NCBI GenBank assembly: GCA_964601015.1
Contig: CAZRLY010000001.1
Location: 1 to 62,809, forward strand
DNA length: 62,809 nucleotides
Source of the DNA: an uncultured bacterium
Lineage (GTDB): Bacteria; Poribacteria; WGA-4E; DTYX01; CAZRLY01
Reading direction: 5' to 3'
Below are positions 1 through 62,809 of the stretch, piece by piece. Below the pieces are notes generated by a model. It was given only the letters and a program-made list of their open reading frames with translations, was not told the DNA's origin and ran no database searches. The position numbers were made by a program, and so were the translations under genes. Each line of letters starts with the position of its first letter. The stretch's first letter is position 1.

Positions 1-64
1 ACGTTATCCGAACTCTTCAGTCAAAACTGTATCACTATTTTCTGGAAACAGCATAGCTGTAGAA

Positions 65-1672
65 TCAGCCAGCACAATCGAATAGAGATAATTGTTTACC
101 CACGGTGTTGGATAAGTCTGGCAAAATGTCCAAAATACTATCAGCCGGAGCGTTCGTCAGTTCCTTGGGTTCAATTTTGTGTAGCCCTCCTCCGTAGATT
201 CTGCCCTCGCCCATCAATATATCTGGTGAAATTTCATTTAGAGCGTACCAAACAGTTTTTAGTAGTTCTGGGTTGTCTTTGAGTTCTTTCGCCAACGCAT
301 GCTTTGGATACAACATCAAATATACGTTCGGCGCTGTAGCCTTAGAACGATTGAGGATAAAACGGAATGGTTTTCTATTCCCTTGTGTTTGGCGTCCCAT
401 GTAAGGACAAAGAAAAGGTGATGGCGGGCGATGTTCTTGAGAGTACCAGGGGGAGCGATGTCTGCACAAATAACGTTCGTTGATGCCTCCCTGTTCTCCA
501 ATCTGCAGGTATGCCCATAACGACGGATACCTTGCTCTTACGACATTTTCCGGCAAATCGCAGGCTAATAAAAAGAGTTGCGGATTCAAGATGGGATTTC
601 CGTTGTCGTCAGCCTCAATCTCATTTGCCGTCAAGTATCTGGGACTGGGCAGAATTGGCACTAAGAACTCACCGGGAAGTCTGTATGTTGATATTTGTTC
701 TGCTGTAAGAATAAAGAATTTGTTTGCTCCTGTGGCTATTCCACGTTTTATATTGAACAGAGCCGATAATTTGGCTTTTTGCCCAGCATCGGGGAACCCA
801 CTGGATGTTTTGGAAAATTTAGTCCATTTGACTTCTTGACGTAGTTCGTTTGTTGGTATTCGCTCAGATACCTCTGGCTTTGTCAGTGTGCCGCCGTAAC
901 TAAATTCAACCTGGTAGCCGACTGGCGGTTTTTCCTTTCTGAACCAAACCACAGCGGAAGATACAAGCGCGTCGGCAAATTGTACCTCGTCTGGATTGAA
1001 ACGATGAACGCGCAACAACGTGACATGCTCCAGCAAATACTGCTTAACCTGTTTGCCATAGTTCACATCCATGAACTCACCCGGAATCAACCAGCCTGCC
1101 AAACCGCCGCTTGCCATCCATTCGTGCGATGCTAAGAGAAAATAACAATACAGTCCAGACAAACCGTTCAGTTTTATGCCGATTACCCGCCTGGTGAGAC
1201 TTTGCAGCCTTGATTTCTCCTCAACGGACAGGTGATGGTGTCGGACATAAGGTGGGTTACAGATAAGCAAATTGGCTTTACTTTCGTCCGACGCTGGCGG
1301 CGTTGCTTTTGTAAAGTCCGTTATATTTAGCGTTAGTGGTGTATTAGCCCAGAGCTTTACTGTTCCTTTCCCATAGTGCGGGTCAATTTCATATCCCCGT
1401 GTTCTAGCGATTCGTGACGGAGGAAACACCCGCAACAGAGCAGAATAGAACGCGCCAGTGCCGAAGGCCGGGTCAAGAAAACGAATCTGCTGGGATGTAG
1501 GTAATAGCGTCTTAGCATATTCCAAAATATCCGTAGCTAATACAGTTGGCGTAGCAAACTGTCCAAGTTTGTTCCGCTCGGCTTGTGTTTTCAAAGAGTC
1601 CAGTTGATGTTGAACTTCCAGTCGCCGCCGCTCAATGATGTCAATTAAGTTATTTTCATTGATTATCGACAT
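65..1672 (-). CDS. Type II N6-adenine DNA methyltransferase (gamma-class, Eco57I/TaqI-like)
   Basis: 535-aa ORF. SAM motif I 'FLDPAFGTGAFY' lies upstream of catalytic motif IV 'CNPPYV'. The long C-terminal region is consistent with a target-recognition domain. A 3-nt gap separates it from the endonuclease-like gene. Confidence 0.85.
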   Translation of the reverse strand: MSIINENNLIDIIERRRLEVQHQLDSLKTQAERNKLGQFATPTVLATDILEYAKTLLPTSQQIRFLDPAFGTGAFYSALLRVFPPSRIARTRGYEIDPHYGKGTVKLWANTPLTLNITDFTKATPPASDESKANLLICNPPYVRHHHLSVEEKSRLQSLTRRVIGIKLNGLSGLYCYFLLASHEWMASGGLAGWLIPGEFMDVNYGKQVKQYLLEHVTLLRVHRFNPDEVQFADALVSSAVVWFRKEKPPVGYQVEFSYGGTLTKPEVSERIPTNELRQEVKWTKFSKTSSGFPDAGQKAKLSALFNIKRGIATGANKFFILTAEQISTYRLPGEFLVPILPSPRYLTANEIEADDNGNPILNPQLFLLACDLPENVVRARYPSLWAYLQIGEQGGINERYLCRHRSPWYSQEHRPPSPFLCPYMGRQTQGNRKPFRFILNRSKATAPNVYLMLYPKHALAKELKDNPELLKTVWYALNEISPDILMGEGRIYGGGLHKIEPKELTNAPADSILDILPDLSNTVGKQLSLFDCAG

Positions 1673-1675
1673 AAT

Positions 1676-2638
1676 CTACACTCCAAATTCTACTAAGTCT
1701 TCTATGCGGTGTTCCCATACCCAATCAATACCTTCGGTAGCCTCATAGCCTAAGTAGCCGCTGTCGAAGTAACCGCAAAGAAACAAAATAAATCGCACGT
1801 TATCACCGTAGGTGCTTCGCAACTGAGCGACTTTGGCCGCTTCTTCCTTCCGCCTTTTGTTGGTGTTGGTGAAATCGCCTGCCGACTTTGCCTCAATCAA
1901 TAATGGAAAGTCACCCGGCTTGGATTGAATGGGCATAACAACCACGTCAACCGGAATATTGACCAGTTTGACTCGTGCCCTTTGCTTCACAGGAACGTTG
2001 AGTCGGAATGCAAAGGCACCGGGTTCCAGTTCGTCGAATTTAACCCCACCACCTGCTTCGACGAAAACATAGCCTCGTTTTTTTAGCCACTTTCTGATGG
2101 ATGCAAGCTGTCTTTGCTCTTGGGCATTGCGAATAATCGGGTTTGCAATTGCACTGCACAATCGGTCAGCGACGATTGTTGCCGCACGGTGAACATCTTT
2201 CTGGTTTGGCTTCCTGTCAGTATCAAACCACGGGAATATATCCTCATCGACTAAACGCTTGATTATTTGACCAATTTTCTGAAGTTCATCATCAACCCTC
2301 GTCTTTTCCATCCGCGGTGGGATGCGCTGGTCAATTTCCATACTTTTGACAAGATTAGGGGATACGCCAGCTAACCCACCAAGACGTTCGCGGGCTATCG
2401 GTGGCGCTGTTGCCATGCGGAGTATAGGCAGCACAGATGGCTTTTGCTTTAGTACATCTGGTGCGATATTAGTCAGGTTATCTGTCCATTCTAAAGCGGA
2501 CATTACCTGTTTTGTTGTCCCAAGGCGAGTCTCACGATACGTTTTTGGTGCAAAGCGCATGAACCAATCGTTGTAAAAATCTACTGACTGAGCAATATCT
2601 GATTTCCACCGTTCTGGTTTGTTCGAGTTGACTGGCAT
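1676..2638 (-). CDS. Putative type II restriction endonuclease, PD-(D/E)xK-like (possibly XamI/SalI-like, unverified)
   Basis: Sits directly upstream of the methyltransferase on the same strand. The 'PVDVVVM...LLIEAKSAGD' segment fits a D...(E)xK nuclease core. Start trimmed to the ATG at 2638 (MPVNSNK), which avoids overlap with the HAD gene stop at 2640. Confidence 0.55.
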   Translation of the reverse strand: MPVNSNKPERWKSDIAQSVDFYNDWFMRFAPKTYRETRLGTTKQVMSALEWTDNLTNIAPDVLKQKPSVLPILRMATAPPIARERLGGLAGVSPNLVKSMEIDQRIPPRMEKTRVDDELQKIGQIIKRLVDEDIFPWFDTDRKPNQKDVHRAATIVADRLCSAIANPIIRNAQEQRQLASIRKWLKKRGYVFVEAGGGVKFDELEPGAFAFRLNVPVKQRARVKLVNIPVDVVVMPIQSKPGDFPLLIEAKSAGDFTNTNKRRKEEAAKVAQLRSTYGDNVRFILFLCGYFDSGYLGYEATEGIDWVWEHRIEDLVEFGV

Positions 2639-2639
2639 G

Positions 2640-3476
2640 TTATAATCCTTGCTCATTGAATAAATATTCAATCACTTTATCACTCTCACCAAAATCGGGT
2701 ATGATGATGTCAGCGCCAGCGTTAATGAGTCTTTGTCTTTTATCAGCGTTCATGTTGAATATGTTGTTTTCCACTGATGCGACGCCGAGTGCTATAGCTC
2801 CTACCGCTTTTGCGTTCTGGATTTCGACATATCCATCCCCTACGATGAGCAATTGGTCGCCGCCCAGATTAAAGTCGCTCAGGATGCCTTTTATCACCAT
2901 CTCCTTGGAAAACCTTTTGTATTCCTTGAGTGCGCCGAATATGCCGCCCTTGAGGTACGGGGTTATTCCCAAAATGTCGGCTTCGTGCTTGACAAATTCG
3001 ATATCAGTGCCGCTCGCCAAATACAACGTAACCCCCCTGTCACATAACTCCTTCAAAAACTCCAGAGAACCACGCAGTCGAAAATCTTTTGCTTCGAGTT
3101 CCCCGCTATCCAATTTTGCAATCCGCCCATTGACTATCGGCAGCAACCTGTCGTTATACATCTGCTTGTACGCAAGAGGTTCCAGTGGCTTTCCTCCACG
3201 TTGTTTAACCTGTTCGCTGAATTCTATCATCTGGTAGATGGTTTGCTTTCCCGTCAATCGGTCGACGTATTCCACGACTATCTCTTCAAGTTTTTCTTTG
3301 CTCTCGCCAGTTGGCGTCTCCATCAAGAGTTCCACCATCATCGGCACCATCACATTCTGCCATCCATCTCGAATTACAGAAATAGTCCCGTCAAAATCAA
3401 GTACAGCATGTTTAATGTCGCCTGCATGTACTTCGTTGATAATCTCTATTTTTGTCTCTTGTAAGTAGTAACTCAC
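2640..3476 (-). CDS. HAD-superfamily hydrolase/phosphatase
   Basis: Motif I 'VLDFDGTISV' (DxDGT) and C-terminal 'VGDGYVE' (motif IV-like). GTG start preceded by GGAGG. Confidence 0.75.
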   Translation of the reverse strand: MSYYLQETKIEIINEVHAGDIKHAVLDFDGTISVIRDGWQNVMVPMMVELLMETPTGESKEKLEEIVVEYVDRLTGKQTIYQMIEFSEQVKQRGGKPLEPLAYKQMYNDRLLPIVNGRIAKLDSGELEAKDFRLRGSLEFLKELCDRGVTLYLASGTDIEFVKHEADILGITPYLKGGIFGALKEYKRFSKEMVIKGILSDFNLGGDQLLIVGDGYVEIQNAKAVGAIALGVASVENNIFNMNADKRQRLINAGADIIIPDFGESDKVIEYLFNEQGL

Positions 3477-3534
3477 TAAATTGACCTCCTGAGAATTTTC
3501 GTGCTATTTTAACATAACCATTAATGCTTGTCAA

Positions 3535-3622
3535 GTCAGAAATTCCCCATTTGTAAGTCGCAAACTAAAACAGTTTGCGTTACAGCGCCGAACTACTTTA
3601 AATACTAACGTGGGGAATTTCT
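3535..3622. repeat. 88-nt inverted-repeat element in a divergent intergenic region
   Basis: AGAAATTCCCCA (3539-3550) is the reverse complement of TGGGGAATTTCT (3611-3622). An inner hairpin CGCAAACT-AAAAC-AGTTTGCG lies at 3559-3579. The 16-mer GTCAGAAATTCCCCAT recurs inverted at 41905-41920. Confidence 0.5.
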
Positions 3623-3633
3623 AAATTCGCCAC

Positions 3634-3663
3634 TTGTATTCTGGGCAGCCTTCGTGGTATAAT
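3634..3663 (+). promoter_or_regulatory. Candidate sigma70-type promoter for the IMPase-family gene
   Basis: TTGTAT (3634-3639), 18-nt spacer, perfect TATAAT (3658-3663), about 30 nt upstream of the ATG at 3694. Confidence 0.35.
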
Positions 3664-3693
3664 AATGTATCAATCTTAATGATGAGGATATCT

Positions 3694-4455
3694 ATGAAAC
3701 AACTATTGGACTTTGCAATCGCATCCGCTAAGAAGGCGGGTGATATTACGTTGGAATATTTTGGGCATCGCCCGAAAGTGGAATTGAAGGCTGACCAAAC
3801 GCCTGTGACGATAGCAGACAAAACTTGCGAAGAGAGTATCATCAACAACATACAAAAACACCATCCCGATGATGCCATTTTGGGTGAGGAGTCGGGCGAG
3901 ATTGCTGGTAAATCTGAATTCAAGTGGATAATTGACCCGATTGATGGTACGAAGAGTTTTATCCGCGGCATCCCAATGTATGCTACGCTCATCGGACTTG
4001 AAAAGGCTGGAGAATGTGTGTTGGGCGTGGTTTACGCGCCGGCGATGAATGAAGTGGTTTATGCGACAAAAGGCGGGGGATGTTTTGCCAATGGAGAGCG
4101 GATTTTTGTTTCAGAGGTTGACAAACTCAATGAGTCACTGATGTTGTACGGTGGTTTCAACATATTTGACAAGCGCGGCATGCTAAAATTATTTATGGAA
4201 TTGGCGCGTCAAACGCAGATACAAAGAGGGTACGCAGACTATTTCGGACATATCCTGCTTGCGAAAGGCTGTGCAGAACTGATGGTTGAACCGGAAATAG
4301 CTCCCTGGGACATAGCCGCCATCAAGGTAATCGTTGAGGAAGCGGGCGGCCTTCTTACCGATTTTGACGGAAATCCTACGATATATTCAGATACAGCCAT
4401 AGCGTCTAATGGCAGGATACACGATGAAGTGTTGGAAATCATAAGGGCTAAGTAA
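3694..4455 (+). CDS. Inositol monophosphatase family protein (IMPase/HisN-like)
   Basis: 'WIIDPIDGTKSF' and 'EESG' metal-binding motifs. Start trimmed to MKQLLDF, which has GAGGA upstream. Confidence 0.8.
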   Translation: MKQLLDFAIASAKKAGDITLEYFGHRPKVELKADQTPVTIADKTCEESIINNIQKHHPDDAILGEESGEIAGKSEFKWIIDPIDGTKSFIRGIPMYATLIGLEKAGECVLGVVYAPAMNEVVYATKGGGCFANGERIFVSEVDKLNESLMLYGGFNIFDKRGMLKLFMELARQTQIQRGYADYFGHILLAKGCAELMVEPEIAPWDIAAIKVIVEEAGGLLTDFDGNPTIYSDTAIASNGRIHDEVLEIIRAK

Positions 4456-4571
4456 TTTTCCCTAAGAGCGTGTGTCAGAGGACTTCTCACACAGCCTCGA
4501 AGTTTTATAAACTTTTGAAGTAACAAGTAATATGCGAACAAATTACTCTTTACTTATTATCTTTACTACTG

Positions 4572-6170
4572 ATGAATATGAAAATTTTAGTAGCTGATAA
4601 AATCTTAGATGAAGGCATTAGCATTCTGAAAAACGAACCTGGGATAGAAATTGACGTGAATACCAACTTGACAAAGGATGAACTCATACGAATTATTCCA
4701 GATTACGATGCTATTATTGTCAGAAGCAGAACGAAGGTTGACGAGCAATTAATCGAACAAGCAAAGCGATTAAAGCTCATTGGCAGGGCAGGAAGCGGGT
4801 TGGACAACGTGGATATTGATTGCGCCACAAGGAAGGGAATAGCTGTCATGAACGCTCCACTTGGCAACACGTTGGCTGTTGCGGAGTACACAATAGCTCT
4901 GTTGCTAAGTTTGTGTAGACATCTTCCGTTGGCGCATACCTCCCTGAAGAATTGCGAGTGGAATCGCGGCAGGTTTATGGGGATACAAATTCATGGTAAG
5001 ACGATAGGGATACTTGGATTCGGGCGGATAGGAAAAGAGGTAGCTACAAAATGCAAGGCCTTTGGGATGCAAGTGATAGCGTTTGACCCATTTATAAACA
5101 TGGAACAGGCGGAGAAATTAGGCGTGGAGTTGGTTGATTTTGACAGGTTGTTGGAGGAGTCCGATTTCATCAGCATCCACGCGCCTTTGACTGCCCAAAC
5201 AAGAAACCTTATCTCGTCAGAAGAGGTAAAAAAAATGAAGGACGGAGTGCGGATTATTAACTGCGCCAGAGGTGGGATATGTGACGAGGAGGTATTATAC
5301 GAAACGTTGATATCGGGCAAAATAGCAGGGGCGGCGATAGATGTTTTTGAGAAAGAACCACCCGTCGATAGCAAACTCCTGGAACTTGACAATGTTATAG
5401 TTACGCCACACATAGGCGCGCATACACAAGAAGCGCAAAAGGATGTGTCAGTGCAAATAGCCAAACAAGTAATTGACGCTTTGAAGGGCAGGGGCTTCGA
5501 TAACGTCGTCAATATCCCGATAATGGGGGAAGAATACAAAAACGCTAAATCCTTCCTTGAACTGGCAGAGAAAATAGGTGCGTTACATATTCAACTAACC
5601 GATGGCAGACTAAAAGAGGTATCTGTGGAATGTATGGGGGACGCCTCTGAACTGACAAAACCACTGGCGATTGCTGCTCTGAAAGGTATACTACAACCTG
5701 TATTGAACGAAACAGTCAATTACGTCAATGCCCTGTACATAGCGAATGAACGCGGCATCAGAGTCCTACAGAGCCAGAACGCTGACGCGAGAAACTATGC
5801 GAATCTGATTGAAGTTACGACGCGAACAGAGGAAGGTACAAAAGTAATAGCCGGAACTCTGTTCAACCATAACCACCTACGCATTGTGAAAATTGATGAC
5901 TTCCGCATAGATGCCAACCCTTCAGGCGTTTTGCTGATATTATCGAACATGGACATCCCCGGTGTGGTGGGGAAAATTGGGACATTACTGGGAAATAATA
6001 GTATCAACATCGCAGAATGGCGTCTTGGAAGGAAAGAAAAGGGAAACGAAGCTCTGTCTGTTATTAATCTTGACAGCAAGACACCGATGAACGTTATGAA
6101 AGAATTGAAATCGTTCAGGGAAGTAATAGATGTTAAACAGGTAATATTGCCTGCGAATTTTTGTCGTTAG
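4572..6170 (+). CDS. serA: D-3-phosphoglycerate dehydrogenase, long form with C-terminal ACT domain
   Basis: NAD-binding motif 'GILGFGRIGKEVA', catalytic 'CARG...D' and 'TPHIGA' motifs, and a ~530-aa length with a C-terminal regulatory region. Confidence 0.9.
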   Translation: MNMKILVADKILDEGISILKNEPGIEIDVNTNLTKDELIRIIPDYDAIIVRSRTKVDEQLIEQAKRLKLIGRAGSGLDNVDIDCATRKGIAVMNAPLGNTLAVAEYTIALLLSLCRHLPLAHTSLKNCEWNRGRFMGIQIHGKTIGILGFGRIGKEVATKCKAFGMQVIAFDPFINMEQAEKLGVELVDFDRLLEESDFISIHAPLTAQTRNLISSEEVKKMKDGVRIINCARGGICDEEVLYETLISGKIAGAAIDVFEKEPPVDSKLLELDNVIVTPHIGAHTQEAQKDVSVQIAKQVIDALKGRGFDNVVNIPIMGEEYKNAKSFLELAEKIGALHIQLTDGRLKEVSVECMGDASELTKPLAIAALKGILQPVLNETVNYVNALYIANERGIRVLQSQNADARNYANLIEVTTRTEEGTKVIAGTLFNHNHLRIVKIDDFRIDANPSGVLLILSNMDIPGVVGKIGTLLGNNSINIAEWRLGRKEKGNEALSVINLDSKTPMNVMKELKSFREVIDVKQVILPANFCR

Positions 6171-6340
6171 TGCATCCAAAATTGTGTTATGGAGGAAAAG
6201 TGAATAGTAGAGAGTAAAAAGTAAGCGACTATCCACTAAAGTTACTCTTTACTACCGGGCGTTAGTTGGGAATAAGCAAGTTTTAGAAATAATCTTACAC
6301 TTTTTATTCTTTTTGAGAACTTACTTAGCAGGAGTTAAAA

Positions 6341-7102
6341 TTGGCAAAAAAACGCAAAAAAGGGCAAAAGAGGAAAAACATCTATCAGAGACGTTTTGAC
6401 GACTCAGATTTAGCTTGGTTAGCAGGAAAATTTGAAGAAGACAAAAAGCTTAACCCGGATTTAACTATAGAAGAGTTTGCCATGCGCTATGGTATACAGG
6501 CAAAATTGATAAGCCGTTTCATTATCAAACCACACGGAGTAGGCAAGCATACCGTCAGCGTCTGGCATGGAACTACCGCAGACAGGGTAAAGGCAATCAT
6601 GGAAGAGGGGTTTAAAGGAAGCACACGAAAGAAGCTCTGGTTTACCATGAAACCCTTTGAGGCCAAATCTATCGCCAAGTGGAGAGCACTACAGCGCAAC
6701 GAGGAGCCGGCGGTACTCCGTTGCGAAATCAATTTAGCAAAATATTCGCAGTTTGATAGGCCGAAACCTAACCATTATGCCTTCAAACACTCCCATATCT
6801 CCAAAGAGGTTATCAGTAGTGTATCGGGGGTGAAGAGGGATAAGGTTAAACGCCCAAAGGAGAAAAAAAGCCAGCAAGAGATGGCAAATGTGATAATTAC
6901 AAAAGTATCAGGAAAATTGGGCGTTCTGTATTGGATTAATAGTTATCTGAAGTTGAAGGGTGAGGATGCTGTGAGCGAAGAACACCCCGCTGTTGAAGCT
7001 ATTCATAAGTGGGTGGAGACTCAATACGCGGAAGGTAGAGATGAACCGATTTTCGATGAGGAGATGTTGTTGCAGGTTATGAAACACCTTCCCTTGTCGT
7101 AG
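6341..7102 (+). CDS. Hypothetical protein with PARP/Tpt1-like (ADP-ribosyltransferase-fold) signature, copy 1
   Basis: TTG start after AGGAG. Lys-rich N-terminus MAKKRKKGQKRK. 'VSVWHGTTADRVKAIMEEGF' resembles the beta1-alpha1 NAD-binding start of PARPs (LWHGS...I...G) and Tpt1/KptA (YHGT...I...G), followed by 'LWFTMKPFEAKSIA'. Paralog at 25801-26460. Confidence 0.5.
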   Translation: MAKKRKKGQKRKNIYQRRFDDSDLAWLAGKFEEDKKLNPDLTIEEFAMRYGIQAKLISRFIIKPHGVGKHTVSVWHGTTADRVKAIMEEGFKGSTRKKLWFTMKPFEAKSIAKWRALQRNEEPAVLRCEINLAKYSQFDRPKPNHYAFKHSHISKEVISSVSGVKRDKVKRPKEKKSQQEMANVIITKVSGKLGVLYWINSYLKLKGEDAVSEEHPAVEAIHKWVETQYAEGRDEPIFDEEMLLQVMKHLPLS

Positions 7103-7158
7103 CGGCTGCTCTCTGTCCCAGCCTGTTGCCTAATTAACAATGAAAGGACCAAAAAAAT

Positions 7159-8148
7159 ATGAACGAAGGTATTGTAATCACGGCGCGCAAACCCACCTAC
7201 GATGTCAAATGCGGTGACAAGTTAGTTCGTTGCGTGTTGCGCCCTAAAATTAGGGAAGCAGATGAGAGATTACGAGCGGAAACGAAGGAAATGCGCTTGG
7301 CTGATTTAGTATCCGTCGGAGACAGGGTGGTTATCAACACACCTGATGGCATCGCGGGGCACATTGAGGAAATTTTACCACGAAAAAGTCAGTTCGGACG
7401 TACTCGCATTGGCAAACTTCCGCAGATAATAGCGGCTAATCTTGACGCACTCTTAATCATCTTCGCTACTAAAAATCCCCCGCTGAATTTGCGCATGTTG
7501 GACAGATTTTTGGTTACATCCGAAGCTGCCGGTATGGATTCTGTCATCTGCATCAACAAAATGGATTTGGCAAAACCGCAAAAGATAAAATCCCAGATGA
7601 ACGTCTATGAAGATTTTTACCCTGTTATCTATGCCAGCGCGGTGACAGGAGATGGAATTGATGAATTACGCGATGCTATGAAAGATAAAATCTCCGCAGT
7701 AGCGGGCCCGTCTGGCGCTGGCAAGTCCACCCTGTTAAACGCCGTTCAGCCGGGACTTAAACTTAAAATTGGCGATGTGAGCGAAAAAACTCAAAAGGGA
7801 AGACACACAACAACGGACGTGGAATTACTGTCGCTGGATTTTGGAGGATTCGTAGCGGATACGCCTGGTATCAGAGCATTAGGACTTTTTGAAATCCCGC
7901 TCGAATATCTGGACAGCTTTTTCCCTGAAATGCGCGAATACCTTGTCAAATGCAAATTCCCCAGTTGTTCGCATACACATGAACCCGATTGTTCAGTCAA
8001 AGAAGCTGTCGAAGCCGGTAAGATAAGCAAAAAACGCTATGACAGCTATCTGCGATTGTTGGGCGTCAAAGGGGGGCGATTTGAGCGAAGGACGAAAGGG
8101 CAAAAGCGTAAGACAAAAAGCGAAGAGCAAAAAGTTAAGGATTACTAA
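7159..8148 (+). CDS. rsgA: Ribosome small-subunit biogenesis GTPase RsgA/YjeQ
   Basis: Circularly permuted GTPase motifs NKMDL, GPSGAGKSTLLN and DTPG, plus the zinc knuckle 'CKFPSCSHTHEPDC'. Unusual Lys-rich C-terminal tail. Confidence 0.9.
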   Translation: MNEGIVITARKPTYDVKCGDKLVRCVLRPKIREADERLRAETKEMRLADLVSVGDRVVINTPDGIAGHIEEILPRKSQFGRTRIGKLPQIIAANLDALLIIFATKNPPLNLRMLDRFLVTSEAAGMDSVICINKMDLAKPQKIKSQMNVYEDFYPVIYASAVTGDGIDELRDAMKDKISAVAGPSGAGKSTLLNAVQPGLKLKIGDVSEKTQKGRHTTTDVELLSLDFGGFVADTPGIRALGLFEIPLEYLDSFFPEMREYLVKCKFPSCSHTHEPDCSVKEAVEAGKISKKRYDSYLRLLGVKGGRFERRTKGQKRKTKSEEQKVKDY

Positions 8149-8186
8149 AAGCTCTTTGCTCAAGAAATCAGGAGGAACACTACATC

Positions 8187-8948
8187 GTGCAAGAATATAA
8201 CGCACAACAAATCAAAGATTCATTGCTTAGAATTATCCAGAAAAATGAGCGCATGTTGGACAGATTTCAGGGCAGAATCATCCGGTCACAGTTTATAGAA
8301 CGCCCGAACCCTCGTTTAATCAGGACTGCGCAGGAGCATGTCCGATGGTATTCTGACCAGTTGTTAGTCCTCAGGGAAGAACTGCGCGATGTCGAAAGAA
8401 TGTTTGGAGGAACTGTTCAACTGCGCGAAGCGGAAGAAAGCGATATTCGCAAGATTTGGCAGTGGAGCAACAATATCGAAGTGCGAAAACTTTTACGCTG
8501 GCCGGCATATTCGCTACAAAAATGTACTGAGGATATCCATCGCTGGAAAGCCGATGAGGACTCATTTCCTTTTTCCATTGATAAACTCACTGGCGAACAT
8601 ATCGGTTTCTTAATTTTGAAGCGGCTTGGGCATCCGTGGGAAGAACGCACTGGGTGTTTGGATTTTATCATTATTGACAAGAATTATCGAGAATATGGCT
8701 ACGGAACCGAAGCAGTCAGAGCGGCTCTATCGTTCGCTTTTGATGAACTGGGCGTAAAGTTGCTTTATTTGTGGACGGCTGCGGATAATGGAGGTGCTAT
8801 CCGTTGTTTTGAAAAGTGCAGCTTTGAAGTTACCGATGTCGAAAACGACATAACCGCCGGCAATGGCGAGACTTATGATAAATACCAGATGACAGTGGAA
8901 AAAAACGAGCAGGTGGGTAAGGGAGCAGAGGAGCAGGGGAGCGGGTGA
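8187..8948 (+). CDS. GNAT-family N-acetyltransferase (RimJ/RimL-like) with ~85-aa N-terminal extension
   Basis: The GNAT core pattern 'FLILKRL...IIIDKNYREYGYGTEAVRAAL' contains the acetyl-CoA-binding-like Q/R-x-x-G-x-G/A segment. GTG start. The 3' end and stop lie inside an octamer-repeat tract. Confidence 0.7.
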   Translation: MQEYNAQQIKDSLLRIIQKNERMLDRFQGRIIRSQFIERPNPRLIRTAQEHVRWYSDQLLVLREELRDVERMFGGTVQLREAEESDIRKIWQWSNNIEVRKLLRWPAYSLQKCTEDIHRWKADEDSFPFSIDKLTGEHIGFLILKRLGHPWEERTGCLDFIIIDKNYREYGYGTEAVRAALSFAFDELGVKLLYLWTAADNGGAIRCFEKCSFEVTDVENDITAGNGETYDKYQMTVEKNEQVGKGAEEQGSG

Positions 8949-8965
8949 GCAGGTGGGCGGATGAG
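8907..8965. repeat. Octamer-type short tandem repeat tract (GGTGAGCR/GGAGCAGR family), copy 1
   Basis: GAGCAGGTGGG occurs twice (8907 and 8947), and GGAGCAGA/GGAGCAGG units lie between them. Related tracts are at 29789-29854 and 52802-52846. Confidence 0.7.
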
Positions 8966-8988
8966 AAAAAGCGAGGGGTAAATCTTAG

Positions 8989-11301
8989 ATGAACTATCAA
9001 GGTTTGGAACTTGACCAATTTCAAATAGAGGCGATTGATGCCATAAAGAGGGGGCAGACTGCGGTAGTTGCCGCGCCTACGGGTGCAGGGAAAACCGTCA
9101 TCGCTGAATATGCTATCGAAACTGCACTTTTAAACGACGAGAGGATAATCTACACCGCCCCCATAAAAGCGTTCAGTTGCCAGAAATTCAGGGATGTCTT
9201 CATAAAGTATTCAGATAAGGTAGGCATTATCACCGAGGATGTTTCAATTAACCCGCACGCCCCCGTCCTCATTATGACTACGGAAATATTCCGCAATACG
9301 ATATTCGATGCGCCTCAAACGTTGGTGGGTGTGCGATACGTCATCCTCGATGAGATGTACTTCATCAACAAAATTGGTGGCAAGACAGTCTGGGAGGAGA
9401 GCATCATCTTTGCCCCTGAACAGATTGAATTCCTCTGCTTGAGCACTACCGCGCCGAATTTGACACAATTTGCGATGTGGATAAGTTCGGTACGAAACAG
9501 GGATGTCAGGATAATCCACGAGGAAAAACGTCCTGTCCCTCTGGAGCTGAAGTTCTTCTCGGAAAAACTTGGCGTAACAACCCTTGATGAACTCCGCTCC
9601 GTTAAGCACCTCCCTCCTGGAGAACGCCACGAGCAAATCAGCGATGGTAAGAGGGACATCATCTCAACATTCTGTGACGAAGGGGGACTGCCGTGTTTGT
9701 ATTTCTCAATGAGCAGGAAGCGTTGTGAAGAACTCGCTTACGAGTACATGGAATTGGCTTCGCTTAAACCTGAGAAATACAAGCTGCTGTCAGAGGAAGA
9801 AGCAGAGAAGGCGGTTTCAATGTATGATGAGTTGTGCCTTGAACATGGACTTTCCGAAAGTAGGACGGTAGCGTTGATGCGCGAACTTATCGAAAAGGGA
9901 ATGGCATATCACCACTCCGGGCTTTTCCCTCAGGTAAAATTGGTCATTGAGAAACTCTTCGCGATGGGGTTCTTGAAGCTCATCTTTGCAACCGAGGGGT
10001 TCGCCGTGGGGATAAACGCGTACGCGCGAACCGTTGTGGTGGATGGACTTGAAAAGTTCGACGGCAACCGCAGGAGATACCTCAAAGCGCGGGAGTTCCA
10101 CCAGATGGACGGCAGGGCTGGAAGGCGAGGCTTAGATGAGAAGGGATGCGTATATGTGCGTGTAAATCCGTTTGAGGCTGAACTGCCGCTCGTCGAAAGG
10201 ACTACGATGGGCGAGGTTGAAAACATCGAAAGCCAACTCAACCTCTCCTATTCCGTCATCCTGAACTTATATGAGAGACACGGACGGAGGATATATTCCC
10301 TCCTCGAACGCAGCTTCAACAGGTATCAGATGATGGCACCGTTAAACGAGATAGAACAAAAACTCAGTTCTCTCGGACAAGTTGGTGAGATAAGTTGTCC
10401 TCACGGTAAGCCGGAGATTATAGAAGAATACCAAAAACTCACTGACATACTCACCAAGGAGAAGAACAACTTCAAGCGTGAAAGTAGGAGGGTAAGGCGG
10501 GAGTTCAAACGCGATAAATCCGCCCTGAACGCTGCCATTGCCAGATTGCAGGAAGTCCTTGCTGAATTCGAGCGCAGGAGAGCCGACATACCATGTCATG
10601 TTTGTGCTGAACGTGGCAAGTGCATAACACGGTTTCAGCAGGACGCTAAAATCAAGAAAACGTCGTCGCATCTCATTGAACAGAAGGAGAAGATGGACGG
10701 GGACATCCTTGGCGATGTGGCTCGAAAATTGACCTTCCTTGAAGGGCTCGGCTACATCAAAGGGGAAACAATAACCCCAAAGGGGCAGTTCGCCTCTCAC
10801 ATCTACGGACATGAACTTCAGACAACGGAGATTATCTGCAACGGGTATTTCGACATCTTGGATGAAATTGGGATAAATATAACCGCCGCCGCAATTGTCT
10901 TTCAAGCGCATCCTGATGCGTTCTACCAAGAACTTAGCAAGGAACAGCTTGATGTGAGTTTCGCCGAACTCAACGGGCTAATACAAAACCTTCGGCGGAG
11001 ACAGGTTGCCTTTGGTATAGACGAGCCGTTTAAGCTCCTTGATGCCAGCTTGAGTAACATAGTGAGCGTTTGGTGTAAAGGTTATGATGTCGATGAGTTG
11101 TCGAAATTCACCGATGCCGACGAAGGTGATATCGTCATGGGTTTGAGACAAACCATAAATCTCCTGCGTCAAATTGAGGATGCTGTTTGGGACGAATACC
11201 TCAAAGCGAAGGTGCTATCTGCTATCTCGTTGATGAAGGTGGATATTGTGGACGCTGAGAAAGCACTGAGAAGGGAGGTGGGCGATGGCAAGGAGGAATA
11301 G
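8989..11301 (+). CDS. Ski2/HelY-like superfamily 2 helicase with C-terminal DSHCT-like domain
   Basis: Motif I 'AAPTGAGKT', Ia 'TAPIKAFSCQKF', 'IMTTEIFRN', V 'ATEGFAVGINAYARTVV', VI 'HQMDGRAGRRG'. The C-terminus 'VWCKGYDVDELSKFTDADEGDIVMGLRQTINLLRQI' is DSHCT-like. Motif II reads DEMY rather than DExH, and motif III reads STT rather than SAT. Confidence 0.85.
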   Translation: MNYQGLELDQFQIEAIDAIKRGQTAVVAAPTGAGKTVIAEYAIETALLNDERIIYTAPIKAFSCQKFRDVFIKYSDKVGIITEDVSINPHAPVLIMTTEIFRNTIFDAPQTLVGVRYVILDEMYFINKIGGKTVWEESIIFAPEQIEFLCLSTTAPNLTQFAMWISSVRNRDVRIIHEEKRPVPLELKFFSEKLGVTTLDELRSVKHLPPGERHEQISDGKRDIISTFCDEGGLPCLYFSMSRKRCEELAYEYMELASLKPEKYKLLSEEEAEKAVSMYDELCLEHGLSESRTVALMRELIEKGMAYHHSGLFPQVKLVIEKLFAMGFLKLIFATEGFAVGINAYARTVVVDGLEKFDGNRRRYLKAREFHQMDGRAGRRGLDEKGCVYVRVNPFEAELPLVERTTMGEVENIESQLNLSYSVILNLYERHGRRIYSLLERSFNRYQMMAPLNEIEQKLSSLGQVGEISCPHGKPEIIEEYQKLTDILTKEKNNFKRESRRVRREFKRDKSALNAAIARLQEVLAEFERRRADIPCHVCAERGKCITRFQQDAKIKKTSSHLIEQKEKMDGDILGDVARKLTFLEGLGYIKGETITPKGQFASHIYGHELQTTEIICNGYFDILDEIGINITAAAIVFQAHPDAFYQELSKEQLDVSFAELNGLIQNLRRRQVAFGIDEPFKLLDASLSNIVSVWCKGYDVDELSKFTDADEGDIVMGLRQTINLLRQIEDAVWDEYLKAKVLSAISLMKVDIVDAEKALRREVGDGKEE

Positions 11302-12979
11302 AATAGGTAAGCACTGGCATAACAACGTAAGCGCGCATCTCACAGCAAGATACGATGTAGCGGTCAAACAGGGACAGGAGGCTGTCGAGGGGATGTCTGC
11401 CCGTCATTTTAGTAAGTTTTCCGAAATATATGGGTATTATTCCCGCCCTGAAATCCAGCAAGCCATTTTTGACTATGCTAAGGGACGTAAGATAACCGTC
11501 CTCAAACACTTCAGAGCGCTTTACAAATCCCTCGAAAAACCGGAGGATATTCTGTCTCTGGCAATCTATCACGCGATGTACAGCAAGTTATGGACTTCGT
11601 TTCATGGGATGGTATCCAGAACCTCTGAGGACAGGAAGGTATGTGATTTTGTGATAGAGGTGGATAACAAACGCAGTTGGAAACGATGTTTCGAGGCGAC
11701 AAGGCCTGTAATCGACATGCTCAACGATTTCAACGTATACTATTGTGTTAAGTTCAGCGGACACGCCAGCGCGCACGTTATTATTCCCGGCGAGGTATTC
11801 CCGGGCGATAGGATGAGCAGCGCAAAATACCGCTCACACCTTATGAACTTCGTAGGCAAACTCGTCAAAGGCGAAAAACTCGACCGGTCTTTTACTAATC
11901 CCTCCCATTTCCTCCGGCTTGCTTACTCGATTAACGAGAACACAGGGTTGGTGAGTATGCCCATATTCATGGAGGATTTTGACAATTTTTCATGGCGGGA
12001 CGCGAAGCCCGAAAACGTGGAAATACTGGAGGGATGGTGGAAATATGCCCCCACTGATGCTCAAGAACAGATGGCAAAACTCCTTGACTTCTTGACGAAG
12101 GAACGCTTTGCCATCGAAAAACAGGCAGCCTCGAAGCAGTTCCAAAAAGTTGACACATTTGAGGACGTGAAAGATAAACCTAAAGGGGGTGTGAGATTCG
12201 GACAACTTCTTCAGCCAACCGACAAACAACTTTACGAAGGGATGCTCAAAACTGCAAGGGAACACCTCAATTGGGTTGCATCAACGAAGGAGAATCCAAA
12301 TTTTAAAGCCGCTCTTGACGAGGTAAGATATCTCACTCAAAACGGGCTTGTGCTGAGTCTCTTCGAGATAAGCCAAAAACACAAATTTGACCTGAAAGAA
12401 CTCTGGAAGGCGTGGCGATGGGAACTGAAAAGTGACGACATCAGCTATTATTCTGACCAGTCGGTGCAAAAGGACATCTTTGAGGCGACACAAAAAAGAA
12501 ATGTGAAACTCGGCGAAGATGGCCCGGTCGTGAGAATCGAAAACCCGGAGGATGTGTTTCTACTCGCTGTTTTCATGAACATGCGTTTTGGCATAAATGA
12601 ACACCCATCATTTTACCGTTCCCTTGCGTGGGGCATACCGGGCAAACTGACTGAGGGATGTGACATCGCAATTCAAGCCGATGGCAAAGGCGACAGAGCA
12701 CGGGCGGCTGAAGCGATGCACGAAGCAGTCTCCGCTGTATCCGAGCTTGAGGTTGAAACGACGGTATTTGACGAGGGGATGAGCAGTTTCACCTGTGTCA
12801 TTCCACATCACGACAAAGAGGACAACCTCCTCAAGAGTGTCAAGAAACAGCTTAACATTCGCACGAAAACATCAGTAAAACTGCTTGATGAAACGAGTTA
12901 TATGCTTGCTCCCCGCTCGCTCAATTCATTTACGGGAAAACCGTGTATCCCAGTGTTGGTCAACAATCCTTCCTTATAG
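11285..12979 (+). CDS. PriS-like archaeo-eukaryotic primase (AEP) protein with second degenerate AEP-like domain
   Basis: Motif I 'CDFVIEVDNK', motif II 'VKFSGHASAHVIIP', motif III 'HFLRLAYSINENTGLVSMPI'. The C-terminal repeat carries 'CDIAIQADGK', 'VFDEGMSSFTCVIP' and 'YMLAPRSLNSFTGKPCIPV'. Overlaps the helicase stop by 17 nt. Confidence 0.6.
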   Translation: MARRNRIGKHWHNNVSAHLTARYDVAVKQGQEAVEGMSARHFSKFSEIYGYYSRPEIQQAIFDYAKGRKITVLKHFRALYKSLEKPEDILSLAIYHAMYSKLWTSFHGMVSRTSEDRKVCDFVIEVDNKRSWKRCFEATRPVIDMLNDFNVYYCVKFSGHASAHVIIPGEVFPGDRMSSAKYRSHLMNFVGKLVKGEKLDRSFTNPSHFLRLAYSINENTGLVSMPIFMEDFDNFSWRDAKPENVEILEGWWKYAPTDAQEQMAKLLDFLTKERFAIEKQAASKQFQKVDTFEDVKDKPKGGVRFGQLLQPTDKQLYEGMLKTAREHLNWVASTKENPNFKAALDEVRYLTQNGLVLSLFEISQKHKFDLKELWKAWRWELKSDDISYYSDQSVQKDIFEATQKRNVKLGEDGPVVRIENPEDVFLLAVFMNMRFGINEHPSFYRSLAWGIPGKLTEGCDIAIQADGKGDRARAAEAMHEAVSAVSELEVETTVFDEGMSSFTCVIPHHDKEDNLLKSVKKQLNIRTKTSVKLLDETSYMLAPRSLNSFTGKPCIPVLVNNPSL

Positions 12980-13023
12980 AGCGTCGCCTGGCGAGATAGA
13001 ACTACGCCGCTACGCTGCACATT

Positions 13024-13052
13024 GGCGGGGCAAGGCCCCGCCGCTACATTTT
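13024..13052. terminator. GC-rich hairpin between convergent genes (bidirectional terminator candidate)
   Basis: GGCGGGGC-AAG-GCCCCGCC (13024-13042), followed by a TTTT run at 13049-13052. Confidence 0.55.
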
Positions 13053-13074
13053 GGAGCCACTCAGGCGATTGCAC

Positions 13075-14538
13075 CTAAAATTCTGCATGAAACAGGTTCT
13101 TTTTGTGAACAATTTCCAATCCTCTTGGCGTATGCCAGAACAAGCGGATGGAAGCCTCGCCTGCCAATTCAAAATATTCTATCTTGATTGCGTGATAACC
13201 CTTCGTCAGGCGTATTGGTTTACTTCCCGAAATCATCGGTGAACCTTGTGCCGAATCTGAGATTATTTCCTTGTCATCAATAGAGAGTTTAACACCATCA
13301 TTGCTATATACATAGAAATTATAGTTGCCGCCCTTTTCTATTTTTATCAAACCGTTCCAGCGGACGGAGAAGTGGTCAGCAGGAACCCTGCGGTCAGGCG
13401 GCCCAAAGCCCCAGATGAAATTAATTCTGCTATCTACCCTTGCGAAGATTTTCTTGTCAAAATTTTGCCCGCGACAGTATGTTCCTATTAGCCCGGGTTT
13501 AAGTTGTTCTTTCCACCAGGATTGCCATTTATCCATAGCCTCTTTTCGTTCATTCTCGGTGGCATTTGGGCCAAATCCATGACGTTTCCCTGTTACCCTT
13601 TCCAATATATTAATTGCAAAACGTCGCATCTCGACATCCGGGTTTTCGAGTGTTTCCATTAACGCGCCTACAGCTTGAGCTTTAGCCAATGCATCCTGTG
13701 GATAGAAGGCATTGGACGCTATATCTTGTACCACAATATCTTCATCCTTAGAGGCTTTGTACAAACCGCGCATGTCGAGTTTGGCGGCGAATACTTCCGC
13801 CGCTTTCCTACGAACAGATACGTTACTGTTGTCAAGGGCTTTAAGCAATCCCGCAGAATGATTGAGATGCGCCAACTTTTCAACCGCAAAAACCCGTACG
13901 GCGGAATCGCTGTCATTTAGAGCGGGTAGCATCCTGTCAGGTTCCCTGCGTTCGGCGAATTTTGTTACAGCCATCTTGCGTACCTCTATGTCCTTATGTT
14001 GTAGGGCGGTTTCCAGAAATTGTGGGCTTTCAAATCTCAGCGCATATCTCAGCGTCTTTTGAAATTCCTCTGTAGTACCCTTGAATGTCCTGTGCATGTG
14101 TATCTCGATATGCGTATAGTTCCACCAAACGTTATTGATGTCCACTCCAGGAGGGAGGGGGCTTTTCATTTGAAACCATGTGCCGTCTACATGCCCCAGT
14201 GATTCAATTGAGCCAACCGCTCGGTAGAATACGATAATCGGCTCGTCAACTTTGAGATGCTTCATTAACATCTTCGGTGTGCTTCCATATCTCACCTGTC
14301 CTGCTGCAACGTTAATTTTAATAGTTTTAAGTCCGCTTTTGCCTTTGATATCCTCTTTTACTTCGACTGTAGCTCGTTGCCTCAACTTATCGGCTGTTTT
14401 CACTATACCAAAGACGATGTTTATGCTTTCATCTAACACTTCTTGCAGTTTATATTCTTGTTCAACGAAAGCCAGAGTCGTACTTGTAGAAAAACCTGCA
14501 AATAAAATCGTTAAGGTTAGTAAAAGTAGTCTTCTCAT
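13075..14538 (-). CDS. Secreted HEAT-repeat protein with C-terminal PA14 domain
   Basis: Signal peptide MRRLLLLTLTILFAGF. Central HEAT-like repeats. The C-terminus 'HFSVRWNGLIKIEKGGNYNFYVYSNDGVKLSIDD...IEYFELAGEASIRLFW' matches the PA14 pattern. Confidence 0.65.
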   Translation of the reverse strand: MRRLLLLTLTILFAGFSTSTTLAFVEQEYKLQEVLDESINIVFGIVKTADKLRQRATVEVKEDIKGKSGLKTIKINVAAGQVRYGSTPKMLMKHLKVDEPIIVFYRAVGSIESLGHVDGTWFQMKSPLPPGVDINNVWWNYTHIEIHMHRTFKGTTEEFQKTLRYALRFESPQFLETALQHKDIEVRKMAVTKFAERREPDRMLPALNDSDSAVRVFAVEKLAHLNHSAGLLKALDNSNVSVRRKAAEVFAAKLDMRGLYKASKDEDIVVQDIASNAFYPQDALAKAQAVGALMETLENPDVEMRRFAINILERVTGKRHGFGPNATENERKEAMDKWQSWWKEQLKPGLIGTYCRGQNFDKKIFARVDSRINFIWGFGPPDRRVPADHFSVRWNGLIKIEKGGNYNFYVYSNDGVKLSIDDKEIISDSAQGSPMISGSKPIRLTKGYHAIKIEYFELAGEASIRLFWHTPRGLEIVHKKNLFHAEF

Positions 14539-14625
14539 CTTAATTTCTCCTTATGAGTCTTGTGATTAACGTATTTGTGCACAGAAGTTCGTCGTGATAA
14601 ATACTACACGATAATGTGTGATGTG

Positions 14626-16338
14626 TCAAGGAGAAAAAATCTTTGCGCCAGTAGCTGTCTCCAAAAGGTGCGTTCCATCGGATAACGTACTGATACCTTG
14701 CAATGTAGGCGCGCCGCTGTTGACCTCGAATGCGGCGAAAAAACGCTGTGTAGTGCCTGTTGCGCGGAGGAATACAGCGCCCCGGTCATCTGGGCGGGGG
14801 TTGCCCGGCGTTCTACCCAGCGTCGCCTCCATGTTTTGGTCAGAAGCAACAACAAGGCGCAACCAGATTCGGTCAGTAACTCGCCAATCTACCGTTAAAA
14901 ATCCATCGGTATAGAGCATACTACGGTTTGTAAAGTGAGCGAAGGCGTTCTCTTCTGGAAGCGGCGGGAAATCAAGCGGGGCGATGTCGGAACTCACACG
15001 CGCGCTCATGCTGCCGTAGGCGTGGAAAATCCAACCATAGCGGTGGGCAATGTCAGATTCGCATCGGTCAAGAAGAACGAGATACGGCGGTTCAAAAAAG
15101 ACTTCCCTCGTCAGTCGTATACCCTCGTAAGCATCCTCCAGGCGGCCGAGCGCGTAGGCTGGCGTAGCGTCTGGTTGGAAATTCAGGTAAGCGATTTTTA
15201 CGGGTTTTTGGTCTTTCTCATCGACCAACAGTGTGTTGTGCGCTAAGGTACTGCGGTAGTATTTGTGAATTTCGCGTACTGCATAACCCGCCGTACCCGG
15301 GTCAATCGCAATGCACTCACCTCGCGCGGTCAGGCTGACATGGAGTTTATCAGGGTGGGAATGTCCTGCGCCGTGCGGTCCGGCTATAAACAACACCTGG
15401 TAATCCTCGCCGTTGTGTTGTTTAAAGTGGTAGAACATCGTGCCTTCAAACCAGAAGCCGTCTGGCTCACCGTTTTCGTCCTCGCGCAATCCGTTTTTGA
15501 GCAGTGCCGACAAACCCGCTTTTTCGTCGTCCAACGCCATCTCTATCCAATCTTCGCACCCGATGAGAGAACCTACCGTCGCCAGCGCTGCCGCCACATA
15601 ACAAGTCATATTGTGTGTGCCGGTCTTCTTGAAAAAGCGAAGTTGGTATGGTATGGCAGATTCAAAGATGCCTGAAATGATATTTGCGCGGTCAGATTCA
15701 GAATAAGCGTTGCTATTACGTGTAAGTCCAAAGCTGTTAGCCAACAACAACAGAATCTGCGCATCGTAAAGCGGCTGGAAATAGAGCGCTTCGGTGTTGT
15801 TGCCCTCGCGCAAATCATCACGTGCGAACATCTCCACAGCGGCGCGCATCCCATCAGCCACCCACGTTGCGTATTTTTCATCTCCCGTCAGTCCATACAA
15901 CACGCTAAGACTGCGCATCAGCCTGAACGTCCGCTCATGCGTAAGCAACGCCCATGCGCGACGTTGCGCCTCGCTACCGTGCCAGGAGCCATCCGAAGGG
16001 TCAAAATGTTTGTCGGGACTGTCGGGATTGTACAACAAGTGTTCCGCTGTGTTATGTGAGTAAAAATCGTGTCTCCATCCTATCCGTTGTTTCGGTTTTT
16101 GCGGTGGTTTGGAAAGAACTATTTCCGCCTCGGCTTTCATCTGCTCAACCGCTGTTTGAGCCCAATAAAACTGGTTGACCTTTTGCTTGATTTCAGGCAA
16201 ACGTTCGACACCAAAGAATAAAGTTGGCCAAACGTCCTCTATGACTAAACCAGCGTCGTGTGGCGAAAGCGTATAGGGCCACCCGAATGCCACAGGTTGA
16301 ACAAATTGTTTTGGAAACGTAGATGTGTGTTTGTCCAT
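14626..16338 (-). CDS. Heparinase II/III-like (alginate-lyase superfamily) polysaccharide lyase
   Basis: 'GHSHPDKLHVSL...IDPGTAGY...YYRSTLAHNTLLVD' is the characteristic heparinase II/III C-terminal signature. The N-terminal part is alpha/alpha-toroid-like. Confidence 0.75.
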   Translation of the reverse strand: MDKHTSTFPKQFVQPVAFGWPYTLSPHDAGLVIEDVWPTLFFGVERLPEIKQKVNQFYWAQTAVEQMKAEAEIVLSKPPQKPKQRIGWRHDFYSHNTAEHLLYNPDSPDKHFDPSDGSWHGSEAQRRAWALLTHERTFRLMRSLSVLYGLTGDEKYATWVADGMRAAVEMFARDDLREGNNTEALYFQPLYDAQILLLLANSFGLTRNSNAYSESDRANIISGIFESAIPYQLRFFKKTGTHNMTCYVAAALATVGSLIGCEDWIEMALDDEKAGLSALLKNGLREDENGEPDGFWFEGTMFYHFKQHNGEDYQVLFIAGPHGAGHSHPDKLHVSLTARGECIAIDPGTAGYAVREIHKYYRSTLAHNTLLVDEKDQKPVKIAYLNFQPDATPAYALGRLEDAYEGIRLTREVFFEPPYLVLLDRCESDIAHRYGWIFHAYGSMSARVSSDIAPLDFPPLPEENAFAHFTNRSMLYTDGFLTVDWRVTDRIWLRLVVASDQNMEATLGRTPGNPRPDDRGAVFLRATGTTQRFFAAFEVNSGAPTLQGISTLSDGTHLLETATGAKIFSP

Positions 16339-16432
16339 TGTTTTCTCCTTGATAAAAGAGCAAAATTGTTGTACACTATGAGCATTGACACCGATTCAAA
16401 AGTGGGTAAAGAATTACCTGAATAACAAGGAG

Positions 16433-16741
16433 ATGTCAATGCCAAGAGCAATTATCCAATCAGATGTCGATTCAATTTTGAAAGAGCGTGTTGACATTCT
16501 CAGTGTAGTTCGCGAAGAAGGCGAAGCGTTTCTTCGCTCCCTCGTTGAATATAGATTTCCTGAAGAAAAACAACTTCGCATGGATGAACTATTTTGTAAA
16601 GCAACAGAGGGCGAATTAACGCCAGAAGAAAGCGTCGAGCTTCACGAATTAGTTAGAGAATTTGAAGACGGCACCATCAGAAAGGCACAAGCAATGAAAG
16701 CTTTAGCTGCGATTTCCCAAGAAAATAAGGGGAAAACTTAG
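16433..16741 (+). CDS. Small helical protein, partner of HNH endonuclease (copy with truncated HNH)
   Basis: Paralog of 37366-37710 (compare 'YRFPEEKQLRMDEL...ELHELVREFEDGTIRKAQAM' with 'YRFPREKQERLDDL...ELAALVEEFDQKTLEKAQAM'). ATG preceded by AAGGAG. Confidence 0.55.
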   Translation: MSMPRAIIQSDVDSILKERVDILSVVREEGEAFLRSLVEYRFPEEKQLRMDELFCKATEGELTPEESVELHELVREFEDGTIRKAQAMKALAAISQENKGKT

Positions 16742-16746
16742 TTGCT

Positions 16747-16848
16747 ATGCGAAGACGAATCCCAAGCACCCTAAGACGACAAATTCACAAACAGGCACAA
16801 TTTTGCGGCGAATATTGCCATGCGTCAGGCATCAACTCTACGCGCTAA
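16747..16848 (+). pseudogene. 5' remnant of an HNH endonuclease gene
   Basis: Translates to MRRRIPSTLRRQIHKQAQFCGEYCHAS.... This matches the N-terminus of the intact HNH protein at 36932-37369 ('LRQRVMARADGICEYCGNQ'). Homology stops where the HEPN gene 3' end begins (about 16825). Confidence 0.55.
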
Positions 16849-17307
16849 TGTCCCGATGAATAGGATGAATTCTTGCAGTGAATTCATAAAGTCGGAGGAA
16901 ACAGCATCAAAATTTTGGACTAATTCTTTCAATCTTTTAGGGTGCAATTGAAATCCATAGATATTTCTAAAGACATGGCGAAATCGAAGATATTCGTCCA
17001 AATCCTGTTTCAGTTTTCCGCCAATTACTGTAGGGCGGATTCCCTCTAATTCAAGGTTCATATTTTCCAAAAGTTCTTTATGCCAGCTCTCTCCTTGAGG
17101 AAGCCCTCCATCGAATTCCTCTGCAATCCTGCGGAATATTTTCTCAATAGCTGTGTAGAAATCATGTAAAATGGAACCAAGAATTCTTGGGTGCGTTCCT
17201 TCAATTCCAACTTCATCCTTCTCTTGTCGGAGTGTCTCCAAATCCTCTATGTCCTTTTCTATGTTCGCCTTTAGACGAATGAATCGTTTCGCTTCCTTCG
17301 ACAGCAT
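16825..17307 (-). CDS. HEPN-domain protein (putative HepT-type toxin)
   Basis: 160-aa helical protein immediately downstream of a minimal nucleotidyltransferase. It carries a conserved-looking 'LRFRHVFRNIYG' segment, but I could not place a canonical Rx4-6H motif with certainty. Confidence 0.55.
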   Translation of the reverse strand: MLSKEAKRFIRLKANIEKDIEDLETLRQEKDEVGIEGTHPRILGSILHDFYTAIEKIFRRIAEEFDGGLPQGESWHKELLENMNLELEGIRPTVIGGKLKQDLDEYLRFRHVFRNIYGFQLHPKRLKELVQNFDAVSSDFMNSLQEFILFIGTLARRVDA

Positions 17308-17662
17308 AGAGCAACTCCCCCTCTACTAAGATACTTTCCTTGAATGGGTATTCTTCCAATGGCACAAGGTCAATTTCAAAACCATCACTTACTCCATAGG
17401 CTTTTGCCAGTGCTCTAAAGTAGAGATTTGGTAGCAAACCCTCTACGGCCAGGTCAATATCAGAATTTTCATGAAAAGTACCCTCTGTTAAGGAACCAAA
17501 AAGGTAAACCCGTTTAGCTCCAAATTCCTCACAAAGGAGTCTGGCGCACTCTTGAGCGCGTTTTTTAGCGACAATCGCTATACGTGTTTCTCTCTCTTTT
17601 CGCGCTTTAACTCTTGCGCGCCATGCCTCTATGTATGTTGTATACTTTTCGTCTTCTTCCAT
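17213..17662 (-). CDS. Minimal nucleotidyltransferase (MNT-type antitoxin)
   Basis: 'RVYLFGSLTEGTFHENSDIDLAVEG' is the GSx10-ish SDxDL NTase signature. The ORF reads 95 nt into the HEPN gene instead of stopping after '...GELLYA'. Confidence 0.8.
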   Translation of the reverse strand: MEEDEKYTTYIEAWRARVKARKERETRIAIVAKKRAQECARLLCEEFGAKRVYLFGSLTEGTFHENSDIDLAVEGLLPNLYFRALAKAYGVSDGFEIDLVPLEEYPFKESILVEGELLYAVEGSETIHSSKGEHRKGHRGFGDTPTREG

Positions 17663-17695
17663 TTTTCAGCACATAGAAACTCGGTTTCTACATCG

Positions 17696-18856
17696 CTACG
17701 ACATAACTGCTTCGTACATCGCCAGAATGTTTTCCAGCGGTACGTCGGGGTTAATCGTATTTGCCGTGAATATTACCAGCGACGCGTTGCCCTTGCAGAT
17801 GTCGATAGCATTTTTGACCTTTGAGAAAATTTCTTCGGCGGAACATACAGGCAGTTCTGTGGTGACAGCCAAGGGGCCGAATATCATTAACGGTTCGCCA
17901 TCGCGGGTGCGTCTTTGGACAATCTCCTCAAGCAACATCCCGCATTCGGGTTGAAAACCCTGAAACCCCTGAACGCCAACGTCAATGAGAAAGTCGAGCA
18001 TTGGCCGAACATCTCCGTCGCAATGCCAGACGGGACGGCAGCCTACCTCAAGGAGCGGCTCCAGTCCATATCGAAGCTGCGGTGCGTAGTGGCGTTCAAG
18101 GAAATCGGGGGAAATCATTGGACCGCGTTGTGTGCAGATGTCTTCGCCCAACAGAACCGCACGAGGGTATAACCCTTCCGATACGGCTTTGGCGACCAAC
18201 CTGGACTGGCATCTCCCCTGCGCGCCACCAACCTCCATGAGTTTACGCGCTCTGTCGGGATACAGCCCCACCACGTAAAAGAAATTTTCATAACCGTAAG
18301 AACCATACCAACTTACCCTTGCCCCTGCCCCCCATTGCGCAGGCATCCATACCATTTCGCCACAGCGCGCTTGTGTTTGTTTTAGCGATTGCCGAAAGTT
18401 TTCATAAGCAGCGTCAAAGTCAAACTGGGATTCGATGGTTTCGGGGGAGGGAAGTGCATCAATGCCTTCCAGTGCATCTTCAAGGGAAAGCCCCGGGGCA
18501 GCTTTGGCGTAGCTGTTGCTATCAACGCAACGAAAGTCGTCTCTGTTTCTGGGCACAAAGATGCTCACCAATCCGTCTGTACCCAATTTCTCATAAGCCG
18601 AAATCGACACTTCCGTCGGGTTAGACCAATACTCTTCGGCAGTAGCGCCAGTTATCGTCATGATGTGTTCTGGGCACGCAATCCAACCGCCAAGAATGGG
18701 CGTTTGGTCAGGCTCTTTCAACGCGAAAGCTGTCTCCAAACGCTCTCGCTTGGACATACTTTGATTTGTTTCGGAAACTTTAGATTTCATAAAAATTCGG
18801 CGATGGAAGTCGCCTATTCCTTTCTGAATTTTGTTATCAATTTCTCTGTCAATCAC
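17696..18856 (-). CDS. Uroporphyrinogen decarboxylase (URO-D)-family protein
   Basis: TIM-barrel URO-D-like pattern ('VWHCDGDVRPMLDFLIDVGVQGFQGFQPE'). Paralog-like gene at 57672-58814. Start uncertain; alternative ATGs at 18790 and 18757. Confidence 0.65.
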   Translation of the reverse strand: MIDREIDNKIQKGIGDFHRRIFMKSKVSETNQSMSKRERLETAFALKEPDQTPILGGWIACPEHIMTITGATAEEYWSNPTEVSISAYEKLGTDGLVSIFVPRNRDDFRCVDSNSYAKAAPGLSLEDALEGIDALPSPETIESQFDFDAAYENFRQSLKQTQARCGEMVWMPAQWGAGARVSWYGSYGYENFFYVVGLYPDRARKLMEVGGAQGRCQSRLVAKAVSEGLYPRAVLLGEDICTQRGPMISPDFLERHYAPQLRYGLEPLLEVGCRPVWHCDGDVRPMLDFLIDVGVQGFQGFQPECGMLLEEIVQRRTRDGEPLMIFGPLAVTTELPVCSAEEIFSKVKNAIDICKGNASLVIFTANTINPDVPLENILAMYEAVMS

Positions 18857-21314
18857 CGGTCAAATTCCAATCGTTATCGAAGAAACCAGCTTCAAGGACG
18901 CCCTCCATGCCCCTGGACAACGTTTCGAGTCCGAATACCACATAGTCAGGGCAGGAGACACCAGAGGTGAAGTACCGCGCTTGAAAATTCATGCGTGTGG
19001 CTTTAGGCGTAGTCATTCCGATGATGCCTATTGAGTTATCTTCTGTATCTGCGCGCGGGTAGATGAAGAAGACACCCAAATCGCCTTGATAAGTTCGAGT
19101 GCCTACCTTAACGTTGTCTCTATTCACCTGAATCGGACAGTTTTGCAAAAGTTTACCGAATGCAGAGTTAGTGTCTGCGTTGCCATAAAGGATGACGTTT
19201 CGGTTACCAAAATCGGTTGGCTCAAAGGATGAATCGGACACAATTTCGACATTACCGTTGCCGCGATACCACCACATCTGGGAATCATATCTCACTTTAG
19301 CGAGAAGAGCGGCATTCTCTTCTTCCGTACCGCTCGTCCCATAAACCCAAACCATCCGCTTATCGAAAGCTAACTTGAACAACCCGCCACGATGCGGGCC
19401 CTTTATCCAAGCAGAAGGCGGCGTAGCGATGTTCCAGTTACCATCTTCAGCGCGCGCAAGATAGATGAGCGACTCTTTAGACGTTGGCTCCAGGGTTGTC
19501 TCGCCAATTCGGATGGTGGCAATGCCGTTTGGCAACACATCACCCAATGCTAAACGGAGTGAGGCAACATTATCCGTTGAAATTGTTATTCCCCTCGCCC
19601 GCGGGTCAATTTTGGCATCAACAGAGCTAAGTCTTGACGGTTTAATCTGCGTTTGAATCGTGAGCCAAGCGCGCGAAGCTGAGATGGCAGGATTGGGCGT
19701 ACTGAATCGAATGTCCAACGGTTGCAGAGGATTCCGATGGCGTCGCAAGAACTCGAAAAGCGGCATCCAATCAACGCATGCTGAACCCCACCAATGTCCT
19801 GCGCCGGGTTGTTCGTGATATACAAAGTCTTTGTGGAACCCTTCGAGTTTGGCTACCATCTGGCGTGATTCTCTGACTGGCACGTTGTCATCCTTCTCCC
19901 CGTGAAGCACATAAATGGGTAAATTCGTGTAGTTGTCAATCAGGCTTGGAGTGTCGCTTTCCAATTGTGCTAACTCAAAGGGGGATTGGTGCGCCTCCGT
20001 TTCGTCCTCCTTTCGGCGGGAGCGGCTATACGAGAAAAAGGACGCCCAACCAGCCGATGGCGCAATAGCCGCAAATCGGTCAGGGTAGAGCGCGCCAAGA
20101 TACCAGACACCGTGTCCACCCATCGAATGCCCCGTCAAGTAAATTCGCGTCGGGTCAATTTTGTGATTGGCGGCAAACAGATCCAACGTTTCAAGCGTAT
20201 CCAGCCGCCCCCACTCCTGCCAGTCAAATCCATAAGGACGCCGGTTTGTCGGCGCGACCAAATACCCGTCACGCTTGGAAGAATAGGCCCCAATCTGCCC
20301 GGTGGCTTCTACAGCCGCCCCGTGCAACGTGAGATAGAGGGCGTATTCTTTCGTTGGTTCTAACTTCGTAGGCGGACGAACGGCATAATATTGTACGGAA
20401 CCGTCCACAGCGGAGAGTTTCGTCATTTTGTAGGCACTGCCCGATTTGCGCAGGGAAATGGAAACATCAACTGTATCGTAAGTTTGTTCGCCCGTAGGTG
20501 CAACCCTATGTGGTTGCCCTTTCAGGGTGATTGAGAGTTTGCATTTACCGTCCTGGATGTCATCCTCTTCAGGCTGGCGTATCTGTTTCAGAGGGAAAGC
20601 GGGCTTGGCTAAACCGTAGGGCAACACGGGGGCGACGAGCATTTGAACCCTCTCAAAGACTCCAGAAGGTGATGCCACCTCAAGCATCGCATTGGTGAGG
20701 GGTTTATCCGTGTGATTCAGAATCACCACCGCGCCGAAGGTATCAAGCAAAACCCCTTCGCGCATGTCTGGCAGGAGTGAATCACGCGGGCTAATAGAAC
20801 ATGAGCCATTAGCCAGGGTCAAATTCAATTTGAAGCCTCCGCGACGCACACGGACAAGGAGATGGTTTTCCCCTTGCTTCAACGGTATCGCCACCCTGAG
20901 ATAGCCCTTTGAGTAGTAGTCACCTACAAATCGTTCTCCATTGACAAATATAGAATGGAAGCCGTTGCCTTCCAAAAGGACAGTCTGCTGCTTATCCACT
21001 TCGTAAACGCTGTAAGCCCAACCATTCCTGAGTAATTGATGTCGCACGGCACCACTCTCATCGGCGGTAACCTCTTCCGCCCATTCAGGCACAAAATTTG
21101 GATTGTCTACGAGTTTTTCCAGAACGGAATCTGCCGCGAATAGTATCCTACCTCTTCTGCCTTCATGACGAGCGACAGTCCATGTAACCGGGTATTTGGT
21201 ATGCTCTTGCATATTTGAAAAACCAACCTTTCCAATAACAAATATCAGGGCACTGTAAGTCAATAGATGAAGTAGTGCCATTAACTTGAGTGAAGTTTTC
21301 CGGTGTAATATCAT
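18849..21314 (-). CDS. Large secreted or membrane-anchored alpha/beta hydrolase (esterase/S9-peptidase-like)
   Basis: Nucleophile elbow 'GHSMGGHG'. N-terminal hydrophobic anchor. Start trimmed to MILHRKT, because the upstream 15 codons of the track ORF are translated hairpin repeat. Confidence 0.7.
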   Translation of the reverse strand: MILHRKTSLKLMALLHLLTYSALIFVIGKVGFSNMQEHTKYPVTWTVARHEGRRGRILFAADSVLEKLVDNPNFVPEWAEEVTADESGAVRHQLLRNGWAYSVYEVDKQQTVLLEGNGFHSIFVNGERFVGDYYSKGYLRVAIPLKQGENHLLVRVRRGGFKLNLTLANGSCSISPRDSLLPDMREGVLLDTFGAVVILNHTDKPLTNAMLEVASPSGVFERVQMLVAPVLPYGLAKPAFPLKQIRQPEEDDIQDGKCKLSITLKGQPHRVAPTGEQTYDTVDVSISLRKSGSAYKMTKLSAVDGSVQYYAVRPPTKLEPTKEYALYLTLHGAAVEATGQIGAYSSKRDGYLVAPTNRRPYGFDWQEWGRLDTLETLDLFAANHKIDPTRIYLTGHSMGGHGVWYLGALYPDRFAAIAPSAGWASFFSYSRSRRKEDETEAHQSPFELAQLESDTPSLIDNYTNLPIYVLHGEKDDNVPVRESRQMVAKLEGFHKDFVYHEQPGAGHWWGSACVDWMPLFEFLRRHRNPLQPLDIRFSTPNPAISASRAWLTIQTQIKPSRLSSVDAKIDPRARGITISTDNVASLRLALGDVLPNGIATIRIGETTLEPTSKESLIYLARAEDGNWNIATPPSAWIKGPHRGGLFKLAFDKRMVWVYGTSGTEEENAALLAKVRYDSQMWWYRGNGNVEIVSDSSFEPTDFGNRNVILYGNADTNSAFGKLLQNCPIQVNRDNVKVGTRTYQGDLGVFFIYPRADTEDNSIGIIGMTTPKATRMNFQARYFTSGVSCPDYVVFGLETLSRGMEGVLEAGFFDNDWNLTGD

Positions 21315-21339
21315 CTTAGCATTTCCTTTCCTTAGAATT

Positions 21340-21521
21340 GTTGGGTTGGTCAGAGACAAGGAAATTACCGTATCAAGTTTTTTCTGACCAACCCAACCTA
21401 CTGTTTTTCAGCGTCCTTTGTCTTCTCCAGTCGGGTTGGTCAGAGACAAGGGAATTACCATATCAAGTTTTTTCTGACCAACCCAACTGTTTTTCAACCA
21501 AGCGTCCTTTGTCTTCTCCAG
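21340..21521. repeat. Tandem duplication of a 91-nt unit, each unit containing a long hairpin
   Basis: Units 21340-21430 and 21431-21521 align end to end with a few substitutions and two small indels. Hairpin stems are GTTGGGTTGGTCAGA/TCTGACCAACCCAAC (21340-21354 / 21383-21397) and GGGTTGGTCAGA/TCTGACCAACCC (21433-21444 / 21473-21484), each with a 28-nt loop. Confidence 0.9.
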
Positions 21522-22868
21522 CCACTGAGTCAACTCATCAGCAAGTTGCTTGATAACGTCTGGATTTTCGTTAGCAACGTTCTGCATCTGATACTGGTCA
21601 ACTTGATTATCATGGAGGATGTACGTTTCCACCTTGCCCCTCTGCCGCTGGATGACGAAGGTATATCGGTGGGTACGCAAGCCGCGTTTACCTCCTTCCG
21701 GCCAATCGGGTGTCATGATGAAATACGGTGCTGAACTTGGCCTATGGATGTTCCCGCCGAGGATGGCACCCGAATAGTCGCTGCCTTCGACATCTTTCGG
21801 GATGTGAGCGTTCAGCCCCATAAGGCTCAACAAGCTGGGCATCACATCAGGCACACTCAACAGTAAATCATCCCATCGCGGCTTGAGTTTACCCGGCCAG
21901 CGGATGAGGAAGGGAATCAGCAAGGATTCGTCATACCACACGCCCTTGTGCATTAGCCCGTGGCTCCCCATCATTTCGCCGTGGTCAGCCGTGAATACCA
22001 CAATGGTGTCATCCTCAAGTCCCTCTTCCGTCAAGCTGTCGAGTATCCGCCCAAACTGTTCGTCAATGCCCGTGACAGCAGCGAAGTAATTCTTAACGTG
22101 TTGTCCTGCGGGCGCACCTTTTCCTTCTAAGCTAACATTTGGTCTATTTAGAAGTACCTCATTGGACTTACCGATGTATGCTTCAAGGTACTTGGCGGGA
22201 ACCTGCTGGAACGGCGTATGCGGTGGATTGAATGCGATAAAAAGGGAAAAGGGTTTGTCTGGGGCGCGGTGTTTTCCATCACGGTTGCGTATGTACTCAA
22301 CTGCAACATCCGTTTCGTGTTTTACTGACCAATCATTGACATCCGTTCGCTCATCAACCTTTGCCTTACCTTCCCAATAATGAGGTTGAAGGTGTTGGTC
22401 GCAACACCCATACGAATGCCAGAAATCAAAACCGTGGCGCCGCGGACCGGGAGGCGTATAGGCATCCCATGCCTTGCCATCGCCTCGTCTGCCTTCGGTA
22501 TACTCATAATCGGCTTCTGACGGTGGGTCAAGATGATATTTTCCGATGTAGCCCTGACTATATCCCACATCATGCAATACGTCCGAAAAACAGCGCTCTG
22601 ACTCTCTGAGGAATATACCATACTTGGCGGTATCGGAATTGCAGTTTGTGATAACTCCGTTTGAGGGGGGATATTTGCCAGTAAAGAGCATCGCCCGATA
22701 GGGACTGCACACAGGATAGTTGCTGACGGCGTGCGTGAAGACGATGCTCTCAGAGGCGAAGCGGTCGAGATGTGGGGTAACGACTGCGTCCTGATTGACA
22801 TATCCTATGGCCTGCTGGCGAAATTGGTCGGGAAATACGAACACAAGGTTCGGTCTTTTTGTCATCAT
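21408..22868 (-). CDS. Arylsulfatase-family sulfatase (formylglycine-dependent)
   Basis: The 'VCSPYRAMLFTGKY' CxPxR formylglycine motif, plus N-terminal 'LVFVFPDQ' and 'FTADHGEMMGSHG' metal-site motifs. No signal peptide is evident. The last ~32 codons are encoded by the tandem repeat. Confidence 0.9.
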   Translation of the reverse strand: MMTKRPNLVFVFPDQFRQQAIGYVNQDAVVTPHLDRFASESIVFTHAVSNYPVCSPYRAMLFTGKYPPSNGVITNCNSDTAKYGIFLRESERCFSDVLHDVGYSQGYIGKYHLDPPSEADYEYTEGRRGDGKAWDAYTPPGPRRHGFDFWHSYGCCDQHLQPHYWEGKAKVDERTDVNDWSVKHETDVAVEYIRNRDGKHRAPDKPFSLFIAFNPPHTPFQQVPAKYLEAYIGKSNEVLLNRPNVSLEGKGAPAGQHVKNYFAAVTGIDEQFGRILDSLTEEGLEDDTIVVFTADHGEMMGSHGLMHKGVWYDESLLIPFLIRWPGKLKPRWDDLLLSVPDVMPSLLSLMGLNAHIPKDVEGSDYSGAILGGNIHRPSSAPYFIMTPDWPEGGKRGLRTHRYTFVIQRQRGKVETYILHDNQVDQYQMQNVANENPDVIKQLADELTQWLEKTKDAWLKNSWVGQKKLDMVIPLSLTNPTGEDKGR

Positions 22869-23166
22869 TTGTTCCTCCTATGCCAAAACACCATTACTGT
22901 CAACTTAACGCTGGGTAGCATCAGCATCGCTTCGTGGAGTGCAACAATCAGCGAAGCGTATTGTTGCGCAATGGGCTTTGCAAAAATACACTTTGTTGAT
23001 TTTTGCAGTCCGGTACCCCTTAAGTTTACGGAGATGGCCAAAACACATACACCGAGTTCAAAAAGCGTTTAGAGGCGGGACGGAGAGCCGCCGCTACCCC
23101 GTCCGTCCATATGCCATCGAACCCTATTTTTACGACGTTACATGACATGACTTTTCACACAGCCTC

Positions 23167-24174
23167 TTAGCGTGTTCTTGTTTCAATAAATGCCTTGAGT
23201 ACATCAAGTTTGATTTTTTGCCCTTTTTGAGGGTAATCATAGGGGAATAACCACCATTCTTCAGTAAAGGAAGCGTTTTCACCCGGTTGAAGTGTCTCTA
23301 AGGGTCCGATTGGTTCCAATTCACACATCTTTTCTTTGAAATACCAAATTGAAATGGTGAGAGCCGCCATTTCGCCATAGATGCGTTTCGGATATACGGG
23401 GAACCTTTTCACAAAAAGCAGATCATCTCGCGTAATATACCCCAACCAGCCTGCATACGAATCAATGCCGAACTTAGGCTGTGGCGGCGTTCCTGATATT
23501 TCAAGAAAACCATCCCTTATTTTTATATTCGGATGGGCTTCAGGCCGATAGTTCATAACCGGTCCTGGGCCGTAGAGAATATATCCCAATGGGAAACGGC
23601 TTCCCTGAGTTAGCGGTACTAAACAGATGCCACCGCCTGTGGCAAAGGTGCGACTCCAATGGGAATACTGTTTTGTGGAACCGCTGATATTTTTGATAGT
23701 CTGTGTGCATTTTAGAAGTGACGATACTTTATCAAGTTTGAACTCACGAATGAGTTGGACACCAGTAATTTGGTCTTTAACACTGGTTAGACGTGCTGTG
23801 CGCGGTGCGATAATCTCGGCTGTCCACTTGCCAAGCCAGAGGTACGGACGACGAGGAATTATCTGCTCTGGGCCGATGTCAAAACGTCCTGCACAGGGGT
23901 CAATTTTCCTCTTCCCCGGTATATTAGTCCAGCCATCCTGCTTTGGGTCAATGTACAGTGCATTCTGCCCGTTCAGAGAGTACTCCAGCACTCTACCTCC
24001 GCAGTTTGGTTCCAGTATAACCTTGATGGTGTTATTAGAAAGTTGAACACAGTTGGAATACCCATGACTGCTTACCCAGGCGGTTCCCTCTGAAGTAGCT
24101 TGAGGGAAAGCCTGGATGCAGAGTAGCATAGTCAGTACGAAAATAATCAACTCGAAAGTGATGTTTCTTATCAT
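23167..24174 (-). CDS. Secreted hypothetical protein (mutarotase-like/DUF4380-like, tentative)
   Basis: Signal peptide MIRNITFELIIFVLTMLLCIQAF after a GGGAGGA RBS. 'ILEPNCGGRVLEYSLNGQNALY' resembles DUF4380-type proteins, from memory only. Confidence 0.4.
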   Translation of the reverse strand: MIRNITFELIIFVLTMLLCIQAFPQATSEGTAWVSSHGYSNCVQLSNNTIKVILEPNCGGRVLEYSLNGQNALYIDPKQDGWTNIPGKRKIDPCAGRFDIGPEQIIPRRPYLWLGKWTAEIIAPRTARLTSVKDQITGVQLIREFKLDKVSSLLKCTQTIKNISGSTKQYSHWSRTFATGGGICLVPLTQGSRFPLGYILYGPGPVMNYRPEAHPNIKIRDGFLEISGTPPQPKFGIDSYAGWLGYITRDDLLFVKRFPVYPKRIYGEMAALTISIWYFKEKMCELEPIGPLETLQPGENASFTEEWWLFPYDYPQKGQKIKLDVLKAFIETRTR

Positions 24175-24200
24175 TGTCTCATATCCTCCCTTTTCCCTAC

Positions 24201-24278
24201 TGGTGATTGGTGATTGGTAGAGTGGTGGGTGGTTGTGTTTGCGAAGTACCACTAACCACTAACCAGTTTACCAGTTAC
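24201..24278. repeat. Heptamer short tandem repeats (GGTGATT x2 ... CCACTAA x2, CCAGTT(T)A x2)
   Basis: Direct reading gives TGGTGATTGGTGATTGGTAGAGTGGTGGGTGG ... ACCACTAACCACTAACCAGTTTACCAGTTAC. The two halves are partly complementary. Confidence 0.7.
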
Positions 24279-24339
24279 GGTTTCAAGACAAACACACTGT
24301 TGTAAACCTTAACTTTAATAAGCAGTAGTCCTCAAACAC

Positions 24340-24398
24340 GCTCAATAGGGATTGGCAAATCCCGATTATTCCGTTGGATTTGCCAATCCAACGGGAGC
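24340..24398. repeat. Paired-hairpin (REP/BIME-like) element, copy 1
   Basis: GCTC..GGGATTGGCAAATCCC (24348-24363) .. CCGTTGGATTTGCCAATCCAACGG (24371-24394) GAGC. Confidence 0.75.
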
Positions 24399-24441
24399 AT
24401 TTGCGGAGTATTGATAATCAAAATTGCGTAGCATTGTTAAG

Positions 24442-24759
24442 TTATTCAGATTTCGATATCTTAATGGTGATGTCAGCCGGCAGTGCCAGTCCTGCTTCTA
24501 CTTCGACCGCTTTGAGAATCCCGACTGGAACAGGACAAGCAGGATGGAGGCAATACTTAGCTGCTAATTGCAACGTGAGGGGGCCTTCATCCCTAAATGT
24601 AATTTCTCTGAAGGGCACAACCTTGCGCAATTCTGCTGCCAGACGCTGGATTGACTCACATTCGCTTTCAATCGAAAGGGCACAATCAGAGCCATCCATA
24701 CGAACCTCTACATCGGTTGTGAAACCACATATTCCCGCAAATATCTTCGCCTTTGACAA
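24442..24759 (-). CDS. Small cysteine-rich conserved hypothetical protein
   Basis: 105 aa. TTG start 8 nt after AAGGAG. Cys residues in 'GICGFTT', 'SDCALSIESECES' and 'YCLHPACPVPVG'. No function assignable. Confidence 0.5.
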   Translation of the reverse strand: MSKAKIFAGICGFTTDVEVRMDGSDCALSIESECESIQRLAAELRKVVPFREITFRDEGPLTLQLAAKYCLHPACPVPVGILKAVEVEAGLALPADITIKISKSE

Positions 24760-24827
24760 TTTTTATCTCCTTGTCACTAATTCAGCATATCAACTTTTTG
24801 GTGTTCAAAATGATATTCTTTCTCAAC

Positions 24828-24855
24828 CAAATGTTAGCATACAAATGTTAGCATA
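24828..24855. promoter_or_regulatory. Perfect 14-nt tandem direct repeat upstream of the small Cys-rich gene
   Basis: CAAATGTTAGCATA occurs at 24828-24841 and again at 24842-24855, about 70-95 nt upstream of the minus-strand start at 24759. Confidence 0.3.
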
Positions 24856-24931
24856 TTTCATTGGCTGTGCCAACAAAAAAATCACGAATGAATGGATTTT
24901 TTACAGAGCGTAACATCTTTAGAGCCGGGCC

Positions 24932-25804
24932 TTAAGTTAGTGTGGGAGAATTTTTGAAAGTAGAACGATTAAGAAATCTTCCAAAGTTAATTGAGTGCTC
25001 TACAGCATCGGAGGGAATTTGCCACCAGTCGTCCCACACCAAAACCTCTTCGGGCATTGCCCACTGGGGATGGAAAAACTCATAGTCGTCTAAAGGAATG
25101 GGAAGGCTAACGAGCCCAGTATGCTCGTGCATAGAATACGGCAGGCGCAAAAAATGGTCAGGCAGCGTGAAAAAGGACATATCCAAACAGCGTGGTGATG
25201 GAAGTAGCCGGCGGACAAAGTCGAGTATTGAAGAGCGCAGGCGGTTGGCAAGCGTGGCGTCCGCCGGAAAAGCTTCCGCTGGAATAATCAAATGAGGGCT
25301 GGTATTGCCGCTGAATTTAACGAAAAACGTCACCTCAAACTCACGTAGCCGTCGAACAATCGGTAAGGCTGCTTCAAACGCCATCTGCCATGGATCCGAC
25401 TTAAAATCAATATCAAGCACGAAATCCTTGAGGATAGGTTGGGTGCCGTTGTATCGCGTGATGGTGCCGTGTAGAGCGGGCCAGAAGAGCGGCAGGTCAA
25501 CAGCAGCGAAAGCGAGCGGTAGGATGTCGTCGGGGGTTGTGGGGGCGGGCATAGCGCAACGAAAAGCCCGTTGCAAAGTCAACTTACGGGATTCTGCGAA
25601 TCGGTAAATCGCCTGTTGAACATCCGGGCAGGCATAATAATCGTAGAGCAGGTTGAACACGATTCGGTCTGCTGGCGGTAGCTTGTCTTGCAGGTAGAGT
25701 GTCAGTAGTCGCTCGCCCTCGCGCAACGCACGCACATAGCCGGCCTTCCCGCTCCACAATTTTGATTGATGTTTGCCCGGAGGCTTTCTTTTCTTTCGCT
25801 TCAT
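24932..25804 (-). CDS. PriS-like archaeo-eukaryotic primase (AEP) protein, short paralog
   Basis: Motif I 'DFVLDIDFK' (DxD), motif II 'VKFSGNTSPHLIIP', motif III 'HFLRLPYSMHEHTGLVSLPI'. Colinear with the N-domain of 11285-12979. Start at MKRKKRK, overlapping the upstream stop as ATGA. Confidence 0.6.
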   Translation of the reverse strand: MKRKKRKPPGKHQSKLWSGKAGYVRALREGERLLTLYLQDKLPPADRIVFNLLYDYYACPDVQQAIYRFAESRKLTLQRAFRCAMPAPTTPDDILPLAFAAVDLPLFWPALHGTITRYNGTQPILKDFVLDIDFKSDPWQMAFEAALPIVRRLREFEVTFFVKFSGNTSPHLIIPAEAFPADATLANRLRSSILDFVRRLLPSPRCLDMSFFTLPDHFLRLPYSMHEHTGLVSLPIPLDDYEFFHPQWAMPEEVLVWDDWWQIPSDAVEHSINFGRFLNRSTFKNSPTLT

Positions 25805-26460
25805 AACATCTCCTTCGCAAAGTCCCACTCATCCAACAGGGCATCAAGTTTGTCCTGCGATGGTGCGAAGAGGTCAGAAGTATGCGCGTATATTTGCCAG
25901 GTTTCAAGGGCGGGGTGTTTCGCGAAGGCCTTTGTTTCGGGCGGAATAAACACGCACTGCGTGAATACTTTGGGAAATGTTTTGAAAACCACATGCATCT
26001 GCTTCCGATGTTGAGCAGCAATGCATCTTTGAACGTACAATCGCTCTAACACGCAAGCAATCAGCGCAGGGAAATCAGATTCCTGACGTGCTCGTCCTTG
26101 TGCGCGTTCCAAGCAGACATACGGCTCAAACGATGTATATACGGGACATACAAATCCTCCTGCCAAAATTTGAACAGCCCTGGATAGTGTCGTACCATGC
26201 CACACACAAACATAGTTTTCTGGCGAGGAAAACAGAGAGTCAGCGGAAAACCAAATCCTAAGCAGCAACCCACGCGCACCGTAGTTTATGAGAAAGTCAA
26301 AAAAAGTTTGTTCAGGATGTTTCTGTGCCTCTCTCTTGTATTGGAGTAGCGCCCACGCTAAGTCGCTCTTCTCAAAGGTTGGAAAAATTATCGGCGTTTT
26401 CTCAATTGTCTTTGGTTGATGTTTTGATTTATTCTTCTTCTTGTGTTTCATATGTTGCAT
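25801..26460 (-). CDS. Hypothetical protein with PARP/Tpt1-like (ART-fold) signature, copy 2
   Basis: 'VCVWHGTTLSRAVQILAGGF' followed by 'PVYTSFEPYVCLERA'. Shares 'SDLAW' and a Lys-rich N-terminus (KHKKKNKSKHQPK) with 6341-7102. Start uncertain (ATG at 26460 or 26451, GTG at 26478). Confidence 0.5.
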   Translation of the reverse strand: MQHMKHKKKNKSKHQPKTIEKTPIIFPTFEKSDLAWALLQYKREAQKHPEQTFFDFLINYGARGLLLRIWFSADSLFSSPENYVCVWHGTTLSRAVQILAGGFVCPVYTSFEPYVCLERAQGRARQESDFPALIACVLERLYVQRCIAAQHRKQMHVVFKTFPKVFTQCVFIPPETKAFAKHPALETWQIYAHTSDLFAPSQDKLDALLDEWDFAKEML

Positions 26461-27176
26461 TAATTCAGGCGACCACACGGGGTTGCGTCTACAAAGTTAT
26501 ACACTATAAAACAATCAAAATGGTAAAAATAAAAGTATCCGCATCCTGTAGTGCGCACCGTTTCACTTTGGACGCCCCACACGGGCTTCAGCAATGTAAA
26601 CAACCTCTATAAAACACAGGATCGGATGCACTTTGACAGGGATGTTTCATTTTACCTTAAAATCACAGCGAAGATAACCTGACACTTCTCCCCACAGAGT
26701 CCACAAAGTTACATCTGACGCTTGTTTATCTATTTTTCCGAGAAGACCAGTAACGTCCGGTTAAAAAATTGCATCTGTCGTAAGTAATCAAGAAGAATGG
26801 AAAACGGAGTAGCAAGCTTTGGGAAAGGTACAAATTACGCAGGCTAATTCTATTAAATGATGAACTAAATGTTTGGTCAAAGTTACTTAGCTTGCGTCCT
26901 ATTGCTCCTAAAAAGCCTGCTAATCCATAGTGCAAAATCCTAACCGGACATCACTGGAGAAGACAGATGAATCGGTAAAGAGTGGCAATTTTTTTTCTTT
27001 ACTTTAACGTTTTAGTCAATTTAGTCAATTTTTAATTCAGCGGGGAAGAAACGGGGTGGCACCCAGAGAAGTTGCTTGCCCCGGTCCGAGGGCATACCTC
27101 CGAAACATTACTCAATTCTGACCGGGGAAGCCCATGTCAACTGGATTCGATGCTCTATTTTTTCCTTCGGTTTCTA

Positions 27177-28292
27177 TTATCCAAACAACGGTTCGCCGTC
27201 CGAAAGAAGCGACTGTGCAAATTCCTCGTTCAATTCCAATCCCAACCCTGGTGCGTCGGGGATGGTGATGTAACCATCTTGAATAAGCGGTTCATTGATG
27301 ATGACAAGTTTGTCCCAATTCGGGTCGCGCATTCTATGCCACTCCAGCACGAGGAAGTTGGGGATGCAGGCGCAAACGTGGCAGGAAGCGATAGTTCCCA
27401 ACGGACCGGATACATTGTGCGGTGCCATTGGAATGTAGTAAATTTCAGCCATGTTTGCTATCTTCCGAGATTCGGATAGCCCGCCGCACTTTGGAATGTC
27501 GGGCATGATGATGTCCACGGCTTGTTTTTCAATTAGGTCGCGGAATCCGTAGCGCAGGTAGAGGTTTTCTCCCACGCAGATTGGCGTGCGTGTGGACTGT
27601 TTGATTTGCAGTAGTGCGTCCACGTTCTCAGGCGGGACAGGTTCTTCCAGCCACATCAGATTGTACGGTTCCAGTGCGCAAGCGACTTTTATACCGCTGT
27701 GTGTATCATATCGCCCGTGCATGTCAATCGCCAGGTCAATTTTCGGGCCGATGGCTTCGCGGACAGCAGCTACTTTGTCCACCATGTTCTGAAGTTCGCC
27801 GGGCGTAATTGACCAGTTCCACCTGTCCAATTTATTCGCATCGCCAGCGTCGTCAATGTCGAACTTCAGCGCGTTGAACCCCTTTTCGACCACTTCCTTT
27901 GCCCTTTCAGCGTAAGATTCTGGCGTCCTACCTCCTCCGCTGTCGGCGTATACCCGAATCTTGTCCCTGAATTTTCCACCGAGCAACTGATAGACAGGCA
28001 CATTGAGTGCCTTTCCAGCCAAATCCCAGAGCGCGATTTCGATGCCGGTCAAGGCGGTTACAAAATTTCCCGCCATCGCACCATCAAAGATATACGAGCG
28101 TCGTGCCTGCTCAAACAAACAGTCTATGTCAAGGGGATTTTGACCGATGAAATGCCTCTTCACCGCACCGATAATATTTGCGCATCCTGCACCCCCATGA
28201 ACACTTTCACCTGTGCCAGTCAAACCTTCGTCCGTATAAACCCTGATGAAAAAACCACCAGCGCGTGACGTTTTTATGTCCGTAATTTTCAT
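27177..28292 (-). CDS. Enolase-superfamily enzyme (mandelate racemase/muconate lactonizing family, acid-sugar dehydratase-like)
   Basis: Typical N-terminal capping domain 'MKITDIKT...', and barrel metal ligands in 'DLAIDMHG', 'WLEEP' and 'VGENL'. Confidence 0.85.
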   Translation of the reverse strand: MKITDIKTSRAGGFFIRVYTDEGLTGTGESVHGGAGCANIIGAVKRHFIGQNPLDIDCLFEQARRSYIFDGAMAGNFVTALTGIEIALWDLAGKALNVPVYQLLGGKFRDKIRVYADSGGGRTPESYAERAKEVVEKGFNALKFDIDDAGDANKLDRWNWSITPGELQNMVDKVAAVREAIGPKIDLAIDMHGRYDTHSGIKVACALEPYNLMWLEEPVPPENVDALLQIKQSTRTPICVGENLYLRYGFRDLIEKQAVDIIMPDIPKCGGLSESRKIANMAEIYYIPMAPHNVSGPLGTIASCHVCACIPNFLVLEWHRMRDPNWDKLVIINEPLIQDGYITIPDAPGLGLELNEEFAQSLLSDGEPLFG

Positions 28293-28490
28293 ACATGACT
28301 CCTTTTTATCTACAAAAATGTTTTGATATACTGAGCGCGATTGGGTTTTGTGAATATAACAAGTAAAGAGTAAAACTGTTACTTTTTACTTGTTCAATGC
28401 AGATAATTTTTAGTATATCATCTGTGGCTGAAAATATCAATCCAATATTAGTGTGTTCAGGAATTCTCAGTTTAAGTTAAATGCGAATTA

Positions 28491-28537
28491 AAATTTTGGT
28501 TGACATAATGCAGAAAATATGATAAATTTTGGTTGAC
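28491..28537 (+). promoter_or_regulatory. Candidate promoter with a 14-nt direct repeat
   Basis: AAATTTTGGTTGAC at 28491-28504 and 28524-28537. TTGACA (28500-28505), 17-nt spacer, TAAATT (28523-28528). Reads toward the ADH gene. Confidence 0.35.
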
Positions 28538-28703
28538 GAAAGAATAAGCAGGAGGCGTTATTTTGACTTTGGTAGATTAAAAACAGAATTCAACTGTAGC
28601 TCAACTTTCGTTGTTGGCTGATAAATCGGAAGTGGGCGAAACAAATTCCTCCCCTCCTGATTTCTCCGAAATCGGAAGGGGTAAAGCGGCTATTCGCTCG
28701 GAA

Positions 28704-28764
28704 ACGAAAAATAGGAAAGAGGGGGTTTGGGGAAGAAAGGAAACCTTTCTCCCCCAAAATAGAG
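28704..28764 (+). promoter_or_regulatory. Structured 5' leader, copy 1 (purine arm-AAA-pyrimidine arm hairpin plus CCCCCAAAATAGAG before the ATG)
   Basis: GGGGAAGAAAGG (28729-28740) AAA CCTTTCTCCCC (28744-28754), then CAAAATAGAG-ATG. No Shine-Dalgarno is evident. Confidence 0.4.
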
Positions 28765-29775
28765 ATGAAAGGAGTTATCTTCACAGGTAATAAAGAATGT
28801 CGTATAAAAGAATTTCCTAACCCGGAACCGGGTGCTGGAGAGGTGCTGGTACGCATGAAGGCTACCGGCATTTGCGGGAGCGACTTGCATGTTTTGCGAG
28901 CCGCTAAAGGCGACAGCGACAGGATTCCCGGACATGAGCCCTCCGGCGTTATAGAGAAACTCGGCGAGGGCGTAGAAAACATCAAAGTCGGCAATAGGGT
29001 AAGCGTATACCACTATCTGGGATGCGGACATTGCAAATACTGTTCTTCGGGGATGCTGATGTGGTGCAGAAGGGCAAGAGGCTATGGTGGACCAATTGAC
29101 GGCTCGCATGCTGATTTTGTCATAGCGGATGAGCGAAACTGCGTCCCACTGCCCGACTCAGTCAGTTTCATCGACGGCGCTTTCATCGCTTGCGCAGGAG
29201 GCACAGCGTATTCTGCTATGAGCAAGTTGCAGGTTTCCAGCCATGATACAGTGGCGGTTTTTGGGCTTGGGCCGGTCGGTTTGAGCGGTGTCATTGTCGC
29301 CAAAGCAATGGGTGCCAAGGTGATTGGTGTGGACATTGTCGATGAACGAGTCCAGTTGGCGTTACAGGTTGGCGCGGATGCCGCCGTAAACGCCCAAGGG
29401 GAGAACCCCGTATCGGCTATCCGCAATTTCGCAGGCGGAGAGGGTGCCGATTTAGCATTTGAGGCGTCAGGAAGCGCAGAAGGACGCAGCAACATCGTCG
29501 CCTGCCTCAGACGGAGCGGCAAAGCTGTATTCTGCGGCGCTGGCAACAATGAAAAGGTTATCAACCCCGGAGACTTGATAGGAAAACAGTTGACCTTAAT
29601 GGGTTCTTTCGTCATTACTCTCGGCTTGGCATGGGATTTGGTAGATTTTACCGCACGCCACAAGTTGCCTTTTGAAAAAGCTGTGACACATAGATTCCCT
29701 ATCGACAAAGCCAACGACGCCTATAGATTGGCGGACGAAGGCAAAACGGGAAAGGTTGTGTTCGTTTGGGAGTAG
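28765..29775 (+). CDS. Zinc-dependent medium-chain alcohol/polyol dehydrogenase
   Basis: 'GICGSDLH', 'GHEPSGVIEKLGEGV', structural-zinc 'GCGHCKYCSSG', and Rossmann 'VFGLGPVGL'. Confidence 0.85.
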   Translation: MKGVIFTGNKECRIKEFPNPEPGAGEVLVRMKATGICGSDLHVLRAAKGDSDRIPGHEPSGVIEKLGEGVENIKVGNRVSVYHYLGCGHCKYCSSGMLMWCRRARGYGGPIDGSHADFVIADERNCVPLPDSVSFIDGAFIACAGGTAYSAMSKLQVSSHDTVAVFGLGPVGLSGVIVAKAMGAKVIGVDIVDERVQLALQVGADAAVNAQGENPVSAIRNFAGGEGADLAFEASGSAEGRSNIVACLRRSGKAVFCGAGNNEKVINPGDLIGKQLTLMGSFVITLGLAWDLVDFTARHKLPFEKAVTHRFPIDKANDAYRLADEGKTGKVVFVWE

Positions 29776-29788
29776 TGGAAAGTGAAGA

Positions 29789-29854
29789 GTGATATTAAAG
29801 CGGGTGAGTAGGTGGGCAGATGAGCAATGGAGCAAGTGAGCGGCCACTGAGCAG
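29789..29854. repeat. Octamer-type short tandem repeat tract, copy 2
   Basis: GTGATATTAAAGCGGGTGAGTAGGTGGGCAGATGAGC... is near-identical to 52802-52838 (GTGATTAAAGCAGGTGAGCAGGTGGGCAGGTGAGC). Confidence 0.75.
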
Positions 29855-29897
29855 TTTTGAGATGAACCGATCGGTTGGTTCATCGGCGAACCCTACG

Positions 29898-29973
29898 CAA
29901 AAAGAAAGGGGGGAAACCTGAGGAGAGGAGAAGGGCAAAGCCCTCTCCTTTGGCTTGTCCCCCCAAAATAGAA
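29898..29973 (+). promoter_or_regulatory. Structured 5' leader, copy 2
   Basis: GGGGGG (29908-29913) ... GGAGAAGGGC (29927-29936) AAA GCCCTCTCC (29940-29948) ... CCCCCC (29959-29964) AAAATAGAA-ATG. Shares 17 of 18 nt around the start codon with copy 1. Confidence 0.4.
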
Positions 29974-32900
29974 ATGAAAAACAACTTTTGCATTGAACAG
30001 GCGCGAAATGTAGATATTATATTGCTGATAATTTTATTCTCGTTAGCTTTCTGTTCAGTTGGAACGGCTGAAACGTATACTGAAGAGATAGAATTGCCCA
30101 TCGATTTTGATGATGTCTATAGCATGTCAATAGAAAATCAAAATGGCGACATAGAGGTTATCGCATGGGATAAATGGGAGATGTTTATAAAAGTTACCAA
30201 AAGGATAGATGCGCCTGAAGAGGAGGCAAAACTTTATGCGGAACAAATTGAAATTCAGCAATCTAAAGAGGAAGACCAAATAACGATAAAAACTAAGTTG
30301 CCTGACGTTCCTGTCGCAGTCAAGGTTGATTACCAACTTAGCGTATGTGCGGATGTCGCCCTTCGCATTCGGTTAGAACAGGGGAATGTCCTTGTGAAGG
30401 GGCTTAATGGCACAGTGGACATCGGTGTTGTAAACGGTGCTGTCGAGCTTTCCGAAGTCATTGGGAAATTTCAGGTGACAGTAGTAAGGGGTTCAATTAC
30501 AGGTAAGATTTTACTTGATGGAAAAAGCGAGTTTTCCCTGAACGATGGTGCGATAAACATTGATATTCTGGATACCCTGGATTTTCCATTTACCGCTGAA
30601 GCTACTAATATCACACTTCGCCTACCTCACGAATATTCAGCGTCTCTGGAAGCGCAGGCTGAAAATGGAATAGTAAAATGCGGGATACCGCTAACGTTGA
30701 CGAAACGGGAATCGGAATCGGTTCTGCGCGGACGGTTAAATGATGGTGGCGCTAAAATAAAATTGAAAGCGCTAAACGGAAATATTGATATTCAATCATT
30801 GTCAAAGTCAAGAAAATTGGACGAACCAACTGACATCTTTGCGCCCGAACCCGAGAAGATGCCGATTGAAAGCGCCGATGTCCCAAAAGCAGAGGTGACG
30901 CCCAAAATAGACGGCTCATTAAATGAGAGGGCGTGGAGAACGGCTGCTCGGTTGGAGGGGTTTTATGTGGCGGATGGTTCGGAGCCGGCTTACGAATTTA
31001 CAGAGGGCTATCTGCTCTGGGATGACGATAATTTTTACATCGGCGTCAAAGTCTGCGATTCGCAGATGTCCAAAATAAAAATCTCTCAGACAGCACACGA
31101 TAGCGCAATCTGGGAGGATGATGCGATAGAGGTACTGCTCAAGCCGGAACCGGATAACCCACGATACTATCACATCGCTGTCAATCCCATCGGAATAATT
31201 TTTGACCAGCGCGTATACGGCGAACACAAACCCGATTCCCTTGGTTCGGCTATACAGCGGATACGGCGCGGCAAGGTAAAAGTCTCCAGCATAACTGACC
31301 GAACTTGGAATTCTAACTGCCTCGCGCGGACTGATATAACTTCTGGATTTTGGACTGTTGAGATGGCAATCCCGTATACATCCATCGGAGTAGTCGCGCC
31401 ACAACCCGGTGACGAATGGCGTTTTAACCTACATCGCAAGGAACAAGCCCTTAAAGAGTATTCATACTGGTCAACTACCTACGCCCCCCAAGAACATGCC
31501 GCCTGGCCGCACTTTCCCGAACGTTTTGGAAAACTGCGTTTTGTTGAGTTCCCACAAGCGGAGGAAGCAACGACAAAACTCGCAAAAATTGAAATCAGCG
31601 GGAATAAATTTGTAACCGAGGAGGAGATTCGAGAGGCGATAGGTTACAAGGAGGGGGATGCGTTCAACGCTGCATCCATCCCTGAAACGCGCCGATGGCT
31701 CGAAGAATCCGGCTGGTTCAAATACGCCAACCTGACGCTGGAGTCTGACGACATTCTCATTATCAAAGTCCTTGAAGAACAATTGAAAGTTGTTAAATCG
31801 GTGGAAATCCAAGGCAGTTCGTTTTTCACTGACGAACAACTGATTGCTTATTTTAATTTGAAACCGGGCAGAGTCCTTCCTCATAACATCGTGACAAAAT
31901 GCAGTTTGATGGCTAAATTGTATCACAATAATAACTACCCGTTAGCTTCAGTCGATTATGAAATTGCCAATGGGAAACTCATCATAACAGTAGACGAGGG
32001 GCATTTGGATAAAATCAAGATAGTGGGAAACAAGCGAATTAAGCAAAGCGAAATTTTGGAATACCTTGAATTGTCCCCAGGTGATGTTTATAATAGTGAT
32101 AGTGGAGAAGAACACGTTGCTACTTTAGCGGCGAAGTTGAAGAGGAAAAACGTATTTAAGCGTATCAAAAACTGGAGTGTGAGCAACGAGGATGGAAAAA
32201 ACACACTCGTAATTGAAATAGAGGAACAACCGATTGTAAACCCTGTCCCACGTCCTTCCATCGGATTCAATCGAATACACGGATTAAAACTCGGAGGCGG
32301 CGTTGAATTGTCCACAGAATACGCGGACGGCGGGAGGCTCTATGGCGACATATCCTACGGTTTTTCCAGCAAAACCGCAAATTACCAGGTGGGCGCGGAG
32401 AAAAGATGGTTTGACAAACATCAATTTACCGTAGGCGCGGAAGCCCATAAACTTACCGATACAAATGACTTCGCTCTGCTCTCACCAGCAGAAGATTTTC
32501 TGACAAAGGTGTTCTTGGGGAGGGAGTTTAAAGATTATTTTCAGCGCAAGGGATACGAAAGCACTTTGAGCCAAAAGTTGACGCCATCAACCACTTTGAG
32601 CGTCTGTTATGCTGATGATAAATACAATAATCTTTTCAAGAATACCGATTGGAGTCTGTTTGATTACAGCACTTCCAAAAGAAGCAATCCACGGATTAAC
32701 CCAGGCAGAATACGAAGCATCAGCATAGCATACAAATTTGACAACCGTAATAAAAAAAGACATGCTGTTCGTCATCTCCGTCGCTACCCAGTTCCAAGCG
32801 GACAGACTACCTACGGTTGGCAGGGATATTTCTCGCTGGAATACGCGGGAAGGAAGATTGGCAGCGATTTTGATTTCACCCTGTGCCGATTTTCCATTAC

Positions 32901-33291
32901 CCGCTACAATCGGCTTTCCGGGAACCAGACTATTGATGTTCGCATTGCAGGGGGTTTCGCCGATTCATTCCTGCCCGCTCAACGTTTGTTTTACATAGGT
33001 GGTGTGGGAACATTGCGTGGATACGATTTTAAGGAATTCATGGGTGATAACATGCTCTTGCTCAACGCCGAATATCGGCTGAAACCAAAATATACACTAC
33101 CTTTGTACTTCGTTACCTTTTGCGATTGGGGGTATACCTGGGAACATGAAGGTAAAATTGACTTGGAAAGCTCTCATACTACCTTGGGCGTTGGCGTCCA
33201 ACTCGGTGACAATATCAGGATAGATTTGGCGCAACCGCTGGATAAAGGTAGGGCTGTCGCGCTTCTGTTGCGATTGGAGAGGATGTTTTGA
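29974..33291 (+). CDS. Omp85/BamA-family outer-membrane protein with N-terminal DUF4097-like and CBM9-like modules
   Basis: Signal/anchor 'IILLIILFSLAFCSVGTA'. Repetitive beta-strand region. 'IDGSLNERAWRTAARLEGFYV...WEDDAIEVLL...YYHIAVNP' is CBM9/DOMON-like. Three POTRA-like repeats. C-terminal barrel ending 'YIGGVGTLRGYDFKEFMGDNMLLLNAEYR...RLERMF'. Start trimmed to MKNNF. Confidence 0.75.
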   Translation: MKNNFCIEQARNVDIILLIILFSLAFCSVGTAETYTEEIELPIDFDDVYSMSIENQNGDIEVIAWDKWEMFIKVTKRIDAPEEEAKLYAEQIEIQQSKEEDQITIKTKLPDVPVAVKVDYQLSVCADVALRIRLEQGNVLVKGLNGTVDIGVVNGAVELSEVIGKFQVTVVRGSITGKILLDGKSEFSLNDGAINIDILDTLDFPFTAEATNITLRLPHEYSASLEAQAENGIVKCGIPLTLTKRESESVLRGRLNDGGAKIKLKALNGNIDIQSLSKSRKLDEPTDIFAPEPEKMPIESADVPKAEVTPKIDGSLNERAWRTAARLEGFYVADGSEPAYEFTEGYLLWDDDNFYIGVKVCDSQMSKIKISQTAHDSAIWEDDAIEVLLKPEPDNPRYYHIAVNPIGIIFDQRVYGEHKPDSLGSAIQRIRRGKVKVSSITDRTWNSNCLARTDITSGFWTVEMAIPYTSIGVVAPQPGDEWRFNLHRKEQALKEYSYWSTTYAPQEHAAWPHFPERFGKLRFVEFPQAEEATTKLAKIEISGNKFVTEEEIREAIGYKEGDAFNAASIPETRRWLEESGWFKYANLTLESDDILIIKVLEEQLKVVKSVEIQGSSFFTDEQLIAYFNLKPGRVLPHNIVTKCSLMAKLYHNNNYPLASVDYEIANGKLIITVDEGHLDKIKIVGNKRIKQSEILEYLELSPGDVYNSDSGEEHVATLAAKLKRKNVFKRIKNWSVSNEDGKNTLVIEIEEQPIVNPVPRPSIGFNRIHGLKLGGGVELSTEYADGGRLYGDISYGFSSKTANYQVGAEKRWFDKHQFTVGAEAHKLTDTNDFALLSPAEDFLTKVFLGREFKDYFQRKGYESTLSQKLTPSTTLSVCYADDKYNNLFKNTDWSLFDYSTSKRSNPRINPGRIRSISIAYKFDNRNKKRHAVRHLRRYPVPSGQTTYGWQGYFSLEYAGRKIGSDFDFTLCRFSITRYNRLSGNQTIDVRIAGGFADSFLPAQRLFYIGGVGTLRGYDFKEFMGDNMLLLNAEYRLKPKYTLPLYFVTFCDWGYTWEHEGKIDLESSHTTLGVGVQLGDNIRIDLAQPLDKGRAVALLLRLERMF

Positions 33292-33366
33292 TTGAAGATT
33301 GTCGATTGAGTTGATTTGGGATATTCCGCGTAATTCCGTTAATTCGCGGCTCCACAGAACACAACC

Positions 33367-34116
33367 ATGCAGACTAAATTTCATCGCAAAAGACAGACTT
33401 ACAGCATTTTCCAAAATAATTGTCCGCGTTGCGTACAGCATCGTTTCGTATTTAAATTAGCGGTGTGCTTGTGTCTAATGTTATCCGTTTGTACTTGCCC
33501 CATATTCTCTTCCATCGCATCGTTACCACCTATAACCGTAGTCCAAAATTACCTTTCCCAAGATGCGTTAGTCATGGGATTCTCCGTCAACGCGGATAAA
33601 ATATTTACCCAGAAAACTCTAAAAAACCTACATCGTGGTTTTACCATTCAGATACTTTACACGGTGGAACTATGGACGTCGCGGAGATTCTGGTTTGATA
33701 AACTCAACGCGCAAGAGGACATTATGTGTAAACTGAATTACGACATCTTGCAAGAACGTTATAAGTGTGTTATCGACAGGCGTGATAAAATTGAACCAAA
33801 GGTAAGCAACAAGCTCGAACGGGTTGCAGAATGGATTACGAATGTAGAGCCTTTAAAAATTCTGACCGGCGATAAATTCGATTTTAATGGGAAGTATTAT
33901 TATACGATAAAAGCTGACATTGCCACCTTGACAAGAGAGGATATTCGAGATTTGCGAAAATGGTTGGACGACTCCGATGATGAAGAAAGTAACGAATCAT
34001 CAATCTCCCGAGCAACCTTCAGGCTCATATCCACCTTCCTTTCGTCACGGTATCATCACAAATTTTCTTTGGAATCCGAAAAGTTTTGGCTAAGAGGGCT
34101 TGAAAAATATCCTTGA
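33367..34116 (+). CDS. Hypothetical exported protein (DUF4390-like, tentative)
   Basis: Hydrophobic N-terminus. 'ILYTVELWTSRRFWFDKLNAQ...KLNYDILQERYKC' resembles the DUF4390 pattern as I recall it. Start uncertain. Confidence 0.4.
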   Translation: MQTKFHRKRQTYSIFQNNCPRCVQHRFVFKLAVCLCLMLSVCTCPIFSSIASLPPITVVQNYLSQDALVMGFSVNADKIFTQKTLKNLHRGFTIQILYTVELWTSRRFWFDKLNAQEDIMCKLNYDILQERYKCVIDRRDKIEPKVSNKLERVAEWITNVEPLKILTGDKFDFNGKYYYTIKADIATLTREDIRDLRKWLDDSDDEESNESSISRATFRLISTFLSSRYHHKFSLESEKFWLRGLEKYP

Positions 34117-34179
34117 ACAACGGGAATACCCGTACTCAAAATAACCCAATTGATTTAAAAGAAATCTTTTCAATTTCCA

Positions 34180-34461
34180 TCAGAAATCTTCGGGCAAATT
34201 TTTATTGAGATACTGGTTTAACACAATATACATCAGGGTTAAACCATCTATCAACCCATCTTTTTTAGCGAGATAGTTATATCCATCCAGCATCAGTTTA
34301 GATATTTGCACGGAGATTATCACTTGTTCTTTCAATCGCTCATCAACCTCCGCATCAACGGTTTCAAGCGAATTGAGCCACGCCTCAAGTTCTTGCCGTC
34401 TTTTAAATTTTGGTAATTCAAAATCGTAATCGTCTTGTGGAATTTCAGCTTTTTTAGACAT
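34180..34461 (-). CDS. Small BrnA/CopG-like antitoxin-type protein (orphan, tentative)
   Basis: 'IPQDDYDFELPKFKRRQELEAWLNS' followed by an RHH-like C-terminal segment. No toxin partner is adjacent. Confidence 0.35.
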   Translation of the reverse strand: MSKKAEIPQDDYDFELPKFKRRQELEAWLNSLETVDAEVDERLKEQVIISVQISKLMLDGYNYLAKKDGLIDGLTLMYIVLNQYLNKNLPEDF

Positions 34462-34555
34462 TAATTTTGATTGACAACTTGATATTTCCTTTGCAAATCG
34501 GAACGCCGCCATCGGGTGGTTACCTGAAGGCGACGTTCCAAAAAACCAGTTACTA

Positions 34556-35515
34556 CTATAAGTCGACAGCCTTTCCTGTTCTGAAGGATGTGCTGGCTGC
34601 CATCATGATTTTGAAGGTTTCAAACGCGTCGGCGTAAGGAGAGAGTATCTTAGAGGAATCGCCTGTTTTCACAGCGTCGATGAATACTCTATCTCTATCG
34701 AATCCCTGTCCACCGAGAGATTCTTCCTCCCCCTTGCGGTTGACTTTGGAACCTCCTCCGACTTGCACAACTAATCCACGGCTGAATACTTCCAGATGGA
34801 CGCGTCCCCAGCCTTCCATTGCGCATGATGAGACGATATTGGCAGCAACGCCGTTTTTGAATTCGATATTCACCATGCTGATGTCATCAACATCGTAGTC
34901 GGGAATATCTGTCATGGTGCCGCTATTGGCGACGCCGTGTACTGTTTTGCCGTCGCTGCCGACCAAAAAACGACATAGGTCAAAAATGTGCGTGGTTTGT
35001 TCGACATGTTGTCCGCCTGATTCAGCGCGAACCCGCCACCAATGGACGCCGGGCATTCCACCCATCCAGTAACCCAGCGCGCCTAATACCTTTTCGTCTT
35101 TGAGAATCTCTTTGGCTTTTTGAGCATCGCCCCCGTAACGCCAATGATAGCCCACGCTGGTGATAACATCATCACTGCGCTGGACGTAGTCGTTTATGAT
35201 AATCCCCTGTTCAAGCCTTGCTGCAATAGGCTTCTCAATGAACATGTGAATGCCCATCTCACAAGCTATTCTTTCCTGTTCACCGTGGGCGAAGGGAGGG
35301 GTGCAGATGTAAACCGCATCAAGTTCTTCCTTGTCGAACATCACCCTAAAATCGGTATAGGGCGTGCCTCCGTATTCCTGCGTTCTACCTTCAGCCTTCC
35401 CCTCAACTATGTCGCACATGGCAACAAACTCAACATCTTCAAAATTCTTGACATTGTTCATGTGCGCACCGGCCATTCCGCCGGTGCCGATGAAACCGAG
35501 TCTTACTTTATCCAT
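34556..35515 (-). CDS. Gfo/Idh/MocA-family oxidoreductase
   Basis: N-terminal Rossmann 'RLGFIGTGGMAGAH' and 'EKP' motif 'FIEKPIA'. Confidence 0.85.
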   Translation of the reverse strand: MDKVRLGFIGTGGMAGAHMNNVKNFEDVEFVAMCDIVEGKAEGRTQEYGGTPYTDFRVMFDKEELDAVYICTPPFAHGEQERIACEMGIHMFIEKPIAARLEQGIIINDYVQRSDDVITSVGYHWRYGGDAQKAKEILKDEKVLGALGYWMGGMPGVHWWRVRAESGGQHVEQTTHIFDLCRFLVGSDGKTVHGVANSGTMTDIPDYDVDDISMVNIEFKNGVAANIVSSCAMEGWGRVHLEVFSRGLVVQVGGGSKVNRKGEEESLGGQGFDRDRVFIDAVKTGDSSKILSPYADAFETFKIMMAASTSFRTGKAVDL

Positions 35516-35665
35516 TTTTTCTCCTTTTATTGAAAGTGTTGAATTATTTCCGTTGGTTTAACGCCCCCTGAAGTTCTTATCGGTATGATACCATAAAATC
35601 AACCCCATTTCAAGGGGTGCGGAAAAATTCAGCGGTTTATAAACTCAAGTATCAGTGTTGGCTTT

Positions 35666-36886
35666 TCACTCCTCTACGATAATCTTTGCAAATCGGCGTC
35701 CCACATTCAGGATAGCGCCATTTTCTACTGGCACATCTATTGGCTCAGTGATTTTCTCATCGTCCAAAGTTACCCCGCCGCCTTCTACCAATCTTCTGGC
35801 TTCTCCGTTGGTTGTCGCAAATGAGACGTGCCTCAGCAGACGAACTATCCAGATTTTGTCGTCTTTAAACAGACTTTTCGGGACTGTTACATCTGGTATA
35901 TCTGAGGGGAGTTCTTTCTCTTTGAATACCCTGTTGAATTCGGCTTCTGCGGTTGTAGCGGCTTCGTTGCCGTGATAAATTGTAACGATTTTTCGGGCTA
36001 AACGCTGTTTGACATCCATTTTATGTGATGTCTTATCGGCAAGGGCTTTTTCTATTTCTTGAATTTCAGACATCGGTATGCTGGTAGCCAATTCAAAATA
36101 TTGAATCATCGGCTCGTCGGGGATGGACATCACCTTTCCATACATCTCATTGGGCGGCTCTGTTATCCCGATGTAGTTGCCGAGCGATTTACTCATCTTC
36201 TCTATGCCGTCTGTGCCGACCAAAAGGGGCATTGCGATAACGACTTGCGGTTCTTGTCCGTATTCACGTTGCAAATCGCGCCCCACCAGATTGTTAAAAA
36301 TCTGGTCAGTTCCACCCATCTCAATGTCGGATTCTATCGCCACCGAATCGTATCCTTGACAAAGTGGATACAAAATTTCGTGCATGTACAGCGGTTGATT
36401 TTCGTTTAGGCGGTTGGTGAAATCGTCGCGTTCTAAGACTCTGGCTACGGTATATTTTGAGGCAAGTTTGATGACATCGGCAAAGTTCATTTTGCCGAGC
36501 CAATCACTATTGTAGTGAATCTCAGTTTTACTTTCGTCAAGAATCAGGTAAAGCTGTTGAAGGTAGGTTTTCGCGTTTTCATCGACTTCCTCGCGGTTGA
36601 GCATGGGACGGGTTTTGGATTTCTCAGATGGGTCCCCTATCATCGCTGTAAAATCGCCAATTATCAAACAGACTTGATGTCCCACATCCTGAAATTCCCT
36701 TAGTTTACGCAAGACAACGGCAAACCCCAAATGGATGTCCGGCGAAGTGGGGTCAATTCCGAGTTTCACCCGCAACGGGCGTTCTTCTTTTTGTGATGTT
36801 TCCAATTTTTTAACCAGTTCGTCTTCTGGGATAATTGCCGCTGTACCACGCTTGATGATTACTAATTGTTCATCTACAGGTAACAT
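35666..36886 (-). CDS. tyrS: Tyrosyl-tRNA synthetase
   Basis: HIGH-type 'PDIHLGFAV', 'KMSKSLGN', and a C-terminal S4-like domain 'ARRLVEGGGVTLDDEKI'. Confidence 0.93.
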   Translation of the reverse strand: MLPVDEQLVIIKRGTAAIIPEDELVKKLETSQKEERPLRVKLGIDPTSPDIHLGFAVVLRKLREFQDVGHQVCLIIGDFTAMIGDPSEKSKTRPMLNREEVDENAKTYLQQLYLILDESKTEIHYNSDWLGKMNFADVIKLASKYTVARVLERDDFTNRLNENQPLYMHEILYPLCQGYDSVAIESDIEMGGTDQIFNNLVGRDLQREYGQEPQVVIAMPLLVGTDGIEKMSKSLGNYIGITEPPNEMYGKVMSIPDEPMIQYFELATSIPMSEIQEIEKALADKTSHKMDVKQRLARKIVTIYHGNEAATTAEAEFNRVFKEKELPSDIPDVTVPKSLFKDDKIWIVRLLRHVSFATTNGEARRLVEGGGVTLDDEKITEPIDVPVENGAILNVGRRFAKIIVEE

Positions 36887-36931
36887 AGCTAAATTTTCCT
36901 CCGATGGTAATGTTGATTATTTTAGTGAACA

Positions 36932-37369
36932 TTATTCAATAAATCGGACGGGCGGATGAAGTCCCAAGGTGCGCCAATAATGACGCTGATTTACTATTCG
37001 TTCTCGTTTCATCTGTAAAGCTTCTACTGTTGCCCTACCACACATTGTCCGTCCAATAATTCTGTTATAATCTTCGTTCCACTGGAAATGTCGTGTCCAA
37101 CGCTGACGACGCGGATGGAATAGTTCAACGCGCCGCCCCGTTTGCTGGTCAATTGCCCTCACCTGCATATATTTTGCCATATTGCAAGCAGGGCATGCAA
37201 GCGCCAGGTTGTCAAGAGTAGTCTTTCCGCCCAGTACTTGAGGGTATATGTGGTCAATCTGAAATGTCCCAATACCAAGTTCTTGTTGATTACCGCAATA
37301 TTCACAGATGCCATCCGCTCTCGCCATCACTCGCTGGCGTAGTTTATCAGAGACAGAATGTCGGGTCAT
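36932..37369 (-). CDS. HNH endonuclease
   Basis: 'CEYCGNQ...FQIDHIYPQVLGGKTTLDNLALACPACNMAKY' is a complete HNH/CxxC motif set. The start overlaps the upstream stop as ATGA. Confidence 0.85.
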   Translation of the reverse strand: MTRHSVSDKLRQRVMARADGICEYCGNQQELGIGTFQIDHIYPQVLGGKTTLDNLALACPACNMAKYMQVRAIDQQTGRRVELFHPRRQRWTRHFQWNEDYNRIIGRTMCGRATVEALQMKRERIVNQRHYWRTLGLHPPVRFIE

Positions 37370-37710
37370 TTTTCTTCCTCGCTGGCATATCGATACATCG
37401 CTTGAGCTTTTTCCAATGTTTTTTGGTCAAATTCTTCCACAAGCGCTGCAAGTTCGCTACGTTCTGCTTCGGTAATTGTGCCCGCGTTATTTTTATCAAT
37501 CAAATCGTCCAGGCGTTCCTGTTTCTCCCGTGGAAAGCGATATGCAATTGCTGAGTGCAAGTCCAACATTGTATCCAGTTCAGAAAGCCTTTTTAATCGC
37601 TTTGCTCGATACTCTGTTTCGAACTGCATCAGTTCGTTATCCGTCAACTGCTCTATTGCTTGAAGCAGTTGTTCCATAGTCAATTCTACTTCTAATTGTA
37701 TCGCTGGCAT
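37366..37710 (-). CDS. Small helical protein translationally coupled to the HNH endonuclease
   Basis: Paralog of 16433-16741. ATG after AGGAGG. ATGA overlap with the HNH gene. Confidence 0.55.
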   Translation of the reverse strand: MPAIQLEVELTMEQLLQAIEQLTDNELMQFETEYRAKRLKRLSELDTMLDLHSAIAYRFPREKQERLDDLIDKNNAGTITEAERSELAALVEEFDQKTLEKAQAMYRYASEEEK

Positions 37711-37786
37711 TATTTGCCTTCCTCCTTTCAAACTCAGGGTTTCTCGCTCTATAGGACAATGTTATATTCGCTCGCAACACAAGATT

Positions 37787-38530
37787 CTACAATTTCACCG
37801 TAAAATACCGCCACTTCGATTCTGAGCCGACTGTTATTCCATAACCGATGGCATCTACACGCCAACGATACCTCTTGCCATCTTCCAGTGGTTGGGTAGC
37901 TTCACTATCTTCGTCGTAGAAAGCCATGGGCTTTTCAAAGGGGAATCTTTCGTGACTTTTCCAAATCACTTGCCAAGGAGTTTTTTTATCCTCTGTATTT
38001 ACATATACATGTACAACATGAGACTGTGCATCGCTAACCACCAACCAAGTAAAAACAGGAGATAGTGTATTTATTACCGATTGGTTAGGCGGTTCTATTA
38101 AAGCAGGTTTCGGTAGCAACATATACGATGCTATTTCAGACATTCTGCTTTCATTACCATCCTCATCATAAGCGGTGACTCGATAATAATATCTGGTTCC
38201 TATGCGCACATCGTTATCCTCATAAAATACCTCCGCTTTTGACAAAGTCTCTATCAGTTTATACCCGCCGTCCGCTTTCGTACTGCGGTAAACTTTGTAT
38301 CCCACCAAATCTTCCTCCGTATTTGCATCCCATTCGATATAGATGCCATCTGTATCGGCTAAAGCATCCGCTCCCCATTCGTCGTCGGGGGTGTCCGGGT
38401 TATTGGTATGAATCTTAGGGATTGCGGGCGGACCGGTTTCCGGCTCTTCATCGGTGGTAGGTGTGTCTCCGCAGTTCCAAAAGGATAACGTTAATAATAA
38501 AAAAATCACAATGGAAATTGATGCCCTCAT
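37787..38530 (-). CDS. Secreted fibronectin type III-domain protein
   Basis: Signal peptide MRASISIVIFLLLTLSFWNC. 'YKVYRS...YYYRVTAYDEDGNES' is an FN3 signature. A second beta-sandwich follows. Confidence 0.6.
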   Translation of the reverse strand: MRASISIVIFLLLTLSFWNCGDTPTTDEEPETGPPAIPKIHTNNPDTPDDEWGADALADTDGIYIEWDANTEEDLVGYKVYRSTKADGGYKLIETLSKAEVFYEDNDVRIGTRYYYRVTAYDEDGNESRMSEIASYMLLPKPALIEPPNQSVINTLSPVFTWLVVSDAQSHVVHVYVNTEDKKTPWQVIWKSHERFPFEKPMAFYDEDSEATQPLEDGKRYRWRVDAIGYGITVGSESKWRYFTVKL

Positions 38531-38845
38531 TTTTAACTCCCTTCACAGGAATACCCTTCTAATGTTTGACTCTACAAATACGTCCACTGTCGGGGCAGCG
38601 CCTCGTGAAAAGCCGCTTTACCAAGAGCGTCGCTCCGAACCCACACTACGCTACGCATTTGCCCTGTGGCTGACATAGCTTATCTTCTCATCTTTCTCCA
38701 GTGCTCTTTCGCAATTCCTCACAAGTCTCTTCACTTCCAGCCGCATACCCTGGGGCGTCTCTGGCTTTTCCAGCACCTTTTGAAAAAGCAACAAGGCTTC
38801 CGCTTGCCGCCCTGCCATTCGGTAACACGATGCTGCGCTAACTAG

Positions 38846-38986
38846 TATCTGTTGATTTTCTAGTTAAATGGCATACCCACAACGCTCCCGTCGGATTGGC
38901 AAATCCGACGGACGCTGGCATGGATTTCGATTGGCGTCGTGGATTTGCCAATCCACGACGAGCAGGGACGACTTTTTCAACAGATA
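38846..38986. mobile_element. 141-bp MITE-like element with 10-bp terminal inverted repeats flanked by CTAG
   Basis: CTAG-TATCTGTTGA (38842-38855) ... TCAACAGATA-CTAG (38977-38990). The interior holds paired-hairpin copy 2 (38884-38963): CCGTCGGATTGGCAAATCCGACGG and CGTCGTGGATTTGCCAATCCACGACG. Confidence 0.6.
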
Positions 38987-39239
38987 CTAGGTAGTTTTCA
39001 AAGATAAAGTTTCGCTTTTTTTGGGGACGCAGAGAGCGCAAAGAGGCGAAGGACGCAAAGAAAAAAGGTGTCTCTTTCCCTCTGCGTCCAAAGGAGGCTA
39101 ATTATAAAGTCATTTCATAAAGTTTAATATTGAAAATTACCTAATGCCACCAAGCAGTTAAGAACATGTTCAATATCAAGATTCGGATGACACTGCTCAA
39201 TGTCCTCAATGTTGAATGTCAGAATCTTGTTATTTTTCT

Positions 39240-39713
39240 TCACACGGACGGTGCCTCCTCCATCTCAGCAATTCTCCTTATTCGTCTGACGTGTCTCTCC
39301 TCTTCTGTAAATTTTGTATTCAGCCATGTACGCACAATATCACGCGCTAATTCTGTCGCTGTGATTCTCGCGCCGAGCGTCAGTACGTTGGAATCGTTGT
39401 GTTCCCTTGCTATGTGTGCCATGTCAGTATTATAACAGGCGGTAGCGCGAATCTTTGGCACTTTGTTCGTTGCGATGGCAATTCCCATTCCCGTTCCGCA
39501 GATGGCGATTCCACAGCCGCACTTACCCTTTGATACTGCTCCTCCCACTAACTTTCCGTAAACCGGGTAATCACATGATTCCGGCGTATCTGTTCCAAAA
39601 TCTTGATATTCGTATCCCAACTCGGTAAGAAATTCCTTGATGTTTTTCTTCAATTCAAAACCTGCGTGGTCAGAACCAATTGCTATCTTCCTTGAATTTT
39701 GCTGCATTTTCAC
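39240..39713 (-). CDS. rpiB: Ribose-5-phosphate isomerase B (RpiB/LacAB family)
   Basis: 'IAIGSDHAGFELK', 'GIAICGTGMGIAIATNK' and 'ARITATELA' motifs. Confidence 0.9.
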   Translation of the reverse strand: MKMQQNSRKIAIGSDHAGFELKKNIKEFLTELGYEYQDFGTDTPESCDYPVYGKLVGGAVSKGKCGCGIAICGTGMGIAIATNKVPKIRATACYNTDMAHIAREHNDSNVLTLGARITATELARDIVRTWLNTKFTEEERHVRRIRRIAEMEEAPSV

Positions 39714-39945
39714 CGGGCCTCCTGATAATTTCTACAAGACAGTTTGCAAAAATACACACAAAGATTATAGAACGCGGATGACGCTGATTTGGCGGATGCT
39801 CGCGGAGCAGACGTGCTTAACCTTTCTGCTAAAATGAAACAAATCAGCGAAAATCAGCTTAATCCGCGCTATCCGCGTTCTATTCAAAAATACAAAGTTT
39901 ATCATTCAAAAATACCTAATCTTCAATCGTCAATATTCAATCCAA

Positions 39946-41646
39946 TCACCTGCGCATCATTTCATCCAGCATGCGTCTTGCCTCCCCGCTTTCCTCCGAT
40001 TCTGGATATTCCTCTACGATTTTTTGGAGGATGTGTTTTGCCGCCTCCGTTTTCTCTTTGGATGGTTTGAGGAGACACATAGCCTTTCTGAATTTTGCAT
40101 GTAGCGCTCTTGAACCTTCCGGGGCGATTTGCAGAATCTGCTCGATATACTCAATGGATTTCTCTGCTTCGCCCATTCTTTCGTAGCATCGACTCAAACC
40201 GTCAAGAGACTCCATCGCAAATATCAGGTCATTTTGCTCTTTCATCTTTTCGTACAAAACGATGGCACCTTCACAATCCTCCATCTCTTCAAGCATGTGG
40301 GCTAAATTGCGCGATATATCCATCTCCGTTATTTTGTCTGGTGCCTCTTTAATCGCGTCGCGCAGCAAATTGACCGCCAATTCAGGTTGCCCGAATTCAA
40401 TTAGTTGATGTGAAAAGCGCGTTGCCGCCCGAATTTTTACTCTTCGTATGGGCGATTCCTTCGCCAATTTTACTACAATTTCCAATGCTTCATCTTGCCG
40501 TCCCACTTCCATGAGCAGATTGATTGCCGACATCTGCGCTTCGGCAGCCTGTTGCGTATTCGGATATTTGCTCACAACTTCCCCGTAGACTTGTAAAGCC
40601 TCTTCAATTTGTCCGGCATGTTGATAAACTTTACCGATATCTCTGAGAGCCTCCAATGCTATTGGCGATACGATCTCACCGCTTGCTAACTTTCGTAACA
40701 TTGCAATAGCTTTCTCCGTTTCGCCTATACTTACATAGCTTTCCGCAGCCTTCCTGTAAGCCTCTACTGATTCATAATAGCCTTCGTATTTTGTACCCGC
40801 CATGTATGCTTCCGTTGCCGCCGCCGGGTCAATTTTCGACAGAATATCTCCCTTTCTCAACGCGGCATGAGCCGCTTCCCACGTATCAGGATACTTTGAT
40901 ATAACCTCATCACATAGCGCGACTGCTTTATCAAACATACCCTTCTGTTCATAACGTTCGAGCATCCTCTCTACTATTTCAAATGGCATGATATCTGTTC
41001 GGATGCGGGCATAATACTTGATGGCTGCTTCATCCTCCCCGCGTTTTGCGTAAATATCGCCAAGCCTTGCCAGCGTACGGAGAGTGCGTCTATGTAGCGG
41101 ATAATCTTTTTGCATCTTATCGGCAATCTCCGCAACTTCCTTCAACATTCCCCTCTTCGCATAGGTTTCTGCCATGATTGCCATAGCTTCCAACGCAAAC
41201 TCTTCACCAACATATTTCGGCGCAATTGCATCATACCACCTCTTAACCTCCTCCGTGTTGTTCTGCTCATGAGCAAATCGCATCATCTGCAACGATGCTT
41301 CAGCAGCTTCAGAAGGATTGCCGGCGTTTCTTAACATCTCCTGCAACATCTCATCTGCTTCCTCTTTTTTGCCCGTTTTTATGTAATAGTCAATTATCTT
41401 ATTCTGCGCCCATTTTGCCTCCCATGTCCACGGGAAATTTTCCACCATCTTCTGGCATTCCTTGACAGCTTCCTCCACCTTCCCTTCGTCGAAAAGTTTT
41501 TGTATCTCTTCAGGCGTGAGAGCTTGGTATATCTCCTCTTCGCCCTCCTCTATTTCCTCGGCTTCCTCCTGCGCCACAGCCTGCATAAACGCGGATGAAG
41601 CAATAAACACGGTTAAAACTAAGATTAACGCAAATTTAATACGCAT
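39946..41646 (-). CDS. Secreted tetratricopeptide-repeat protein
   Basis: Signal peptide MRIKFALILVLTVFIASSAFMQAVA after GGAGG. TPR-like A/Y/G periodicity throughout. Confidence 0.8.
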   Translation of the reverse strand: MRIKFALILVLTVFIASSAFMQAVAQEEAEEIEEGEEEIYQALTPEEIQKLFDEGKVEEAVKECQKMVENFPWTWEAKWAQNKIIDYYIKTGKKEEADEMLQEMLRNAGNPSEAAEASLQMMRFAHEQNNTEEVKRWYDAIAPKYVGEEFALEAMAIMAETYAKRGMLKEVAEIADKMQKDYPLHRRTLRTLARLGDIYAKRGEDEAAIKYYARIRTDIMPFEIVERMLERYEQKGMFDKAVALCDEVISKYPDTWEAAHAALRKGDILSKIDPAAATEAYMAGTKYEGYYESVEAYRKAAESYVSIGETEKAIAMLRKLASGEIVSPIALEALRDIGKVYQHAGQIEEALQVYGEVVSKYPNTQQAAEAQMSAINLLMEVGRQDEALEIVVKLAKESPIRRVKIRAATRFSHQLIEFGQPELAVNLLRDAIKEAPDKITEMDISRNLAHMLEEMEDCEGAIVLYEKMKEQNDLIFAMESLDGLSRCYERMGEAEKSIEYIEQILQIAPEGSRALHAKFRKAMCLLKPSKEKTEAAKHILQKIVEEYPESEESGEARRMLDEMMRR

Positions 41647-41888
41647 AATTTGTACCTCCAGTCTAAAATTTGATTTACCTTTTAATTTAGCATATTTTAT
41701 CAAGCGCGTCAAGCAAAATCCTAATGACACCTCCCTTCATGTGAAGAGATTTTTCGGTGTATCGCATATTTCAATTGACAAAAAGGTTACAACAATGAAA
41801 ACAAAAAGACAAATACTTTTTGACCCTTTGGGATTTTGTGGAGAAATGAATCTTGGAAACCAAGGTTTGAATCAATGAATTGTAAAAA

Positions 41889-41920
41889 GCACGAAAATTC
41901 TTTCATGGGGAATTTCTGAC
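41889..41920. repeat. Two sequence blocks shared with the 3493-3550 intergenic region
   Basis: GCACGAAAATTC (41889-41900) is the reverse complement of 3493-3504. ATGGGGAATTTCTGAC (41905-41920) is the reverse complement of 3535-3550. Confidence 0.5.
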
Positions 41921-42113
41921 TGTACTATCACATATTGTTTGAGAATCCTCTCGTAGTGGGACTCTAAGCTTTTGATACTTCATCATAATAGGTAACCGCG
42001 CGCGCGGGCTTGTTTGGAAGTATCGGTATTCTCCTCCCCGAATGGCCGCAGTAAAACAAAATTATCAAGCATTTAGTGATATGTACCCAGACAAATTTAT
42101 TTAATGGTACACT

Positions 42114-42173
42114 GCTCGACTTGGATTGCTAAATCCAAGTCTTTCCCGATGGATTTAGCAATCCATCGGGAGC
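42114..42173. repeat. Paired-hairpin (REP/BIME-like) element, copy 3 (loop variant)
   Basis: GCTC-GACTTGGATTGCTAAATCCAAGTC (42118-42141) ... CCCGATGGATTTAGCAATCCATCGGG (42145-42170)-AGC. Confidence 0.75.
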
Positions 42174-42375
42174 GGCGAATATGAAAATAATTATGTCCGA
42201 CTACTTAGTAGACGATTACAAAATGACCTCTAAAGCCCCATGTGGAGCAACTTGGTGCCGTGTTGTCTTAGTGCAAAAGCCGCCCACTACTGGGTTTGAG
42301 AGATCTTTCCCTCCAATGGAGAGAGAAAAAAGACTTCCTGGCAAGATAGAAGAGTGGACATTTTCGTGGAAAATT

Positions 42376-42421
42376 GGTATTCTCCTTTGTGTAAAACAAG
42401 ATTATATTTAAGGAGAATACC
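42376..42421 (+). promoter_or_regulatory. Hairpin sequestering the transposase Shine-Dalgarno
   Basis: GGTATTCTCCTT (42376-42387) is the perfect reverse complement of AAGGAGAATACC (42410-42421). The ATG is at 42423. Confidence 0.55.
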
Positions 42422-42422
42422 G

Positions 42423-43601
42423 ATGAACCATGAATATTCTACCCTTCCTTTTAGCTTTCGTCAAGTCTTTTCTGAAGTTTTATCCGAAGGCGAAGCACTT
42501 GGTCTTGAGAGTGATGTCTTGTTGGCTTTATTACTTCAACCTTTAGTCAGTGCTCATTTCAAGGATGCCGAAGAGAAAATCCATCATAGAATGGATCGGC
42601 TTCGCGCTGCTTGCCATAAGAATGCGACCAAGATTATGCGTCTGTTAATGAAACTCTCCTTGCTTCTATTGGTTGATTTCCTCCTTCGCTATCAAGAAGC
42701 CCAAACACCATCTCAAAAGACTCGTTCTCGTCTGGTTCTCTGTGGTGATGATTCTCTGTTAGTTCACGCCGAGGAGAGTAATCAAGTTGATGTGGTTAAT
42801 CTCTGGAGTACCTTGTATAAGACGTATCGCAAAGCTCATGACTTGGTTCTCCTCGGGGTTACCGTTGGTGCAAAACGGGGTTCTTTTTTCTTCCCCCTCT
42901 GGGTGGAACTATGGCATCAGCCTGGGATGCGAAATCAAACTCGTCCTCAACGGATGGCCGCTGCTCTTTACCGTTTGAAGGAAGCATTAGTTGATTATGG
43001 TCTTTCCCTTGAGGGTATCGATTTTGCTGCTGATAACGGTTATCTCTCACCTGTGGTTGCCAAAGCAGTCAAAGCGTGCAACTTGGTGATGACTACCAAG
43101 CTGAGAAGCAACCAAGAAGTAACCTTACTCTCTGGTGAGAAGATGAGCCTAACCCAAATCAGGGAGCAGATGAAAACTCAACCGATACGCCATGATCCAA
43201 GAGCCGGAAAACAAGCCTATTACTGGAGAACAGAGGCGATTCACCCATATCTGGGAGTGGGAACCCTGGTCATTCAGCGACGCAAATTGCGTAGCGGGGG
43301 ATTTCAATATCACTCTCACTTTAGCCAGCATAAGGATGCCAAAGCAATAACCGTGCTGCAGATTTCGGCGAGACGTTGGCCAGTGGAAGTTTTTTTCCGA
43401 GAATCAAAACAGCAATTCTCATTAGGGCATTTATCCTACCGCAAGTGGTCATCGCTACGGGGGCATGTCGCCATCAGGGGGTTGCTATATTTTATCTTTG
43501 CATTAGTTCGGCGAAAGCTAAAATGGAAAAGAAGCAAGAAAACAATCGGCGCTCTAAAGCGACGATTTAGAGAAGCATTTATGACCCTTTTTACCCCTTG
43601 A
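42423..43601 (+). CDS. IS4/IS701-like DDE transposase
   Basis: Candidate DDE residues in 'LVLCGDDSLLV', 'IDFAADNGYLS' and 'RRWPVEVFFRESKQQFSL' (the Y/R-x-x-R-x3-E-x6-K type signature of IS4-related transposases). Confidence 0.8.
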   Translation: MNHEYSTLPFSFRQVFSEVLSEGEALGLESDVLLALLLQPLVSAHFKDAEEKIHHRMDRLRAACHKNATKIMRLLMKLSLLLLVDFLLRYQEAQTPSQKTRSRLVLCGDDSLLVHAEESNQVDVVNLWSTLYKTYRKAHDLVLLGVTVGAKRGSFFFPLWVELWHQPGMRNQTRPQRMAAALYRLKEALVDYGLSLEGIDFAADNGYLSPVVAKAVKACNLVMTTKLRSNQEVTLLSGEKMSLTQIREQMKTQPIRHDPRAGKQAYYWRTEAIHPYLGVGTLVIQRRKLRSGGFQYHSHFSQHKDAKAITVLQISARRWPVEVFFRESKQQFSLGHLSYRKWSSLRGHVAIRGLLYFIFALVRRKLKWKRSKKTIGALKRRFREAFMTLFTP

Positions 43602-43749
43602 GAGTGTGAACATGACATACCCCCTGATGCAAAAAAGTGCATCACAAAAAACTTTGCTGGCTAAAAGAAAAATGAGGGGTGGCTTTCCTTCTTTTGACCA
43701 GCACTAACTAGTACACGTGCGCGCAAATTTTTGACCCATCTCTCGATTT

Positions 43750-43850
43750 AGGGGAGTAGGCGAGTAAAAGAGAGCATTGGAGCGTTGGAGCGTTGGAGCA
43801 AAAGAGAACATTGGAGCTTTTGCCCCATCTCCCCAATGCCCCAGCGCTCT
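43750..43850. repeat. Octamer short tandem repeats (RTTGGAGC) between convergent genes inside the element
   Basis: ATTGGAGC GTTGGAGC GTTGGAGC (43775-43798), then ATTGGAGC again at 43809-43816, followed by a C-rich partially complementary tract. Confidence 0.7.
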
Positions 43851-43884
43851 TTATCGTCCACATATCCACTCAAACAAAGGGAGG

Positions 43885-44784
43885 TTAAGAACTTACGCCC
43901 ACATGTACTAGAAACTCGTTGAAATCCTTATAGTCGGCGTACAGGTCGGACTTGTCCAGAAGGTCAACGCCTTGTAGCTCGTTCCTGAAATGCTCAGTTA
44001 GTTCTCTCCCGCTCTGGTCGCGGTCAAGGTATAGGTAAACCTTATTCACTCCCATTTCCTTGATAGCTTCTACTGTCCTGTCCTTCATCGCTACAGAGTT
44101 CATCACAATCACTGGTGTGGTGATGTCCTTGCCATAATGAGTGAGAGCCGATAGAAAGTCGATGAATCCTTCAAAGACCGTCACAGCGTCCACTTCCTCC
44201 CCTGCTTTTCTTTTAGCCAGCAATTCCTTTTTTCCAATAATTGTTATATTCTTCGTGCCGTGTACCCCTTTGAAATAGGGGTTTCTGAGTTCATGTCCTT
44301 CGCTTTCGTTCTTGAACGCAAGCGCAAAGTAATTCTTGCCCTTCCGTGTGTAGTAAATTTCCTTCACGTAAGGACGGGCGGTGTATTCGGATATGCCATG
44401 TCCTCTTAGATACTCGGTCAATGCTCTGTTTTGTAGCGATTGAATCTTTCGGACTTCTAGCGGATTACTGGTGATTTTGGTCGGGGTTATAGGTTTAACG
44501 GGTTCTATCCTCTGTTGCCCCATCAGATTTTCAAGCTGACGTAGTGCTTTGGAGATAGAGGCAAGGTTGTAATACTCCATAACGAAATCAAGGACATTTC
44601 CGCCTTTACCTTCTCCGAAGTCATGCCAGATGTTCCGCTCCACATTGACGCTAAATGATGGTTCGGTTTCCTTCCGCAAGGGACTGAAGTATAGAAGCTC
44701 GTCTCTGTGTTGATGATGCGGCTGATGTCCGAGCTGGTCAAGTATTTCACTCAGTGGTATCTGTTTCGCTTGCTTGCTGTTCAT
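43885..44784 (-). CDS. Toprim-domain primase-like protein of mobile-element type
   Basis: The N-terminus 'MNSKQAKQIPLSEILDQLGH...YFSPLRKETEPSFSVNVERNIWHDFGEGKGGNVLDFV' matches the degenerate CHC2-finger/Toprim proteins common on mobilisable transposons. The C-terminal 'VFEGFIDFLS...YLYLDRDQSG' is Toprim-like. Confidence 0.65.
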   Translation of the reverse strand: MNSKQAKQIPLSEILDQLGHQPHHQHRDELLYFSPLRKETEPSFSVNVERNIWHDFGEGKGGNVLDFVMEYYNLASISKALRQLENLMGQQRIEPVKPITPTKITSNPLEVRKIQSLQNRALTEYLRGHGISEYTARPYVKEIYYTRKGKNYFALAFKNESEGHELRNPYFKGVHGTKNITIIGKKELLAKRKAGEEVDAVTVFEGFIDFLSALTHYGKDITTPVIVMNSVAMKDRTVEAIKEMGVNKVYLYLDRDQSGRELTEHFRNELQGVDLLDKSDLYADYKDFNEFLVHVGVSS

Positions 44785-45076
44785 CTTCTGAACTTTCCAG
44801 TTGTTTCGGTTCTTCAAACATATCAATAGTCTTGTCATCACGTTCCTGTTTGCGCTTCTTGATGTAGGTTTTGGCAAACGTTACACGACTACCGTTAAAT
44901 ACTATCATTGGGTTGATGAAGTAGACATTGGAAAGTGTACTGCGAGCTAGAGAACCTTGTCTGATTAGTTCTCCAACCCCTTTGAATACACTATTTACCG
45001 ATTTATAGCCTGTCTGCTACATGCATTCTTTAGGGTCAAAGATTATCCTATCCTCATTCATTCTCAGGATTTTCAT
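44747..45076 (-). pseudogene. Winged-helix (RepL-like?) gene interrupted by an in-frame TAG
   Basis: ATG at 45076, and an in-frame TAG at 45017-45019 after 19 codons. The frame then continues for 89 codons ('...GELIRQGSLARSTLSNVYFINPMIVFNGSRVTFAKTYIKKRK...') to the TGA at 44747, overlapping the Toprim start. Confidence 0.35.
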
Positions 45077-45451
45077 TACTAAAAAAACAGCATTGAGTCG
45101 ACATTCTAAAGCAAAAGCGCTAAAGTGAAACTGAACTAAAATAGGCTTAAGATGCCCTACCAGTCTGCTTTTGCACCAAGGGGGGATGACTTATTACCCG
45201 ATGAATACTTATTCAGAGGTACATGGTGTAATCGTCTACTTAGTACATAAAGAACTCATATTTTACCTCCAAATCAATTGTCTTGTTTTTATACTGACCA
45301 ACAAAATATCCTGTGGAAAGGTACAGAAGGCTTAATTATAAGAGAAAAATATAATAATGTCAAGAGGATATTAGAGCAAATGCTTATTTTGTCTTGATAA
45401 ATAACGATAGAGATGTTATCATTTCACTAAATCCACTTTGAGGAGAAAGAT

Positions 45452-46510
45452 ATGAGAACAATCAAGTTAGGACTTATCGGTGCTGGTGGTATCTCGCAGG
45501 CTCATTGCCGGGCGATTGCTTCCATTGACGGCGCTGAGATTATTGCTGCGAGTGACTTAGTTCCAGCTCAACTGGATAGAGCAAGGGAACGCTGGGGCAT
45601 TGAAAAGACTTTTAGCGATTATAACGAGATGCTCAAGATGGACGAACTGGATGCGGTGCTTGTCTGTACGCCGACAGCAGTTCACGCTCCGCCAACAGTT
45701 GCAGCGCTCAGGGCAGGGAAACACGTGCTGTGTGAGAAGCCGATGGAAGCCACGCTTCCTGCCGCGACTGAGATGGTACGTGCTGCCCATGAAATGGATA
45801 AAATCCTGATGGTTGCGCTTAAACTGCGTTTCACCCCTCAAGTCATAAAAGCCAAGGAGGTAGTTGACGCAGGAACACTGGGTGATATTTACTATGCGGA
45901 GACAATTGCTGACCGACGCAGAGGTAATCCGGGAGGTAGCTTTATCCGCAAAGCAACTGCCGGCTTAGGCGCAGCCGCTGATATTGGTGTTTATGCGCTG
46001 GATACGGCGCTGTATTTGATGGGACATCCCAAACCTGTGGCGGTTTCTGGGATAACATCCAATTATCTCAGTCTGCATAACACATGGAACCCTGCTCTCA
46101 GAGAGACAGAGGTTGAGGATTTCGCTATTGGATGGGTACTCTTTGATAATGGCGCACGTATGGTTTTCAAAACCTGTTGGTGCATGAATATGGATTCGCT
46201 TGGGGGTACGATTTTCCTCGGCACAAAAGCTGGACTCCGCATTGGTGTCGGTGAAGTCCGCGGACCGCAAGGTGGGGTAACCGTTTATGGCGATGAAGAT
46301 GGTGAGATTAAGGATGAAACCTTCACGGATTTTGAATCGGTTGACGTGTTCCGCGCTGAAGACGCGGCGTTCGTAGATGCTGTGCGCGAAGGGAAGCCCT
46401 CACCGATTGACCCGGATGGCATATTGCTGACAAACGTAATCATTCAGGGCGTCATTGATTCATCGGAAGCCGGTGGCCGTGAGGTTGAAGTCACAGTGCC
46501 GACTTTTTAG
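45452..46510 (+). CDS. Gfo/Idh/MocA-family oxidoreductase
   Basis: 'KLGLIGAGGISQAH' Rossmann and 'CEKPMEA' motif. Confidence 0.85.
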   Translation: MRTIKLGLIGAGGISQAHCRAIASIDGAEIIAASDLVPAQLDRARERWGIEKTFSDYNEMLKMDELDAVLVCTPTAVHAPPTVAALRAGKHVLCEKPMEATLPAATEMVRAAHEMDKILMVALKLRFTPQVIKAKEVVDAGTLGDIYYAETIADRRRGNPGGSFIRKATAGLGAAADIGVYALDTALYLMGHPKPVAVSGITSNYLSLHNTWNPALRETEVEDFAIGWVLFDNGARMVFKTCWCMNMDSLGGTIFLGTKAGLRIGVGEVRGPQGGVTVYGDEDGEIKDETFTDFESVDVFRAEDAAFVDAVREGKPSPIDPDGILLTNVIIQGVIDSSEAGGREVEVTVPTF

Positions 46511-46596
46511 GTGATTTTTGTGCTTATAAACTATTTTTATAGGTGCGGAAATTAGAATTTACTTACGATAAGGGCAAAATAAAAGGCAGGAGAAAA

Positions 46597-47388
46597 ATGG
46601 CAAAAATAGGTGTAATTCACTATAATTTTCCAGGTTTTTTGTTTACTGACTTTCTGAAGTACGCCAGCGAGACAGGCTACGGCTATGTGGAACTTCAGAT
46701 TGGAGATGTTTGGGGAGAGAACTCTGAGAGCAAAGCTGAAGAGGTAAGAAAAGAAGTTGAGTCCTTAGGGCTTAAAGTTTCCGCTCTGGCGGCTGGCAAC
46801 GACTTTGTGCAGCTTGAGGAGGAGGCTATCAAGTTTCAGGTTGACCGTATGAAGCAAATTTGCGGTTTGGCGAAGATTCTCGGCACAAATGTTATTCGTA
46901 CAGAAGGCGGCGGACCGAAAGCCTCTGTACCAGAAGAGAGATGGGTAGAAGCTATGGCGGGATGTTTGACGCGCTGTTTGGACTTTACCGAAGAGATGGA
47001 CATCTACTTTGCCGTTGACAACCACGGAGTTGTTACCAATGACGGCGATTTGCAGGTGGAACTGTTTGAAACAGTAGGTTCAAAACACGTCGGCGCGAAT
47101 CTGGATACCATGAACTATCGTTGGTTTGGAAATGATTTGAAAGCGATAGATAGATTCTACGAAATCATCGCGCCGTATACTTTTCACAGCCACATGAAAG
47201 ATGGCACAGGTAGCCGGTCAAACTATCGCGGCGAAGCACTTGGCGAAGGCGAAATTAATTTGGCTTATGCCATCAGTTGCTTGAAAAAGGCAGGATACGA
47301 CGGAGTCTGGTGTTCCGAATATGAAGGACGAGAAGGCTCCGCTATCGGTTATCGGAAGTGTTATGAGTATCTCAAGGCGAATGTCTAA
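46597..47388 (+). CDS. Sugar phosphate isomerase/epimerase (xylose isomerase-like TIM barrel)
   Basis: Family-typical 'GYGYVELQ', 'NHG' and 'HMKD' segments. Start trimmed to MAKIGVI after AGGAG. Confidence 0.8.
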   Translation: MAKIGVIHYNFPGFLFTDFLKYASETGYGYVELQIGDVWGENSESKAEEVRKEVESLGLKVSALAAGNDFVQLEEEAIKFQVDRMKQICGLAKILGTNVIRTEGGGPKASVPEERWVEAMAGCLTRCLDFTEEMDIYFAVDNHGVVTNDGDLQVELFETVGSKHVGANLDTMNYRWFGNDLKAIDRFYEIIAPYTFHSHMKDGTGSRSNYRGEALGEGEINLAYAISCLKKAGYDGVWCSEYEGREGSAIGYRKCYEYLKANV

Positions 47389-47392
47389 GAGT

Positions 47393-47454
47393 GTGTGTGA
47401 AAAGTCCAAATTATAAATTAGCAAAAATATCTATAATTTGGACTTCTCACACAC
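47393..47454. terminator. Long hairpin after the TIM-barrel gene
   Basis: GTGTGTGAAAAGTCCAAATTATA (47393-47415) pairs with TATAATTTGGACTTCTCACACAC (47432-47454). 23 bp with one mismatch and a 16-nt loop. No clear U-run. Confidence 0.45.
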
Positions 47455-47590
47455 GTTCTCACACCTGAAATACCACTTATTCCATTCCTCCTTTTCCCCC
47501 CAAATGCAGACTGCATCTGGATTATAAAATAATATGTGATAATACATAAATATAACAGCAATTTTGCAAAACCCCAGGAGGTTTTTTCCA

Positions 47591-50500
47591 ATGAAACATC
47601 AAGGTTTAAGGTTCAAAAGGAATTTGGAATGGAGCAGACGTGAAATCCCGCTTCGCTCTTGCGGGCAAACAGATGGGGTTGCACCTATTATCCATATCAG
47701 CCTTGTTTGTCTTGTTACTCTTGCTATCATTTGCAGTACGGCGAATGCTGAAGGGTGGCGGACTTATCGACATGACAATGCCCGGAGCGGCGTTACAACT
47801 GAGAAGGTGGCTACTCCGCTCTCGTTGCACTGGACATTCAAACCGACTCACGCTCCAAAACCTGCCTGGCCGAAGCCAGCGGAAGAGTTGCCAAGGACGC
47901 ACTTCGACAGTGCTTATCACTTGACTGTGGCGAACGAAACGGTTTATTTCGGTTCCTCAGTGGATAACAAGGTTTACGCGCTTGGAGCGAAAAAAGGCAA
48001 AATACGCTGGACATTCTTCACGGAAGGGCCCATTCGATTTGCCCCAACACTCTGGAAGAAAAAGGTTTACGTCGGCTCAGATGACGGCTATGTATATTGT
48101 TTACAAGCTAAAGATGGCAAGTTAGTCTGGAAGTACAGAGCCGGGCCCAGCGATGAAAAGGTAATAGGAAATGGAAGGATGATATCCCTGTGGCCGGTCA
48201 GGACGAGCGTTTTAGTTGATGAGGGGGTTGTCTATTTCGGCGCGGGCGTTTTCCCTTACGAAGGCATTTACATCTGCGCACTCAACGCCGCCGACGGCTC
48301 AGTCGTATGGAAAAACGACACAATCGGTGACCGCGCACATGAACTGAGCTACTGCGGCATATCACCCCAAAGCTATTTAGTTGCTTCCGAAAACGTCCTC
48401 TATGTGCCTTCTGGTAGGGCTATGCCAGCAGCCTTTGACCGGAAAACAGGGCAATTCCTCTACTACTGTTCGGCTGGAAGTAAGGTAGGCGGGACATGGG
48501 CGTTGGTGGATAAGGACGAACTTATCGCAGGCGTGGATAAATCCGGCTCTCCCGTCAAAATAGCATACGAAGAGAAGACGGGGAAGAGAAAGGGCGATGT
48601 ATACGCGTGGTTCCCAGGACTTGATTTGGTCGTAACGCCTGGTGTTGCCTATGCTCTCACCGAAAATGGAATCCACGCTATAGCCCGAGCAGCATATCCG
48701 CACATCAGCGAAAAACTGAATGCCATAAGCGCGGATAAGCAGAAGCTAACAGGGATGCTGTCGGACTTGAGGAGGAAACTCGCTGAAGTTGATGAGAAAA
48801 TGCGCGAGGAGGTTAATAAACAGTTGAACGAAACGGCGCAGAGGATAAACGAACTGGCTGAAGAGGAGGAAGAAAGTTTAAAAGCCGCTACCTGTAAGTG
48901 GCAGTATCTCCAGGGAAACCTCTGCTCTTTAATCCTTGTAGGCGACATGGTGTTTGCTGGAGGGGAAAACACAGTCATAGCAGTGAATGCTCAGACGGGC
49001 AGGAATGTCTGGAGCAGTGAGGTAGATGGTAAAGCTTATGGACTTGCCGCCGCAAACGGAAGTTTATTTGTCAGCACGGATAAAGGTTACATCCACTGCT
49101 TCAAGAAGGGGGAAGTATCCGGACCAAAAGTGATTAGTCCTCATATTGACTATTCGCCATATCCGGAGGACAAACTAACACCCGTCTATGAATCTGCGGC
49201 GGAAACAATCGCAAAGGAAACGAAAATTACGAAGGGTTACTGTTTGGTGTTGGACTGCGGCGTTGGTCGACTTGCGTTTGAGCTTGCCAAATTGACCCAG
49301 TTGAAAATCGTCGGAATAGAGGAGGATGAGAAAAAGGTCAAGACGGCGAAGGAGAGGTTAGACGCGGCAGGATTATATGGTTCCAGAGTGGTGGTTGAGC
49401 AGTGGGGACTGTCGAGTCTCCCTGACTACTTCGCCAACCTCATCATGTCCAATGGGACGATGGTACCCCGTGATGCAAAGCTTTGGTCAGAAGAAATGTT
49501 CCGCCTTCTGCGTCCCTGCGGGGGCGTTGCTTACATTCCGTATACATCAAGCTGGATACCGACGCATGCCGAATACCGGACACAAGCATCAAGTATCAAA
49601 TACCTATCACTGGTCAAACGCGGAAAACTGGAGGGGGCGGGAAGTTGGACGCACCTCTACGCGAATCCCCAAAATACAGCGTGTTCCGATGACCGATTGG
49701 TCAAATACCCGCTTGGAGTTCTTTGGTTTGGAGAACCAGGCCCCGCGGGGATAGTCGAGCGACATGCAAGGATGCCCAGTTCGGTTTCAATTGACGGGCG
49801 TTTGTTCATCCCTGGAGAGGACGCTATCATGGCTTACGACGCTTATAACGGCACGTTCCTCTGGAAGAAGGAGATACCAGGCTCTGTGCGAGCGCGAGCG
49901 GATGTGGATGGGGGGAACATCGTAGCCACTGATGATGGACTTTACGTCGCTGCCAGAGACAAGTGCTACCGTTTGAATCCCGCTACCGGCGATACGGTGC
50001 GTATGTACGAGATGCCAGAAATGATTGTTGGGCGGGAAAGTCGGGTGTCGCCCTTTCACTTCGTGAAACCCCGACTTTCCCACCCACCGAGTGTAACGAG
50101 GAAAAGGGCGACAGCGGACGAGTACGCAGGTAGCTCACACCGCTGGGGGTATGTGGCTTGTGAGGGGCAAATCCTCTTCGGCTCAACGACAATGCCCTTG
50201 CTGATGGAATATGCTGATTCCTGGGAACTGCTCGTGGATAATGGGAGTTGGATAAATACAGATGATATTCCGCTCAAGTGGACTGTCTATGAGAAGTACA
50301 TAAAAAGCTATATGTCGAAATATCCGACGCCGGATGAGAATGCGAAGGCAGCTTTCCATAGAGGGGGATTGTTATGGGGAGCGATGACGGTTTTCCCATC
50401 GTGGGGAGGTGAGATAAGCCCAAAAGGTGCTTTGACCGATTTCATGATGGCAAGCGACTCGATGTTCGCAGTAGACACAGAGACGGGTGAGATGTTGTGG

Positions 50501-52834
50501 GTATATCCCGGAAATAGAATCGCCCATATAACAACCACCATCGGAGGCGGAAGAATATTCTTCGCCGAAAGCTCGGTTACAGAGGCGCAGAAGGAAAAGG
50601 CGTTCAAAGATAAGCAGGATTTAGTTGAGAGAGGAATATACGAGGTGAGCGATGAGGCAAGTTTGAAACCCGATGATGCTGACGTAAGGCTTGTCGTCGC
50701 TCTTGATGCAACTACAGGAAAGGTACTCTGGGAGAAACCCCTTGATTTGACAGGTTGCGGCGGTGATAAGATGGGAACAGCGTATCATGATGATGGCATC
50801 CTGCTGTTTTTCGGGCATTTCAGCAACCACGATAGAGGGGCGTTTGACAGCGGCTCTCTGAGGTGGCGACGTATCACGGCTCTATCCGCTCAAACCGGCG
50901 AAGTCCTTTGGTCGCGTCCTCTCAACTATCTCCGTCGCCCGTTAATCGTAGGCGACACCATCACCATAGAACCGCGTGCTTGTGGCGTTCGCACGGGCGA
51001 GATTAAAATGCGCTCCCATCCCATTACAGGCAAGCGAGTCCCGTGGGAGTTCCTGCGCCCGGGACATAGCTGTGGTGTTACTTCAGCAACGCCGTATACC
51101 CTATTCTATCGCTCACGCAGCATCGCAATTGTTGACCTTTTGGAGGACAGAGGATTGTCCATCTTCGGTGCCATCCGTCCGGGCTGCTGGCTTGAGCTAA
51201 TAGCGGCTAACGGACTGTTGCTCTTCCCAGAGGCAAGTTCCGGCTGTACGTGTTCGTTCCCGCTCAGGTGTTCGGTAGCCATGGCATACAAAAAAACGAG
51301 GGATACCAAAAGGTGGACGGCATTTATTACACACGGCGCTATGACTCCCGCTAAATCCCTTGCCATCAACCTCGGCGCTCCCGGCGACATGAAGGACGAC
51401 AGCGGAACGCTCTGGTTCGGCTATCCGCCTCCCAAAACCTCGTATGGTGTGAAGTTCACGCTCAACGAAAAAGTCATAGAGGGTATGGGGTATTTCTGCC
51501 GCGATTTCAGGGGTGAGAGTATTGAAGGGACGGACAAGCCGTGGCTCTTCACATCCGGGTATTTGGGGCTTCTACAATGCGAAGTGCCGTTGATAGATGA
51601 CGTTTGGGAGGAGGCTGGCGTCTACACCGTGCGCCTCGGTTTTGCCGCACCATCAGGCGACCAAATGGGGCAACGTGTCTTCAATGTCAAACTCCAGGGC
51701 GATGTCCTGCTGGAGGACTTCGACATCATCAAAGCGGCGGGTTCGCCGAACAAAGCCCTCATCAAAGAGTTCAACGGAATCAAGGTGGAAAATAACCTTG
51801 CGGTCAAACTCGTCCCGAATATAGCACATCCCACGGTTATACAGGCACCGATGCTCAACTTCATTGAAGTTGTCAGGGAGGATGTCGGAAAGATAACAAC
51901 TGTCAAACCGCTGAAGGAAAGCGAAGCGGATACACTGTCGCCCTTTTCCACCCTTAGATTGTTGAAGGAAGCGAAATCGGAACTCGACAAGCATAATCAA
52001 GAGAAGTCCCTGGAAACATACCACCGCATACTTGACGCCGCCCCCTCCGTTGAGTTCAAACTACAGGCGCTAAAAGGGATGGCTGACATCGGAAGTCTGA
52101 AATCTTTGAGCAGGATAAGAAGATACTACAAGGACGCCTCGCCCGTCCTCTGGAATTACAAAGTACCCTCCCCAGAGCTCAAAGACAGCGCCAGTAAGGT
52201 TTATGCCGCTATCGCCAACAACATGACGGAGGTAGATGAACAGAGGGCTATCAAGATGCTAAACCACGCTTTGGCGATGGTAAGTGGCCTGGATACCCAT
52301 CAGCAGTTGGTCGCCAGCCTCGAAAATCTAAGGGTTGAAGTCGGCGCTGACGCAACGAAGGCTGGTTTCATCACCCGCTGGCATCTCATCGGGCCGTTCC
52401 CCTGGGGTAGCAAGGAAAACACGCTGGACGAGGTATTCGTCAACGAGCCAAACGTGGACATACATCTGGTCAATGACGAGGCTCTGAAATGGTCAAAATA
52501 TGTGGGTGAGCAGGGAATGTGCAACCTTGGGAAACTCTTTGACCCAAATACTTATGTCTCGGTATACGCTTACGCCGAAGTCATTCTCCCTGAAGAAGGT
52601 GAGTTGTTGCTGAAAATCGGCAGCGATGACGGGTTCAAGTGTTGGTTCAACGGCGAGGAGGTAGGAAGGTTCGACGACAACAGAGTCTGGAAAGCCGATG
52701 AGGATATACTAAAGGTCAAAACGAAAAAAGGCACAAATACAATCCTGTTGAAAATCTCCCAAGCCGGCAACGAGTGGGCTTTCAGCGCAAAGCTGACGGA
52801 TGTGATTAAAGCAGGTGAGCAGGTGGGCAGGTGA
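47591..52834 (+). CDS. Giant exported multidomain protein: PQQ-like beta-propellers, embedded class I SAM-methyltransferase domain, malectin-like domain, helical repeats, C-terminal beta-sandwich
   Basis: Signal anchor 'IIHISLVCLVTLAIICSTANA'. Repeated 'VY.GS.DG.VYA' propeller blades. MTase motif I 'YCLVLDCGVGRLAFELA'. 'RVFNVKLQGDVLLEDFDIIKAAG' is malectin-like. 'IGSDDGFKCWFNGEEVG' is jelly-roll-like. ATG 9 nt after AGGAGG. Confidence 0.75.
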   Translation: MKHQGLRFKRNLEWSRREIPLRSCGQTDGVAPIIHISLVCLVTLAIICSTANAEGWRTYRHDNARSGVTTEKVATPLSLHWTFKPTHAPKPAWPKPAEELPRTHFDSAYHLTVANETVYFGSSVDNKVYALGAKKGKIRWTFFTEGPIRFAPTLWKKKVYVGSDDGYVYCLQAKDGKLVWKYRAGPSDEKVIGNGRMISLWPVRTSVLVDEGVVYFGAGVFPYEGIYICALNAADGSVVWKNDTIGDRAHELSYCGISPQSYLVASENVLYVPSGRAMPAAFDRKTGQFLYYCSAGSKVGGTWALVDKDELIAGVDKSGSPVKIAYEEKTGKRKGDVYAWFPGLDLVVTPGVAYALTENGIHAIARAAYPHISEKLNAISADKQKLTGMLSDLRRKLAEVDEKMREEVNKQLNETAQRINELAEEEEESLKAATCKWQYLQGNLCSLILVGDMVFAGGENTVIAVNAQTGRNVWSSEVDGKAYGLAAANGSLFVSTDKGYIHCFKKGEVSGPKVISPHIDYSPYPEDKLTPVYESAAETIAKETKITKGYCLVLDCGVGRLAFELAKLTQLKIVGIEEDEKKVKTAKERLDAAGLYGSRVVVEQWGLSSLPDYFANLIMSNGTMVPRDAKLWSEEMFRLLRPCGGVAYIPYTSSWIPTHAEYRTQASSIKYLSLVKRGKLEGAGSWTHLYANPQNTACSDDRLVKYPLGVLWFGEPGPAGIVERHARMPSSVSIDGRLFIPGEDAIMAYDAYNGTFLWKKEIPGSVRARADVDGGNIVATDDGLYVAARDKCYRLNPATGDTVRMYEMPEMIVGRESRVSPFHFVKPRLSHPPSVTRKRATADEYAGSSHRWGYVACEGQILFGSTTMPLLMEYADSWELLVDNGSWINTDDIPLKWTVYEKYIKSYMSKYPTPDENAKAAFHRGGLLWGAMTVFPSWGGEISPKGALTDFMMASDSMFAVDTETGEMLWVYPGNRIAHITTTIGGGRIFFAESSVTEAQKEKAFKDKQDLVERGIYEVSDEASLKPDDADVRLVVALDATTGKVLWEKPLDLTGCGGDKMGTAYHDDGILLFFGHFSNHDRGAFDSGSLRWRRITALSAQTGEVLWSRPLNYLRRPLIVGDTITIEPRACGVRTGEIKMRSHPITGKRVPWEFLRPGHSCGVTSATPYTLFYRSRSIAIVDLLEDRGLSIFGAIRPGCWLELIAANGLLLFPEASSGCTCSFPLRCSVAMAYKKTRDTKRWTAFITHGAMTPAKSLAINLGAPGDMKDDSGTLWFGYPPPKTSYGVKFTLNEKVIEGMGYFCRDFRGESIEGTDKPWLFTSGYLGLLQCEVPLIDDVWEEAGVYTVRLGFAAPSGDQMGQRVFNVKLQGDVLLEDFDIIKAAGSPNKALIKEFNGIKVENNLAVKLVPNIAHPTVIQAPMLNFIEVVREDVGKITTVKPLKESEADTLSPFSTLRLLKEAKSELDKHNQEKSLETYHRILDAAPSVEFKLQALKGMADIGSLKSLSRIRRYYKDASPVLWNYKVPSPELKDSASKVYAAIANNMTEVDEQRAIKMLNHALAMVSGLDTHQQLVASLENLRVEVGADATKAGFITRWHLIGPFPWGSKENTLDEVFVNEPNVDIHLVNDEALKWSKYVGEQGMCNLGKLFDPNTYVSVYAYAEVILPEEGELLLKIGSDDGFKCWFNGEEVGRFDDNRVWKADEDILKVKTKKGTNTILLKISQAGNEWAFSAKLTDVIKAGEQVGR

Positions 52835-52846
52835 GCGGGTGAGCGA
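52802..52846. repeat. Octamer-type short tandem repeat tract, copy 3 (GGTGAGCA GGTGGGCA GGTGAGCG GGTGAGCG)
   Basis: Read directly. It supplies the last codons (AGEQVGR) and the stop (52832-52834) of the giant ORF. Confidence 0.8.
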
Positions 52847-52896
52847 GAAAAACTTCGCTTCCCTGTCTTTTGTCAAACTTTTGAAAGGAACATCCC

Positions 52897-54069
52897 GTGG
52901 ATTCTTTTTATTACCTGAGAGAAATAGGCGATGTCTACATACCCGCTCTTTTTTTGAACGTAGCGGCAGATGGCATAACGCTGAAACTGTTCAAGCAGAG
53001 GGAACTGAATCAATTCAGCCGAATTTTTGAATGTATTCGTCGGGGGAATATTGCGGTTTTGTCGGGAGTGTGGGACGACATTCTAAAGTTGCACAACTAC
53101 ACAGAGAGAAAAAAGGAAGAATTGATTGAACCCCGTCGTCGGCGAGAAAAGCGGATTGACAGGGAAAAACGACAGCCTGCAAAAGATATTCAGCTTGGGT
53201 TGTCCAGATTGATGTGCATTGCTCACAACGATGGTTCTCTCGATGTTGAACCAAAGTCAGGGACTTCGGCTACCCCATTGGCGATACCGTATTTACTGGA
53301 ACTTGTCGGAGAGGTTGCGGGTGCAAACGAGGGGCTGCCATTTTTAGTTCCTGTAAAGACAATTCTGGCGTTGCAAGATACTTTGGAGCATCTTTACCCT
53401 GTTTCTGCGCTCTCCTATTCGTTAGTGGCTCCACCGAACGTTTTTCCGCCTAATTCTCAAGAAACAATTGAGCTTTTTCAAATTGGTCTGGAGTATGTCA
53501 AAACAAGATTGCCTGTGGAATTGGGTGTTCTGGATATGGGCTGTGGCTCTGGTTGTTTAGCTTTGTTAGCTTCGCAAGTGTTTGCGGATAAGCGTTTGAA
53601 ACTACTCGCGACCGATTATTTGCCGGAAGCGGTTGCGGCGACAAAAATAAATCTCCACCGGTGCGCTCAACAAGGGGGAGGAGTTCCTTGCGAACATACC
53701 ATTGATGTGACTGAAAGCGGCGACTTATTTGAGCCAATTGGTGACCAACGCTTCGATTTGATTATATTCAACGCTCCGTGGGTGGTATCGCCGGCAAGAA
53801 ACCGGGCAGAAATTGCATTCCACGATGAACGTCAACAAACCGTCAAAAGATTTCTTTTACAAACAGGAGAACATTTGAAAAATGCCGGATTCGTGTTGTT
53901 GGGGTATTCTAACAATTCAGGGGAAAAGGCGATTGAGAACTTAGAGCAGATTATCCGGGAGGCGAATCTGCAAATAGAAACTATTTTTAAAACGCGTATC
54001 CGCACGCGGCGAGCAAAACGCAAGTGGGAAACAATCTTCGTCTATGTGCTTATGTCCCCAGCCACCTAA
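52897..54069 (+). CDS. Class I SAM-dependent methyltransferase (HemK/MTS-like) with ~200-aa N-terminal extension
   Basis: Motif I 'VLDMGCGSGCLALLAS'. Motif IV-like 'IIFNAPWV' is an NPPY variant. GTG start. Confidence 0.65.
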   Translation: MDSFYYLREIGDVYIPALFLNVAADGITLKLFKQRELNQFSRIFECIRRGNIAVLSGVWDDILKLHNYTERKKEELIEPRRRREKRIDREKRQPAKDIQLGLSRLMCIAHNDGSLDVEPKSGTSATPLAIPYLLELVGEVAGANEGLPFLVPVKTILALQDTLEHLYPVSALSYSLVAPPNVFPPNSQETIELFQIGLEYVKTRLPVELGVLDMGCGSGCLALLASQVFADKRLKLLATDYLPEAVAATKINLHRCAQQGGGVPCEHTIDVTESGDLFEPIGDQRFDLIIFNAPWVVSPARNRAEIAFHDERQQTVKRFLLQTGEHLKNAGFVLLGYSNNSGEKAIENLEQIIREANLQIETIFKTRIRTRRAKRKWETIFVYVLMSPAT

Positions 54070-54151
54070 GGGAGAGGAAATCAAACCCAAAGGCTTTATC
54101 CGTGAATTATCAAACAATATGCGATAACACACTACGAAAACAGGTGATAAT

Positions 54152-55231
54152 ATGCTAAAAATAGGAATTGCAGGTTTGAGAAGAGGACAATCTTTGGCGA
54201 ACGTATTCATCAGCCGAGATGACTGCATCATCGTAGCTGTATGCGATATGAACGCTGAGAGGGCAAGGGCGTTTGGGCAGAATAACAACGCCGTTGTTTA
54301 CACAGATTATGATGTTTTTTGTCAGCATGAGATGGATGCTGTCGTTGTCGCCACCCCGCCACCTATTCATGCTGAATGTTCTATCAAAGCGATGAGAGCG
54401 GGAAAACACGTTTTGTGCGAAGTGCCTGCTGTTTGGACGCTCACTGAAGCGCAGGATGTCGCTCAAACTGTAGAACAAACGGGGATGAAATATATGTTCG
54501 CTGAAAATATGAACTATTTTCCAGTAGTTCGGGCAATGCACGAATTTGTCAAACAGGGCAAGTTGGGAAAGTTGATTTACGCTGAAGGCGAATACATTCA
54601 CGATTGTCGCGGGATAATGGTTCAGCGAGATGACGGCATAGGGGGCGGCGCAGGCGACATTCCAACCTGGCGTGCAAAGCTGCCGCCGATTCACTATTGT
54701 ACGCACGATTTGGGTCCAATTTTGATGATGATGGAAGACCGAATCGCCACCGCATCATGTCTCAGCACTGGAAGCAATATCGCACCGGAACTCGGCGTAA
54801 TCGACATACAGGTGGCTATCTTCAAGACAGCAAAGGGAGCGGTGGTGAAGATGTTATGCGGTTTCTCTGTTGAACGGCAACCAGCGTTTCATTTCATCTC
54901 ACTTTACGGGACATCCGGCTCAATCGAAACGGATAGATATAATGACATGAACAACATAAAGGCGTATTTCAAAACTGACCAGGATTTTAAGTTGCTTAAA
55001 AACATACCTGTTCAAGAAGCTCTGGACAAACTCCCCCCGGACGCTCGGTTAGGCGGGCATGGTGCCAGCGAATACTACATGATAGAAGATTTTGTCCGCA
55101 GTATACTTGACGACACTAAGCCTGCCATAGATGTTTATGATGGGTTGGATTATACGGTTCCTGGCATCTGCGCGCAGATGTCTGCTGAACGTTGTGGAGC
55201 GTTGGTCGAAGTGCCGAGTTTTCGCTCGTAG
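54152..55231 (+). CDS. Gfo/Idh/MocA-family oxidoreductase
   Basis: 'KIGIAGLRRGQS' Rossmann and 'CEVPAV' motif. Confidence 0.85.
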   Translation: MLKIGIAGLRRGQSLANVFISRDDCIIVAVCDMNAERARAFGQNNNAVVYTDYDVFCQHEMDAVVVATPPPIHAECSIKAMRAGKHVLCEVPAVWTLTEAQDVAQTVEQTGMKYMFAENMNYFPVVRAMHEFVKQGKLGKLIYAEGEYIHDCRGIMVQRDDGIGGGAGDIPTWRAKLPPIHYCTHDLGPILMMMEDRIATASCLSTGSNIAPELGVIDIQVAIFKTAKGAVVKMLCGFSVERQPAFHFISLYGTSGSIETDRYNDMNNIKAYFKTDQDFKLLKNIPVQEALDKLPPDARLGGHGASEYYMIEDFVRSILDDTKPAIDVYDGLDYTVPGICAQMSAERCGALVEVPSFRS

Positions 55232-55253
55232 TTTGATTTTAGAGGAAAGGAAG

Positions 55254-55838
55254 ATGATTTTCATTCTCAGCGCGCCTGTACACTCAGGCAAAACAACCTG
55301 GTTATCACAAGTTGTAACGGAGCTAAAAAAACACAACCGACTTTGCAAAGGCATACTGAGTTATGCTGTCTTTGACGATGACAAACGCATCGGTTATGAC
55401 ATCGAAAATATCGAAACAGGTAAAAGACAACCGTTCATTCGGCGGGTTGGATACGATGTCGGTTTTGACGATGTGGATGTTTATCTGGGGGAATATCATT
55501 TCCGTTCGGTTGTCATTGAAGAGGTTAATCGGATGCTCAAAGAAGCGGTGAATGCTGATGTAGTCATCATAGACGAAATTGGTCCACTGGAACTTCAAGG
55601 GAGGGGATTTTTTCCTGCCATCTCATTTTTCATGTCTCATCAGCCCTTGTGTTTGGTTATGGTGGTGCGGGATACCATCGTATCGGACGTAATTTCGCGG
55701 TTCGGAATTGATGAATACCAACTCGTCGCGCCTGGGCAAGAGGGTGTTTTGAAGCGGATATTTGGGGCAACGAGGGGATTGCAATACGATATTACAAAAG
55801 AGATAGCCTTTTTTCGCGAAACATTCGAGTGCCGTTAA
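55254..55838 (+). CDS. P-loop NTPase (THEP1/DUF2478-like)
   Basis: Walker A 'SAPVHSGKTT' and Walker B 'VVIIDEIGPLE'. Start trimmed to MIFILS. Confidence 0.6.
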   Translation: MIFILSAPVHSGKTTWLSQVVTELKKHNRLCKGILSYAVFDDDKRIGYDIENIETGKRQPFIRRVGYDVGFDDVDVYLGEYHFRSVVIEEVNRMLKEAVNADVVIIDEIGPLELQGRGFFPAISFFMSHQPLCLVMVVRDTIVSDVISRFGIDEYQLVAPGQEGVLKRIFGATRGLQYDITKEIAFFRETFECR

Positions 55839-55857
55839 GATTGTTAATTTGGCATGT

Positions 55858-56290
55858 TCACGTCCATGTCTCTACGTCTAACCCTTCAATCTGAATAAAG
55901 TGCCCGATATTTCCAGTAACAACTACCCCTCCGACAGCCAGGGCAATAGCCGCAATGCGCAAATCGTTGGTGCCAATGCGGCGATATGTTTTTCGCAATT
56001 CTTCAGTAGTCAGCGGCAGCTTCGTCGAATGGTAGTACCCATACAGTATGGAAAAAAGTCAAAGCTTCCTCTAACCGGGCATAGGCTTGTACAATAGCAT
56101 TTCGGCCCCCCTTTTGATTTGCCCTTGTAATTTGGGATAGTCGCCCGCGCATCTGTTCCTCTACAGTAACGACCGGGATAGCTCGCTGTTCAGGTGGAAG
56201 AGCGCGAAGGCGACTGCACCAGGGTTCCTGTCCACGCTGAATGTAGCTTACGGTGCTGGTATCTAAAATTCGCAATTTAGCGTCAGACAT
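55858..56290 (-). pseudogene. vapC: PIN-domain VapC toxin gene with a frameshift
   Basis: The N-terminal frame 'MSDAKLRILDTSTV...LPFDEAAADY' stops at 56003-56005. The C-terminal half 'TEELRKTYRRIGTNDLRIAAIALAVGGVVVTGNIGHFIQIEGLDVETWT' continues in another frame, down to the stop at 55858-55860. Confidence 0.65.
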
Positions 56291-56585
56291 CAGTCGTCTC
56301 CTCATCTACTTGCCGCCTGTAGGCTTCTATTTCCCCTTGGAACTCATCCCAAGTTGGGTCAATCGCCCACATGCCGATGAATGGCTCCCACGGGTCAAGA
56401 TTGGTTGGCGTTTTGATTTCTACAGTAGTAATTTCTATCCGCGCAAGTCGCTCCACGATGGTTCGCTGTACTTTGTTGAGCGTTTCTTCCCGTGTGCGTC
56501 CTTCGACCGCGCATTCCGGCAAGGCTGGCACGGATGCGCGATAACTACCTTTTCTACTTTCTAATAACACGGTGTATTGCATCAT
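56283..56585 (-). CDS. HicB/UPF0150-like antitoxin
   Basis: 'YTVLLESRKGSYRASVPALPECAVEGRTREETLNKVQ' is a HicB-type fold signature. The stop overlaps the vapC start (ATGTCTGA). Confidence 0.55.
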   Translation of the reverse strand: MMQYTVLLESRKGSYRASVPALPECAVEGRTREETLNKVQRTIVERLARIEITTVEIKTPTNLDPWEPFIGMWAIDPTWDEFQGEIEAYRRQVDEETTDV

Positions 56586-56629
56586 TTATTCCCTCCTCAG
56601 TATTGTAATTTGTTGCCGGAAGGGCTTAA

Positions 56630-57619
56630 TCAAAATTCCGACAGGCTTCTAAGTTTTGAAAACTCCATCATAGTACATAGCGCGTTGTTATCGGTTTCTA
56701 TTCCTGCTTCCTCTACGGCTGCTAATGGGTTTAGCCCTGCGAGAACAACCATCCCCACGCATCCTGCGCTGACTGGAATCTCAAGGAGCGGTTGACTGGG
56801 TTTTCCAATTGCGATAACTCCTTCCAACTTAATCTGCTTGAGCTTATCCACAACCTCCTCTACGATGTTCAAACATGCCGCTGGGAACTCGCGAAATCCT
56901 GCCAGAACTTTTCCAACCTCGCCTTTAGCGGCGCTGTAAACATCGGTCATTTTGCTTTTTATGAATATTTCCGCCGGGTCAAGTGATGTGCCATCGTAGT
57001 AAATTACTTCCGTGAATCGCAAGGGAGTTTCTGCGTTTTCTACCTGCACAATTCCGCCGAATTTAGAATACACTGGCACTCGATGACTGAGCAATATCCC
57101 GTTGATTGTTACGGCGCAAACTGTGCCCAGTGCAACCGTGTCCTCAGGAACAATACTGTTACCTATCTCCCCTCCTTCCTCAACGATAGCCACTAAATCT
57201 GTAACGGCAATCTTTGCTCTACATACCTCCTTCATTATTTCCAACGACTCAGGAAATTTATCCTTTGGAATGAAGGAAACATTCAGGATAATATCGCCTT
57301 TTTTGGTATCCAAATCGAAATTCGTTAGAGAGGATAATGTATCTACCCTGTGAATAACCATCCCAACTTTATCGGAAACCAGTGCGTCTTCCACTTCTTT
57401 CCTGCCTTTTTCAGTTATTATCCTTCCCTTCCTGTTGCTGATGATTTTAGTCAAGCCTCTTTCATCCATTATGCGAAGGTGATAGCGTACTGCCCGTTCT
57501 GTTAAATCAACTCCACGTTTTTTAAGCTCTCTGGAGATGATACGCGAACCTATCGGCTCTTTCTCGTCGTTCAAAATGCTTAAAATGGTAATGATTTTTC
57601 TTTCAATATCTTTTTCCAT
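56630..57619 (-). CDS. NrpR-like regulator (winged HTH plus one NrpR regulatory/DUF128-type domain)
   Basis: N-terminal wHTH 'ILSILNDEKEPIGSRIISRELKKRGVDLTERAVRYHLRIMDERGL'. The C-terminal 'VLAGLNPLAAVEEAGIE' resembles the conserved NrpR-domain segment as I recall it. Confidence 0.55.
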   Translation of the reverse strand: MEKDIERKIITILSILNDEKEPIGSRIISRELKKRGVDLTERAVRYHLRIMDERGLTKIISNRKGRIITEKGRKEVEDALVSDKVGMVIHRVDTLSSLTNFDLDTKKGDIILNVSFIPKDKFPESLEIMKEVCRAKIAVTDLVAIVEEGGEIGNSIVPEDTVALGTVCAVTINGILLSHRVPVYSKFGGIVQVENAETPLRFTEVIYYDGTSLDPAEIFIKSKMTDVYSAAKGEVGKVLAGFREFPAACLNIVEEVVDKLKQIKLEGVIAIGKPSQPLLEIPVSAGCVGMVVLAGLNPLAAVEEAGIETDNNALCTMMEFSKLRSLSEF

Positions 57620-57654
57620 AAGATTTTTTCCTCTAATAAGGTTTACGCAACGCC

Positions 57655-57670
57655 GGAAAGACTGTTTTCC
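57655..57670. promoter_or_regulatory. Palindrome GGAAA-N6-TTTCC upstream of the NrpR-like gene
   Basis: GGAAAGACTGTTTTCC lies 36 nt upstream of the ATG at 57619. Confidence 0.3.
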
Positions 57671-57671
57671 A

Positions 57672-58814
57672 TCAAATACTAATAGGGTATTGCCCGTACT
57701 TCATCCCTGCTTCAATAAGCCTCTCTGCATTAGCAAGCACATGCCCCAGGTTGCGTGCCGTCCATGTTCCAGCATCTCCACCGGTTGTCCGCAAGATGAA
57801 CCCTCCACCCGATGCGCCGTCGCGGATTGTCTGCTTAACGTATTCTTCCGTTTCATCAGGTGTCATAAAAGCAAACTGTGGCGAGGGGATGTTCCCACAG
57901 AGAAGCATCCTGTCGCCAACCCTGCGTTTGGCTTCCTTCAGAACGACGTCAGCTTGTGGAGGTGGCTCACAGGGTTCGATGGCGTCTATCCCGATTTCCA
58001 CAAATTTTCCCAGGTATTCCATAGCGTTTCCGTGACAGTGGATACGCGTTTTTCCTCCGTATTTGTGAATAGTTTGGTAGATTTTTGCATCGTAGGGGGC
58101 GATGTACTCATCAAACATGGCGTGGGACATCCAAGGCGTCAAAGCCATCTCCATACCACATTGGCTGAAATATTTTGCCTGCAATTTAGGCAGTAGGTAC
58201 TCAAGCTGATTCAAAACGCGATTGACCAGTACATTTAGCAAATCATGTATCAGCGTGCGTTCGAGTATGAGCCATGCGTAAAAATCCTGCCGCAGTGTTG
58301 ACCGAGTCAGTTGACCAAACGGATGCGGCACGCTCACCATGAGTATGCCATCGTCTCCCAATTGTTTGCGCGCTCTGTGAAACGCGCTGGTGTCGCTTTC
58401 CAACAACTTATACGGTGCGTTCATCAATCGGCGCAAATCATCCGGGGCGCTTAGATAGTGTTTCTCCCACGCGTAGTCTATAGTTGAAACCGGGTGTTTT
58501 GTGATGGCGTAAAAATCGCCTGCCGGCGTATGATAAGTACGTTGTATGCGCTTGTATTCGCCTGGCTTATTTTCTATTTCTTTGGTTTCATGCGTATAAG
58601 GCAGGCAGAAGAAACCCCAATCCGGTCCCCAACCGCGCAGTTTTGCGGCATGTTGAGCTATCAACTCTCGAAGTCGTCTACTACGCTGGTCGCGCGCCGC
58701 TTCTGCCACGATACTCATTTCGATAGGTACTCTATCCGGCTCCTGGCAGTTGAATACCCGTTCAAGCCTCTCTCGCGGTGTTAGACTGGGATATTTTACG
58801 GAAATGCTGGACAT
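57672..58814 (-). CDS. Uroporphyrinogen decarboxylase (URO-D)-family protein
   Basis: 'RIHCHGNAMEYLGKFVEIGIDAIEPCEP' and overall URO-D-like TIM-barrel layout. Similar architecture to 17696-18856. Confidence 0.65.
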   Translation of the reverse strand: MSSISVKYPSLTPRERLERVFNCQEPDRVPIEMSIVAEAARDQRSRRLRELIAQHAAKLRGWGPDWGFFCLPYTHETKEIENKPGEYKRIQRTYHTPAGDFYAITKHPVSTIDYAWEKHYLSAPDDLRRLMNAPYKLLESDTSAFHRARKQLGDDGILMVSVPHPFGQLTRSTLRQDFYAWLILERTLIHDLLNVLVNRVLNQLEYLLPKLQAKYFSQCGMEMALTPWMSHAMFDEYIAPYDAKIYQTIHKYGGKTRIHCHGNAMEYLGKFVEIGIDAIEPCEPPPQADVVLKEAKRRVGDRMLLCGNIPSPQFAFMTPDETEEYVKQTIRDGASGGGFILRTTGGDAGTWTARNLGHVLANAERLIEAGMKYGQYPISI

Positions 58815-58980
58815 TTTTTGATTACTCCTTTCATCAAAGTCACTATTGGGCGTTTATGTTATTATAACCGATTAAAACGATGCTGTCAAACATTTTTTTT
58901 TTGGATTTTTCCTCTGCGCGCTCTTCAAAGTCCATGATGAGTTGGGCAGAACGAAAGATGCCGACGCCATTAATTTCCAA

Positions 58981-59010
58981 TTGACAGATACCGCGTCCTT
59001 GATGTACAAT
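58981..59010 (+). promoter_or_regulatory. Candidate sigma70-type promoter
   Basis: TTGACA (58981-58986), 18-nt spacer, TACAAT (59005-59010), 21 nt upstream of the ATG at 59032. Confidence 0.4.
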
Positions 59011-59031
59011 AAAAAAAAGGGGAAGTCGCAG

Positions 59032-59571
59032 ATGAAAGTCAAAAAACTCATTAGTTTCATATTGGTTATTGTTTTTATGATGGTGTTTGGGTGTAGTAAC
59101 TTGCTTGCTGTTGAGGCTAAACCTCCCTTGAGTGAGATAAGAATTACAGGTGAAATTTTAGCTGGTGGAGTAGGAGGAATTCTTATTGGGGTTGGAGGAT
59201 GCCTCATAGGCGCTGAGTATGAGAAGTATAAGTATGGAGAGGGCGAATACAGAGGTCTGTGGAGTGCTTTGTTTGTTGCTCCTATAGGTTATACACTCGG
59301 TAATGCCATTGGTGTTTATTTAGTTGGAAACATAGGTGATGAAACAGGGTCGTTTTTAGCAACTTTGGGAGGTAGCATTTTAGGATTGGGAGTAGGGGTT
59401 GTTCTTGCTCTATCTGCTGATTCCTTCAATGAACGAGCAGCTTTTCCTACCTTTGTTGCTAGCTCATCTATCTGCGCTACTATTGGATTTAATCTGACTC
59501 GCAGGTATAACTCACCACCCGCCACTAGAACTGCTCCCATCCGTCTAGATTTGGTAAAGGTGAGGTTTTAA
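59032..59571 (+). CDS. Lipoprotein/membrane protein with glycine-zipper segments
   Basis: Lipobox-like 'MMVFGCS'. Gly-rich 'GGVGGILIGVGGCLIGA' and 'GGSILGLGVGVVLA' segments. Confidence 0.5.
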   Translation: MKVKKLISFILVIVFMMVFGCSNLLAVEAKPPLSEIRITGEILAGGVGGILIGVGGCLIGAEYEKYKYGEGEYRGLWSALFVAPIGYTLGNAIGVYLVGNIGDETGSFLATLGGSILGLGVGVVLALSADSFNERAAFPTFVASSSICATIGFNLTRRYNSPPATRTAPIRLDLVKVRF

Positions 59572-59975
59572 ATCTAGCAAACGAAACAGTGGTGTAGCAA
59601 GCTTTATGCCATATCGCGATAAGTCTCCAGTTTTACATGCTTCCATAATTGACCACGCACAATCTGACCCATTTGCTTCGTTCAGCAGGTTATGCGTTAA
59701 AGTTCCGCAGAAGTTGGCGGGATGTCCCGCAGATTCCTACCACAATAAAAATAGAAATGTGGCGTTGTGTGATTATTTAGCTCGATGTTTTCATCGGGAG
59801 ATTCTAAGGTTGGATAGCAAACGCGGTGGGACGGGCAAAAGCGGGCTGGACGTGCTGACACCGTATCCTGCGGGGGATTTGGCTTTACCGAGACAACACG
59901 AACTTGTTGCTGCTATTAACCGGTTGAGGACGCTGGAAATAGCGGATGTTTTCTGAGATGCCGCTTTCTTTTTTT

Positions 59976-60737
59976 TCACAATTCGTGCACACTCGTTGGT
60001 ATCCCGATTCTTTTTTCTCCCTCACGCAAACGCAGGGCGTAGGTATCAGCCTCTATCGCCTTTCGGGTTATTTCATACATATTCTTTGCCGAGATGCGCC
60101 TGACGATTGACTCTCCTATGACAATCTTCGTCTGCGCTCCCGCGCGGAAGAGGGGCGCGTCCATTCGGTTAAAATCGTAAGGAAGGGGCATGTTGTGTAC
60201 TTTGGCAGGCAGCGGGCGTTTTAGTCCATTTTCATCAATGATGGTGGCGTTTTTAGTCTCCCTGAAACGGACGTATTCGGGTGCTATCTTTTCCTCGATT
60301 GCTTCGAAGGTGGTGTTGGAATTGTGCGAGACTCCCAGAAGCAGGATTTGAGCATCCAGGTTTATGAATTTTTGAAAAGGACTTTCTGCCCCGCACGGGG
60401 TAAGAGAGTGAGTTGCTGTCAGTTCCTTTGCCAGTCCGCCTATGGCACAAACGGATTCGGTGAGATGATGGCTGCGATGGGTAGAACGCCTACGCAACGC
60501 TTCTGAAATAGCGCCCAGTTCTGAGGGTGAGTTGCGCATGTCGAAAACCCCGCCGTCTTTTTTCTGTGAGTATGTGCCAGCGGGCGCAGCCACGGTTCCT
60601 TCAGGTTCGACGGCTTCGAGGAGAGCGTCAATGACCGCGTCCGCGCCACCTTCGACATATCCGAATTTGCTGAGTGATGAGTGGCAATAGACGATGTCGC
60701 CGCTTTGAACACCAACACGCCGAAACCCTTCATACAA
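59976..60737 (-). CDS. AAC(3)-family aminoglycoside N3-acetyltransferase-like protein
   Basis: The N-terminus 'GDIVYCHSSLSKFGYVEGGADAVIDALLEAV..EGTV' and 'LLGVSHNSNTTFE' resemble AAC(3)/YokD-type enzymes. Confidence 0.7.
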   Translation of the reverse strand: MYEGFRRVGVQSGDIVYCHSSLSKFGYVEGGADAVIDALLEAVEPEGTVAAPAGTYSQKKDGGVFDMRNSPSELGAISEALRRRSTHRSHHLTESVCAIGGLAKELTATHSLTPCGAESPFQKFINLDAQILLLGVSHNSNTTFEAIEEKIAPEYVRFRETKNATIIDENGLKRPLPAKVHNMPLPYDFNRMDAPLFRAGAQTKIVIGESIVRRISAKNMYEITRKAIEADTYALRLREGEKRIGIPTSVHEL

Positions 60738-60913
60738 ATCTGCCTTTGTTACGTGAATGCAAGTTTTCTTTCTTGTTTCGATATCTATTTTAGCCAGGGA
60801 TAATTCCCCCTTTCAGAAGTTTGAGGTCAAGATTCGCATCTCGACAGTCGAGTTTGAAACTCTACCTACTTGGGCAACCACATCGGGTTGTACCTACGAG
60901 AGAGTTCGGAAAT

Positions 60914-60960
60914 TAAAAAAGCCACACGAAAGGGATTTAATCCTTTTTTCGGTGGCTTTT
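60914..60960 (-). terminator. Intrinsic terminator after the tRNA operon
   Basis: On the minus strand, the stem GCCACCGAAAAAAGGATT / AATCCCTTTCGTGTGGC is followed by TTTTTT. Confidence 0.65.
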
Positions 60961-60963
60961 GAA

Positions 60964-61036
60964 TGCCGGTGTGGGGAATCGAACCCCAGACAACACGGGT
61001 ATGAGCCGTGCGCTCTTGCCGCTGAGCTACACCGGC
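60964..61036 (-). tRNA. tRNA with CAU anticodon, elongator type (Met, or Ile2 if lysidine-modified)
   Basis: GCCGGTGTAGCTCAGCGGCAAGAGCGCACGGCTCATACCCGTGTTGTCTGGGGTTCGATTCCCCACACCGGCA folds as a cloverleaf with a 7-bp acceptor. It lacks the initiator GGG/CCC anticodon stem. CCA is not encoded. Confidence 0.85.
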
Positions 61037-61122
61037 TGAAAAACGGACATCTAAATCCGTTAATCTATGTGAGAAAAATTGGTTGCGGGGGTAGGATTCG
61101 AACCTACGACCTTTGGGTTATG

Positions 61123-61766
61123 CTTACCACTACAGCTTTCGCTGCCTGAACCATTTGTGGTCTGGACTTTCCCTTCACCCTCGGCTGAACCGTTAGGGTG
61201 CCTGCCGTCAAGTCTCTACACCTTCTCTGAAAATCAGACAACTTTCAGAGCTTGGCTCGGGATTACCACCGTCTGAGGTTTCCCCGAATTTGACAGGTAT
61301 CACACATGAGTTTCCCCATGTGCAGCCCATTGCAAGATTAATTTCCAAGCGTCACGGTATTTGGCGGAACGTGGTTTTCGCTGACGTTTATCAGCCTCAA
61401 CCATGTGAATTTCACTACCGTAACTGATGAACACATCTACGGGAAAAACATAGAACAAATCCAACTCTGGAATATAAACCAAAGCGAAATCAAAATCCGA
61501 TAGCTCATATACATCTCGAATCATTGAGCGGCGGTTTGTTTTTGTCCGACGATTGTCAACCACATAGTTTTGACGTGATTTGTCAAACCATGCACATTTG
61601 ACCTGGATTTTGACGAGTTTACCTCCTATATCGAATACCAAATCGTACGGCAATCGGTCTCCAACAGGGGTAAGAACTCCCCACCCGCGCTTTAATGCTT
61701 CAAGAAGAGCTACCTGTTCAGCAATGTCCCCCTTCAATTTTGTGTCCATATTAATCCTGCGAATTG
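61123..61766 (-). mobile_element. Group I intron (IC3-like) inserted between U33 and C34 of tRNA-fMet
   Basis: The 5' exon ends in U and the intron ends in G (..GTGGTAAG). The 3' 177 nt contain GTCAAATTCGGGGAAACC, CCGAGCCAAGC and GAAGGTGTAGAGACTTGACGGCA..CACCCTAA. These closely match the catalytic-core strings of the Azoarcus tRNA intron as I remember them. Confidence 0.8.
61300..61749 (-). CDS. Intron-encoded PD-(D/E)XK homing endonuclease (I-Ssp6803I-like)
   Basis: 149 aa, starting 17 nt into the intron. 'KGDIAEQVALLEALKRGWGVLTPVGDRLPYDLVFDIGGKLVKIQVKC' fits the small PD-(D/E)XK family that includes the cyanobacterial tRNA-fMet intron endonuclease. Confidence 0.7.
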   Translation of the reverse strand: MDTKLKGDIAEQVALLEALKRGWGVLTPVGDRLPYDLVFDIGGKLVKIQVKCAWFDKSRQNYVVDNRRTKTNRRSMIRDVYELSDFDFALVYIPELDLFYVFPVDVFISYGSEIHMVEADKRQRKPRSAKYRDAWKLILQWAAHGETHV

Positions 61767-61832
61767 AGCCCAACGAGCTTCCAAACTGCTCCACCCCGCG
61801 TCAATGAGAAACAAGAAAATTTAGCGGTGCAA

Positions 61833-61918
61833 TGGGCGAAGAGGGATTTGAACCCTCACGCTCTTATAAGGAGCGAGGGATTTTAAGTCCCTTGTGTCTA
61901 CCATTCCACCACTCGCCC
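61833..61918 (-). tRNA. tRNA-Leu(UAA), intronless
   Basis: GGGCGAGTGGTGGAATGGTAGACACAAGGGACTTAAAATCCCTCGCTCCTTATAAGAGCGTGAGGGTTCAAATCCCTCTTCGCCCA. Long variable arm. CCA is not encoded. Confidence 0.9.
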
Positions 61919-61943
61919 ATTTTCAAATCACTGTCCTTATATT

Positions 61944-62279
61944 CTAATATATAACTTTCGTTTTGTCAAGTTCTTTTTTCATTTTTTGGGGTAAATTTCT
62001 ATTTTTTATGGACGATACGAGCCGGTAAACTGTTTCCCCCTCTTTAATATACCCTTGTTCCCTGGCAACCATTTCTCTGGTTAATTCATCATTTTGCAAC
62101 CGCTCAACGTAATCAAGTCGTTCGTCCCGTTTGGCTTCAAGTTCTTTTATTGTAGCGATATAGCTTCGCCGTATCTTTTTACTCTGCCGCCAATATTTGA
62201 ATCCATCAACAAATCTGCATGAACTCAAAGCGAAAAGGGGTATAGCTAACAATAATAGTATAATTTGGACGATACGCAT
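61944..62279 (-). CDS. ftsB: Septum formation initiator (FtsB/DivIC-like)
   Basis: N-terminal TM helix, then a coiled coil and 'EMVAREQGYIKEGETVYRLV'. The position downstream of eno is a common synteny. Confidence 0.65.
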   Translation of the reverse strand: MRIVQIILLLLAIPLFALSSCRFVDGFKYWRQSKKIRRSYIATIKELEAKRDERLDYVERLQNDELTREMVAREQGYIKEGETVYRLVSSIKNRNLPQKMKKELDKTKVIY

Positions 62280-62393
62280 ATCGGATTAATTCAACCTCAC
62301 TTGATTTGGATAGTTGGGTAACTAAGAGTGTTTGCTTCGCACTCCAACGACTTTGTCTTATGGCGAAGCGACTTTCCATTGGAAATGTGCCAA

Positions 62394-62809
<416 letters not shown>

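Follow-up and report, generated by a model that had tools for sequence, protein, structure and literature searches.

The window analyzed here, a 62,809-nt stretch of DNA from an uncultured bacterium, very likely contains a mobile group I intron of the tRNA-fMet/I-Ssp6803I kind, inserted in the orthologue of its host's normal initiator tRNA gene. The window itself indicates nothing mechanistically new: its element belongs to a kind of mobile intron that is already known and has been annotated widely, here with a new clade as host. All features of the split tRNA-fMet locus lie on the minus strand, as do the flanking features described below.

The 5′ exon (61767-61800) is 34 nt long, covers positions 1-33 and ends in GGGCT, and the 43-nt 3′ exon (61080-61122), which reads CATAACC...CCA, contributes C34, A35 and U36 and encodes the CCA end. 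The initial annotation had placed two tRNA-fMet halves 644 nt apart (now 61800-61767 and 61122-61080) and had predicted that joining them after U33 and after the intron-terminal G would produce a 77-nt initiator tRNA with a C1-A72 mismatch, a GGG/CCC anticodon stem and a CAU anticodon. Each of these points was borne out when the joined exons were submitted to ARAGORN, which called the spliced product as a 77-nt tRNA-Met(CAT). In the resulting cloverleaf C1 and A72 are unpaired, the D-stem is GAGC/GCUC with the pair A11-U24, and the GGG/CCC anticodon stem carries CAU; the joined exons therefore display the features by which bacterial initiator tRNAs are recognized, namely an unpaired 1:72 position, three G-C pairs at the base of the anticodon stem, A11-U24 and CAU. 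When given the raw sequence in intron mode, ARAGORN recovered the same tRNA gene with its 644-nt intron, i(35,644). In default mode the program did not call the interrupted tRNA-fMet and found only a tRNA-Leu(UAA) and an elongator-type tRNA-Met.

These two genes flank the interrupted gene in a cluster (tRNA-Leu(UAA), tRNA-fMet, tRNA-Met) located downstream of enolase and ftsB/divIC. Both the uninterrupted tRNA-Leu(UAA), which stands first (61832-61919), and the elongator-type tRNA-Met(CAU), which stands last (60964-61036), were identified by ARAGORN and Rfam; the latter has a G1-C72 pair, lacks the GGG/CCC anticodon stem and is not a second initiator. Upstream of tRNA-Leu lies a promoter-like site, TTGACA-17-TAGAAT (61941-61969), which, as a consensus match only (11/12 positions), is a candidate promoter for the three-tRNA unit. 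On the 3′ side of tRNA-Met, a terminator-like hairpin is followed by a U run (60912-60960; RNAfold −20.8 kcal/mol), and this arrangement is kept in the sister loci discussed below.

The intron (61123-61766, 644 nt) sits between the anticodon-loop residues U33 and C34 of tRNA-fMet, as indicated both by the exon join and by an empty site in a sister lineage (L094/L095), which puts U33 at position −1 relative to the 5′ splice site. It begins with CAAUUCGC... and ends with ...GUGGUAAG, the terminal stretch reading ...GTGGTAAG, and its last base, the omega G, is at 61123. The Rfam covariance model RF00028 (Intron_gpI) matched positions 61344-61147 over the full model (1-253) with 63.1 bits (E=1.2e-13), above the gathering score of 50. 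Together with the 644-bp difference from the empty site and with covariation of the core helices across the family, this match upholds the earlier assignment of an IC3-type group I intron after U33 of tRNA-fMet, the fMet.2Ug site. The three core strings on which that assignment had drawn (GTCAAATTCGGGGAAACC, CGAGCCAAGC and GAAGGTGTAGAGACTTGACGGCA) are present, but the conserved core, measured from GTCAAA to the intron end, spans 172 nt and not the 177 nt first given. In agreement with the group I splice-site rule, the final U of the 5′ exon (...GCU) forms a U.G wobble in P1 with the internal guide sequence AUGGGC, and the intron terminates in G.

To describe the fold, we begin with P1, whose 5′ strand (61765-61769) consists of exon GCU and intron CA and is complementary to UGGGC of the guide, with the U33.G wobble at the splice site; this helix is formed in the centroid fold. 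The guide itself (AUGGGC, 61325-61330) was read from the sequence, and its predicted pairings are GGC with exon GCU (P1), UG with intron CA before the first step, and AUG with CAU of the 3′ exon (P10). Because the guide pairs with both the intron CA and the 3′-exon CAU, intron and 3′ exon both start with CA. The GGGC of the guide does not vary in 61 aligned relatives, and the terminal G is kept in all 61 aligned sequences except one truncated row (L087). P1 is prolonged by an 11-bp duplex between GCAGGAUUAAU (61750-61760) and AUUAAUCUUGC (61332-61342), the latter lying within the last codons of an open reading frame (ORF), and the ORF is contained in the loop closed by this stem. In a set of 73 loci, the strands of the P1 extension pair with a mean of −13.6 kcal/mol when cognate versus −7.7 kcal/mol when non-cognate. 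With the ORF deleted, the intron folds with z = −4.9, and the centroid contains P1, the P1 extension, P2, P3, P4 and P8.

We aligned the ribozyme part of 61 family members and examined covariation on a hand-drawn structure comprising P2, P3, P4, P5, P6/6a, the P7 pseudoknot, P8/8a and P9/9a/9b. Standard pairs make up 96.2% of cells, compared with 33-41% when the 3′ partners are slid by 1-3 columns; changes on both sides occur in 42 of the 62 pairs, and the observed values were matched by none of 500 shuffles. The P2 hairpin (61302-61323), capped by a GAAA tetraloop, is compensatory at all of its 9 pairs. The adjoining segment (61201-61297) contains P3 (61297-61292/61206-61201; 5/6 pairs compensatory), which encloses J3/4 AAA, P4 (61288-61282/61262-61256), P5, P6/P6a (61255-61221; 8/8 compensatory in P6a) and the P7 5′ strand GAGACU (61216-61211). 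It is followed at 61164-61200 by P8 (61200-61195/61181-61176) with an inner CGG/CCG, J8/7 and the P7 3′ strand AGUCC (61168-61164), which completes the pseudoknot and the guanosine-binding helix. Helix 7 of the alignment is 100% paired and invariant, P7 and the guanosine-site strings showing no variation across the family, and helix 8 is compensatory in 8/9 pairs. The last segment (61123-61161) holds P9 (ACCAC 61161-61157/GUGGU 61130-61126), the P9b hairpin with its GAAA loop (61145-61132) and the omega G, with covariation in helices 9-11. Membership of the ribozyme family and conservation of its structure are thus directly observed, and guanosine-dependent self-splicing of the window intron is predicted from them.

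The window copy retains 60 of the 62 family pairs, and both failures fall in P9a, a peripheral helix whose 3′ strand has been deleted in the window lineage. P9a is retained in the nearest relatives (L087 and L088) and in all close relatives, and its length and sequence are highly variable across the family. Loss of the 3′ strand makes possible an alternative local hairpin in the window intron, GACCA-CAAA-UGGUU, that would compete with P9.

The homing endonuclease ORF (61300-61749; 149 aa, 450 nt) starts with the ATG at 61749, which is intron nucleotide 18, and ends at 61300. It therefore lies wholly within the intron (61766-61123), that is, within an intron whose insertion site its family targets, and it occupies the P1 loop, a position established by comparison with ORF-less 244-nt introns of Nostocales and with ∼70 ORF-bearing relatives. 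The initial annotation had the ORF start correctly, 17 nt into the intron, but had it end just before the ribozyme core. Since the P1 extension closes the ORF loop, the last ∼15 codons instead run through the P1 3′ strand and the guide into P2, and the stop codon UGA (61302-61300) overlaps the last P2 base. The 5′ strand of the P1 extension contains a Shine-Dalgarno-like AGGA motif and is followed immediately by the AUG, which suggests that RNA folding and endonuclease translation probably compete. A longer frame of 164 aa, opening with a GTG in the 5′ exon, was dismissed as a read-through artefact and not the true start.

When aligned to the I-Ssp6803I structure (PDB 2OST), the ORF is identical at 99/146 positions (68%; E=1e-64), and it scores 177.5 bits against Pfam PF11645 (PDDEXK_5), for which the gathering score is 26.1, confirming its proposed placement in the small PD-(D/E)XK family of I-Ssp6803I. 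The D36...Q49-x-K51 positions, which we take to be the catalytic PD-(D/E)XK positions of this family, show no variation among 20 members of the family, one of them the window copy. Compared with ten relatives over codons 1-132, the gene has a dN/dS of 0.03-0.11 wherever dS is computable, and it shows 0.58-0.85 synonymous differences per site, values near or past saturation. The endonuclease is thus a maintained gene under strong purifying selection, and the activity and specificity of its family are predicted for it. For I-Ssp6803I, PMC3384342 is cited for a target of 23 bp.

From these elements we propose how the intron would splice and spread. Transcription of the tRNA cluster would probably be driven by the TTGACA/TAGAAT promoter-like site. 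Within the transcript, the guide AUGGGC would pair with the last exon bases GCU to set the U33.G wobble at the 5′ splice site, and the 11-bp P1 extension would loop off the 450-nt ORF, leaving P2-P9 free to fold into the catalytic core. Free guanosine would attack after U33; the guide would then pair with the 3′-exon CAU in P10, the omega G (61123) would enter the P7 site, and exon ligation would yield the 77-nt initiator tRNA with anticodon CAU. The predicted target of the PD-(D/E)XK homing endonuclease is the pseudo-palindromic DNA of the anticodon arm in a tRNA-fMet gene that lacks the intron; once such a gene had been cut, its repair from an intron-bearing copy would allow the intron to spread.

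The gene content of the window had been described as not cyanobacterial, and its proteins agree: the window encodes a BamA/Omp85 protein, a sulfatase, a heparinase-like protein, a PA14 protein, an NrpR-type regulator and URO-D-like proteins, and the best named relatives of its TyrRS belong to Candidatus Poribacteria (63-64%) and Armatimonadota (62%). Judged from this gene content and from one marker protein (TyrRS) with few named matches, the host is not a cyanobacterium.

By way of the adjacent DivIC-like protein, we found three intron-less sister lineages, in which this protein is 86% (L093), 77% (L094/L095) and 69% (L096) identical to that of the window. L093 is a 3.7 kb contig from JGI sample 3300009431, the same sample as L002. 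All three sisters share the order enolase - DivIC - tRNA-Leu(UAA) - tRNA-fMet - tRNA-Met - acetyltransferase, and in all of them tRNA-fMet is uninterrupted. The L094/L095 gene is identical to the predicted spliced product at 77/77 positions, its 5′ half matching the 5′ exon exactly. With this exact empty site, both ends of the intron are confirmed in the DNA itself, and the interrupted gene of the window is seen to be orthologous to the initiator tRNA gene that is normal for the clade.

The horizontal acquisition that the initial annotation had thought possible is supported by this orthologous locus and by the empty site in three sister lineages. Given that the three sisters are intron-less, a single gain in the window lineage is more parsimonious than two or three precise losses, and the empty site argues for gain by homing. 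Alternatively, the intron could have been present in the ancestor of the clade and been inherited vertically, with precise deletion in the three sister lineages. Precise loss is known for group I introns, and saturation of synonymous sites relative to all relatives would fit a long residence of the intron. This scenario nevertheless requires two or three independent precise losses instead of one gain, leaving every sister, from 86% to 69% DivIC identity, without the intron. Furthermore, the nearest intron relatives are found in unrelated contexts and taxa (84% nucleotide identity in Anaerolineales; L087/L088 beside two-component regulators), and introns 92-99% identical occur across differently labelled phyla in the family. 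We therefore consider vertical inheritance unlikely and favor gain by homing. The acquisition was not recent, since synonymous divergence from every known relative is high (pS of at least 0.58), and no donor was identified among these relatives.

Two further readings of the locus were abandoned. The window and L093 differ in the T-stem (GTAGG/CCTAC and GAAGG/CCTTC, respectively), as an exon co-conversion footprint might leave, but the intron-less L094/L095 share the T-stem of the window, and the footprint was rejected. Exact patterns of the 77-nt spliced tRNA and of its 40-nt core had no match in a metagenome contig collection; this collection misses L093, which carries the 40-nt pattern and yet was not returned, and fixation of the intron, as read from these two empty scans, was withdrawn.

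Even with gain by homing as the preferred origin, the intron could by now be a decaying relic that has lost the ability to splice, the P9a deletion being one possible cause, in a dead gene copy, initiation being served by a tRNA-fMet elsewhere in the genome. The truncation of P9a is confined to the window lineage, and a second initiator gene is possible elsewhere, our analysis having covered the window. Yet P9a is peripheral and widely variable in the family, 60 of the 62 family base pairs are kept, the exons are without defect and match the working gene of a sister lineage exactly, and the full-length ORF is subject to strong purifying selection. The locus is also orthologous to the sisters' initiator gene in the same cluster, and the identical 644-nt allele recurs on six metagenome contigs drawn from five or more samples, beside the same neighbouring genes on every contig long enough to reveal them. 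Taken together, these observations make a relic very improbable. An assembly or binning artefact, in which a cyanobacterial fragment was joined to a non-cyanobacterial contig, could be suspected of a metagenome-derived sequence whose element has cyanobacteria as its classical hosts, but is effectively refuted by contigs assembled independently from different samples, which show the same junctions and neighbours, by exons that carry the clade's own unusual D-loop (AGUUUGGAAGC), common to the intron-less sisters, and by an endonuclease that shares only 68% identity with its Synechocystis counterpart and 73-80% with other cyanobacterial copies.

Regarded as a mobile intron in a normal initiator tRNA gene, the window element can be compared with known systems. 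A tRNA-fMet group I intron encoding I-Ssp6803I is said to have been described in Synechocystis sp. PCC 6803 by Bonocora and Shub in 2001. The window intron occupies the same host gene and the same site after U33 as this intron (GenBank U10482; 2OST), which is the described prototype at 655 nt and 150 aa (PMC1995217, Table 1) and thus compares closely with the 644 nt and 149 aa of the window. Full-length identity of the window ribozyme to cyanobacterial copies (Snowella, Scytonema, Leptolyngbyaceae) is 73-77%. In contrast to the Synechocystis system, the window host is uncultured and non-cyanobacterial, the P9a hairpin is truncated, and a U-A pair in the anticodon-stem target stands in place of the C-G of Synechocystis-type genes (GUUGGGCU...CCCAA vs GUCGGGCU...CCCGA).

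The IC3 introns of Azoarcus sp. BH72 tRNA-Ile(CAU) and Anabaena tRNA-Leu(UAA) resemble the window intron in having a small IC3 core in the anticodon loop, GAAA tetraloops on P2 and P9b, and the U.G wobble and omega G rule; they differ in the tRNA and in the insertion position, and contain no ORF, whereas the window intron has a 450-nt ORF in its P1 loop. Three strings of the window core, GUCAAAUUCGG, GAGCCAAGC and GAAGGUGUAGAGACU, are presumably common to the Azoarcus intron. Phage T4 td/I-TevI and other ORF-bearing mobile group I introns likewise combine a self-splicing intron with an encoded homing endonuclease, as predicted for the window, and share with it an ORF looped out of the ribozyme and a ribosome-binding site in RNA structure. 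The endonuclease fold is, however, GIY-YIG in I-TevI and PD-(D/E)XK in the window, and T4-type introns are phage-borne and interrupt protein-coding genes, whereas the window intron interrupts a tRNA gene of the chromosome, and searches of phages and plasmids yielded no copy.

The initial annotation had regarded this arrangement as described for a few cyanobacteria, a view that is outdated. A scan of one genome per GTDB species revealed relatives of the endonuclease encoded in 307 genomes. By record title, the best 80 of these 307 comprise 25 cyanobacteria, 53 genomes labelled non-cyanobacterial and 2 unclassified. Among these best 80, the larger groups are Chloroflexota (15), Nitrospirota (12), Acidobacteriota (8) and Pseudomonadota (5); Deltaproteobacteria, Methylomirabilota, Actinomycetota and Eremiobacterota/Vulcanimicrobiota are represented by 2 each, and Omnitrophota, Patescibacteria, Elusimicrobia, Rhodothermales and Clostridia by 1 each, giving ∼13 phylum- or class-level labels besides cyanobacteria. 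A protein search returned 2186 clusters, the best 120 of which are 76-99% identical, and the nearest relatives, L087 and L088, have endonucleases 87% and 86% identical to that of the window. With exons called by ARAGORN in intron mode, nearly all non-cyanobacterial loci that have both exons carry the ORF inside a tRNA-fMet intron of 638-680 nt (602 nt in L015). Independent support comes from database homologues, some with an N-terminal extension that translates the tRNA 5′ exon (…VEQ…) and others with a C-terminal extension that translates the ribozyme core (…VKFGEA…), indicating that these homologues are in the same arrangement.

Introns 92-99% identical, with unrelated flanks, were found in genomes labelled Nitrospirae, Methylomirabilota and Patescibacteria; such near-identity in different phyla argues for movement between lineages, with the proviso that labels of metagenome-assembled genomes (MAGs) can be wrong. 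Searches of viral contigs and plasmids gave no close homologue of the endonuclease, and phages yielded only PD-(D/E)XK nucleases of 29-34% identity. Homologues from Anaerolineae and Pseudomonadota bear the NCBI name ‘group I intron-associated PD-(D/E)XK endonuclease’; the window ORF had no match in the NCBIfam profile library, and this name therefore does not derive from a model in that library release. The fMet.2Ug intron belongs to the four classical types of group I intron in bacterial tRNA genes, each of them placed in IC3 by GISSD, and tRNA introns have been tabulated by phylum (Williams 2020, bioRxiv 10.1101/2020.01.27.920355). This published type and the NCBI names indicate that the kind is known and that its spread beyond cyanobacteria was already visible in databases.

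The window adds a cleanly documented non-cyanobacterial host for the tRNA-fMet/I-Ssp6803I intron, with an exact empty site in co-occurring sisters, to an element that is much more widespread (307 species genomes) than reviews of 2007-2014 state. In such genomes default tRNA callers miss the initiator tRNA gene, and gene callers yield endonuclease ‘proteins’ with translated tRNA exon or ribozyme sequence; these missed calls and artefactual protein ends are relevant for MAG completeness estimates and for annotation. A more far-reaching proposal, which we hold to be doubtful, is that the I-Ssp6803I-type intron is pan-bacterial and continues to pass from phylum to phylum with no evident phage or plasmid vector, its endonuclease under strong purifying selection, and that the interrupted gene of the window is the sole initiator tRNA gene of its lineage. 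If this were true, all translation initiation in the lineage would rely on a guanosine-dependent ribozyme with a remodelled P9 region, and the supply of initiator tRNA could be coupled to splicing efficiency.

The tRNA-fMet introns lack an ORF in a set of loci drawn mostly from Nostocales (L029, L040, L049, L052-L055, L057-L059, L062-L068, L070, L073, L075, L077, L078, L084, and L086), where the intron measures only 242-297 nt and an I-Ssp6803I-like ORF stands free on the 3' side of the tRNA gene, separated from it by a gap of ~25 nt to ~1.2 kb. The loci inspected have a terminator-like hairpin between the tRNA gene and this ORF. The free-standing ORF carries a 3' tail that is still similar to the P1-3'/P2 region of the intron, and with such a tail it looks as if it had been relocated out of the intron.

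Gene callers often over-extend the endonuclease, as seen in the database homologues P0095, P0064, P0031, P0034, P0109, and P0117 and in the window ORF called at 61300-61794. The N-terminal extension of some entries is the translated 5' exon of the tRNA (…VEQ…), while the C-terminal extension of others is read-through into the ribozyme core (…VKFGEAV…). The lengths of 160-218 aa recorded in databases are artefacts of annotation.

Variation also affects the ribozyme periphery and the interrupted tRNA itself. Compared with the intron-bearing relatives L007, L087, and L088, the window lineage is missing the 3' strand of P9a (61146-61156, minus strand), a hairpin exemplified by CUGGUUCAGCCAG in L007. 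An alternative hairpin, GACCA-CAAA-UGGUU, can form in the window intron and is a predicted competitor of P9. In five loci assigned to Anaerolineae, Nitrospirae, and Muproteobacteria (L008, L011, L013, L014, and L016), the interrupted initiator tRNA begins with UGCGGGG and ends with CCCCGCUA, and it has a U1/U72 mismatch in contrast to the usual C1/A72.

The window also contains mobile or defence-type genes besides the intron, namely a DDE transposase (PF01609; 42354-43601, plus strand) and a protein with an Eco57I-type restriction-modification methylase domain (65-1672, minus strand); at the locus L089, an HNH endonuclease gene (1-155) lies immediately 5' of the TyrRS gene. An NrpR-type regulator (PF01995), of a family best known from methanogens, adjoins URO-D/MtaA-like genes in this bacterium (56630-57619 and 57672-58814, both minus strand), and the pair recurs in L002, an intron-bearing locus from JGI sample 3300009431.

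Introns from MAGs labelled Nitrospirae, Methylomirabilota, and Patescibacteria (L009, L033, L042, L045, and L072) are 92-99% identical, and their 300-bp flanks are mostly unrelated, which suggests either recent cross-lineage transfer or mislabelled bins. JGI sample 3300009431 contains both an intron-bearing lineage (L002) and an intron-less sister lineage (L093) whose DivIC is 86% identical and whose anticodon-arm target sequence is the same, so that a potential recipient for homing is available within the one community.
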